Part shown: piece after piece, positions 1 to 64,000 of the stretch
Position numbering within the stretch: the first letter of the stretch is position 1
Layout of the letters: each line of letters begins with the position of its first letter
NCBI RefSeq assembly: GCF_963921235.1
Contig: NC_086112.1
Coordinates: forward strand, 35,030,001 to 35,094,000
Direction of reading: 5' to 3'
DNA: 64,000 bases
From: Mobula hypostoma
Lineage: Eukaryota
Notes under the pieces: generated by a model
Database searches by the model: none
What the model was told of the DNA's origin: nothing
What the model saw: only the letters and a program-made list of their open reading frames with translations
Made by a program: the position numbers and the translations under genes

Positions 1-830
1 GGCCAGAAGGCCTGTTTCTGTGCTGTAATGTTCTATGGATCTATGTTCTATGAGAGGGAGAGGGAGAGAACGTGTGTGTGCATGTGCATGTGTGTCAAGA
101 GACAGGAAGTTATGTTGCAACTTTTTTAAGCCACATCTGGAGTATGGTTCTGGTTGCCTCATTATAGGAAGGATGTGGAGGCTTTGAACAGGGTGCAAAA
201 GATGTTTGTCAGGATTAGAGGACATGTGCCATAAGGAGAGATTGGAGAAACTAGGGTTGTTTTGCACAAGCGCTGGAAGCTGAGAGGAAACTTGGTAGAA
301 GTTTATAAAATGATGAGGGGGGTAGATAGCATTGACAATGGGTAACTTTCTCCCCGGATAGAAAAATCTAATATCCCAGTATATGCATTTAAGATGAGAG
401 TTGGAAAGTTCAAGGCATGGAGAAAGTGGCGGGTGTCTGCAATGTGCCACCAGTGGTTGTACTGGAGGCAAATACGATAAGATGCAGTTAAGATGTTCTT
501 AAATAGACATAGGATGATGCAAAGAATGGAGAGGTAAGGATATTTAGGCAGAGGAACTAGTTTAGCAGGCTTTTAGTGACTTGTTTAACTAGAATGTATA
601 AATCTCAAGGTGATTGTGAGTGGAATGGCTGCCAGCGACAGTGGTGGAGACAGATACGATAGGGCCTTTTAAGAGACTCCTGGACTGGTACATAGAGCTC
701 AGAAAAATAGAGGGCTATGGGGAACCCTAGGTAATTTCTAAGGTAAGGACATGTTCAGCACAGCTTTGTGGGCCAAAGGGCCTGTATTGTACTGTAGGTT
801 TTCTATGTTTTTATGTTTCTATGTGAATAA
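1..830 (+). mobile_element. Degraded CR1 LINE 3' fragments
   Basis: Decayed PHLEY/FW/RVQ..F/RGNL.EVYK coding remnants and (tctatgt)n-type tails. Confidence 0.8.
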
Positions 831-1589
831 TTTATACATGCTTTAATAACAAATGTACTTTGAATCTTGAATTTTTGAATTGAATTTGACACATCATTAG
901 CCAAAGGACTTGTTTCTGTGCTGCACTGTTTTATGTTCTATAAGTTCTCACTAACATGGCAATATTTGTTCAGCTCCAAAGCACATTCCATACACGAACA
1001 ATGACAAATTTCATCTGCTACAGATTTGCCTACATATTGAGTCTAGTTTGGAGAGATACCCTGTGTATAAAGAACTCATTCACAGCTTTAAAAATGAAAA
1101 TAACACTATTTGAACAGGATCAGATCATGTGATGGAATTTCCAAACTCAATTTGGGATGTTTTCAGCTACAGCTAATGTTGGAGTCAGGATTAGAAATGT
1201 AACAAAGTGGCAACACTTACAAATTGAAATGAGCTACTCACCCATTTCTGGGACCAAAAGTTTATATCCAACTTTAAAAATGGACTAACAAGCTTGATAA
1301 GACACAAAAATTGACTTAGATAGAATCCCTTTATATTGTGCTGGTGGGGTCTTTCCTGTTATGAATATGTACTCAGTATGTGAAATTAAGGGATGCATAA
1401 GTTAAAGTGCTGAGGTCCTATTTGACAACCATGACCTCAAATCAGTGGTGGACACTGAACTGATGAAAGATCTGACCTGCCTATTTTACCTCCTTCTAAT
1501 AAATTGTTCCTCCAAGAGGACCATAAGTCATGGATTGGAGGCTTGTGTGCCTCAATGACCCGGAGAGTTACGCTAGCTAGAGTTAGGGC

Positions 1590-2940
1590 AAAGGGACTTG
1601 CGAGTCCTTGCGCTGGATTCCTGAAAGGTTAATTTGCAGGTTGAGTCTGTGGTGAGGAAGATAAACGCAATGTTAGCATTCATTTCAAGAGGACTAGAAT
1701 ATAAAAGCAAGGATGTAATGTTGAGGCTTTATAAAGCATTGGTGAGGCCTCATTTGGAGTATTGTGAGCAGGTTTGTACCCCTTATCTTAGAAAGGATGT
1801 GCTGAAATGAGAGGGTTCAAAGCAGGTTCATTAAAATGATTCCAGGTTTGAACAGCTTTGCATTTGAAGAGCGGTTGATGGTGCTGGGCCTGTATTCACT
1901 GGAATTCAGAAGAATGGGAGGTGACCTCATTGAAACCTATCAAATAGTGAAAGGCCTTGATAGAGTGGAAGTGGAGAGTATGTTTTCTCTGGTGGGGGAG
2001 TCTAGGACCAGAGGACACAGCCTCAAAATAGAGGGACATCCTTTCAGAATGGAGATGAGGAGGAATTTCTTTAGCCAAAAAGTGGTGGAATCTATGGAAT
2101 TCTTTGCCACAGGCAGCTCTGAAGGCCAAGTCTGTATGTATATTTAAGGCAGAGATTGATAGATTCCTGTTTGTTCAACCATGAAGGGATACGGGAAGAC
2201 ATCAGGAGATTGGGGCTGTGAGCAATTTTGGATCAGCCATGATCACTTCCATTGGAAGTGTGGAGGAGCAGAGGGATCTGGGGGTACATGTTCACAGATC
2301 CCTGAAAGTTGCCTCACAGGTAGATAGGGTAGTTAAGAAAGCTTATGGCGTGTTAGCTTGCATAAGTCGAAGGATAGAGTTTAAGAGTCGTGGGGTAATG
2401 ATGCAGCTCTATAAAACTCTGGTTAGGCCACACTTGGAGTACTGTGTCCAGTTCTGGTCACCTCACTATAGGAGGGATGTGGAAGAATTGGAAAGGGTAC
2501 AGAGATTTACCAGGATGCTGCCTGGTTTAGAGAGTATACATTATGATCAGAGATTGGGAGCTAGGGCTTTACTCTCTGGACAGCGCCTCTCCCCCAGGGC
2601 ACCACTGCTCAATACAAGAGGACATGGCTTTAAGGTAAGGGGTGGAAAGTTCAAGGGGGATATTAGAGGAAGGTTTTTTACTCAGAGAGTGTTTGGTGTG
2701 TGGAATGCACTGGCTGAGTCAGTGGTGGAGGCAGATACACTCGTGAAATTTAAGAGACTACTAGACAGATATATGGAGGTATTTAAGGTGGGGGGGTTAT
2801 ATGGGAGGAAGGGTTTAAGGGTCAGCACAACATTGTGGGCCAAAGGGCCTGTACTGTGCTGTTCTGTTCTATGTTCTATGACAAAATGGTGGAGCAGGTA
2901 CAATGGGCCAACTGGCCTAATCCTGTTCCTATATGTTATG
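1590..2940 (+). mobile_element. Two nested CR1 3' fragments (2246-2880 inside the 3' UTR of 1590-2940)
   Basis: ORFs 1836..2147 and 2218..2994 carry CR1 ORF2 C-terminal motifs (LVRPHLEYCVQFWSP, RRMGGDLIETY, TRGH). Confidence 0.9.
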
Positions 2941-5900
2941 ATCTATGCTTTGGCTCTTGGTAGGGTCACCCATGCTAAACAGGTCAAAGGGTAAAGACAA
3001 GACTAAGAGTTCTCCACCAGTTCTCTAGGTCTGGGAGTTCAGCTCAGGGCTAACAACCCTGACTGGCCAAACAAAACTGTAACAGAAAAAGCAATGAGGA
3101 GTCCTTCTACATCTGATTGGTCAAGGACAGACAGATAAAGGATCTTCACTGCAGCCCTAAACGCCAGCAGGCATAACGAGTGGTGAGTAAGTAAATAAAT
3201 AATGAACTGTTAACATCAATAGTGCACAGGTTAATAATCTTACTAAATGGCACTTCCCATAACTTGCACCACACAGCACAAGATATAGAACTGAATTTTG
3301 GTCTTTCAGAAAATCTCTTTAATAGATCAATATCTGCTTTAAAACTTGCGAGGTTGGTCTTCATTTGTCTGAGCTACTTTTTGTGTCATTTTCATTCAAA
3401 CTATTTGGTCAAGATGTAGCTAACAAAGCAGAATGTTCACTGTTTAAGTCATGATAGCTGGCGTACAGCAAGTACATACTGCCACTTGCACGGAGGACGG
3501 CCTATTTCAGTTGCAACATAAGTGGGACTAATGGAACATGTTGATGATGCCAAGCTGAGAGGAATATTAAAATCACAATGGTAGTTACTGGATGTTAGTG
3601 TGAGTGTGAGGAGTAAAGTATTGGAATGTTCATGATACATTAAATGGGGTGGGGGTGTGAGGAAAGTGGAGGGTTGTATCGGGTAGGACAGTGGGTGCTG
3701 TTGAAATACTTCTTCTGAGGCAGCCCCTCTCAAACAAGGATGACTTGCTGTCATCCTGATCTCTGAGAAAACTGATAAACCCAATATGAGAAATGCATAC
3801 TCTTCCGCAGAGGAGGTCCCCAGTGCACGATGAGGTGGACTGAGATGGAGCTTTCAGTCCTCTGAAGTGAGTGGACCTTCTTTTTTCCTATCAACAGTCT
3901 GCACCATATTCCATAAAGCAGTAATGAAGAACTTCAGTGCTCTTCCAACAGCTTCTGCAACAATGATGTACTTTAACTCCAGTCCAGGGCAACTAGTGCT
4001 GGCCACATCAGAGAAATTTAATTTCCAACCTCCCAAAGAAGACATGCAGCCAGAGTAGCAGCACACATCCTGGCTACATGCCTAATCATTTTGACAAGAT
4101 CTCAGCAAAAAAAAAAAAAATGCTTTCAGGCGACAAAAATAGCCCATTGCTCCCTATGGCCCTGCTACTCCCTGTGACACTATTTCCAAGCAAGATTGAA
4201 TTACTAGGCTCCAGTTGTAGAATCCACTCAGTAGCCAAGGTTTAGATTGTTTATATACTGTACATTTGTGAATTGCTGCTGATTAGAACACTTTCTAAAT
4301 ATTCCTAAGCAGCTTTAGAAAATTAAAGCCAAAATATCTGTCTGCTTGCATTTGTTTCTGTATTCTGTTCAGCAGTAGTGAGGTGAGTCACTCTGAGATG
4401 GTGGATTTTAATGTGCCTGCTGTTTCCATTATGTCAAATGACTCATTGGCATGTTAATCATCAAAACAAAAGAATATTAGAAATAATAACAAGAGGAGAA
4501 ATTCAGCCCCTTGCGCCTGCTTGAACGTTCAATGTAATTCAAACCTATAGAGCTGGGGTGTAAAGGTTTTGCTGGTTCTTCACTCTGCAGAACCTATTCT
4601 ATCTTTGGCATTATAAGGACTACAAACGGACATCAGGACCATCACAGAGGCTGCTGAGTGAGCCTCTATATGGCTATGGATCAAGGGATGTGACCCGTGG
4701 ACCAATGCTGCCGGGACACAAGCCGGGCCTTGATCAACCCTGGCTGGGTTGTCTGGGCAAGGATGTCTGACATTGAAAGACCCGAAACACCCAATGAACC
4801 CAGATTACTAATGATGTGTCCCAGTGCATCCTAGGTTGTATCTCAGCACCAAAACTAAGATCTTGGTTGATTGTCAACCACAGAAACAGCTTCCTGCATC
4901 AATCCTGCACTCTCATAAAATTAAATTGTTTTTCTCTTTCAAGAATTAGCAACAAATACACCTGTCGAAACTCAGATTTCTAAATCAGCCCACTTCACTC
5001 CTTTTAAATTTATGATATTACACTTTTATATTCTGATAAAAAGTTCATGTACATATTAATATTTATTCTAATTACTCCACAGATAATGAAGTTCAATTTT
5101 TAAAATGTAGTTTATGTAGCATTTAAAATAAGCTTTTGGGTGCTTTTTTATCTCATTCATGGGAATTGGACACTGATAGAAAGAGCAACATTTATTGTCT
5201 ATTCCTCAATGCCTTTGAGAAGATAATATGAGTCTTTCTATTGAACCATTGGAACGGCTATGGTGAAGGTATACTTCTTGCTCTGGAAGAAATTTCCACG
5301 ATTTGATCCAAAAACCACATACTTTCATGTACTTTATGGCCAAATTTTCTCCTTGAATGAGGCATCTGTTCATAATTTTGTTCATTCAGTGAACTTCATT
5401 TCAAGAAAGCCTTAAAAGGCAAGAGCACACCAGACATTTGTAAATTATTAAATTCCAGCTTTAAGTAAACGTGGCATGTGCAAAGACTGAACTACATAAG
5501 TAGGAGAATGAATTCTTGACTTAGTGACAACCCTCAAATGCAAACATAAAATGTCGTTATTATTACATCTTCTGAGTGTTTTTCCTGATATTTGTTTTAC
5601 AGAAACATACAAATTTAAATCCCTAAATCAACAATCAGTCTTGTTACTGTGAGCCATCCACCAATAAACCTCAGCTTTATGCTGTTGAGGCAGGAAGGCT
5701 TATTGAGAGATCGGCTAACCTAGGTAATTTTTAGCAAATAGAGGACAATATTTTCCTTTCTATGGGTGTCAAGACTGCTAGCTAGGTTTGAAGTATCAGG
5801 TAGGCCTACTTTTTCAAGACACCTGCCCCCACTTAGTATACAACCTTTCCACCATTCGGCTTACAGGAGGAACCTCTGCTTCTGACCAGGCCATTTTGCT

Positions 5901-6844
5901 GAACTTCTTATTTGGACCAGGACAAGGCTCCTCCCCAGATAATTTTTGAAGATCTGCATAGGAAATGTAATCTCATGAATTGAGTTAATAGCTGATTTTA
6001 ATATAAATAGCACCTGACAAAAATAGACTGTGAACAATAACTTATAAGTAGGTGTATATCATCATAATAGGAGCTATTCAAAATTGTAAGGAGAGTTAAT
6101 GATAAACTATTCCTAAAAGGGTGTGAAAGGTACAGAAAGCAATTCTAAAGAACCCTGGTTGTCATGGGAGATTGATGTCTGGACTAAGGCCAAAAAAGAA
6201 AACATATGTCAGACACTGAAAATAGCAAAGGACAGTCAGAAATATAGTATGTGTATTGGCATTGGTTTGTTATTGTCACATGTATCAATGTACAGTGGAA
6301 AAACTTGTCTTGCATACTATTCATTTAATGGTGCACTGAGGTTGACTAAGGTGAAAACAATAACAATACAGTGTAAAGTGTAAAAGCTGCTGAAAAAATG
6401 CAGTGCAGGTAACAATAAAGTGTAAGGTCACAATGAGGTAGATTGGCTGGAATATATTTAGAGCAGAAAAGGTAACCAAGGAAAGAGTAAAGGACAAAAA
6501 TGGAAATCCATGTGTGAAGATGGAGGACACAGGTGGGGCCTTAATTGAATGTTTTTCATCTGCGTTCACCAATGAGAAGAACATTGTTCAGAAGGATGGA
6601 TAGTAACATTCCAGAACATATTATCATTTAAAAATAGGATATTTTAGATGTCTGAACAGGCACAAAGGTAGAGAAATCCTCAGGACTACTGTGGGATGCA
6701 AGAGAGGAATTTGCTCAACCCCTGAGACTGATAAGGTACCAGATAACTATCTGAAGGAAAGCAAATGTGGCACCCTCCTTTCAGGTAAGTCAGTATAGCA
6801 TCAGTGATAGGGAAGAAATTGGGAAACATTCTGAGTCACTTAGT

Positions 6845-8830
6845 TACAGAACATTACAGCACAGAAGCAGGCCTTTCGGCCCACCTACTCTGTGCCTACC
6901 TGTGGTTCTGCTTAGTCCCATCGACCTGCACCTGAATTATAGCCCTCCATACCACTCCCATCCATGTACTTACCCAAATTTTTAAAAAATGTTGACATTA
7001 AACCAACATCCACCACTTTCACCAGCAGTTCATTCCACACTCTCACCACCCTATGAGTGATGAAGTTTTCCCCCTGATGTTCCCCTTAAACATTTCACCT
7101 TTCACCATTAACCCAGGATCTCTAGTTCTAGTCTCACCCAGCCTTAATGGAAAAAGCCTGCTTGCATTTATCCTATCTATACTCCTCACAATTTTGTACA
7201 CCTATCAAATCCAACTTCATTCTCCTACGCTGTAGGGAATAAAATCCTAACCTGTTCAACCTTTCCCTATAACTCAGGTCCTCAATTCCTGGCAACATCC
7301 TTGTAAATTTACTCTGCACTCTTTCAATCTTATTGGTACTTTTCCTGTAGGTAGGTGACTGGAACTGCACACAATATTCCAGATTAGGCCTCACCAAAAT
7401 CTTATACAACTTCAACATAACATTTCATCACCTGTACTCAATACTTTGATTATGAAGACCAATGTGCCAAAAACTCTCTTTACAACCCTGTCTACTTGTG
7501 ACACCACTTTCAAAGAATTATAGATTGGAATTCCTAGACCTCTCTGTTCTACTGCACTCCTCAGTGTCCTACCATTCATTGTGTAAGTCCTACCCTGGTC
7601 TATTCTTGCTAAGTGCAAAACCTCCACATATTCACCACCCTCTGGCTAAAGACATTTCCACACATCATTGTTTTAAAGGAATGTCCTTCTATTCTGAGGC
7701 TGCAGACTCTGGTCCCAGACTCCCAAACTATATGAAACATGCTCTCCAAGTCCACCCTACCTAGGGCTTTCAATATTCAACAGGTTTCACTGAGAACCCC
7801 TCATTCTTCTAAGCCCAATGCCATCAAGCATTCCTCATATGTTAATCCTTTCATTCCCAGGATCATCCTCGTGGACCTCCTCTGCACCCTCTCCAATACC
7901 AGCACATCCTTTCTGAGATAAGGGCCCAGAACTGCTCAGAATACTCCAAGTACAGTCTGACCATCACCATATAAAGCCTCAACCTTACATTCTTGCTTTT
8001 ATATTTAAGTTCTCTCAAAATGAGTGTGAACACTGCCTTCCTTACCATCGATTCAACTTGAAAGTTAGCCCTGGGAGAATCCTACACATGGACTCGCATG
8101 TCACTTTACACCTCTGTTTTATAATTTTCTCCCCATTTGGGAAATAGTCTACACTTTTATTCCTTCTACTAATCCATGATCATTCACTTTCCTGAATTAT
8201 ACTTCATCTGCCACTTCTTTGCCCATTCTCCGAATCTCTCCAAGTTCTTCTAACGGCTCCCTGCTTCCTTAACAGTACCTGCCTCTCCACTTATCTTTGT
8301 ATGATCTACAAACCTGGCCACAAAACCATCAATTCCATCATCTCAATCATTGACATCCAACATAAAAAGAAACAGTTTCAACACTGTCCCTGTGGAATGC
8401 CACTAGTCACCAGCAGCCAACAAGACCCCCCCTGTATTCCCACTCTTTGCCTCCTGCCAGTAAGACAACTTTCTATCCATGCTAGTATTTTTCCAGTAAT
8501 ATATAGACTCTTGTCTTGTTGAGCAGCCTCATGTACAGCATATTCTCAAAGGCCTTCTGAAAATCCAAACTGACTCTCTTTTGTCTATCCTGCCAGTTAT
8601 TTCCTCAAAGAATTTCAACAGATTTGCAGGTAAGATTTCCTCTTAAGGAAACCATACTGACATCTGCCTATTTTGTTACGAGCCTCCAGTACCCCTACAA
8701 CTCATCATCGGTGGTCTCCAGCATGTTACCAATTACTCAAGTCAGGCTAACCGAACTATAACTTCTCGCCTTTTGCCTCCGTCCCTTCTTAAAGAATGGA
8801 GTGACATTTACAATTTTCCAGTCCTTATAG
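6845..8830 (-). mobile_element. Adjacent CR1 fragments
   Basis: ORFs 7173..7418 and 7863..8048 with LVRPNLEYCVQF; W..ANVTP.FKKG remnant near 8800. Confidence 0.85.
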
Positions 8831-8949
8831 CTTCCATATAAGGCAGTCGGTTGACATTGGGACATCAAGGGCAAGGGCAGGGGGCATGGGGCATGAGTTG
8901 TTTGTGAGCTGGCTGTGCTGTTGATGAAAATTCTCAATTATCTTCCCAA

Positions 8950-9620
8950 ATTCTTCACTTCCAGGGAAAAAAAATTGGCACAAAAAAAAACAAACAAGTT
9001 GAACCATTATCACGGGCACTGGCATAAATCAAGTTACCTAAAGTTGCAGAATTCAGTGTTGAGTTCCAGTAGGCTGCAATGTGCCCCGACAGCAGATGAG
9101 GTGCTCTTCCTCAGGCTTGTGTTTTCCTCACTACGACAGTATCAGACTTAAGACTCCACAGAGCAGTACGCCAGTGTTGAGAGTGGGATGAGGAATTAAA
9201 GTGAAGGGCCGCAGGAAGATCAGGGTTGCTCCTGCAAAATTACTGCAGGTCTTCCATAAAGTGATCACCCAATCTGTAGTTGGTTTCTTCAATGTAGAGG
9301 AAGGTGCATTGTGAACATGGACTGCGGTACACTAGGTTAGAAGAAGCACAAATATATTGCAGTTTCACCTGGAAAGGTTATTTTGGTCCCTGGATGGTAA
9401 AAAGGGAAGAGGTGAAAAGTTAAGCATAGCATCACCTACAGTTGCAAGGGAAAGTGTCACAAGAAGAGAGTAGGGTGGTGAGAATGGACAGTAGACCAGG
9501 AAATCATGATAAGAATAGTCACTGAAATGCTGAAAGGGGAAGAGGGGAAGGCATGTCTGGTAATGGAATCACATTAAAGGTGGCCGAAATTGTGGAGAAT
9601 GATCTGTTTTATGTGGAGGC
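8950..9620 (-). mobile_element. Penelope-like element fragment (GIY-YIG endonuclease end)
   Basis: Minus-strand remnants C.SSNLVY..C..C..LYI.ET..RLGDHF and EEEHLI...GTLQP. Confidence 0.65.
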
Positions 9621-10030
9621 TTTTGCCAGCGCCCTGTGAACTTTTCTTAGAATGCAATGTGTTCATTAACAGCATTGGCAACCGATGGGAATTTATTCTC
9701 TCAACGTGTACAGTAAGTGCCACCCGCACATTGCAACTTGTTTACTGTGACTTGGAATACTGGAAGAGCTTCAACTTAGCTCTAAAGATAATTTTCACAC
9801 CCACTGAAGTTGAAGTACAAAACTGAAGCAAGAAAAATTGAAAAAACTCTTGAGGCAAGTACAGTCTTCACTGAGATTGGTTCTGGTGTTGATCCACCAA
9901 TTAATATTATGGCTTGCATACCATTATGGAGCCAGCATACGATAGAGATCAACTTCTGTGGACAGCCAAATTTGAGAAGGGTAATCAATGGTACCTCCTA
10001 ATGGATAAAAAGATTTTGACAACATCCTCA
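9620..10030 (-). mobile_element. RTE LINE reverse-transcriptase remnant
   Basis: ORF 9782..9988 LLKFGCPQKLISIV.WLHNGM. Confidence 0.65.
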
Positions 10031-10481
10031 ATATAGATTTACAAGGTAAGGAACTGAAGTATTCTTCAGTCAAAAACATTATTACAGACCAGAACAGGTA
10101 CTTTTCAAATCGTGCGAAAGAGGAAACTTCTGAATTTTTACCTGAGTTTGCAAATTCAGATACTTTATGTCTATATACAGTACCACGTATAATTTTCAGT
10201 TTTATTGTCCTCCTGTAAACTGTAAAATTATTTAATGACTAATCATATACTTGCTTATGAAACAGAGCTAACATCGTCCAACTTCCAGGTGATTTTTGTA
10301 TGTGAAACATTGCTCTAGTGACCTTAAATTCTTTATGCAGATCTTCAGGTTGTTCACTGCAGCTGTACCAGTTTTGCATAGCTTGTAAGATCTAATATTT
10401 GATTGGTTCAGTACAGTCTGCAGTGTTCAGTCAATCAGACAGAAGTCCAGCCACAGATGACCTCATTGGGAGTGGCAAGGA

Positions 10482-10560
10482 TATAAATTCACGGTCATAC
10501 AACTGACTAGGAGTAGTCTGTGGGACTGTTAGTAGCAGCTAAGGTTTACAGTTGGTAAGT
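10482..10560 (+). promoter_or_regulatory. Candidate annexin TATA box and non-coding exon 1
   Basis: TATAAAT at 10482-10488, then a strong donor TTG|GTAAGT at 10555. ANXA1 has a short untranslated first exon, and the ATG exon here begins with an acceptor at 12398. Confidence 0.6.
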
Positions 10561-12412
10561 TTAGTTTACTTTTAATATTTGTTCTGATTAACTATTAATA
10601 AAAGCGATTACGTTCTGTAGAAATGTAAACTTCTGCTGAACAATACTTACATCTTTGATTTGTGCTCACTTTGTAGTGTAAGACTATTTCAACGAGTCTG
10701 TTTCTAATTTCAACACATTCTGTATGATATGGTTTTAAGTTTATTCTGGTAAAGTGAGTTACTAGTTGTTTGAGAAACTTTGAAACATTTGACGTGACAA
10801 TGATCATAAAGTTACCAGCCTTTGAGAGGAATGTTATGAGGCAAGTATCTTGGCAGGAGGAACTGTCTGGAATGTTAACCCATTCTGCACAACTTGAGTT
10901 TTGCTCTAAAATGCGTCCTTACATAGATGTTGTCAGTTTATACATTTTACCTCGTATTTGGGACAAGAGGTTACATAATGTCAATTGTCTGTTTGATTGG
11001 GCTAAAGACAATTGTATTTAGAATATTGAATCAAATGATTTATTTGGAGCTTGTGCATGTTCTCTTTAGAAATGTAGTTCTGGAATTAATGTTGAAATAT
11101 ATCACTCTCCATGACTTGGAGATGCTTTGTTTTTTCTCACTGGTCCATTGACAGAATTATGAACCTGCTTACACCTGACAGCAGTGGTGTCTGATCAGAC
11201 TGCGGTGGTTGAATCCCTTCTCAAGGTCAACAGCTGGGAAAACACTGGACTTGATCAGTGATGTCCATGAAATTTAGGAAGATACAGACAAAAAAATATG
11301 GACACCAAACTGCAATTTGTATTTTGTCCTGTTGAAGCACCAAACCCATGGGCTTTAATGAGAAATAAGTTGTCTCAGTTTGTTAGTATTCTTGATAGGT
11401 TCAACTAGTTCTTTTTTAATGCTGGACTAGACTCTTTTAGCCTTTTTATAAGCTGTTTGGGAGGTGGGATGTGTGGAAATCCACTCCTGTCCTTCAGTCT
11501 GATGGTTATAGTTGTAATCTATAACCTTTGCACCCTTTTTCCTTTTTTTCATTGCTCACATCAGCCTCTGAAATCTTGCTCAATGGGTGTGGTGCTTTGC
11601 TTCCTACAATGCATAACATTACGTTTAACAGTGCTTTCATATGGCGAGAGATATGATTTTGAAGTCATAACTGTTTAAACAAATTCAAATTCTAAGCTTT
11701 CTATGCATTCAAATTGCAAATACTATTACATTGTTCATATTCAACAGATTATCACAAGCAATTATATTTACAAACATTTCAGCTGACTCTTTTTTGCAAT
11801 ATGTTCTGCTAATTCTAATTCTTCAATGTGCAATAAAAAATGGTCTTCTTTTTTCCCCCACAATCTTTATCCTGGATTAGAATTTTATAATCTCCCAAGG
11901 AAGCTTTTTGGCTCTGTTTTTTGGCCTGTAATGGAATAAAATCTAACTACTGTTCAAGAAGTGTTTTTGTTCTGTTACTAAAGCTTAAGTAAATACAGTA
12001 GTTTGAGAAATTTTAATCTATATAGTTCAGACTGATATGGGTGGCATGGACTGATTTATATTTTTTGCCTCCTTCTCAGCTAGAGATACTTTAAGGTGAC
12101 TGAATATTAGCCTTTTATAGAGGAAGACTTACTAATACACTAAACCTGCCATAATTAACATGAATTTTCCTGGTGAATTATAAGTAAAATTCTAGTCAAA
12201 GTATTGAACATCAGTGTACTAAAAAGGAAAAAAAATCTGACTTTCAAACCTCTACAATTGTCTGGAAAAGTAATGAGCTAAAATAATATTTTGATAGAGC
12301 ATTCAGCTAACAAACACCATTTCTTAAATTGTATAATTACAATTGTTTCTAAGATGCTTTTCAAAAAAAAATCTAATAATCTGTTTTATCTTCAACAGGA
12401 AACTAACATAAA

Positions 12413-12466
12413 ATGACAACAAACGTTATCAGTCAACTCCTCCTGAATATCAAATATCGCCCTCAC
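12413..12466 (+). CDS. ANXA1: Annexin coding exon 1: [18 protein letters not shown]
   Basis: Acceptor ttttatcttcaacag ending 12398, aaaATG, donor CAC|GTAAGC. Phase 0 matches the next exon. Sequence is divergent from mammalian ANXA1. Confidence 0.75.
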
Positions 12467-15400
12467 GTAAGCATTTATAATTCCCAGTCTTGCTCTTTGC
12501 ACAGATGGTTATTAAAAACAGTTACGTTGCTTGAATTTCCAGCATCTGCAGAATTCCTGTTGTTTACATTTTTGATAGGAAGATTTTCTCCTTTAGTTTT
12601 TGGGGTAGCGAATTAAAAAAAGCCTTTGGCCATTGGATCTTCATAAATCAAAGTATTGAGAACAAGAGATAGGATGTTATGTTGAAGTTGTATAAGATGT
12701 TGGTGAGGCCTAATTTAGAGAATTGTGTGCAGTCTTGGTCACCTACCTACACAACAGATGTAAATAAGGCTGGAATATTACAGAGAAAATTTACAAGGAT
12801 GTTGCCAGAACTGGAGGTCCTGAGCTATAAGGAAAGATTGAATAGTTAGGACTTTATTCCATGGAACATCGAAGATTGAAGGGAGATTTCATAGAGGTAT
12901 ACCAAATTATGAAGGGTATAGATATGGTAAATGCAAGCAGGCTTTTTCCACTGAGGTTGTGTGGGACTACAACTAGAGGTCATAGATTAAGGGGAAAAGG
13001 TGAGAAGATTAGGGGAACATGAGGGGAAACTTCTTCACTCAGAGGGTTGTGAGAGTGGAACAAGCTGCCAGAGCAAGTGGTAAATGCAAGCATGATTTCA
13101 ACATTTAAGAGAAGTTTGGATAGTACATGGATGGTAGAAGTGTGGAGGGCTGTAGTCCAGACACAGGTTGATGGGAGTAGGCAATTTAAATGGTTTGGCA
13201 TGGACTAGATGAGTCAAAGTGACTGTTTCTGTGCTGTACTTTTCTATGACTCTATTACTTGATTTTGTGAAGTGCATTCAGCTTCACTTTATAGAGAAGT
13301 AGAAGTGTGGAGGGCTGTGGTCCAGACACAGGTTGATGGGAGTAGGCAATTTAAATGGTTTGGCATGGACTAGATGAGTCAAAGTGACTGTTTCTGTGCT
13401 GTACTTTTCTATGACTCTATTACTTGATTTTGTGAAGTGCATTCAGCTTCACTTTATAGAGAAGTCTCAATAAACTTTGCTATAGTTGTGTAATTTTTGT
13501 AAACATATATGCATGTTCAATGCTCTGCTAATAAGAATAGATTTATTCATTTTGGTTCAATTATTTCATTGATTATTGCCATAAATGTGCCATAAAGGTA
13601 TAGCATCTGCATGACATATCACCAGTGTGTTTGCCCTTGCATAAGACCAAAAGCCACAAGAACAGAATTAGGCCATGTAATCCATTGAGTCTGCTCCACC
13701 ACTCAATCATGGCGGATTTATTTTCTCTCTCAATCCCATTCTCCCGTCTTCTCCTTGTAACCTTTGACATGTTTACTAATCAACAAACTACCAACTTTCA
13801 CTTTAGAGGCATGAGGGAGGATCTCATTAGTTATATCAAATATTGAAAGGCCTAGATAGATTGGATGTAGAGAGGATGTTTCCAATCGTCAGGAGAGTTT
13901 AGGACCAGAACGCACAGCCTCAGAATTCAAGAATGTCCCTTTAGAACAGAGAGGAGAAGGAATTTCTTTAGCCAGACGGTGGCAAATCTGTGGAATTCAT
14001 TGTTACAGTCCAGATTATCATTGGAAAAAGTCCCTTTCAGCAGCATTATCCACTTAACCGTTCTGTGCATCAATTCCTATTGAATTGAACTTGTAAATAT
14101 AAATTTCAAAGTAATTTTCAGACTTTATGCTGCTTTGTGATGACAATCAAGAAATCCAAAACAATGTAAATCTGCTTACATGATCTTTATGACTATTGGA
14201 ATAGTAGTTATTCAATATTTTTGGATTACCTTTGACAACTTGTGAACAAAGGTTCGATTTTTCTAATAATGGCATTGCATTGTCAAGATAGTTGACAAAA
14301 TCAATTAATTATGAGAATATCTCATAGGTTGTGTTTCCTTTCCTTGTAATGATAAGGATTCAAATATAATTGAGAAGCTATTGTTAGTATGTTTGGAAAT
14401 ATTTCTATGAATGAATTACATTACTAAAGCAGACCATTATTCAACAGACTTCCACTGATTTATTAAATGTTAATAATGTTACCACGCCACATTCACAGAT
14501 AACATAGAGTACAGTCCATACCAAACTGTTATTCTGCCTCATCCGATTGACCCACACCTGGATCCTACTCCATACTCCTTCCATCCAAGTACTTATCCAA
14601 ATTTCTCTTCTATATTGCAATCAACTCTGCATCAATCACTTCCACTGGCAGGTCGTTCCACACTCTCACTGATCTCTGAGTGAAGAAGTTACCCCTGAGT
14701 TTTCCCTTAAGTATTTCACCTTTCACCAATGACCTCTCACCCAACCTCAGTGGAAAAAATCCGCATGAAGTTACCCTATCTATACCCCGCATGATTTTGG
14801 ATACCTCTAACAAGTCTCATTCTCCTGCACCCCAGGGAAAATAGCCCTAACCTATTCAACCTTTCCCTAAAATTCAGGTCCTAGTCCTGACATTATCTTT
14901 GTAAATTTTCTCTGTAATTTTTCAATCTCATTGATATGTTTGAGAATGATACCTCTAATGATGTGAGTTGTGATTAGGACATCCAGATCGTTAATAAGTT
15001 TAAGAAAATCTTTTGACCAACAAAGATGTACAGATCAAGCAACACTAGGTGATCTATAAATATGCGATGAAGTAAAATGTCCACATCTTTCACCCGCTGT
15101 ATAGAAGACAATACATTAACTGTAGAGATGTATCACTACTGTGATATTTTCTTCCACCTACCCAAACGTAGCCTTCTTCCCTTGATGGAGCAACCGTTAG
15201 ACCATTTCCTGGTTTTGACCCAAATGCTGATGCAACTGCAATAAATAATGCACTCGAAGCAAAAGGTAAGCAGATTTTTAATCTTTAATCTGGCTTGATT
15301 TTAATATGTTATCTTAGGGAATTACTGGTTCCTTGAACTGATATAAATTCAGTCATTCTTCCAATGGTTTATTGACTGTATTTTGCAACTTGGTACTGAT

Positions 15401-18400
15401 TTAAATGCAGAAATAACTAAGTTCATTTGTCACAAGCTCAATCACAAAACTTCCTCGACCCCAGAGTCATGCAGCACAGAAACAGGCCCTTTGGCCCACC
15501 ATTTCCATGGTAACCATTAATTCATTAATTCTAATCCAGGCTACTAGTTTTGGTTCATAACCTTGGGTATCTTAATGATTTGGTTACTAGTCCCAATAGT
15601 ATTTACACGTTGAGAGTACCTGCCTCTACTTCCCTTTCCTCATTCCAATACCCTTGGTGATATGTTCAGATTGTCTCCAAAGCTAGCTCTTAACCTTGTC
15701 CGACATCTATGTCTTCTGGTATTAGATATCTATAATAGGGTAGGTTTTCTACTATCTTCATGACTATGTTCTGAATTTTGCATGCTTGTCTCATGTTCTC
15801 CCTCAGCTGCACTTATTGCAAGGAAAACATACCCAGTCTATCCAGCTGCTTCTCTTTAAGAAAATGCAGTGCAACCACATCCTTCCTGTAGTATAGTGAC
15901 CAGAATTCTTCTGCACCAAGGTCCTTCTGTTCCTTGGTCCTCCCTAAGGACCTGCCATTCAATGTTTATTTAAACCTTGTTTGTCTTCCCAAGGTACATC
16001 AGCCTCACACTTATCAGAGTCAAATTCCACCAGCCATAGCTGTAAACCAAATCTTCTGAAATGTTTGTATTAATTTTTCAAACAAAGATTGAAATTTTTC
16101 CAAAAAAACCTTGTGGTGTCTTGGTACTAACTTGTGGAATTTCATCAGTCATTTTGATTAGAATCTTCCCTTGTCTTCTAAATTATGGATTTCTTTGACT
16201 GTCATTGCATGCTGATTTTAAGGTGTGGATGAAGATACAATCATAGACATTTTGACAACACGAACTAATTGTCAACGGCAACAAATAGCAGCAGCTTATC
16301 AACAGGCTGTTGGAAAGGTCAGTTATTCCTTAAGCTGGTCTTGTTGGGGTGAAGTGCACAAACCAGAATTAATTCCTTGATTTTATTATATGATTTTTAC
16401 ATAGAGACTGATAATCTGAATTTTTTTATATCCTGCCAGCGACTCAAAGATGTCATTAAGAGAAATCTGTCCAAGAAGCTGGAGACAGTGGCTCTTGATC
16501 TGCTGAAGACTCCAGCTCAGTATGATGCACATCAGATGCATTCTGCTATGAAGGTAATCATTTCAATAACTGTATTTGATCCTTTTTTCAGTAAAGAAAA
16601 ATCCTTAATCTTTATATTGAAACTTCTTGCAGCTAATGGACAATATACTGGTGAGGTCAATAAAAAAAATATTCTTGATTTTACTAGCCAGTTTTTCCAC
16701 TTTTTTAGGATACCCATGCAATGACCTTTGCTCAAAAGCTTCCATTGGCAATCCATATGAAAGATGGACACTATTTTCCCCCTATTTGGGATATCCTCAG
16801 AGCCTCCTAATCAGCTTTGCACAAAACTCTATTTCTTTCACTGACTAAGTGTACTGTTAGTGGCTTTCCCAGGATGTGCATACTTAAACTAAATCCTGTT
16901 TCTTTGTACAACTTTCTGTGGCGTTTACAGTACTTTGCTTTTCTGGCCTTTCATTTGAACACTGGGTAAAACTGAAATGGGAAACTAAATTTTAGCACTA
17001 TTAAAGAGGCACATTAAATGTGTCCATTAACTTATCTTAGTGGGGGAGGAGGGAGTGGGACCTGAAGTTTAACACAGTCTGTGCCCTTTCACTCAAGCAT
17101 CTTGCCCATTTAGTGGAATGGTTAAAAATTACCAATACATTATGGCCATCAATTCTGTATTTTAATCTTTTAACAGTTGAAAGTTTGTTGGTAAAGGAAC
17201 AATTTATTTTTACAGAGTAGAGGAAATTCTTGGCAAATATAGATCAGAGTGAATTGAACTTCATATAGATCAGAGTGAATTGAACTTCATACAGATTAAG
17301 AAATTAGTAAATTTAATGATAGAATATGTGAGGGCAGTCAGGAGAAAACGAATGAGATTACTACCAATTAAATCATGGAATAAGATTTTATTTGTGGCAT
17401 TTGCTGAGATGAGCCTTGCAATTTGGAAACACAATCCATCTTTGATCCAATCCTTCAAACTATGCAGGTGTTATTAATTTTCAACTTTTTGTATTGATAG
17501 GGTCTAGGTACTGATGAAGGTACATTGGTGGAAATACTTGTAACCAGGGGAAACAAGGAGAAAAATGACTTGATTAAAGCCTACAAAGAAGGTAATGCAT
17601 TTGATATTGTGTGCTTGGGGGACATTTTAGGATGTTGGGGAATGGAACTTCATTTAAATTTTCAACAACTTTTTTCCCAGAATTTAAGAAAGATCTGGCA
17701 GAAAACATAAAAGGTGATACATCTGGAGCATTTCAAAAAGCTTTGCTCATGCTACTTGAGGTACTGCAAACTACATTTTACTTTGTTCAAATGTCCTTTC
17801 AATGCTTCTGTATTTTGTATTTTGGATTGTATTCAACAAATAAGAAAGCAATAATTAACTGTCCAACTTTAAGCAAGGCAAAAAAAAACTTTACCTCATT
17901 GACATGATGAGGGTATTTCTCAACGCTATCTAAGATTTCCCTGAGATATAATGAATTGTCTTGAACAACTAGTGTATCTTATTTAGCTGAAGGCAGAAGA
18001 GTCTGTTGTTTGGACTTGATTGCAATGGATAATGTTCATATTTCTAAGTCTGGATGATATGTGACCTGCACCACCAAATTCAGGTACAGTTGCTACCATC
18101 AGGCTCCTGAACGAGCATGGATAACTTCAGTCAAGTCTGAATGGATTCTGCAACCAATGGATACACTTTCAAGGACTCTCCATCTCCTGTTCTCAGCATT
18201 GTACCCTTATTTTTATTTTTTATTTGAAGTTTGTCTTCTTTTACACTTTGATTGTTTGTCAGTCTTTGTGTGTAGGTTTACATAGATTCATTTATGCCTC
18301 TGTTCTACTGTGAACGCCTGCAACAAATAAATTTCAAGACAGTTTATGGTGATGTACACATAGTTTGATAATAAATTCACTTTGCTCTTTGGGGAAAATG

Positions 18401-21400
18401 AAGCTCGTGGTCCCATGTGTCCTATTTCTCTGGTCCTTGATGTACAAGTGTTGTTGGAATATCAACTGTACTGTGGTGAGAGGACTGAATATGAAACTAT
18501 ATGAGTTAACAATAAAGCACTATTTTAAGTTGTCAAGCTGCATTCATCCCTGAAGGTAGAGAGTATTCCACAGTGCTCCTGGTTTCTTGTAGATAATGCA
18601 AGACTTGAATTAAGCTGCAAGTCATTGCCACATGATACCTGGCCTTTGATCCCCTTGAAACCAGAGTACGAGGGGTGATTGATAAGTTTGTGGGCTAAGG
18701 TAGAGGGGGTCAATTTTAGAAAACCTAGCACATTTATTTTTCCTACATTTACACACTTAGTCCAGTGGTCGTGGAGCATTCGGATCCCTTCTTTGTAGAA
18801 GTCGGCATCTTGGACCTCCAGAAGTGGTTCACAGCAGGGGTCATTGATAGGTTCAAGGCCTAAAGTAGAAGGAGATGTTACTAACTTCAAAATTTCTGCA
18901 TTTTCACTCAAAGAGTTGAACTGCACGTGCATGTAACAAGAGCTGTATAACTCATCTCCTTCTACCTAAGGCCACAAACTTATCAATCACCCCTGCTGTG
19001 GACCACCTGGAGGTCCAAGATGCTCTCGTTATATGCACGTGCAGTTCAACTCTTGGAATGATAATGCAGAAAGATTGAGTTAATAACTCAGCTCCTTCTA
19101 CCTTAGGCCACGAACTTATCAATCACCCCTGCTTTGGGCCACTTCTACAAAGAATGGATCCGTATGCTCCATGACCACTGAACTGTGTACATGTAGGAGG
19201 GGACTATGCTGAAAATAAATGTGTTAGGTTTTCTAAAATTGACTCCTTCTACCTTAGGCCACAAACTTATCAATCATCCCTCATATTTTTGACTGTTCTA
19301 TTTAAGTTAATGATGATTGCCATACTCAGTGTTTATGGAGAGCTGCCTAGTAATGGGTTAAACTTTGATCTTGCCTGAAATTTGTGGGTCTTCCTGCATT
19401 AATAGCTTCAAATGCTGAGAAGTTCCAAATGAAATGAAACAGTACTATAGTCATCAGTAAACATTACTACATCTTTGCCCAAAGGTAAAGCAAATGGGAT
19501 CTGGCTTCTCTCAATTTTCAGTAGTATAATCATCATCATTATGGGCTGTGTCATATGACATGGGCAGTCTTGGTCTCCATGGCCATGATTTTTCTTGGCA
19601 ATTTTTTCTATAGGAGTGTTTGTCATTACCTTCTTTCGGGCAGTGTCTTTACAAGATGGGTGACCCCAGCCATATCAATATCTTCAGAAGTTGTCTGCCT
19701 GGTGTCAGTGGTTGCATAACAGGGATTTGTGATATGCACCAGCTGCTCATACACCTGTCCAGTCCCTGCTACTATGGCTTCACGTGTGTTCCACAGGCTC
19801 CACACTGCCACCCCATCAATAAAAGGATGTGTCTTTCACAAGTGCTATTGAGCGGTGCTCATTTTAGTTTATGACGAAGTTCATGAAATGTTATCAAGGG
19901 GAATGATAATTAGGATCTTGAAATAAAACTCCCAGATGATGGAAATACAAAAATTACATTGAGCATCATCTGTGGTGAGAATTGAAATTCGGAGTCAAGG
20001 ACTCACCATTAGAACTAAAGGGAGAAAATGGATTTAAAATTGTGCAGAGAATGGACGGGTAATCTGTGAGGCATAAACAAAAGCTGTTGAGGTAATTTTC
20101 AAAATCTGGGAGTTGGAACAAAATTGACGCAAAGGTGCAGCCACATTCATGGAGGAGAAGTGTTTCCCTAAAAACGGCTTAAACCTCAATATTAAAGCCA
20201 AAGATTCTAATGTAACGAGTGGGAGGGGGAGATGCTGGTAAATATGCTGGTTATCAATAGAGCAACACGAGTCAAGTAAAGTGATGAGCAACTAGAAACT
20301 TAGAATCAACATGTGGATTAAATGAAGGTGCTTTGTAAAGCAGCCACCCAATGTAGGTCTGTATGCTCCAGTCTAGAGGAGGCCTAATTCAGTACTAAAT
20401 GCAGTGCTCTACATTCAAGATGCTGCTTCATGCAGAAGGACTCTTTCCTTCTCTGATAGTTGGAAGGGAAGTATGGAACGAGAGAGGAATGGTTGGTGGA
20501 GATGAAGTGAAACAATCAGGGACGATGAATCTTTTGAAATGAGTCTTCTCACTTTTGCCAGTTCTGATGCCACAAAACATTTTGTTTCTCTCCCCTGACA
20601 CTGCCTGATCAGAATGCTTCCAACATTTGTTTTTACTGTCAGGATGTGGTCTGACTGTAAGTCTTTTGTAGCTTCATTAGAGCTAACTGAATTAATGTTG
20701 CAGATTTATAGTTTTCAAGTCTGTGATTTTAATTTTCAAGTCCACAGGAAAATTTTTATTTATAAATAGGGTGGGAAGAATTATCATAAACAGGAGTTTG
20801 TACTTGGCCCTAGTCTATTTTAAGTATCTATATTGCACAGCAAACGTATTGTATAAATATAGCTAACTTCAAAAGATCCTGGAATTCCCTGCCTTTTAAG
20901 AAAATGGTTGAACATAATTCCCCCTGAACATAGTTCTTGCTGGACTGTTGAGTATTCCTTATGTTCACAGGCACTTTGGGATACTTGTGTGTAATGGGGG
21001 TAGGGGGTTAGAAAGGAATAAAGATTTACTCTCATTTCCAATACAAGATGCATAATTACAGTACCAAACTGACTTGACTGTCAACTAGAACAGCAAAGTA
21101 AATGTTACAATTGACATGAAGATACTATAGCCAAGTTCCTCTAACCTGTATTGTCCTTCCCATAAAAGATGTGAATATGAATTCATTACAAATAATTGTT
21201 ATTTCTTGCCCCATTAAATTACTAGCAGTTGTGCATTAACTATTTAAGGGCTGCTTGTACCTTTGCTATGATCCTCTGCAGCTATTTTGAGGATTTTTAA
21301 ACTTCAAGATGACTAAATTATATGTACACTCTGTTTTCTTGGAAGGAATTTTATATTTGATAAAGACTTAAATTATGCATTTTAATTTTAGTGGCGCAGA

Positions 21401-24400
21401 AGCCTCACTAACTAGAAAGTCACATCGGTTCCTCTGAGTGCTCTGGTTTTCTCCCACATTCTAAAGATATATGGGTTAGTAGGTTAATTGGGCACATGCG
21501 TGTAATTATGTGGTGCAGGCTTGTTGGCCTGAAAGGGCCTGTTAATATGCTGTATTTCTAAATAAAAATCTCCTTAAACCTCAGTCAACCAGAGATGAAA
21601 GTAATGAAGTGGATCATGATCTTGCTGATGATGATGCAAGGGTAAGTTGAATGCATTTCTCAAAATTCAAACTATTTTGGTTAAGACTGCTGAAGTAACT
21701 GAAAGACCAAACTATGTCCTTTGTTCAGGCTTTGTATGAAGCTGGTGAAAAACAGAAAGGGACAGATATTGACACATTCGTTAAACTTCTGTCAAGCAGG
21801 AACACTGAGCATCTAAAAACTGGTAAGATTACATCAAACATCAACATACTAACATATCTGGCTCAACTATGTAACCACTGTTTGATGAATAATGGGTTAC
21901 TAAGTAGTAAGTTTTAAATCCGTGTGTTCAAATTTCAAGTGGTGCAAGATGCCTTATTTGTGGCTTGTACTGATTTACTTGAGTTATGATGTGATAAGAG
22001 TTGGACATATTGCAGGAAAGTTCCAATTTATTTAACTCTATACAATTCATGGCCCAAAATGAAAATCTCTCATTCTTCATTTACCTCAGCATTAAAGTTT
22101 AAGACCAGAAGACTTGGGTAGAATTAGGCTATTTGGCACATTGCGTCTGCTCCACCATTTCCTCAAGGCTAATTTATTTTCCCTCCGTAAGACATCTTAA
22201 TTTAGATTTTTACCAAAGAACAAAGGCTGTTTAAATCTTGATTTGCTCTTGTGTGATACCACCCACAGTGTTTCATGTGTATCATGGTAAACACAAGACA
22301 AAGCACTGTATAATTTACATGATATCAGATAGAAAAAGTGACAGCAATGCTTTTTTTTAGGAAAAGGAAGTTGAATTTGTAGGAACTTACAAATTTGGGG
22401 AAAAGAACATTCCTTCATAATACTGCATGAAAGATAAAAAGTGCATGCAAAATAAAATAGCTCTGATGTGATTGCTTATTGTTACTTCGAAACTTCCTAG
22501 ACTGGTATTGGAGAATTTGTTTGGATAAACAGTTTGACTAATCCTACGATTAAATAAGACTTTCATACTTCCCTTGATTATGCATTGGTATCTGAAGTGA
22601 CCCCAGTACATAAGAGGGGTTTGAAACATTTTCCAGATTGTATTTTGCATCCAATTTATAATTGGATTAAATACTCAAGACTTGAACTTTGAAGTGTTTA
22701 AACTAAAATATAGCAACATTCTGAGCTATAAATTTGTATAAATTAAAAAAAAAATTCATGCATCATTGAGAAAACCTAGTCACTGTCCTGTCTTTTCATC
22801 TTAGTGTTTGAGAGGTACACAAAGTACAGTCCACATGATGTGGGCAAGGCCTTGGATCTTGAGCTGAAAGGGGACATAGAAACTTTACTAATATCTTTGG
22901 GTAAGTAAATCTAGAAGCTGTGCTAATCAGTTTAAATATTATCCAAGTGAAATTTAACTACATTATAGTGACGGTGCCTCTAGATTTACCAATGGTTTAT
23001 TTGTTGGTACTCATAAAAAACTCTTCAAAAGTGAGCCAAAACCATATTTTTTTTTATTAATTCACTCAACAATCTCAAACACCAACGGTATTCAGCAAAC
23101 ACTTCATGGAAGTAATGCCAACTTAGAACTGATGTTCAGCTGCTGATAATTGGATGTGGTGCTTAACATTCAAAGTGGATTTTAATGATCATGTTTAGAA
23201 TGGAAGCATCACATTGTTAAAATGGGTTCAACTCTTGTGTGACTAGTAGTAGGCGTTTGGATATGTACAATTATACTTATTTACCTATCCTTGCTAGAAC
23301 ATCACATTTTGGTGCATGAACATATGTAAGTCTCTGCTTTCAGAAATGACTGATTCCTGTCAGACTAAAATGCAGACAAATGGGCTCAGCTTCAGGATGT
23401 TGGCCGTGATCAAGGGCAAGTTGAAAAATGTACTGAGAGAAATCTTCCGTTCTATTTCAAGAATTTTACACAAGCATACGTTTGAAAAACAACTTATCCA
23501 ACAATTAAAGTTGCTTCCATTGATGTGAAGTGCATTCAAAAATATTGAACTTGTATCATTTGGGATAAGTAGTGCTACAATTCAATATTCTGAAAATTCA
23601 CTGCATTCCCATTAAATATAGCACTTGTGTAAAAGGCTCAAACTTAAGAATGGTTAATAATAATCCAGAACCAAAGAACTGACAAATTTTACATCAGTTC
23701 AAAGGCAAAATATTTGAGTACTGAAGCTGGGAAGCCAGTCTATTTCCTTGACAATCAGTGTGAATCTGTTTGAAGCAGTACTTCTGAACTGAGGCTATTT
23801 GTACTACCTCTGTAGGATGGGTAATATAAAAGCTAGCATAGAGTTAATAAATTGAATAGCCATCAAATGTTTTAAGGAAATGTATGAAATTAAGTCTTCA
23901 CATCTTCCTTTATTGCTGAGTGGAAAGGTTTTTGGAAGATGGCAGCAAACAATAATTTCTCTAGGTTCAGTTCTTCACCACAGCAAAATATTATGTAATA
24001 GCAACATTAAGTGGATAGGAGGAAATCTACTTAGCTTCATCAGGAGTTAGAAATTTTTTGTACAATCAATTCTCAGATTAAACATACATCACATTTGGGT
24101 TCATCAATTTGGTGACTTATCCAAATTCCATTTTGAGAGGTGACACCAGACTGCAGATATTGGTTGCTGAAGGGAGTAACTGGATAAAGAAATCAGTGAG
24201 TCACCCAGCATCTGTAGAGGAGAAGTTAACATTTTGGGTCAAGACCCTGTATCAGAACTGAGATTGTCTAAAGTGGTAAGGGGCCATGCCCAAGAGCATA
24301 TTGAAGCAACATGGCCCAAGTCCGAGAGCAAGGAACAATATAACTTCCTACATTTGGCCAACTTAAGCACTGGGCCAGATTGAAAACGTCAGGATGTTGA

Positions 24401-27400
24401 GGCCAGAAGAGAGGGATGGGCTGATGTTCAGCATATTGCTTGGTGAGGTTTACTTGTCTCTGCACTGAACTGAGGCTGTGGCTTGCAACTAATGGGCTCC
24501 TGGATGGGCTGCAGTGATGACTAGCTGCATGGTTGTGGACTCACTTTCGTGAACTTCAGTTCTGAATGTTATTTGTGAACTCTTATTGTTTGCATGTTTT
24601 TTTCCCCCCTGCAGATTGGGTGTTTGATGGTCTTCTTTGTTAATGGGTTCTATTCGGTTTCTTTGTTTTCCTACTACCTGTAAAGAGATGAAACTCAAGG
24701 TTGTAAATAGTACACATACTTTGATAATAAATGTACATTGAACTTTGGTGAGGTGCAGGAGCTGGAGGTGATGGGTGGAATAAGGAGAGGAGAATGAAGG
24801 ATAGATGGAATCAGGCAGGGGACAGTGGAGGCTTCTACCTGCCAGCAGCTGCTTTGCCTCTCACCATTGCTACTTTATACATACTCTGTCCTGATACAGG
24901 ATCACAACCTGAAATGTTGACCATTCACCTGTCTCCACAGATGTTGCCTGATGCACATAGTTTCCGCAGCAGTTTTCTGTTTGTTCAACCTTTAGATATT
25001 TGCCAAAGTAAGTGGTATTTACAAGCATTTAGAGGTGATTCCCAGTATAGAAATACCACTGTTCCTAAAGCCTGCATTCCAATTCTATAACAAAATTTGT
25101 TGTATCAAAAGGAACTTGAATTTTATAGTAATGTCACTTTTTTTTGTACATAGTAAAATGCATTGGCAATAGACCAGCCTACTTTGCTGAGAGGTTGCAA
25201 GCTTCAATGAAGGTGAGTGTGCCAAGTGTTTGAGAAGCAACAGGTAAATTACTGAAAGGTATAGTAGAAAAATTAAGCCCATAAGCTTAAAAGGGGCTGT
25301 AGCATTATGGTGGAAAACTAAATCACCAGACAGACAGCAGATGCTGGTAATTTTGAAAAAAGATGCTGGAAACATTCATCAGGTCAGACAGCATTTGTAG
25401 AATGTACTGTGATTTCAGGTCAAGCATCTTTCATCAGAAATGGCAAAAGGAACAAGTTAACTTTAGCTGCAGATAAAATGAAAAGGGGTGGATGGATTAG
25501 ACAGTGACCCTCTAAGGTGAGGTTAAATCTGCTTTGGTTGATGAAGTCATTCAGTTGTTGGACTAATTGAGGTAGCTGGAGCAACAATGCAAGTGTTGTT
25601 GAGGTTGGAGGAAATGGCCATCAGATCAGGCAGTGTCAATGAAGAGAAATTGAATAACTTAAAATAACTAACAGAAAAACTGGCCAGATCTAATGCAAAT
25701 GTGTTACCTGGAATTCAGTTTGATAGCACAGGTAACTTCACTGAAATAAAATTTTGAGATGCTGCTTATGAAAGTGTAGGAAGCCATATGTAGATCAGAG
25801 TTGATGGAGAATTAGTGACTGGCAACTGGAAACTTAGTCATCCTTGCAGACTAATGAAGGTGCTCTAAATTAGTCATCTGTGTGCATTGTCCTCTAATGT
25901 GGGTTACATTAAGCACAGTGCAAAACATATTAAGTTGTTTTTGCAGACCATAGAGAAATGAAGTTTGGGATTCAGTATTAGGACCCTGTTGCTTTTATTG
26001 CATATTAATGATTTGTAAGTAAAGATACAATGCAAATATTAAGAAACCAATTTGTGGGATAGCAAGACAGGCTACATTTGATACAGAAAAGTGAGATTGA
26101 CAGAAGAGTGGAGGAAAAGATGTGCTGTGTTTAACTATGTACATTCATGCCTTTCTAGCACCTTGGAAATTAATCCAAAACTTATTTTTGCACTTTCAGG
26201 GTTATGGTACAGATGATAATACTTTGATCAGAATTGTAGTTTCCCGTTCTGAAGTGGATTTGAAGGATATTAAAGTGGAATACAAAGCTAAATTTGGAAA
26301 AACCCTTAACACTGCCATCAAGGTAAGATGAGTTTTCACTTTTGCGTTTGGTCTACAATTCTGAACATTCCACTTACTTTGTAACCCAGTGTCTGTGGCA
26401 GTTAGTCTGCGAGGATGGAAGAACAAAGGTGTAGAATTGATAATCTTGATCATTGTGGAAAAATTGGTATAAAGTCCTTAACCGTAGAATTAAATAACAA
26501 AAATATGTGCAGGACAAACTATTTAGCAAACCCAATTCCTTTCTGAGGTGCCTTAGTAATTGATAAATATGAGTATAGGATGGTCTTCCATGAATCCTTT
26601 GAATCCACAAACATGTAGCTAATAAAATTTAGTTGTACAGCAGAAATGGGTTCATTAATTTATCAGGCCTATGCTACCCCAGTAGCCACTTGCATTAGTC
26701 TCATGTTCTCCCACATTCCCAGCTGGGGTAAAATTTAATGGCCAATTAACTGCCAATCCACATGCCTTTGGAATGTTGGAGGAAACTAGAGCACCCGTAG
26801 GAACCCATGAAGTCATGAACATACAAATTCCACAAAGCATCTGTGGTTAGGATTAAACCTGGGTTTCAGCTGTGAGGAAGCACCTCTATCACTGTGCCAC
26901 TGCTTTCCAAAATTCTGTGGCCTTGAACTGTTCATTAGTTAGTGACTTGTATAAATAAATACGCCAGCTTAATGAGCTTGTGAATTTGATATGACATAGA
27001 GGTAGCTCAGAATTGTACAGATATTGACTGTAATGCTGCCATAGTGCTTTCTCCATGTTGAGGCTACTTTCATTCAGAATTCTAAATATTTAAAAGCCGA
27101 GGTTATAGCCTCAAATATTTAGGTATGATTGTATGCAAATTTGTCTGAAGAACTTGCTTTGTTGGTTAGATGTGGTTAATAAACAGCTGGGATATCTGAA
27201 CTTTCAATACTAAACTTCAGAATATTGCCCTTGGAATGAGCGCAGCATACTTAACAGAATATTTGTCAGAAGTAACAAAATACTATTCTTGGTTTATATT
27301 TACAAAGGAAGCACTAGTAACTTTTTCCCCTTTTCTAGAAAGTTTGCATTACATTGAAGTTTAAACAGTATCTTATTGGATAAAGTATTCATTCAAGTAT

Positions 27401-27683
27401 TTTAAGTTCAAGTAAATTTCATGAAATACGAGTTTAAATTAAATCTGCACGTAGCCATGTATCTTACTTGTAATAATCTTTGATCCTTGGTCATAATATT
27501 GTTTTTTTTAAGATGACCTTGGTTTTCTGATTTGAGTATAAAATGATTTCAAATATGCTCAAGCATGTATTTATTAATGCTGGAATAAAAAAGGAATGCA
27601 TTCCATTTCATTTTTCTCTACAGGATGAAACCAAGGGAGATTATGAGAAAATCCTGCTGTCGCTCTGTGGAAGCAATGAGTAA
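12413..27683 (+). CDS. ANXA1: Annexin A1-like gene, full CDS in 12 coding exons (1017 nt, 338 aa)
   Basis: Exons joined by eye: 54+94+95+114+91+80+57+94+96+59+123+60 nt, all GT-AG and in phase. Four annexin repeats. ANXA1-type motifs [30 protein letters not shown] and [12 protein letters not shown]. The 57-nt linker exon matches ANXA1 rather than ANXA2 (recalled). Family assignment is secure; 1:1 orthology is less so. Confidence 0.88.
12618..13255 (+). mobile_element. CR1 3' fragment in an annexin intron
   Basis: [25 protein letters not shown] and FFTQRVV remnants with CR1 tail. Confidence 0.85.
14500..16035 (-). mobile_element. Two degraded CR1 3' fragments (about 14500-14940 and 15465-16035) flanking an annexin exon
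   Basis: ORF 14610..14813 [16 protein letters not shown]; CR1 tail remnants. Confidence 0.7.
15172..15265 (+). CDS. ANXA1: Annexin exon: [31 protein letters not shown](G)
   Basis: Annexin entry motif TV-P-P-F-P--DA; donor AAG|GTAAGC. Confidence 0.9.
16223..16317 (+). CDS. ANXA1: Annexin exon: [32 protein letters not shown]
   Basis: 95 nt, repeat I, AG/GT flanks. Confidence 0.95.
16440..16553 (+). CDS. ANXA1: Annexin exon: [38 protein letters not shown]
   Basis: 114 nt, AG/GT flanks, lies within ORF 16377..16724. Confidence 0.95.
17501..17591 (+). CDS. ANXA1: Annexin exon: [30 protein letters not shown]
   Basis: 91 nt, repeat II GxGT motif. Confidence 0.95.
17681..17760 (+). CDS. ANXA1: Annexin exon: [27 protein letters not shown]
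   Basis: 80 nt, AG/GT flanks. Confidence 0.95.
18669..19283. mobile_element. Foldback mariner-derived MITE
   Basis: TA flanks at 18667-68 and 19284-85; TIR CGAGGGGTGATTGATAAGTTTGTGG at both ends; mariner transposase C-terminus ([19 protein letters not shown]) in both arms. Confidence 0.85.
21585..21641 (+). CDS. ANXA1: Annexin exon: [19 protein letters not shown]
   Basis: 57-nt linker exon, donor AGG|GTAAGT. Confidence 0.93.
21729..21822 (+). CDS. ANXA1: Annexin exon: [31 protein letters not shown]
   Basis: 94 nt, repeat III. Confidence 0.95.
22805..22900 (+). CDS. ANXA1: Annexin exon: [32 protein letters not shown]
   Basis: 96 nt, ANXA1-type [10 protein letters not shown]. Confidence 0.95.
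25154..25212 (+). CDS. ANXA1: Annexin exon: [20 protein letters not shown]
   Basis: 59 nt, donor AAG|GTGAGT; not present in the ORF track. Confidence 0.95.
26200..26322 (+). CDS. ANXA1: Annexin exon: [41 protein letters not shown]
   Basis: 123 nt, repeat IV. Confidence 0.95.
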
Positions 27684-30600
27684 TGTATGTTGATCCAGGG
27701 CAGCTCCCATTTTGGTGTAAACATGACAAAGCAGTGAAAATGACTTGGAGTTGTGGAATCAATACTGTATATCTAGTTGTACCAGGTGCAAATAAAATAC
27801 CAAATTGATCCCATTTTGTTTTTTTCCCCCAAAATGAATCTATTGATCAAGCTTCCAATTTCATAATGGATAAACATCGCTGTTAGCACAATTATATTAC
27901 AGCTCAAGGCATTCCAGAGTTCGGAGTAAAGTTCTGCCACTGTTTGTAAGGAGTTTGTACATTCACACCATGAACTGTGTGGGTTTCCTCCGGGTGCTCC
28001 AGTTTCCTCTCACAGTTCAAAGACGACTTGGTTAGTAAGTTAATTGGTCATTGTAAATTGTCCTGTGATTAAGCCAGTGTTAAATAGATGGATTGCTGGG
28101 TGGTACAGATCATTGGGCCAGAAGAGCCTGTTCTGCATTGTATCCCTAAATAAACTATGGGACCCTTTACGATAAAGCAACGTTTTTGAAAATGAACAGA
28201 TAGAGGAGTATAAAGTTGGAAGGTTGAGAAAGTATTTGTCTGGACCCTTGCATACAAAATGCCAGTATTACATTGGGGGAGGGTGAAGACTACACAGGAT
28301 TTAGAATTTTTGTGGAAGAACAAATATTGAAAACTCTAGAATTATGAATTTAATAATGAGTCTGTTAATATATTTAAATGGAAGGAAGGGCTAAAGCATG
28401 CATTAGATTACATCACATTGGATAGCTGTTAGCATAATGCTCTTGCTGCACCAGTGGCTGGGGTTCAACTCCCATCACTGCCTGTAGAGAATTTGTATGT
28501 TCTTCCATTGAATGTGTGGCTTTCCTCTAGGTGTTCCAGTTTCCTGCAAAGATATGTAGATTAGTAGAGTAACTGGTCACATTGGTGCAATTGGGTGGAT
28601 TGGGCTTGTTGGACTGGAAGGGCCTGTTACTGTGTTCTATGTTAAAAAAATGTCTGATTGAATTTTGGGCTAAGCATTTGTTATCTTGAAATGAAAGAAG
28701 TTTTGGAAGTATTCATTAGGTAAAATGAGTCACTGCAGTACAAGTCCAAGTCCAATCAACACTTGCAGACACAACATTTGTGTGGCTGGTTCAATAGGTT
28801 TCTGGTCAATGGTGACCGCATGATTATTAATGGGAATTGATAATGGAAGCATCAGGAGTAGATTATTTAGTTTTCTTGTCAAATATTATATTTCTATAGC
28901 ATTATCAACTACGTCTGCAGGTATGCGAGCATGAACTGTTGCAATTTGAGTTGTCTATTGAATTGAAGACCACACAATTACCAAACATTTCACTTCTGAT
29001 CTCATGCAGTAGTAATGGTGGTTTTGGATTAGGGTATTGCTCCAAGGAGCACCTGTCATAATATCCTTGGGCTGAAATGATTGACTTCTAATTACAACAC
29101 TCTTCCTAGACCACAAAACACACAGAAGGAGCATAATTAGGCTTTTCAGCCCATTGAATCTGCTCCATGAGAAATAACTCAACTATTACAATGTTTGCTC
29201 TTTTGATGCCCAGTGAGGTCTATTTTACCAGAGTGCCTTGCTTCTGGAATTAATAATTTAGTTAATGATCTTTTGTCTGAACTGTTCTGATAGAAGGCCA
29301 TGACTTGAAACATCCACTGCAGATAATGAGATAGTTACTTTCTGACTTAATGTTTTCTCCAAACATTTTTTTTAAATTTCAGTATCATCAATCACTTGCT
29401 TTAAAGTTTTCCAGGGTGTTTCATAAGATCCTTATCAGGAAAAAAATCCATCACTGAGTCACAAAAGAGACTTTGAGGCAATTGATCAAAGTATCAGTAA
29501 ATGGTGAAAAGATAGAAAGTTTAATGGTAAATGTAAGTTGAGAGAATAGTTTTGCATATCCCGAGCTGAACACCCTGTAAGGCATAATCGAATGTGCCGT
29601 ATCCCCTTACGATGGGGATTTAGTGTTATAAAAACATTAAATCAGAACTATTGTGCTATTGATAAGACCATTAAACATAGGGGCAGAATTTGGCCACTCA
29701 GTCCATTGAGACAGCTCCACCATTCAATCATGGCTGACATTTTTTTCCTCTGAACCACATTCTCCTACCTGTAATCTCTGATGCACTTACCGACCTTTGC
29801 TTTAAATATATCCAGTGATTTGGTTCCACAGCCATCCGTGGCAATGAATTCCACAGATTCACCATCCTCTGGCTAAAGAAATTTCTCTTCATCTCTGTTC
29901 TAAAGAATTACCCTTTTATTCTGGGGCAATGCCCTCTGCTCCTAGACTCTCCCACGATTGGAAATATCCTCTCCGTATCCACTCTATCTAGGCCTTTCAA
30001 TATTCGGTACATTTCAATGAGATCCCCCTCATTCTAAACTCAAGAGAGTACAGGCCCAGAGCCATCAAACGCTCCTCAAACATTAACCATTTCATTCCCA
30101 GTATAATTTTCATAAATCTCCTTTAGACCCATTCTAATGTCTGTACATTCTTTCTTAGATATGGAGTCCAAAACTGTTCACAATACTTCAAACGTGGTCT
30201 GACTAATGCATTATAAAGTCTCAGCAATATCTTCTGAATTACACCCAGAAACTCCAGCTATTACTGCTCATCTGTCATCCCTGTTAGTATTTCCTTCAAA
30301 TCAACTTTGGTCAGCTCCTCTTTCATGCACCTGCAGTTCCCTTTATTCAAAGGTAATATGTAGACATCAGATTTAGTTAAAGTTCAAGTGTATTGTCATT
30401 TCAACTGTGCACATGGATACTGCCAAATAGAATGACATTCCTCCAGACCAAGGTGCATAACACAGTATGCATGTAGCCTGGGGAAAAGTACACGCTCAGG
30501 ACAACAAATACTTTTTTGGGTTTTAATTCCTTTCTGTTTTAGATGTTTAAGTGCCAGAAGAGGGTTGCAAAACAAAACGAACGAATTTACAACCAGTTCT

Positions 30601-31140
30601 TGCCGTTACAATCTCAGTTTAACTTTCGATCCACACCCTCGTGTATGGACAGAATTGCATATGCAGTATAAAATTACCAGAACTAATACCGTACTGATAC
30701 GGTAGTGGCAATTCTGAAGGAACACAATACAAACATTAGAATTCCACCCACCCTGCATCTTATACATAATAGCGAAAAATGTAAGCGAATTCATCTCATC
30801 TAAGACGTACACACGCACTGAACTTCCGAACAGAGACTAAACATTCACGTTATGCAGTTACATGCACAATCAGTCCTGATACAATAAAATTAGACAAAAG
30901 GTAAACTTTGGCACAACTTTTACAAGGTGTTGCCTGGTAGTTAAATTACGGGAAGACTGACCTACTTGGATAGTGAGGAACTTTGTATAAGCCACGCTAC
31001 CCAGCGTCGATTTCTTCACTCGTGGAAATCTAAAGCATCCACATGTAAAACATGTCAAATTACCAATATTCTCGATCCGCCAACAAGCATAAACGAATTC
31101 ACATGGATATTGTCAATTAATGCTCACCTTTCCTCGCCAT
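27468..31140 (-). CDS. Putative 5' exons of an unidentified minus-strand gene (31140-31128, 30713-30678, 29071-28982, 27526-27468): [66 protein letters not shown]
   Basis: Kozak ggcATGG in a CpG-rich region. Donors GTGAGC, GTAATT, GTAATT and GTAAGA. Exon 2 acceptor has a CTAAT branch point plus polypyrimidine tract. Phases chain 1-1-1-0 without stops. No homology recognised. Confidence 0.45.
27624..27683 (+). CDS. ANXA1: Annexin last coding exon: [19 protein letters not shown]
   Basis: Acceptor tttttctctacag; stop TAA at 27681-27683. Confidence 0.95.
   Translation, partial: DETKGDYEKILLSLCGSNE
27791..27796 (+). terminator. Candidate polyadenylation signal of the annexin gene
   Basis: AATAAA about 108 nt after the stop, followed by a T-rich tract. 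Confidence 0.55.
27880..28155 (+). mobile_element. tRNA-derived SINE (similar copies near 21390-21565, 26650-26900, 28425-28645, 35815-36080 and 44270-44720)
   Basis: Shared body gtgggtttcctccgggtgctccagtttcct...taattggtcattgtaaattg, ending ctgtat..ctaaataaa. Confidence 0.7.
29662..30360 (-). mobile_element. CR1 3' fragment
   Basis: Reverse complement of the LVRPRLKYC..FW and GDLIE.YRILKGLD region plus 3' UTR. Confidence 0.85.
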
Positions 31141-31340
31141 GCCCAGTCTCTGGGAGGAAGTCAATTCCAACGCCCCACCAGCGTCTTCAGCAGAAACAAA
31201 ATGGTCTCCCCAGTATCCCGTGCGTGCGTAATGACATCACCATTTCCCTTAAAGGCACAGACAACTATTCTAGCATTACCCGGATGGATGCCCAAGTACA
31301 CTTTTAACGATACTAAATAGGATTTGACGGTCACCCGGTT
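30600..31340 (-). promoter_or_regulatory. CpG-enriched promoter-like region
   Basis: Many CpGs against a CpG-depleted background; ZNF143/Staf-like CTCCCCAGTATCCCGTGCG at 31206-31224; CRE-like TGACATCA at 31232-31239. Confidence 0.55.
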
Positions 31341-31444
31341 ACATGTGTAACTCACACACAACACATAATATTACCACAAATAAATTAACAAATAATAAGG
31401 TTCATTTACATCACAAGTTAAACAGTATAATGTTACTGGTACCT

Positions 31445-32292
31445 CATTGAGTACAGAGAGGAAATTAAGAACCTGGTGGCATGGTGCGAAGACAATAACC
31501 TATCCCTCAACGTCAGCAAGACGAAGGAATTGGTTGGTGACTTCAGAAGGAGTAGCGGACCGCACGACCCAATTTACATCAGTGGTGCGCAAGTGAAACA
31601 GGTCAAAAGCTTTAAGTTCCTCGGGGTCAATATCACAAATGACCTGACTTGGTCCAACCAAGCAGAGTCCACTGCCAAGAAGGGCCACCAGTGCCTTTAT
31701 TTCCTGAGAAAACTAAAGAAATTTGGCCTGTCCACTAAAACCCTCACTAATTTTTATAGATGCACAGTAGAAAGCATTCTTCTAGGGTGCATCACAACCT
31801 GGTATGGAAGTTGTCCTGTCCGAGGCCAGAGGAAGCTGCAGAGGATCGTGGACACGGCGCAGCACATCACACAAACCAATCTTCCGTCCTTGGACTCACT
31901 TTACACAGCACATTGTCGGAGCAGTGCTGCAAGGATAATCAAGGACACGACCCACCCAGCCAACACACTTTTCATCCCTCTTCCCTCTGGGAGAAGGCTC
32001 AGGAGCCTGAAGACTCGTACGGCCAGATTTGGGAACAGCTCCTTTCCAACTGTGATAAGACTGCTGAACGGATCCTGACCCGAATCTGAGCTGTACACTC
32101 CAAATATTCGGACCTGCCTCTCAGTTTTTTTTGCACTACCTTACTTTCCATTTTTCTAATTATGATTTATAATTTAAATTTTTAATATTTACTATCGATT
32201 TGTAATCCAGAGAGCGGGAAGCGCAGAATCAAATATCGCTGTGATGATTGTAGGTTCTAGTATCAATTGTTTGGCGACAATAAAGTATAAAG
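31445..32292 (+). mobile_element. L2/Rex-Babar-like LINE 3' fragment with an open ORF2 C-terminus
   Basis: ORF 31476..32078 WCEDNNLSLNVSKTKELVGDFRR, FKFLGV, FYRCTVESIL; aataaagtataaagta tail. Confidence 0.9.
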
Positions 32293-32329
32293 TACATATG
32301 GTGAAACCTGGGTGGTGGCATTCACCCCT

Positions 32330-33720
32330 AGCTTCTCCTTCTCAAACTGCAAAACAAGTTCTATCATATTATGATCATTGCATCCTAAGGGTTCTTTTGC
32401 CTTAAACTCTCTAATCAAATCTGGCTCATTACACAACATCTAATCTAGAATTGCCTTTTTCCTAGTGGGCTCGGCAACAATGCTCTAAAAATCCTTGCCG
32501 TAGGCATTCTGCAAATTCTTTTTCTTGGGATCTATCATCAACTTGGTTTTCTCAATCTGCCTGCAAATTGAAATTCCCCTATGACCATTGTAACCTTATT
32601 CCTTTCAGTCTCCCATTGTAATTCTTACCACACATCCTGGCGACCAGTTGAACTCCTGTCAGGGTCTTTTCACGGTTTCTCAGCTCTACCAATAAGGACT
32701 CTACATATCTGATTCTATGTCACTTCTTTCTAAAGATTTGATTTGATTTTTCATCAATGCTACCCCACTCCTCTGCCCAACTAACTGCCTGTCTTTTCAA
32801 TATAATGTGTTATCACTGAATGTTTAACTATTAGCTATGATCTTCTTTCAACCACAACTCAGTGATAGCCACATCCTACTTGTAAATTTCTATTTGTACT
32901 ACAAGATTATTTATTTTATTTTGTATAAACCATGTATTCAGATATCACACCATCAGTCCTGTATTCACCATCTTTCCTTTTGATTTTGTCTCCATGTTCC
33001 CTGAAGTTAAATTCCTATCCCTTCTAATTTTTTTTGTCTTATTCTTTATTATGGAGACTTCAATAACCTTCCCTGATTTTTTCACACTTTTCCAAGCAGT
33101 TATATCAACCCCTCTACTATTAAGAGTAAAGGCCCTATCCACAGCCCTAGTTGTGTGATTCGCCAGGACCCTAGTCCCAGCATAATTCAAGTGGAGCTTA
33201 TCCCATCAGAACAGTTCCCTCCTTCTCCAATACTGGTGCCAATATCAATCCCAGTTCTCCCACACCAATCTTTGATCACAGTCATGGTTGATGTATCCCA
33301 TTTTCCTGCATTATCATAGAGTAATAAAGCACAGATATGGATTCTCTGGGTCAACTCATCCATGCTGAATGAGTTTCATTTGCCTGTGTTTGGCCACACT
33401 CCTCTAAACCTTTCAGATTCATCTACCTGTCCAAATGTTATTGCACCTGCCTAAACCAACTTCTCTGATGGCACATTCCAAATATACCCCATCCTCCGTA
33501 TGAAAAAGGTACCCCCTCAGATTCTATTTAAATTGTTTCCTTCTCATCCACTTTCCTGGGAAAAAAGACAATATATTCACCCTTTCTATGGCCCTCATTA
33601 TTTCAATACACCACTATAAGTTCACATTTCAGTCTTGTTGCTCGAATGAATATAGTCCTAGCTTGGCTAGCCTCTCCCTATGACCCAAGCCTTTGAGTCC
33701 CAGCAATACTTTTTGAGATA
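32330..33720 (-). mobile_element. CR1 fragments, including an ORF1 esterase-like and endonuclease remnant (32330-33290)
   Basis: QYWRRRELF*WDKLHLNYAGTRVLAN (DxxH); MVIGEF, LDLDVV.NEPDLIR remnants. Confidence 0.7.
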
Positions 33721-34479
33721 GATAGCACATGCATACAATGCTCCCTTGGTCGACATCTTCTGGATAGACCACAAAACTGTTTATTTCACTTCTTTTATGT
33801 CTTTTTTTCCCCCCCATCTTAAATGTGTTTCTGGAAGTGTTAGAGCCTGTGATTTACAGTTTGGAAATCGATTGAGTGATTAATCCGAGAAAATTCCAGG
33901 AAGCAGGCACAAGTCTCAAAGTGAAGAAACTACGAGACTGGCTGTACTCAGAGGGTAGGTCTCTGTGACCAAGCAGTGTGTCTCTCTCTTTCAGTGATGT
34001 TGGAGGATGTTACCAAGTTTCTGCATTAATGGATTTGGACTATTATGGTTTTTATATTGTGTTGTTACCCTTTCTTTCTCGTTTTTTTGTGCAGGGGGGA
34101 GTGGGGTTTGGTGTTTGAAGTTTGATGTTCTTGTTGCAATTTTATTAGTTTTTTGTGCAGGGGAGAGGGATTTGAGGGCCTATATTGTTGTTGCCTTGTG
34201 TGTGGGGGAAGAAGGAATTGGGGGCCAATGTGCTTGTTGTGTTTCATGCAGGGCAAGGGAAAGGGGTTGGGGGGGGGGTGTTGATGGTGTTGCCTGCATA
34301 CATTGATAATAAATTAACCTTTGAGTCTTTTTAAAAAATGTTGTAAGTTTTTGCACTCTCATTCCTCATTCTGAGACTGTAATACCCTATTTCTAGACAG
34401 TAAAGGGAAACATCCTCTTTTCATTCAGCCAATCTGGCGCTATAAAAGCTTGCAAATTTCAATCAGATCTCTTAATGTT

Positions 34480-35300
34480 ATAAACTCCAGAGAATTACAG
34501 ACCTCGTCTCGCACTGTCACGTCATAGAGAAAAACCTTAGAACCAGTTTAGTTACTATCCACTGCACTCCCTCTGGCATGCAAATCCGTTTTCAGCCAAG
34601 ACCACAAGCATATCGTACACAATACCTCAAGTGCATTCTCGCGAACGCAAAACGACCGGGGTGAAAACTAGATGCTCTCATAACCCCAAGTCCCTAAAAA
34701 AAATCTTGTCGCTTCAAATCGCCTGCGGTAGCTTCCTGTATCATTAGTGACCTCAAGAGGGCAGAAACGCTGAGTAACTGTAAACAAATTCGATTTCAAA
34801 AAGCAGAGGATGAAGAGTTCTGTAGAAACAAATGAGGGGATGCGGAGGGTTAAAACTGCGACAAGAAAAAGCAGCATTCATCCTTAACTATTATAAAAAC
34901 AGTAAACCCCAGACTCGGGGATGCTTTCAGGCCACAGGAGGTTTCACTTCACAGCCTGCAGATGACGGCTTTATTACTCACAAACGCCGGTTGAGTGTGA
35001 GGAAGTGAGGGCGAGGGTGCGGCGACTCCTACGCTGAGAGGTGCGGCCTGCATTTGCTCCAAGTTGTTCCGGAAGGTTCTGGATTTTTCGGGCCGCGTTC
35101 CAGCGACTGCCAGCGCCCTACTGCTAAATTACTTCAGCACGATCAATAACAAAACGGCGCCTCAGCCCGCCGCAAGCAGTCAATATGCATCTCCACGCCT
35201 CTATCTTGGCGGTTGCAGAAAATATTTTCAAAGGCTGAATTCGTGCGTTGAGTATGGGCCACGTAATTAGCGTCGGAAAATTGCGGGTCATTGGGACTTT
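34480..35300 (+). promoter_or_regulatory. CpG-rich promoter and probable non-coding first exon of MFSD3
   Basis: CpG-dense; TCTCGCGA near 34637; ETS-like GGAAGTG near 35001; candidate donor GAG|GTGCGG at 35041; matching acceptor ttttttgttgcag ends at 38426. Confidence 0.6.
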
Positions 35301-36529
35301 AAATGGTTAAATACCGAAAAATTCACAGGCGCTTTAAGAAATAAGTGTTTCCAAGGTTGGTGCGTGTTTGTGTACGAGTCCTGGCATAAGCATTATACAG
35401 TGACTAAAATTCATTTTGATATACAAAATACAACAGCATTCTACAGTATCTGTTGGCATGTGCGTTTTGGCTGGGAGAGAAAACACGGGACGGGCCATGT
35501 TGTCACAGGCAGGATGTGCAAACTGCACACAGGCTGCACCCGAAGACCTTTCCTCTAATGTATTAGTTAATGTGAATAAGGAGAATTGTAGAGGATGTTA
35601 GAATGCTCAATATGTGATTAAGAAACCCAATAACATCAGCTGAGAAGATGCATACTGAACAGGACCCACATGCTACAACAGACACTTGAAGCTCTCTAAG
35701 AGTATTTGGCTCCCATTAAACAACATTGCAGCCTCAAACCTTAAGACCCACTTCCGGGCAACATAATTCCCAGGGTTCAGGTGAGCAAATGAGTTTTGCA
35801 GAACTGATACTGCCACTGCACAGTAGCATAGGGGTTAGAACAATATTTACAATACTGGCAACCCAGGTTCAACTCCTGTCACTGTCCTGTAAGGAATTTG
35901 TACATTATCCCTGTGACCGTGTGGGTTTCCTCTGTGTGCTTCAGTCCTTCCAGTCCAAAGATCTACCAGTAAGTTAATTGGTCATTGTAAATTATCCTTT
36001 GATTAGGTTAGGGTTAAATCACTGGGCCATGTGGTTTGAAGGGCCTGGCCTAGTCCATGCTGTATCTCAGATAAATAAATATACTTAGTAGCCTCTGCAT
36101 ATATACTGCAGTGAGCACATTTTTTGTTGGGGGGGGGCATAATTGGTGCACATATCCAATTTTAGCTTAAACCAGTTCACATAATATTCAAAACAAAAGT
36201 ATGCAATCGGGGGGGGGGCATAATTGGTGCACATATCCAATTTTAGCTTAAACCAGTTCACATAATATTCAAAACATCAGTATGCAATCAACACTCCCCC
36301 ACCCCCACACTATTTTCTTTATATTGCAGGAGCTATTCAGCCCAACAGATCTATGCAGACTTTTACAGCCAATCCTTCAATACCATTACCCCACTTATAT
36401 TTGTGCAGCATATTCTCTCAGCTATGCTTATTAATCACACAAGGTCTTCCACCACTCAGGTAAATTATATTACCAATTAACCAATCAACATTTTGTTAAG
36501 ATGACAGAAGATGGAAAGAGTTATAGGGG

Positions 36530-37700
36530 TAAAAGCAACACTCACAATACGCTGGAGGAACTCAGCAGGTCAGGCAACATCCATGGAAAAGATCAATCAA
36601 TGTTTCAGGCTAGAACCCTTCAGCAGGACTAAAGAGGGAAGGTACAGAGGCCCTATAAGGAGGGTGGGAAGGAGAAGGCTGGTAGGTTCCAGGTGAAAAA
36701 CCAATAAGGGGAAAGATAAAGGGGTGGGGGAGGGGAAGCAGGGAGATGATAGGCAGGAAAGGTGAAGAAGAAATAGGGGAAAACACAATGGGAGGCGGAA
36801 CCATGAGGGAGGTAATAGGCAGCTGGGGGAGGGGGCAGAGTATTTTGAGTTATAGGGGTAACCAATGTGTTCACAAGACATCTTTGCAGATGACCTCAGC
36901 TTTGCGCAACTGTATTACTCTTTCTTCTCCTCCCCGCCCATAAGCAGATTAAAGGCCCTGCCCTGATCTTCCAACCTATCCCTCCTTTTGAATACCCTGT
37001 TCTCGGATTGGTTTCCTGTGTCACCCTCCTACTTTAACCATTGTTGGAGGAATTTTTCTGGTCTATGATAACTGATGCTAAATTCTAACCCTCTTAAAAT
37101 ATTTCTCATCGAATGAAACAAATATTGGTTACTAGTCTGTTTAGTTGTCTGTGCAAATGGAAGTTATTTTTCAATAAGTCCATGTGGGAGGAAAGGCAGA
37201 AAAAAGTTCAGTTTGTAGGTCTGCTGATGCTGGGCAACACATGCAAAATGCTTGAGGAACTCAGCAGGTCAGGCAGCATCTTTTGGTGGGGGGTAATAAA
37301 CAGAGAGCGTTTTGGGCCTGGACCCTTCAAGACTGGAAACGAAGGGGGCAGAAGCAAGAATAAGAATGTGAGGGGAGAGGAAACTGGCAGGTGATAGGTC
37401 AGACTGGTGAGGGGAAAGTAAGTAGGCAGAGGTGATAGGTCAGACCGGTGAGGGGAAAGTAAGTAGGCAGAGGGCGGGTGTGTGGGAGAGAAAGGGATGA
37501 AGAGAAAGCTGGGAGGCAGTAGGTGGAAGAGGTAAATGGCGAAAGAAGGAACCTAATAGGATAGGACAGGACAGTGGACCATAGCGGAGAGGAAAGGAGA
37601 GGAACCAGAGGGCAGGTGAGAAAAGAAGGAGTGACAGGGTAACCATGATGGGGAATAGAAAAAGAGAGAAGGGGGGAGATGGAGGGGAGATCACTTTATG
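36530..37700 (-). mobile_element. Two Penelope-derived non-autonomous ends with purine-rich tracts (about 36530-36840 and 37225-37695)
   Basis: gctggaggaactcagcaggtcaggcagcatc termini, degenerate hammerhead cores and GA-rich bodies, homologous to 59520-60048. Confidence 0.7.
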
Positions 37701-38491
37701 GAATTATTATTTAGCATGCCACATCTCTCTGATTTCCAAATTTAACCTGTTTTAATACATCTCAAAATTAAAAATAAATGAATTAGAGTTTGTATACTTT
37801 AAATATTTAAATTTCATGTTTTTTCTGAAGTAGCAACCTTAGTTGACAGCTTTCTCAAATACAAAAAAAAAGCTTTTAAGATTTTATGCTATTTCTGTTT
37901 AATTTTGTTTGGAAAGAATGAAATAATGAGCATTCAGTAACTTAGTGATGTTCATTTCAAAGTGCTTTACAGCCAAATGATTACGTTGTCAGTAACTGCT
38001 GAGCAAGCCTCTATAATTCCACAAACAAATTGAAATAAATGGCAAGTTCAGCTAGTTTGCTGTAGCTAACTTAGATTGCAGTGTAAACTTTTGGATTAGA
38101 ATATTTTTTGCAAAGGTAAAAATGTAATCGATATGAACAGTGACTTTGCTAGGAGATGTTATGTAGTTAACTCTTACCATTACCATTCTAGGTTTGAGCT
38201 AGTTCATCTTTTTGTGTTGATTAGGATTTTTATCAGCTCACATATGGCAGCTCAGCTTCAGTACCCTCAGTTATCTAATTATAATACTCTTTAACATTTT
38301 ATTCTTAATAACCCTAGACTACCAAAATTAATTTGAAATCATTTTGTCTATAAAGGTAGTGATGTTGTAGAGTTTAATATAAAAAAATATTACTGCAGTT
38401 TTTAAAGAAGCATTTTTTTGTTGCAGATATTGAATTCATCACAGGTTTACAAGGAACTGGATACTTTTACCGTGGATGACATCCATTTGAA

Positions 38492-39161
38492 ATGGCACCC
38501 TTTAAACTGAAATTATTTGGTTTACTGTACTTTGTACAGGGAATGCCCTACGGATTACAGTCCAGTTTACTCCCAATCTACCTGCGAACATCTGGACTCA
38601 CATTTACAAAAATTAGCTTGACCAAGTTGTTGTATTTTCCCTGGTTGCTGAAGATACTATGGGCTCCATTTGTGGATCAATATGGAACAAAACGGAAATG
38701 GCTGTTGTGCAGCATGTTTGGACTGTTTTTATGCTGCTTAGTAATGTCTAGACTGACTGCAGCTATGGACTTCCCAGCAATGGCTTTCATCTTGCTCCTG
38801 ATGAACTTCTTTGCTTCAGTTCAAGATATTGCTGTAGATGGCATTGCAGTTCATTTGCTTAGCAGTGAGGATATTGGCTATGGCAATACCATCCAAGTTG
38901 TGGCTTATAAAATGGGCTCTCTTCTTGCAGGAGCAGGGCTTTTAACGGTGATGGACTATATTGGCTGGAATACGGTTTTCGTAGTATTCTGTTTTGCCTA
39001 TGTTATAGCTATCATTATTTCCTATTTCACACCTGAACTAGAAGATACTTCTGAAGCAAAAAACAGATTATTTGTGCTGAAACCCTGCAAAATATTAGGA
39101 GAAGTCCTTAAAGTGCCTGGAACAATTTGGAATCTAATTTATGTCATCATCTACAAATTAG
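38492..39161 (+). CDS. MFSD3: Major facilitator superfamily domain-containing protein 3 (AmpG/SLC33-like), first coding exon; remainder not found in window
   Basis: LYFVQGMPYGLQS, YFPWLLKILWAPFVD, FASVQDIAVDG and IQVVAYKMGS motifs; exon ends YKL-G|GTGAGT (phase 1). Confidence 0.9.
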
Positions 39162-39957
39162 GTGAGTGTATTATGCATAATTATACGTAAGTAATGATTT
39201 TTGAATTCTACTGAAAATCCTTGCCTGGAAGTGATTCCTTTGTCTTTGCTTTAGAATCAAGTTAGCACATTTCCTTTGTTTTCAAAAATCATTCCATTAA
39301 TTTAGAAGATCTTCAAGCTGAAATGTTTGCTTTGATGCTACCTGATCTGCTGAGTATTGTGTTTTTTCATAGTTATTCATGGAAGGAGGTTGTTTAACCT
39401 GATAAACTGGAAAGTGTACAGAGGAAATTTACAAGAATGTTGGCTCAACTCAGGGCACTGAGTTATGAGAGAGGTTGAGAACGTTGGGACTTCTTTCATT
39501 AAATGGCAGGAGGATGGGTTGGAGCAATTTGAAAGGGAATAGTCAGGGTGAAACTGCAGAGACCTTTACCTACCGTTGGGAATCAAAATCTTAAGGGCAT
39601 AGGTTTAAAGTGAGGGACAACTTTTTCCACACAGAGTGGGAATAAGCTGCCTGAGGAAATGATTAAATCAGGTACTTTGACAACACTTAAAAGATACTTG
39701 GACAGGTATACATTTTTTTTAAACTGTTATAGTATGGTTAGGAAAAGTTTAGTGGGATTTGGGCAGATAGGACTAACAGATGAGAAACTTGGGTGGCATG
39801 GACCAGTTAGGCCAAAGGGCCTGTTTCAATGTTGTGTGACTCTATGTTGGGTGTCATCAGTCCCAATATTTCCCTGGAAAATATTCTCTTTCACATCCCT
39901 GATACTCCCATCCCCCATCTTCCTATCTCCCTCCCCCCTCCAGCTCCCTTCCTCCTC

Positions 39958-40008
39958 AACACACGCGTGCTCGTGCGCGCGCGTGCACACACACACACAC
40001 ACACACAC
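39958..40008. repeat. (CG)/(CA) alternating purine-pyrimidine microsatellite
   Basis: acacacgcgtgctcgtgcgcgcgcgtg followed by (CA)n. Confidence 0.9.
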
Positions 40009-41269
40009 CTGATTTTACAGATTTTACATTTTGGGTTGCTGAAACAATATTCCTTTTGACTATTGTTCTGTTTTCATCCTTTAATAACAATGCCACCTTC
40101 CTTCCTTCCCTTTTTTTATCTGCCAATCTAAATATTGAATATTCTCAGACATTCAGCTGCTAGGCTGTGTCACTATTGTCTTATATCCAAAATGCCAATT
40201 TTATTTTATTTGTTTATATCTCTTTGTGCTGTTACTTATCAACTATATTATGAATTCTTTGTACCATCAGATCAGGAATCTTTATAGTTGTCTTTATAAT
40301 ATTTTTGCTGTGGCAATACTTGTCTTAAAAAACCGTCTTTCGTAGCCAAGTTTTATGTATTTGAATGATCTGTCCCTTCCTGACTCAATTTGGTTATCTC
40401 CATGCCAGTCATTTACCTGCACAGCTTCCTCTTTATGCCCCGATCCATGCTTCTGTACCCCTGTTACTGATGGTAGCCTTTTTTCTCTAACTTGCAAGTT
40501 TATTTAGTTTTCCCAGCTAGGGAAGTGGGATTTGAACTGTGCATGTTTTGATGTACATGTGATAAATGAATCTGAATCTAGTTTCTATATAACTGAAACA
40601 GAAATTTGGTTGCTAGACTAGCATAATAACCAAAATGCTGCTGTACTCCTTTTTATTTTATCTGCCAAATCTATGACCACATTAATTTAATTCCTTTTAA
40701 GAACATAAGAAATATAAGCAGAAGTCTGTAGGTTGTTCAACCCATTATACACTACAGCATTAAACAAAATCTTGTTGCTCTTTTACATCTGTCATATGGA
40801 TTTGGTTCCCTTCAGATCAAAACTATTTTAGATCCCGATTTTGTGTACTTTCAGTACTTTGTCTCTATCCCTGTCATGGGCAGAGAATTTCAAGGATCCA
40901 CTATTCTCTGTGTAAAGACATTTATTTTTCTGCTGTCCAGAGTAATTGACCCTTTATGTTGAGAATGCAACATCAAATCCAGGGAAGGGATTATTTATAC
41001 ACTAACGTCAAGGCCCGTAAAGGTTTTGAATGTACATAGAATGGTGAAACATCTGAACAGGCCCTTCGGCACATGATGTTGTGCCTGACTAAGTAAGCTA
41101 ATGACATTTAATTAAACTAATCCCTTCTGCTTTCATATGGTCTATAACTGCCCCATCCATTCACTGTATATTTATGGGCCTCGCCAATGCCTCTATCTTG
41201 TAACTTCAATGTTTTAATCTCTCATGATATTAACATATTTTCTCATGACAAAATAACGTATAAAGATGC

Positions 41270-43313
41270 TATTTGTACAATGGCTGACAGGGGAAGTAAA
41301 GGACAGTATAAAAATAAAAGAGAAGAAGTATAACATAGCAAAGATGAGTGGGAAGCCAGAGGATTGGGAAACTTTTAAAGACCAACAGAAGGTAACTAAA
41401 AAGGCAATATGTGGAGAAAAAATGAGGTATGATGGTAAACTAGCCAAGAATATAAAGGAGGGTAGTAAAAGCTTCTTTAGGTATGTGAAAAGGAAAAAAA
41501 TAATTAAGACCAAAACTGGGCCCTTGAAGAAAGAAACGGGTGAATTTATTATGGGGAACAAGGAAATGGCAGACTGGGTGAACAGGTACTTTGAATCTAT
41601 CTTCACTGGGGAAAACGCAAACAATCTCCTAGATATAATAGTGGCCAAAGGACCTAGGGTAATGGATGAACTGAAGGAAATTTATATTAAGCAGGAAATG
41701 GTGTTGGATAGACTGTTGGGTCTGAAGGCTGATAAGTCCCCGAGACCTGATGGTCTGCATCCCAGGATACTTAAGGAGGTGGTTTTAGAAATTGTGGACA
41801 CATTGGTAATCATTTTCCAATGTTCTATAGATTCAGGATCAGTTCCTGTGGATTGGAGGGTGGCTAATGTTGTCCCACTTTTCAAGAAATGAAGGAGAGA
41901 GAAAACAGGGAATTATAGACCAGTTAGCCTGACGTCAGTGGTGGGAAAGATGCTGGAGTCAATTATAAAAGACGAAATTACGACACATTTGGATAACAGT
42001 AATAGGATAGGTCCAAGTCAGCATGGATTTACGAAGGGGAAATCGTGCTTGACTAGTCTTCTAGAATTTTTTGAGGATGTAACTATGAAAATGGACAAGG
42101 GAGAGCCAGTGGATGTAGCGTACCTGGACTTTCATAAAGCCTTTGATACAGTCCCACGTAGGAGATTAGTGGGCAAAATTAGGGCACATGGTATTGGGGG
42201 CAGAGTACTGACATAATTGAAAATTGGCTGGCTGACAGGAAACAAAGAGTAGCAATTAACAGGTCCCTTTCGGAATGGCAGGCGGTGACCAGTGGGGTAC
42301 CGCAGGGTTCAGTGCTGGGTCTGCAGCTGTTTACAACATACATTAATGATTTAGATGAAGGGATTAAAAGTTACATTAGCAAATTTGCAGATGACACAAA
42401 GCTGGGTGGCAGTGTGAAATGTGAGGAGGATGTTACGAGAATGCAGGGTGACTTGGACAGGCTGGGTGAGTGGGCGGATGCATGGCAGATGCAGTTGAAT
42501 GTGGATAAATGTGAGGTTATCCACTTTGGTGGCAAGAACAGGAAGGCAGATTACTATCTGAATGGCGTCAAGTTAGGAAAAGGGAAAAGTACAACAAGAT
42601 CTAGGTGTTCTTGTACATCAGTCACTGAAAGCAAGCATGCAGGTACAGCAGACAGTGAAGAAAGCTAATGGCATGCTGGCCTTCATAACAAGGGGAATTG
42701 AGTATAGGAGCAAAGAGGTCCTTCTGCAGCTGTACAGGGCCCTGGTGAGACCACACCTGGAGTATTGTGTGCAGTTTTGGTCTCCAAATTTGAGGAAGGG
42801 CATTCTTGCTATTGAGGGAGTGCAGCGTAGGTTCACAACATTAACTCCTGGGATGGCGCGACTGTCATATGTTGAAAGATTGGAGTGGCTGGGCTCGTAT
42901 ACACTGGAATTTAGAAGGATGAGAGGGGACCTGATTGAAACATATAAGATTGTTAAGGGATTGGACACGCTGGAGGCAGGAAGCATGTTCCCACTGATGG
43001 GTGAGTCCAGAACCAGAAGCCATAGTTTAAGAATAAGGGGTAGGCCATTTAGAACGGAGTTGAGGAAAAACTTTTTCACCCAGAGAGTGGTGGGTATGTG
43101 GAATGCTGTGCCCCAGAAGGCTGTGGAGGCTAAGTCTCTGGATGCTTTCAAGAAAGAGATGGATAGAGCTCTTAAAGATAGCGGAATCAAAGGTTATGGG
43201 GATAAGGCAGGAACTGAATACTGATTGTGGATGATCAGCCATGATCACAGTGAATGGCGGTGCTGGCTCGAAGAGCCGAATGGCCTACTCCTGCACCTAT
43301 TGTCTATTGTCTA
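41270..43313 (+). mobile_element. CR1 LINE, about 2 kb, 5'-truncated, with full RT domain; inactive
   Basis: ORFs 41266..43224: PDGLHPRILKE, QHGFTKGKSCLT, YLDFHKAFD, SGVPQGSVLG, FADDTK; stops at 41890 and 42214, frameshift near 42585; (ctattgt)n tail. Confidence 0.95.
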
Positions 43314-45072
43314 TAATGGCCCTTCAATTCTGTGCTGGCTCTCATCAGTCCCATTGTTTCCCTGTAACCTATTTTTGGTTGCATCTTCATCAAATCAACT
43401 TTCCCTGGTTCTCCTGCAACCTTACCCCCTTCTCATATACCCACATATAGGTTTAATAGGTTCAATTTAATGTCAGAGAAATGTATACAATACACATCCT
43501 GAAATTCTTTTTCTTCGCCATCATCTACGAAAACAGAGGAGTGCCTCAAAGAATGAATGACAGTTATATGTTAGAACCTCAAAGCCCCCTCTATGCATAT
43601 GCAGCAGCAAAGCGACGAACCCCCTCTCCCCTATCAAACACTCAGCGTGCAGCAAAGCATCAATAAAGTTACAGACTTGCAGTACCCCAAAGACTACTTA
43701 TTCACCCGGTAATTTGACATACCACAGGCTCTCTTTCTCTCTCTCCCTAATAAGGGAAAAGAGGTGTCGCCGTTTCACAGCGAGAGGGGAGACATAACAA
43801 AACAACTTGCCGATTTATGTGTCACTTTTTCAGAACTCTGTACCCAAAGATCTTAGGTTTCTGGGCACACAACCAGCAGCCAGCTCGTTGCTTACAATCT
43901 TCCGTCTCTCACGACACACCAGTTTTTTGTAGGCACTGACCTTAAATCTGCCCACCTCCAGAGCCACGAAAATCTGGCACCCTGAAGGTGCGCTGGTCTT
44001 CTAGGCTGTGTCCTTGGCATATCGAGAAATGGCTGGTCGTGAGACCCCCAAGAACGGGTCCCATTCCCGCAAAGAACGTAAGTTAGCATGTAACTCCAGG
44101 TCAGAGTCTTCAAAAGAACCCTAAAAAAGAAAAAAAGAGATATTGAATATAGAAATAGAGCTGTTTCCAAAGATGCAAGCAAAAGAGTCGCTGTTGGGTG
44201 CCATTATCCTAAGCTCTGGCCTCGATATCTTTTATGCCTACATTTAATCTAATTTATAGTTAGATTAAAGATTAGCTTTACTTGTTACTTGTACATTGAA
44301 ACATGCAGTGAAATATAGTGTTTGCATCGATGACCAACGCAATCTGTGATGTGCTTTTGGCAGCCCACAAGTATTGCCATGCTTAGGGTGCTAATATAGC
44401 ACGCCCGCAACTTTCTAATGCTTAACCCATAAGTCTTTGGAATGTGGGAAGAAACTGAGCACCCAGAAGAAACTCTCATGGGGAGAACATACAAGCTCCT
44501 TACAAACTGGCGGGAATTGAACCCTGATCTTATAGTTGGCACTGTAAGACATATTGCTAACCACAACAACACTGTGCTGCCTTATTGCTCTACTGACAGA
44601 TCCTCTGGAAATCAGAACACCTCAGGGAAACCTCACAGCTACAGGAAAACATAATGCAAATTCTATACTGACAGCAACAGAATTTAGGATTGAACATTGG
44701 TTCTGCTAGGGTGATCAACTCTGTCCCTATGCCATCCTCTCCTCTTTTCCTCTTAAACTGAAGAGATTATAAACCCACTTCTATGATTATTGTTCATGTA
44801 ATCTTTATCTGTTTAACTTTTCCTCTTAGGACAATGATTCTATCTCTGGAATTAATCTGGTGAACCTCTGGGGTACTCCCTTCGTTACTATGTCTTCCCT
44901 CAGGTCGCGGGTCCAGACCAGAGCCATGCACAGTGTTTCTGATGTTATCTTTACAAGTGTTACAAGGTTTATTTGCTCTTGCACTTGAATTCTCTTGCAA
45001 TAATTGCCAACTACTTGGGGAATAGGCCTGTATGCTATTTGCCTTCCTCAATGCTTGTTGCTTGTGTATATT

Positions 45073-45405
45073 ATAGTCATAGTCATAGTCATACTTTATT
45101 GATCCCATAGGAAATTGGTTTTCTTTACAGTTGCATCATAAATAATTAAATAGTAATAAAACCATAAATAGTTAGATAGTAATATGTAAATTATGCCAGG
45201 AAATAAGTCCAGGACCAGCCTATTGGCTCAGGGTGTCTGACCCTCCAAGGGAGGAGTTGTAAAGTTTGATGGCCACAGGCAGGAATGACTTCCTATGACG
45301 CTCTGTGCTGCATCTCGGTGGAATGAGTCTCTGGCTGAATGTACTCCTGTGCCCAACCAGTACATTATGTAGTGGATGGGAGACATTGTCCAAGATGGCA
45401 TGCAA
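45073..45405 (-). mobile_element. L2/Rex-like LINE 3' end with (GACTAT)n tail
   Basis: ORF 45220..45405 HPLH..TERHRKSFLPVAIKLYN. Confidence 0.85.
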
Positions 45406-45696
45406 CTTTTAGTATTTTTTAGTATCTTCTGCTTGAAGACAGGGTCCCTCTGAAAAGCAAAAGGTTTCAGAATCACACCATTTAAAAATAAATAAAATTT
45501 AATTTTCTACCAAGGTCAAGCATATCACTTCCCATTTCTCCACTCTATTTTCTATCTGCCATTCTCCTAACCTTTCCCACCATTTGTGTATCTATTTACT
45601 TCATTAAAACAATCCAATCATTGCCTTCAACTAACTGTCTCTCCTTTATTAATCTGAGCTTCTATTACTGTTTTGTTTCTAAAAACTTCCTGCCCC

Positions 45697-46220
45697 TGTC
45701 GTGGTTTTACAAATGACCAGGAGACGCAGAAGATTCTTCAAGAAGTTTTTAAACTTTAATTTGCAAATCAAAGCTGAGACAGTCAGTGAGCTAGCCGCTG
45801 AATGCCCGCCGATCTTTTGTACACAGCGTTCTTTATAGCCCTTTTCTGGCTTAACTGCATTAGCATACTGCTGTATGTTTCACTCTAGCTATTATCTTTC
45901 TACTTGGTTACGTTCTCTTTCTCATGGGGTCAATAATACACTGGTTTCATTCCGGCTAGTAAATCAACCACCCTTATCTTTCTACTTGGTCACATTCTCT
46001 TTCTCATGGGGTCAATAGTACACGGTTTTCATTCTAGCTAATAAATCAATGGTTACATAGTAAGTACCGTAGGAATCCCCTGCGTACTCAATAACGAACA
46101 CTTAATGCGTAGTAAAGGCATAGTAAACACCTGAGTAAACACTTGATATGTAGTAAATGCACGCTTGAATAAATACCTAGAAAACAGTGGTTTCAATATA
46201 GTTTATAATGTTTTCCAATA
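45697..46220 (-). mobile_element. Probable solo LTR
   Basis: TG start; CCCC on both flanks (4-bp TSD); minus-strand TATA-like CTATAAAG and ATTAAA; internal tandem repeat at about 45890-46050. Confidence 0.6.
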
Positions 46221-48702
46221 CCCCACAACTAACTTACTAGTAGTAGTTGGGTACGTCCCTGAATTCTGTTTTCAAGAGAGTGTTACATTTACCATTCTCC
46301 AGTCCGATACCATTTTCACTCTATCTTAAGATTGGAAGATTCAGGCTAGAACTACTGTAGCCTTGCTACCAGCTCTCTTAGTAATGTTGGATCCATCCCA
46401 TATCGACTTTTTATTTTAAACATAACGTATCTTTCTAGTTTCTTTCGATCAATTTTTAATGTGGATGTATTTGAAATTAAAAATTAGGATAGATATTGTA
46501 GTTTTAAAATGTTAATTAGCGTTGACATGGTGATATTATTATTTCTATCTTCAATCGCAGCTCATCTCTGTTATGTGATCTTGAGTCCCTGTGTGCACTC
46601 AGTAAATTAAGAAATTCAAGCTGTGCATACATAATGTTTAACTCAACGTATTCTTGTGGATGAGCTGCAAAGGGATTAATTACTCAATATATCTGCTTTC
46701 TTAAAGTAAATGTTGTTCTGATAAAGGTCTATCAAATTTCTACTCTTTCATTTAGTTATATGCTGCCCGTAAGTTTTCTCACTGCTGAGTAATCTTTGTG
46801 ATTCACCAACCATGTAACATTTAAAAAATCTGTTCCAGATATTCTCTCCTTGCATACTGCAAAATACTCCTTCCAAGTTTGGTGATGATGGAGCAATTGC
46901 AGTAATTTCTGATCCACCTCATTCCATTAAACCAAACGTAAAACTGATCAGAAAGTACATGTAAATAATTCAGCAATTATGAATTAGTCACACTCGTTTT
47001 CAGTGAGTATAGAGTGGCTTTTATCTTGCACATTCTGACACACCAGTCAAAGCTCATGTATTTCCCAACTTTTGGGAACACCTCTGTCACAGTTCATTGC
47101 TCATGTGATCATGAACTGAGCAATACATGTCAGAACATGCACAGAAACCTCACTATGCCCTCGATTGCTCTGCTGCCTTTGGCAGTATGGAGTATTTTTT
47201 CTGCTAAGTTATTGAGGGATGGGATTTAAAATGTGACTAATATTTTTTTTAAAAAGTGGATTCAAATAGAAATGCTTGTGGAGAGAGCATTAGCTTATAT
47301 AATAGTAGCCAATGCAAAATTGTGTATCTCATTTCAAAAGTAATTTGAAAGTAGGTGTGAAAGTAAATCTGATCTTCTCTTGAAAATGGATTTGCGGTGA
47401 ACTACTGTAGTTATTAAATATATCCATTGAGTCAATCTTGTTGATTTTAGAAATGTTATTTACTGATATAATTAATAGCAGTGTTAATTCATTTACCAAC
47501 CTTATATAAAGGAGACAAGATGCTGGAATCTAGAGCAAAAAACAAAATGCTGGAAGAACTCAGCGAGTCAGACAACATCTGTGGTCAAGTCAAGATCTAG
47601 ACTTGGACCACAGCAGATGAAGAATCTTGATCCAAGTACTGACCTTTCCCAAATACTGCTTCACCAGCTGAGTTCCTCCTGCAATTCGTTGTTTGCAACC
47701 TTATAAAAAGAAAACTGCAACCATAATAATGATGAAGACTAAACAGGCTGTAGTTGGAGAACAGATTCATGGCTTTGTTTCCCCAAGAGGTGTGTCTTCT
47801 CCAATCAAAAAATTTTAAGTTCTGGGGCTCTTAAGTGCAACTGTTCCCTTCTTGGACAGTAACTGGTCAGGATGCACCCTCTAGAGGAACATATGAGAAG
47901 TACACATAGAAAGATGTAATTTCTCATCAATAAAAATAATCACAAATCCTAATTCCGTACAATGTCAGGAGTCCACTTCCCATTCCAATAATCTAGGGTG
48001 GATACAAATAAAAAAAAGTTATGCTTGCTGGAACTTAACGTTATCAACAGATGCATGAGTCCTTGCCTTGTAAACGGATAATAAAGTCGTAGGCTATCCT
48101 GAATTTATTCCCAAATTGTGTTAAAATCTAGAGAGGTGAGAGGTGAGCAGCTTTCATAGAGAACTAGCTACTGATCCAATAAAAGCATGCATTTTCATTC
48201 ATTACCCCTTTGAAAATTTCCAAACTGAAATGGTTTTCCCTGCAGAGAAAATGTTTATGATAGGCAATGTGCAGAAAGCTTAAAAGTTGTGGATTTGCTT
48301 AAAGTGGTGTACTTCTAACATTTCTGGTTCTGATGGAAGGTCATTGTCTGCTCCTCTGCAGGTACTGCTTGACCTACATTGTGTATATAGTGCGTTGTTT
48401 TCATTTTATATATTCTAGAGCTAACAACAATATGCAAGGTTAGGCATTTTATTTGAGTTCAGCAGTTTATCAGTATTGCACTTTGTATCTTTCTAACACT
48501 TGCATTTAATGTTTGGTTCATTATTACAGTTTCTGCAGCATGATGAATTTGACTTTTTTAAAAAACAGACCATGGTTCTGAAGTTGGTTATCTTTTATTA
48601 GGTTGTTCATTGCTTCATTCTAAGTTAGATTATACATTTATAATTTCTAAGTGTGTTGCTGTGGTGATTAACACTATATTTACATGTTTTATTTACCTAT
48701 GG

Positions 48703-51700
48703 CAGGGGTCCCCCAATCTTTTTTTGCACCGTGGATCAGTTTAATATTGACAATATTCTTGCGGACCAGCCGACCGGGGGGTTGGGGGGTGGTGTTCGAG
48801 TAGGGTTAAACTCACCTCAACATGTCTTTTGCAGTTAGGGTTGCCAACTTTCTCACTGCCAAATAAGGGACAAAAGTAGCAGTTAAATACAGGACAGTGT
48901 TTACCCTGAGAAAGACTACCATGTGTGTACCACTTGTGTGCGCATGTGCCGATTTTTTTCCTCAAATCGGTTTTGGCTTAATCTTCCCGACTACACTGTA
49001 CATACATTATTTCTACTTTATATAGGCTGTGTATTTATTGTATCATTCCTGCTTTTACTATATGTTAGTGTTATTTTAGGTTTTATGTGTTACAGGTGTC
49101 CCCCATTTTTCGAACGTTCGCTTTACAACACCTCGCTGTTACAAAAGACCTGCATTAGTTCCCTGTTTTCGCTAACAGAAGATGTTTTCACTGTTAGGAA
49201 AAAAGGCAACCCGTGCCCAAGCAGCCAAGCTCCTCCCCCGGAACTGCATTCTAGCCGCCATTGCTTAAACACGTGCTTTATCTCGATTTATTTTGTGCAT
49301 CCGTTAGCAAGATGAGTTCCAAGGTATCGGAAAAGCCGAAAAGAGCTCGTAAGGGTGTTACGCTTAGTGTAAAACTAGACATAATTAAGCGTTTCGATCA
49401 TGGTGAACGAAGTAAGGACATTGTCCGCGCGTTGAACTTGCCTGCATCCACTATTCGCACTATCTATGCGCAGAGAGAAAGAATCTTTAAAGCTGCTGGT
49501 GTTACTGTTGGTTCTGCTCGTAGCAAAGTGGTCTCTCTTAGTTGGCATCCAATAATGGATAACATGGAAAGTCTACTGCTTGAGTGGATTGATGGGTGTA
49601 CAAAGCGTGGTGTTCCGTTAAGTTTTCTTATACTTGAGAAATCAGTCAGTCTTTTTAATAAGCTGAAACAGAAAGCACTGGCTGATGGTGATGAACGTAT
49701 TGTGAAAGTGGAATTTAAAGGTAGTCATGGATGGTTTGATCGGTTTCTGAGGCGAGGACAGCTTCATAGTTTAATGTTTACTGGAGCGAGTGCTTCGGCT
49801 GATACTGAAGCTGCCCAAAAGTTCCCAGCAGAACTGAAGAATATCATTACAGAAGGTGGTTATTCGTATAAGCAAGTGTTTAACTGTGATGTAACTGCAA
49901 TTTTTTGGAAAAAAATTGCTGAGTAAGACATTTATTTCGAAAGAAGAAAAGCAGGCTAAGGGACACAAGGCATCGAAGGACAGGTTTACCCTAATGCCTA
50001 TTATTAACGCCACTGGTGATGCTGTCCTTAAGCCTCTACTAGTGTACCATTCAGAAAATCTGAAGGCACTTAAAGACGTTGATAAGAAAACACTTCCTGT
50101 TGTGTTCCGTTCACATCCAAGCAGTTGGAATACCCGAATGCTTTTTTCTGAGTACATGAGCGATATGTTAGTCCTTTTGTTGAAAAATACTGTAGAGAAA
50201 ATACACCTCGATAATAGGTGTCTTGTGATTGTCGATAATTGTGGTGCTCATCCGCCTGGCATTACCGAGTATGGCGATAACATTCATGTTGCGTTCTTAC
50301 CGCTGAATACGACATCGTTGCTGCAGCCGTGCGACAAAGGCCGAATAGCCACAATTAAGACTTACTATACACAAAATGTGATGCATTTTATTGTAAGTGC
50401 CATTGACAGAGAGGGCAACTCCGAAGCATCTTTGCGAGAGATCTGAAAAGACTACAATATAAAATTGGCAATCGCCAACATTGGAGATGCTCTCGATAGG
50501 CTAACAGTCTCGATGAGAAATGGCTTTTGGAGGAAACTCTGTCCCGAAGCAGTGAACAATTTTAAAGGCATCGAACCATCAACAATAAATACGGCAATAG
50601 TGAGCTTGGCTAAGGAGGCTGGGTTTATGGAAGTTGACGAAGATGATGTTGAAGAGGTTTTGGCATCCCATGACCAAGAACTGACAGATGAAGAGCTGAT
50701 GCAATTGCAAGAGGAAAGGATAACAATCGAAACCGAACACAGTAGCGAACGGCCTGAAAGTGAAGTCGTCCAGGAACTGAACGTGAAGCAATTGTGTGAG
50801 ATTTGTGCTGCAATTGACAGTGCTGCAATGATTGCAGAGAAGTATGACTTTAATTTTGAAAGGGTACGTAGGTTTAGGGCAGGTTTGCAGGATGTTTTGA
50901 GTACTTACAAAGAACTGTATGATAGAAAAATGCGCGAGGCTAAGCAGTCAAGCATACTGTCCTTTTTCAAGCCTTGCACATCAGTCACAGCAGACAACGA
51001 ACCTCAACCTTCGACAACAAGGCAGGCAGACATAGAAGAAGGTGACCTACCTGCCCTGATGGAAACAGACAACGATGAGATGACACCCCAGTCTCCTCTA
51101 CCTCCCACCACCCCAACCTCCGACATCTCTGTCTAACACACCATCCCAATTCCCGTAACTGAAACTATACTGTACATGCATTATTTCTACTTTATATAGG
51201 CTGTGTATTTTTGTGTTATTTAGTATGATTTGTTGCTTGGTATGATTTGGCAGCCTCATAGCTTAAAGGTTACTGGAGAGAGTGTTTCTGCCGAGAGCGC
51301 CTGCTCCGACAGCGCTTGCGTGAGATTTTCACTGCGCTAGACAGTGCTTCAGTGATTGCAGAGAAGTATTTCTACTTTATATAGGCTGTGTATTTATCAT
51401 ATCATTCCCACTTTTACTATATGTTACTGTTGTTTTAGGTCTTATGCGTTATTTGGCATGATTTTGTAGGTTTTTTTTGGGTCTGGAAACGCTCAAAAAT
51501 TTTTCTCATATAAATTAATGGTAATTGCTTCACTTTACGCCATTTCGGCACGAAAGGGATCATAGGAACGCTCTACCTTAGCGGTAGAAATACGGGACAA
51601 GGGCAGTCCCATATGGGACAAACCAATTTAGTCCAATGTGCGGGATGTCCCAGCAAATACGGGACAGTTGACAACCCTATGTTCAAATTCAACAGTGCGT

Positions 51701-51809
51701 GACAGGGAATGAGGAAAGGTGCAGCTCACTCATATCGTTTCCTCACGCACTGGTAGCACATGCTTTGTGGCCTGGTACCGGTCCACAGCCCGGCGGTTGG
51801 GGACTGCTG
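48703..51809. mobile_element. hAT-type composite DNA element
   Basis: TIRs CAGGGGTCCCCCAA / TTGGGGACTGCTG; exact 8-bp TSD ACCTATGG (48695-48702 and 51810-51817); inner TIR pair TAGGGTTGCCAACT (48836) / AGTTGACAACCCTA (ending 51679) with GGGACA subterminal repeats. Confidence 0.9.
49312..51136 (+). pseudogene. Tigger/pogo transposase (CENP-B HTH plus DDE_1 domain, DD32D), disrupted
   Basis: MSSKVSEKPKRARKGVTLSVKLDII, FKGSHGWFDRF, FNCDVT, IVDNCGAHP, LLQPCD; frameshift near 49910, paired frameshifts at about 50162 and 50205, TGA at 50444; left TIR TA|CAGGTGTCCCCC at 49093. Confidence 0.92.
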
Positions 51810-52529
51810 ACCTATGGGATAGATGCTAATGTAAAACCTTGTAGACCCGGGTCTCTATCTGAAACACAGCAAATTCTTTGAAGATATGATCAATTACCGT
51901 CTACCAACTAAGATTCTTCAACAATATTTTAACTGGTTCTTTATTCCAATATTTCTTGTGGGATATTGCTGAAAATTGGTAATTGTTTATTTTTGTTACA
52001 TATACTGAGATGCATAGAACTCAAACCTAGAACAGTACAGTGAAGCAGGGGTCCATAATGTTGTGCCACTCTTTTAACCTACTAAATAAATACTGTACTT
52101 GAATAATCTAGCCCTTCCCCCCACCTCCCTGTGCACCCAGTAGCCCTTAATTTTTATTTCATCTATGTGTCTTCTGAAGTGTCTCTATATGTCTCTAATG
52201 TATCAGCCTCTATCATCACCTCTGGCAATATATTCCAGGTACTTACCATGCTGTATTTAAACAAAATCTGACATCTACCCTAAACTTTCCTTCACTAACC
52301 TTAAAAGGATGTCATCTTATATTAACCATTTCTGCCTTGGGAGAAAGATGCTGGCTACACACTCTGTCTATTACTCTTATGATCTTATGCACTTCCATCA
52401 AGTTGTGTCTCATGCTCCAAGGAGAAAAGCCCCAGCTTGCTCAACACATCAAATGTGTTTTCTAATCCAGGCAGGTTCCTGGTCAACTAGACAATGAGAA
52501 CCTCTTGCCCTACATTGGAAACCAGTGGA

Positions 52530-53285
52530 AGCTCGTCAAAGGTTTTGGTTTGCATGCTAGCCAGACAAATCAATCCACAAATAAGTACATCAAGGTAGTA
52601 CAAAAGCAAAAAAATATATAGCACACTGATACAGTTACAAACTAAATACAGAGTAGGTAGGTTAATACAGTGCAAAGACCGTGATGAGAGAGAATGAAAG
52701 ATCAAGAGTTCAACTTTATCGTGTAACAGATCAGTTTGAGGATTTTTAACAGGAGGACAGAAGCTGTCCTGAGCCTGGCGGTAAATATTCTCAAACTTTT
52801 GTATCTTCTGCCTGATGGAAGGGGGTAAAACAGAGAATGACTGATTTGGGAGGTATACTTGATAATGTTGGCTGCTTTTCCAAGGAGATGGAAAAGTGCA
52901 GGCATTCAGTGGATTGGAGGCTGATTTTTGTGATAAACCAGGTTAAGTAAACAAACCTCTGCAAGTTCTTGTGGACTGAGGCAGGACAGTTGCCAATTAC
53001 CAAACTATGATGCAGATTGGTGCATTCTGTGGTGCATCCACCAAGATGCAACACAGAGCGTCATAGGAAGTCATTCCTGCCTGTGGACATCAAACTTTAC
53101 AACTCCTCCCTTAGAGGGTCAGACACCCTGAGCCAATAGGCTGGTCCTGGTCTTATTTCCTGGCATAATTTACATATTACTATTTAACTATTTATGGTTT
53201 TATTACTATTTATTATTTATGGTGCAACTGTAACGAAAACCAATTTCACCCAGGATCAATAAAGTATGACTATGACTATGACTAT
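52530..53285. mobile_element. Old L2/Rex-like fragment (minus strand) interrupted by a younger plus-strand 3' end (53038-53285)
   Basis: ORF 52702..52905 FYPLPSGRRYKSL; 53038-53285 is near-identical to the reverse complement of 45073-45320. Confidence 0.75.
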
Positions 53286-56039
53286 CTGTAAAAATTGGCG
53301 AGGGTCACGAGGGAAATGCTGAATTTCCATCTGAGAAGTGGAGGTGCTGATACGCTTTCTTGGCCATACCATCTTCAGTACAAGGCTAGATCAGGATAAA
53401 TTTTTGGTGATATTTGCACCCAGAAACTTAAAGCATTCAACAATTTCCACTTTAGTAGGATGGTAATTGACGGGGATGTGAACTGACTGGTTAGCAGCCT
53501 ACCTAATTACTTACAGTGATTTTACTTGAAAAATAATCTAATAGCTGTGAATAATTTTGTGTGTGTGAAGGATAACACACATTCACATCTGATTGATATT
53601 TATATTCTAATATTAGGATATAAGGTTGAATTGTTTTTATTAACCTGCTCCAGCATCTCTTTAAGAGCTCAACATACAGTACATAGAAAAAAATTGTTTT
53701 GAAACTGTGTAACAGAGAAGGAGCAGATGGTCTACTCTTTACTGAAGGGTTACTGATTACTATCCTTGTTATTTGCTGCAAGTGATTTTAAATCTGATGA
53801 CAGATTTAGGTTTCATGTAATTGGAAGGGGTTGGTTTCTATTATTAGATTTTTTGTCACTGTGAAGATGCTTTTGCCATGTTTAAAAGAAATGATTTAAG
53901 ATGATGCTTTATTGTCATATAGTTTAATGGCAAGTCATACATCAAATGAAAGTCTTTCCTGCATACTCTGAGATAACTATATTGTAATGCTTTTTGCTGC
54001 TCTGTCACTGGTATTTATTTTCTCCTAGAACTTGCATGAACAGAGACAACTTTTATACTGTAGTACCTCAAAACCTTCTGATAGTTTTGAATAGTAACAT
54101 AATTTTCAGTATCGGCAGAATTTCTGGGGTTTAACATAATTTTTTGCTTATTTTTTCCTGATCAATTGCATAGTAGTTTCAGTGCTGCTTTAATTCAGTG
54201 CAAAGCTCTATGTTTGTTACAATTAGACACTTGGGATGCCTTTTTGTGTCTTTTAAGATTGTTCAGGCTGCAATAGATTTACTGCAGTGAGTACTGCCAC
54301 CCACTACTATAATAGCAAGGAATATAAAAGAAAAATACAACTAGAAAAATGCTTACAATTTAAAAAAAACTCAACATTGTAAATTACACCAGTAGAAATA
54401 TTCAGTTGGATGTTGAAATCTGGACCAAAATATAAACTTTGGGAAGAACTCTCTATTTTCAAATGGCAAGTGGTGAAAAGTCAGATATTTTCAGAGCAAT
54501 TTGCTGATATATTATTAGCATGCACAAATGGAGAAGAAATATGCATAACAATATTCATTTACTGTGTATTGAATTAATAATTGTATTACTTTTATGCAAC
54601 TAATTATGTTATTATAAAGCAAATCTACCGACAGTTGGTGCACAGGAAATTTACGGATATATGATCCACACAACCAACTTGTTAGTTTAATTTTGATGTT
54701 AGGTTGTGGGATGATTGCAGGTCAAGATACTGAAAGGATAATAATGCCTACCATATAGTGTAATAGTATCTCTAATACTCATTTGAGCCATCATCCTCAC
54801 TTTAATAAAGGACCAGACATTGGAAAACCAATGTTCCCCCTTTATTGCGTTGGGTTGTCAACAAAGTTTATGTGTTAAAAATCCAGTGATAGATCTGAAC
54901 TACGTTTGTACAACCTGCTACCTGCAATTGAGGATGCTTTTGGTAGAACCAAGATGACAATTTAATGAACGAGATGTAGAAAGCAAATGCAAAATGAGGT
55001 ATCTTTATCTAAATCTGATAAAAAACTGAATAAATGTGAAGATGGGGAATGTTTTTGCCTTGATTTTCATGTATTAAAGAGCCAATGATACATTGCCTTT
55101 GTTATTCCAGGTGCTACTTAAACAAGTTGTAAGGAAGCCAGCTTCAGGAAATGCTGCTGAGTATTTTTAAAAAAGCATTAATCATTTTCTTAGTATATGA
55201 CCCCTTGCATTATAGGTTATTTTGCTCCTCAGTAACGGTGCATATTGCAATTTTCTGTAATGTGAGGCTATGTCATTTGCACATGCGTCAGGAAATACAT
55301 ATTGGGGAAAAAGTGTTTATTTACCTTTAAAATTGCATGAAAGTCTATTTTATTCTGTACCTCAAATTTTTGGGTAGTGACTTTTGGTAGTGATTTGGGT
55401 AGGTGTACGTATTTCTGTTAACTGAATGGTTGTAATGGATGGGTCACCTGTATGTGAGTGATAGTTGTTATGATTTGTAACTCTAAAACATAAAAAACTA
55501 ATTACAAGAAAAACAAGGGGGCCAGAAAATACTAGAACTCATGTGCATTCTTAGTTTTTACTTTTAGCAAGACGTGCACATATCACGTGGTGGCGTGATG
55601 ATGAATATCATTCACACACCTGTACATGTAACCCATAACGAATTATTTAAACAAACAAGAATGCTTAATCAAATAATATATTTACAATATTACTCAAATG
55701 CCACTGAAATATTAAATACACAACACTCCCCCTGCTTAGCTATGAAGTCCAACTCAATATAGCATGCATCTCAACTATGTAGTATACTATGTAATGCAAC
55801 TATTATACAAATATCAATAGCATAGTAAATTGTTAAATTGTCCCTTTCAGGCCTAAAGATTTAATCACTGTGGAGGCTTTCTTACTCTTGTGGGATAACA
55901 TCTTTCCTGACAAGGGAGTTCACTCTGCTTAGCAGGTGAGACTGAATGTGAAACAATCTCAGGTTCTGGGACCTCCTCCATGGTGGTTGTAGGAGTTGAC
56001 TCTGAGTCTACAGGAAGTGGTTCTGATGGCACTAAAGCT

Positions 56040-56915
56040 TATTGTCTTTCTCTCAGTTTTTCTCTCTGGATCTATTTGGACCCTTACTTTTCTCCTGGTC
56101 CCAGCTTCTTTCTTTCTGTTTATCCTGCTCTTTTTCTTTCTCACGTTCCTTCTCTCTTTCACGCCTTTCTTTTTCTCGCTCACATTCTTTCTCTCTATCT
56201 CTTCTCCCCTTTTCAACTTATTGGCTTTCTTTTTCTTGCCTTCCTTTTTCTTTAGGTCCTTGTCTCTGAGTTTGCTAATGTCTTGAGAAATTAGGTCTCA
56301 TTTAACCTCTTCTATTTCCATAGTTCTTATGTCATCCTCTTTCTCTTCCTTATTCTTCTTTCTCGGATGTGCATCTTGATCTTGGGAAGGTGCATTTAGT
56401 TCACTCTTCTTAATCCTTCCTTTGCTGCCTTTACGATCTGATTTCTCCTTTTGGCTTCCTCATTCACAGCATCATCTGATGATTCCTTTGTTCTTGTATA
56501 TTCATTGATTTTGTTCTTTCTGGCCTTCCATTCATCCAGCTGAGCTTTGGTCTTTGCATCTACTTTTACAAGCAGCTTTTTGTCTTCCACTTGAAGTTCA
56601 TGTAATAACTTAATGCATGCAGACTGTATTCTGGTTCTTTATAGTCACAAAAGCTGAAAGCTTGCAACTTTCCGAAAATTCCTTGACACTCTTCCTGCTG
56701 AGAACCAAGCCACATCTCTCAAGTAACTGTGATTAACATATCAGAAGCTTTTTTACAAAAACTGTTGTAATCAGTCCACTGTTTTCAACAGTTTCATACC
56801 GTCTGAGCAGCAAGGTCCTTCCTTGGTCCAATATGATTTCCACCCAGAAGCACAGAGTTTGGCACCAACACCTGTTTGCCCTCTGTTGGGCAACAGTTCA
56901 TGGTGTACAGCATGG
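56040..56915 (-). pseudogene. RBM25: Intronless RBM25 fragment (RRM to Arg/Glu-rich region) inside the Gypsy element
   Basis: KKLLVKVDAKTKAQLDEWKA; upstream remnants TTVFV, KASDMLI, CGLVLS, GKLQAF.FC.YKEPE; RE-rich tail; frameshifted and contiguous without introns. Confidence 0.85.
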
Positions 56916-59029
56916 AGACAGTTGTGGCATAATCCAGTACCTTTCTTCATTTGCTTTCAGTTGACTCTATTACAGGGGATGCAGCATGCCAAGTAGTGGA
57001 TGGATCTCCAATCAGATTGTAGTTATCTCAAACAATCAGGTCCCCACAATGCTGGCCATCCTGTTTTTTTTACTGCATACAAACCCAATATGACTTGCTG
57101 GCTGTTGTATTTCACTGAATTACAAATGTCATTCCCACAGGGGTTATATTTTCTCCAGTATAAGTTCTTAGTTGGATATCTGCAAATCATTTTGTGGAAT
57201 GGCTGAAACAGCTGAGCCAGTGTCCAAGTCCATTTTAATTAGTTCACTGTTCACTTGGCTACCCAGTCCTTTGTCACTTTAATCATTATCAAATTTTTTC
57301 ATCAACAGCATGCAGAATAGTTCTCTTTTAGAAACTGCAACTTGACTTTTAGTCTTTTTCTCTTCTCTGTTTAGTCCATTTATTTTTGTCTGCCCAACAT
57401 GCTCTTCATATGTGTCCAACTTTGGTGCAGTTTCTGCAAGTTTTGCCTTTAAACCTGCATTGGTCTGGTGTATGTCTGGGGTATGTGTATCTGAGCCCCT
57501 GCCACAATGGTAACAGAGTTTGTTTGGTCAGGCCGGTTTCTGATTAGGCACTGCAAATTTGTTCATGCTCACTTTAATTACTTATTGCAACTCAATTGCA
57601 TCACTATCTACTGTTTCCATTGATACAGCTATTTCAACTGCTCTTTTAAATGTAAGTTGTGCTTCAGCTAGGAGCCATTTTCAAATGTGGATCATAATGT
57701 GTGAGTACAGTGTCTGATGTCACCATTTCCTTTGTCTTTTAGAAAGCCATCTGGCACTGTTTTGTCCTTTGCCATTCCTCTCCAATCTGTAGTAATGAGT
57801 TCAAGGTGTAGAACACAGTAACCAGGTTTGGCAGGAGCCAGTTATTGTAATTAACAAATCCTAAAATATTCCAGAACTGTGACACGTCCTTTGGCCTTAG
57901 GGCATTGAATTTTCACAGCACACTTGTGCAATACTTGTGCGTCAATGGAGTGACTACAGTAAGTGGTGCTTGGTTTAAAGAATTCATGCTTGTTGCATCT
58001 TGCTCTGAGCTCATAATCTTCTAATCCCTTAAAGACTACCTTGAGATTTTGGAGGTGTTCCTCATTATTTCCATTAAAATGGTGTCATCCAAGTGCCTGG
58101 GCAGCCTTGCAGCACCTTGTCCATAGCTTTCTGCTAGAGTGCAGGTGCAGATGCTTCTCCAAAAATAAGCTTATTATAGCGATTAAAGCCTTATGTGACT
58201 GTTTATAGTGAAGAACACTTTGGACTCTTCTTCTAACTTCATCTGTAGGTGGGCCTCAGTTAAGTCCACTTTGCTGAAGTGTTTCTCTTCAGAAAGCTCT
58301 GCTAAGATATCCTCTATCCCGGGCAGAGGATAGTGATCTACTTTCAATACAGGGTTGATAGCAACCCTAAAACACCACAGATCCTGACAGACTCCTCCTT
58401 CTTGGCTTCTGACTGCTAGGAGCCGCTTATGAATGCTTTCTGGTAAGATTCTACAAGCTAAACTATCTCTCAGTGCATCATTAAGTCTATCACTGAGCTG
58501 ACAATGCTCATACAATCTCATCAATTCAGCGCTGAAATGGACTCCCCTTAATTCTGCTTATGAAACCTAAGGTGTTCTACAATCAACAATGGTTTCGATT
58601 CTAAATGTTCCTGCATTACTTTCATGATATCAGCAACATTCATTTCAGGTGGTTTGATTCTAAGCAAACTGTATGCCTTTAAATCCAATGCGGTCAGTAA
58701 AATTGGTACTTGCTTCTTATTGGCTATAACATTTGCTTTAAATTACTGCTCAATCTATTCACTATATAATATCCAGTTCTCTATTGTGCAGTCAAATTTA
58801 TCAATCCTTCAGATGTAGCCAGCTATTTCTGCTCGATTTTAAATGATTATGCTGCTTTTTTTAACTCAATTTTTTTCTTTTGTGAAGGAAATGTGCTACT
58901 CTGAAGAAAAAAATGTGCCTTGCTTTTTATTAAACTAGAATGTTTCACCACGTTTCAACAGCTAGGTAGTCGTCTCAGGTTTGCTTAAAATTTTCTCGTC
59001 GGCACTGTTATGTCTTGCAACTCCAAAAC

Positions 59030-59520
59030 AGTGTTAGCTGTGAGAAGGATGCTAAGAGGATGCAGGGTGACTTGGATAGGTTAGGTGAGTGGGCAAATTC
59101 ATGGCAGATGCAATTTAATGTGGATAAATGTGAGGTTATCCACTTTGGTGGCAAAAACAGGAAAACAGATTATTATCTGAATGGTGGCCGATTAGGAAAA
59201 GGGGAGGTGCAATGAGACCTGGGTGTCATTATACACCAGGGTTTGAAAGTGGGCATGCAGGTACAGCAGGCAGTGAAAAAGGCGAATGGTATGCTGGCAT
59301 TCATAACAAGAGGATTCGAGTACAGGAGCAGGGAGGTACTATTGCAGTTGTACATGGCCTTGGTGAGACCACACCTGGAGTATTGTGTGCAGTTTTGGTC
59401 CCCTAATCTGAGAAAAGACATTCTTGCCATAGAGCGAGTGCAAAGAAGGTTCACCAGATTGATTCCTGGGATGGCAGGACTTTCATATGATGAAAGACTG
59501 GATCGACTAGGCTTATACTT
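59030..59520 (+). mobile_element. CR1 fragment within the Gypsy 5' LTR
   Basis: ORFs 59015..59215 and 59243..59572 WQMQFNVDKCEV, LVRPHLEYCVQFWSP. Confidence 0.92.
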
Positions 59521-60048
59521 GTCAAGCCACACTCAGGTTGGAGGAACAACGCCTTACATTCCGTCTGGGTAGCCTCCAACCTGGTGGCATGAACATTGAC
59601 TTCTCAAACTTCTGCTAATGCCCCACCTCCCCTTCATACCCCATCCGTTATTTATTTATATACACACATTCCTTTTCTCTCTCTCCTTTTGCTCCCTCCG
59701 GCCCCCTCACTATACCCGTTGCCCATCCTCTGATTTTTCCCCCCCTCCCCTTTTCTTTCTCCCTAGGCCTCCTGTGCCATGATCCTCTCATATCCCTTTT
59801 GCCAATCAGCTATCCAGCTCTTGGCTCCATCCCTCCCCCTCCTGTCTTCTCCTATCATTTCGGATCTCCCCCTCCCCCTCCCACTTTCAAATCTCTTACT
59901 AGCTCTTCTTTCAGTTAGTCCTGACGAAGGGTCTCGGCCCGAAACATCGACTGTACCTCTTCCTAGAGATGCTGCCTGGCCTGCTGCGTTCACCAGCAAC
60001 TTTTATGTGTGTTGCTTGAAATTTCAGCATCTGCACATTTCCTCGTGT
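59521..60048 (+). mobile_element. Penelope-like 3' end
   Basis: LRLEEQRLTFRLGSLQPGGMNIDFSNF (GIY-YIG C-terminus), pyrimidine-rich UTR, hammerhead motif, gatgctgcctggcctgctg terminus. Confidence 0.85.
59917..59952 (+). ncRNA. Minimal type I hammerhead ribozyme motif
   Basis: AGTC-CTGACGA-A-GGGTC tc GGCCC-GAAAC-ATC-GACT: stem I AGTC/GACT, CUGANGA and GAAA cores, stem II, NUH triplet. Confidence 0.7.
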
Positions 60049-60150
60049 TAACGAATGTGCATACTTAGTTTGCACTTTTACACGAAATATGGACATATCA
60101 CGTGGTGGCTTGATGACATTTGCCATTCACTTACTTTTATATATAACCTG

Positions 60151-61006
60151 TGTTACGAGAATACACATAAAATTAAGATGTTTGCTGGCCTGGGCTAGCA
60201 TCAGTGGCATCAGCAGTTGGTCTGCCACCTGCCCTCAGGGGAAGGAGAGATAAGGAACAATGGAGCAGCGTCTGGAGATGTGTAATGAAGGGACGTGGGA
60301 GAAAGAGCTGTCTGGAGCGGCTCCCCCTTTGAACCCTGAACTGTTTGAAGTGATGGACAGGCGATACCCCAGCAGGGGGATAAAAAGGGGACAGGTTCGC
60401 TAAGACAGAAACACACGCCACCTGAGGTAACGAGACCCTGGAAGCTGTGCGCCTCTCACGAGTGGGTGAGAAGTATCAGACAACGACAAGGGTGGAAAGG
60501 TACGATCAGCGGGAACCCGGTGTGTGTCCGCCCTTGCCTGGGTGCCGGGTTCACTGCAGAGGATTGACCACATCTGGAGGAGGGGTCACAGTCGGTGACC
60601 TCAGGTGACATCACCAAGGACCCGCCCAAAAGTTGCTTGTGAGCAATCTCGCTGGTCTGTGAGTGAAGCAGTGTTCTGAATGATCAGTTGTTCCTGTACT
60701 CTCTCTCTCTCCCCCCACGTTGTCCCTCGCCATGGCAACGATTACTGCGAACTGAACTGGACTGAACTTTGAGTCATTTTGAAATTTGGTCATTTACCCC
60801 CTAGACAACGATAGAGCTTGATTGATGCTGTTATCTTAATTCTGTGCACATGTGTGTTTATCATCGCTGAACTGTTGCACTTATTATCCTTTCGATTACT
60901 GTGTTGCTTGTTTCTTTAATAAAACTTTCTTAGTTCTAGTACTCCAGACTCCAACTGAGTGATCCATTTCTGCTGGTTTGGCAACCCAGTTACGGGGTAC
61001 ATAACA
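60151..61006 (+). mobile_element. Solo LTR (856 bp) inserted in the Gypsy 5' LTR
   Basis: TGTTA...TAACA termini; exact TSD CCTG (60147-50 and 61007-10); AATAAA near 60918; CpG still retained. Confidence 0.88.
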
Positions 61007-62629
61007 CCTGTAATGAGTTATTTAAACAAACAAAAATGCTTAATCAAACAATATATTTACAACACTACTCAAATACTACTTAAATATTAAATACACAATA
61101 GTTTTAACCCATTAAGATTTCTTTTCACTGTTTTAAGAAACAATGTTTAGAAGCTGACAGTAAACAATGTAATTTAAATGCATTAGATAATTTAACTAAT
61201 TAATATTTGCTGTGTTTTTAAAATAAGAATAAATTACTGTATGTGGCCAAGTTCTGTGTTAATTCCTAAGTAAAAGGTATGGTGTGTTAGGTGGGGGTGG
61301 TTTGTAAAATTTAATATCCCAACTTGATGGAAACCAACTAACTTGAACAACGGACAAACTAAAAGAGTATATAGCTGAAGATTTAATTTTATCCATAAGT
61401 TTGAAAGATTTAAAGAATACACTGGACAACTTTTTTTCAAAAGTGTTGCTTTCTCAAATTTTTTTTTGTTTATGATGGACTGCTTGAAACTGAACACAAA
61501 TATAATTTCAGACTACTTGTATCACATAGGAATTTGGAGAATCAAGTAAATAACTTGTGTTGAATAAAATGCATTTAATTGCATAATATTGCTGACTTTT
61601 GCAATAGTTCAATAGAGCTAAAAATGTTATGTTGATAATTTTAATTTGTACTCAAATGTCTGAGGCTCCTCGCCTCAGCACTGGTCACCGGTGAAGGTGA
61701 ATGAATGCCATCTGCTGCCAGGGCATTGGGCTCAGATCTACAAGACGTCAACATGCACTACCTGTGATTGCAATCTAGCAGTGTATTGAGGGAATAGAAT
61801 TCCTTTTGATTTATAAGGATGTCCTGCTGTTAGTATGCTCACAGGACAATATGGGCAAAGGGGTGTCTCATTCTGCTTTGCTGTCTCTGTGATAAACAAG
61901 ATAAAGCCCTTGTATAGAGAATCTCCAGGCTCGGTCTCCAACAGTAGCTATTTTCTTGTATTTATAAAAGATCAGAGTGCACAAAATCATATTGGCATTC
62001 ACCCTGAACTTTATAACCTTTATGAAGGGAAAAGGTGGGAATATCAGCATAATAGGTACAGTGCTTTAGCTTTAGCTAGATTTCTATAGTGTAAACCAGC
62101 TAGATGACAAACACCCAATTAACAAATTTATCACAGTAATTGCCTGAAGTATTTGTTAGATAAATACACAGTCTAAGCAGGTACAGTGTTGCTGGACTAA
62201 ATGTCTAGTCGGACTGTTTCAGTGCATTTTGCATGACATCCTCTTAACTACCTTGAATCTCTTAACTCAGGTCTGTATTTAAAGTGGAAAGTGGTGCTTA
62301 AGTGTTAAAGGCAGTTTTGGTTAAATAATTTATATTCGTTAATGCTATAGTTTTGCACTTCACAGCTCCTTTTCAACTTTTCTGTTTCCTGATGATTATA
62401 ATGCTACAGCCTGTTAAACAGTATTGAGCTTTGCAATCCTTGGATGTTTGAATAATAATTTCTTGCTAACTTGTTTTGCTTTTACCAATTATCTTTATAT
62501 TCTAGATTATTCTTGTGAACTTTTTTAGGGTTATTTTTACAGTATGAAATTTGGGGCAGTGCAGTAACATAGTGGTTAGCGCAATGCTTTACAGTGCCAG
62601 TAGTCAGTCAGCCAGTCAGTGGGTACCGT

Positions 62630-64000
62630 CCCGAATCCGGGGTTGGCAGCTATGCACCTCCATCTTCTTCGATCCTGTGCTCTTTTTCTGGCCTCAGCAT
62701 AACTCAACCCAGTCCATTGCCTCACATTATCGTACCAAGTGGTTCGCTGCCTTCCTCTTTCCCTCTTTCCTTCTATCATCCCTTCCAATAACAATTTCTG
62801 CAGTCCACCACCTCTTAACAAGTGCCCGGCATATTCCAGCTTCCTTTTCTGCACATTCTTCAGCAACTCCTTTTCTCTCCTCACTCTTCAACACTTCCAT
62901 ATTACTGACCTTCATCGCCCATCTAATTTTCTGCATTCTCCTTAAACACCACATTTCAAATGCCTCCAATTGTCCTTGCACTTCCTTGCATAAGGTTCAT
63001 GATTCGACTCCATACAACAGACTGCTCCAGACATAGCATTTCCAAATTCTACAACGCAGCCCAAAGTCCAACCTCTTGCCACACAGCACGTCACTCAGGC
63101 TCCAGAGCGTTGATCTTGCAATCTCAATTCTTTGTCTAATTTCTGTATCACATTTCCCATCCTTTGTGACCATCTGTCCCAAGTACACAAACTTCTTGAC
63201 TTGCTGTATGCCTACACCGTTAATTTTGATACTGATTTTGGGGATTTCTTCCTTCGTCTTTGCAGCATTTATTTTCATTCCAAATCGTTCTCCTTCAGCA
63301 TTTATCTTATCTACTATTCTGAGTAACTCGTCCTTAGTCTCGGCTAACAAAACTGAATCATCTGCATACCTCAAGTTGTTTACCGTCACTCCACCAATTT
63401 GGATACCAACTTTATCGTTCAACACCCTGAAGATTACCTCTGAGTAAATGTTAAATAATAAAGGGGAGATAATGCAGCCCTGGCGAACCCGTTTTTGGAT
63501 CTCAACTTCCGGTGAATTCCCACCACTAGTTCTTATTACTGCCTTCTGATGCCAGTACAGACGCGCAATCAGTCGAACATCTTGCCCATCCAGCCCCAAT
63601 GAGTTTAGGCAATTGACCAGCTGTTCATGATTGACTCAGTCAAAAGCTTTTTTGTAATCCAGGAAGCACAGGTAAATGTTTTTTTTTTCTGGACCTCGTT
63701 CCACAATCGTTTGCAAATTGAAAATCCCTTCACAGGTACCCTAACCCAGTATAAATCTGCCCTGGCACTCATTAATTTCATTAAGGACTGTCCTTTTTAT
63801 TCTGCTGAAAAGTATTAATAACAAGATCTTGGAGGCATGACTTATAAGACTTATAGTTCTAAAGTCTGAGCATTTCGTGCTCTTACTTTTCTTTGGGATC
63901 ATGGCAAACTCTGACACCACAAAATCTGTAGGCCACTTTACTGTTGAGTAGATTGTATTGCAAAGCCTCGTGATCGCCTCAAACTCTGAGTCGCCAAGGC
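62630..64000 (-). mobile_element. RTE-clade LINE (RT domain and 3' end), continuing past the window edge
   Basis: ORF 62997..63599 RVRQGCIISPLLFNIYSE, NNLRYADD, FVYLG; ORF 62576..62884 LEGMIEGKRERGRQR. Confidence 0.92.

Follow-up and report, generated by a model that had tools for sequence, protein, structure and literature searches.

The closest described counterparts of the element analysed here are the LTR-mediated retrocopies of Tan et al. (2016; PMC5131818), for which that account gives a median of 6 bp for the words shared at the junctions and, for secondary copying in flies, 18 sites for nine retrocopies. As characterised there, such retrocopies are intron-free partial mRNAs that replace internal open reading frames (ORFs), share words with the element at both junctions, carry neither poly(A) nor a target-site duplication (TSD) at the cargo, are often in frame, and are re-copied by secondary retroposition as non-autonomous elements. 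Maize Bs1, in the description of the same paper, is likewise an LTR element with host exons and with copies that share switch points, but it has 1-5 copies, draws on three donor genes and was suggested to be protein-coding. In crocodilians, a non-mammalian vertebrate group, endogenous retroviruses (ERVs) carry ancient LTR-type captures of KIT-ligand and nectin3 mRNA that are found across species and, by the report of Chong et al. (2014; PMC4299795), have 9 and 6 copies with intact ORFs under purifying selection. The bat element HelibatN3, with the 5' region of NUBPL, is a non-autonomous vertebrate element that brought a host fragment to about a thousand copies; as presented by Thomas et al. 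(2014; PMC4224331), it made its capture at the DNA level by rolling-circle transposition, taking promoter, exon and intron.

Here we describe a Gypsy element in a 64,000-nt stretch of Mobula hypostoma DNA (the window) in which a spliced piece of RBM25 mRNA occupies the place of the reverse transcriptase (RT), RNase H and integrase core. We put at roughly 85% the probability that this piece was captured once, by two microhomology-guided template switches, and was then spread by the enzymes of helper elements as passenger cargo. The locus shares with the retrocopies of Tan et al. all of the features listed above, with words of 7 nt and 8-9 nt at its junctions, and differs from the few insertion sites given there in its at least 994 copies, its cargo-loss subfamilies and its apparently old, multi-species burst. 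In contrast to Bs1 it has one donor and decays neutrally, in contrast to the crocodilian ERVs it is a Gypsy element with part of a gene and no selection seen, and in contrast to HelibatN3 its cargo is spliced mRNA in an LTR element. The mechanism would be the one known from Tan et al., and the scale appears to lie far above the 1-9 copies in the LTR-capture literature compared; the supplementary tables of Tan et al. may hold larger numbers. Tan et al. had a few copies from which to propose a course of one capture followed by non-autonomous spread; here, in a vertebrate, that course would have been run in full, up to four-digit copy numbers, and the donor gene, the parent elements, both switch words and subsequent recombinants can all still be read. 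Our search for literature on an RBM25-carrying Gypsy family found none; subscription journals, Repbase and Dfam lay outside that search.

The RBM25 piece and its Gypsy carrier

The RBM25 piece of the window copy (56929-56039, minus strand; Table 1) runs in the orientation of its carrier and shows 87% identity with the host RBM25 gene over nine exons in spliced form, in agreement with the intronless, co-oriented segment that a first-pass annotation of this DNA had recognised. A query from the RBM25 C-terminus located the intron-bearing host gene at 99.79-99.84 Mb of contig C1 (genome G000); a PWI family search as a route to it gave three matches, none of them matched by RBM25 proteins. For the exon map 140 kb of C1 were taken, in which nine exons were labelled a-i and all eight introns between them are GT-AG. 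The captured piece consists of the final 10 nt of exon a, exons b-h and ~27 nt of exon i. It crosses all eight exon-exon junctions with zero intron sequence and covers 29 kb of the host gene; 138 nt of the Arg/Glu repeat are missing, and stops and frameshifts break the reading frame throughout. The window copy belongs to the long, host-like class of cargo. The protein matches of the frame at 56399-56638 (-), all the named ones among the best 120 of 174, are RBM25, RBM25-like or unnamed RRM proteins, and the best among the matches listed is a shark RBM25-like protein with 73% identity. Exon b, a 48-nt in-frame exon (G000:C1:99832633-99832586), is kept in the cargo copies; the shark protein P0001 contains its peptide, which the three bony-vertebrate RBM25 proteins viewed lack, and the exon is likely lineage-specific or alternative. 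The family copies preserve an old form of the RBM25 transcript that includes it.

Table 1. Parts of the chimeric Gypsy element in the window, from its 3' end to its 5' end.
Feature	Position	Strand	Basis or remark
3' LTR, 260 bp, TG...CA ends	55466..55725	(-)	same ends in family copies
Polypurine tract adjoining 3' LTR	55726..55737	(-)	sequence
Integrase C-terminal tail and 3' untranslated stretch	55738..56038	(-)	P0143 residues 1237-1312; common to RBM25-free siblings
Captured spliced RBM25 mRNA piece	56039..56929	(-)	773/890 identity with spliced host exons
5' switch point, 7-nt word TGCCACA	56923..56929	(-)	common to element and host exon a
Protease and post-protease spacer, decayed	56930..57300	(-)	polyprotein match; upper boundary approximate
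gag, 3' part	57301..57684	(-)	P0143 from residue 143; lower boundary approximate
Misplaced RT piece inside gag	57685..58415	(-)	polyprotein match; weak RVT_1 match
gag, 5' part	58416..58826	(-)	P0143 residues 1-146
Putative primer-binding-site-like motif just inside 5' LTR	58995..59004	(-)	TGG-led motif here in family copies
5' LTR, last 25 nt	59006..59030	(-)	LTR comparison
5' LTR middle piece, LTR positions 93-185	60055..60148	(-)	76% identical to 3' LTR
5' LTR first piece, LTR positions 1-104	60997..61100	(-)	86% identical to 3' LTR

The carrier was assigned to Gypsy by its nearest-protein matches and by domain order. The fish K02A2.6-like Gypsy polyproteins P0142 and P0143 are 42-45% identical over the protease-spacer query, have the same domain order as the parent-type copies of the family, and show no RBM25 domain in their precomputed Pfam lists. 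P0143 matches the window copy in gag (58826-58417 and from 57680), in the protease and spacer (to 56975), in RT (58422-57685) and in the integrase tail (56071-55856), and no counterpart was found in 55400-59100 for its residues 731-1236, where RNase H and the integrase core lie. The first-pass annotation had taken the pol sequence between the two junctions to be absent; this held for RNase H and the integrase core and not wholly for RT, of which a 730-bp piece lies inside gag, whose two parts are joined directly in other family copies. Paired TG...CA LTRs (with the 5' LTR of the window copy in three pieces), a primer site and a polypurine tract are those of a Ty3/Gypsy element. The order protease-RT-RNase H-integrase was found in the parent-type copies L141, L146, L148 and L156, the chimera being without these domains, and an aspartyl protease Pfam match in the family copy L087 lies below the cut-off. 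The RBM25 piece does join post-protease pol sequence as first annotated, at 56929 rather than about 56915 once the exon-a bases are included; beyond its other end follow, as had also been noted, the integrase tail with its match to the fish polyprotein, the polypurine tract and the 3' LTR.

Family size, age and the fate of the cargo

The first-pass annotation had not recognised that the chimera is amplified as a family: a 24-nt motif across the 5' junction occurs at 994 places in the 3.48-Gb genome (up to two mismatches), so that the copy is one of at least 994 that share this junction. The RBM25-free form of the motif occurs at 2,095 places, which makes RBM25-free relatives about twice as common as RBM25-carrying junctions, and reversed controls gave 0. 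With a divergence of 9-11% per copy, ~50-63% of the copies would pass the motif filter; 994 is a floor, and a hand calculation puts the true number of chimeras at 1,500-2,000. (The first-look candidate counts of 2,980, 5,555 and 4,999 are not copy numbers.) A search with the RBM25 fragment (40 candidates scored) gave 49 matches on many contigs, and all 19 other loci taken have the RBM25 piece with Gypsy sequence on at least one side.

For comparison within the family we used 60 chimeras among the first 100 exact junction matches and 20 parent-type loci; the chimeras were picked by an exact 24-nt match, and their shared breakpoint holds by construction. An uninterrupted chimera has the layout LTR-gag-protease-RBM25-tail-LTR and measures about 2.6-3 kb. 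The RT piece is present in 20/20 parent-type loci and in none of the 60 other chimeras, and a scan of five parent-type loci, which covered 50 of 131 stop-free segments, found the integrase core in four of them; in other parent-type copies the tail follows directly on the integrase zinc-finger. Cargo-free non-autonomous siblings that lack the integrase core (L052, L057, L058, L065, L150, L157 and others) are common, and L027 and L121 have a duplicated stretch of the RBM25 cargo. No protease-RBM25 fusion protein is annotated among 37 protein matches (best query cover 49%, lengths 99-317 aa).

The family integrated in the manner of LTR elements. The 5-bp flanks of 15 elements with both ends found (13 chimeric, two parent-type) are 0.55 identical as compared with 0.27 after shuffling (p=0.0002), whereas 4-bp and 6-bp flanks give no signal, and only 5/15 copies have flanks that match at four or more of the five bases. 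The flanks of the window copy match at two of five bases; ACTAT as its TSD was ruled out once the LTR start had been fixed from other copies. LTR pairs, present in 28/60 copies, are 78% identical. The copies are 85.6% identical to the host gene and 80% identical to each other (maximum 88%; 58/60 aligned over at least 300 nt). The per-lineage distance of 0.12-0.13 equals the host-versus-family synonymous distance of 0.13, and the burst therefore likely came soon after the capture. In organisms B, C and E, contigs run from the flank into the LTR of the window copy (in this order, 22 differences over 1.66 kb, 114 over 1.66 kb and 25 over 0.37 kb), so that the window insertion is common to them and older than their split; for organism I, contigs cross the 5' junction, with no flank piece among the matches listed. 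From these comparisons the family appears to be an old burst common to several species. A thousand-plus neutral copies, some of them orthologous, offer a clock for the rate and spectrum of substitution in cartilaginous fishes, and RBM25 copies can mislead RBM25 annotation and read mapping.

The cargo decays neutrally. The ratio of non-synonymous to synonymous differences (N/S) is 4.7 for those found in one copy, 3.5 for those in two or three copies and 2.8 for those in up to a quarter of the copies, with ~3.0 expected under neutrality; in-frame stops number 1.9 per copy on average, and 9/58 copies have none in their aligned codons (frameshifts uncounted). An intact frame under purifying selection was found neither in the window copy nor, by these values, in the family, which is near star-shaped and gives little power to see selection on master copies. 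No host function of the family is indicated, and the RBM25 cargo most likely travels as a passenger. Among the 60 copies, exons b-f were found in 48-59 and exons g and h in 7-11, both of the latter being missing in 34/58. Only two of 48 intermediate-frequency differences are linked, both of them non-synonymous; at both sites the host state prevails among copies with exon g and the derived state among short copies. We read this pattern as a probable stepwise loss of cargo in successive master copies.

That the cargo instead aided the element, either as an in-frame Gag-protease-RRM fusion or as purine-rich RNA that bettered export, packaging or escape from silencing, is unlikely. Such a role would accord with the in-frame 5' junction, with the uneven retention of exons b-f and g-h, with near-fixed differences from the host of 18 synonymous and one non-synonymous, and with the purifying selection reported for the crocodilian captures (PMC4299795). 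However, the 18 synonymous differences (~0.13 per site) equal the neutral distance of one lineage, so that change on the host side suffices, and at the single non-synonymous site it is probably the host that changed, as the shark protein has the residue of the copies. The 18:1 ratio fits constraint on the host gene, and a short constrained founder phase would give the same. Moreover, the two subfamily markers are both non-synonymous changes, relatives without cargo are twice as numerous as the carriers, and repeat-driven deletion would be expected to remove g-h. If the cargo had in truth driven the success of the family, a host splicing-factor domain would have been co-opted by a selfish LTR element.

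Switch points and the probable route of capture

At the 5' switch point, the chimera has the sequence of the parent before TGCCACA and that of host exon a after it. Among 29 RBM25-free siblings, eight did not align; in the 21 alignable ones the word is exact in eight and within one mismatch in nine more, and it forms part of the RBM25-free motif that was matched 2,095 times. In 27 of 30 breakpoint rows (one of which duplicates another locus) the sequence passes from Gypsy into the same exon end, the remaining three being 5'-truncated. The three bases with which the parent would continue stand before exon b in 0/27 of the intact-junction rows; what precedes exon b there is the end of host exon a, intact or decayed, with one row intermediate. 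The 5' junction is therefore internal to exon a, and splicing onto exon b did not produce it. The 3' switch word was read from other copies, the junction having decayed beyond reading in the window copy, and measures 8 nt with integrase-deleted siblings and 9 nt with integrase-complete siblings. The chance per random switch is 7e-4 for at least 7 shared nt and 2.6e-4 for at least 8. Across the 5' fusion the reading frame of gag-protease continues into RBM25; at the 3' fusion the frame does not match that of the tail. The first-pass annotation had asked for junction microhomology and for further Gypsy-RBM25 chimeras; shared words are present at both switch points, and the others have the same 5' breakpoint. 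Cargo-free, integrase-deleted siblings rejoin the tail at the same purine-rich word as the RBM25 capture, which suggests that the word may be a recurrent switch-back site. Short and long copies also end at this word, and independent 3' switches are indistinguishable from later deletions.

A switch inside an exon favours, on the sequences compared, template switching over splicing or LINE insertion. RBM25 mRNA would have been packaged together with element RNA; during minus-strand synthesis RT would have jumped from the integrase tail to exon i and, within exon a, back to the element. Having kept gag and protease together with both LTRs, the primer site and the polypurine tract, the product could have been copied in trans by the RT and integrase of pol-complete relatives. 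Later masters would have lost parts of the purine-rich 3' cargo.

Classical retroviral transduction, in which an element in an RBM25 intron was read through and spliced onto exon b and only the 3' junction came from a template switch, has very little probability left. Splicing would fit the closeness of the 5' junction to exon b, which begins just 10 nt away, and a GT that the parent carries at the corresponding position, but the exon-a bases at the junction, together with the 0/27 rows, largely refute this route. Upstream of exon a, at distances of 38 and 68 kb, the family has left two solo LTR remnants (G000:C1:99876650-99876890 and 99906404-99906635) that could mark such a source; however, both are antisense to RBM25, and the captured introns hold no family remnant, co-oriented or other. 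The analogy that had been drawn with retroviral oncogene capture thus applies to the structure of the chimera, and not to a read-through-and-splice route or to a function of the cargo, for which no support was found.

The cargo edges show no poly(A), 3' UTR or TSD, as first annotated, and both cargo ends are truncated, so that the marks of a LINE-made processed pseudogene (poly(A), an intact 3' end, a TSD around the cargo) are missing. Although LINEs are abundant in this DNA and LINE-inserted retrogenes amplified inside Helitrons are described in PMC4224331, a processed pseudogene that was inserted into or recombined with a resident Gypsy, followed by pol loss and amplification, is the least probable account, in view of these bare edges, of a pol that is replaced and not interrupted, of microhomology at both ends, and of the two further deletions landing on shared words that a DNA-level version needs. 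No 3'-complete RBM25 retrocopy with poly(A) occurs among the 60 copies, as compared with exons a-i. The first-pass preference for RT template switching over LINE retroposition is borne out by the spanned exon junctions, the microhomology at both ends and the shared 5' breakpoint. Of the two observations that it had named as contrary evidence, neither a TSD and poly(A) within contiguous pol nor a single-exon or intron-bearing source was found.

Probable exchanges with relatives, and neighbouring elements

The RT piece in the gag of the window copy is flanked by an imperfect duplication of ~20 nt of gag and has a 4-nt shared word at its return point. The gag-RT-gag arrangement was found in none of 29 other RT loci, and organisms B, C and E likewise have the gag-RT joint. 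That the piece is internally deleted was ruled out, as the translation of siblings shows continuous RT. In L008 (G000:C62:54819195-54823046) the same RT piece lies between the protease and a repeated protease end with RBM25, as if a parent-type RNA had switched back onto a chimeric RNA. From their layout, the gag-RT joint and the L008 joint are likely exchanges with RT-bearing relatives, as trans-mobilisation predicts, the piece in the window gag representing such a further exchange; the gag-RT joint may also have arisen by a DNA-level event after insertion.

The three pieces of the 5' LTR probably represent one LTR split by later insertions. An 847-bp insertion within it (60150-60996) is 93% identical to a stretch in L137 and resembles a younger solo LTR from a different family. 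A LINE RT fragment inserted in the same LTR (59031-59520), which by its motifs we take to be CR1-like, is 81-86% identical to 42410-42878. Fragments of a second LINE-type reverse transcriptase lie at 62548-63998 (-). Decayed DNA-transposase-like frames, presumably Tigger/pogo-like, occupy 49255-51136, with short direct repeats at 48990 and 51164. Finally, 45073-45322 and 53037-53285 are inverted copies of a ~250-bp repeat, and their complementarity of 90-97% points to a recent small element.
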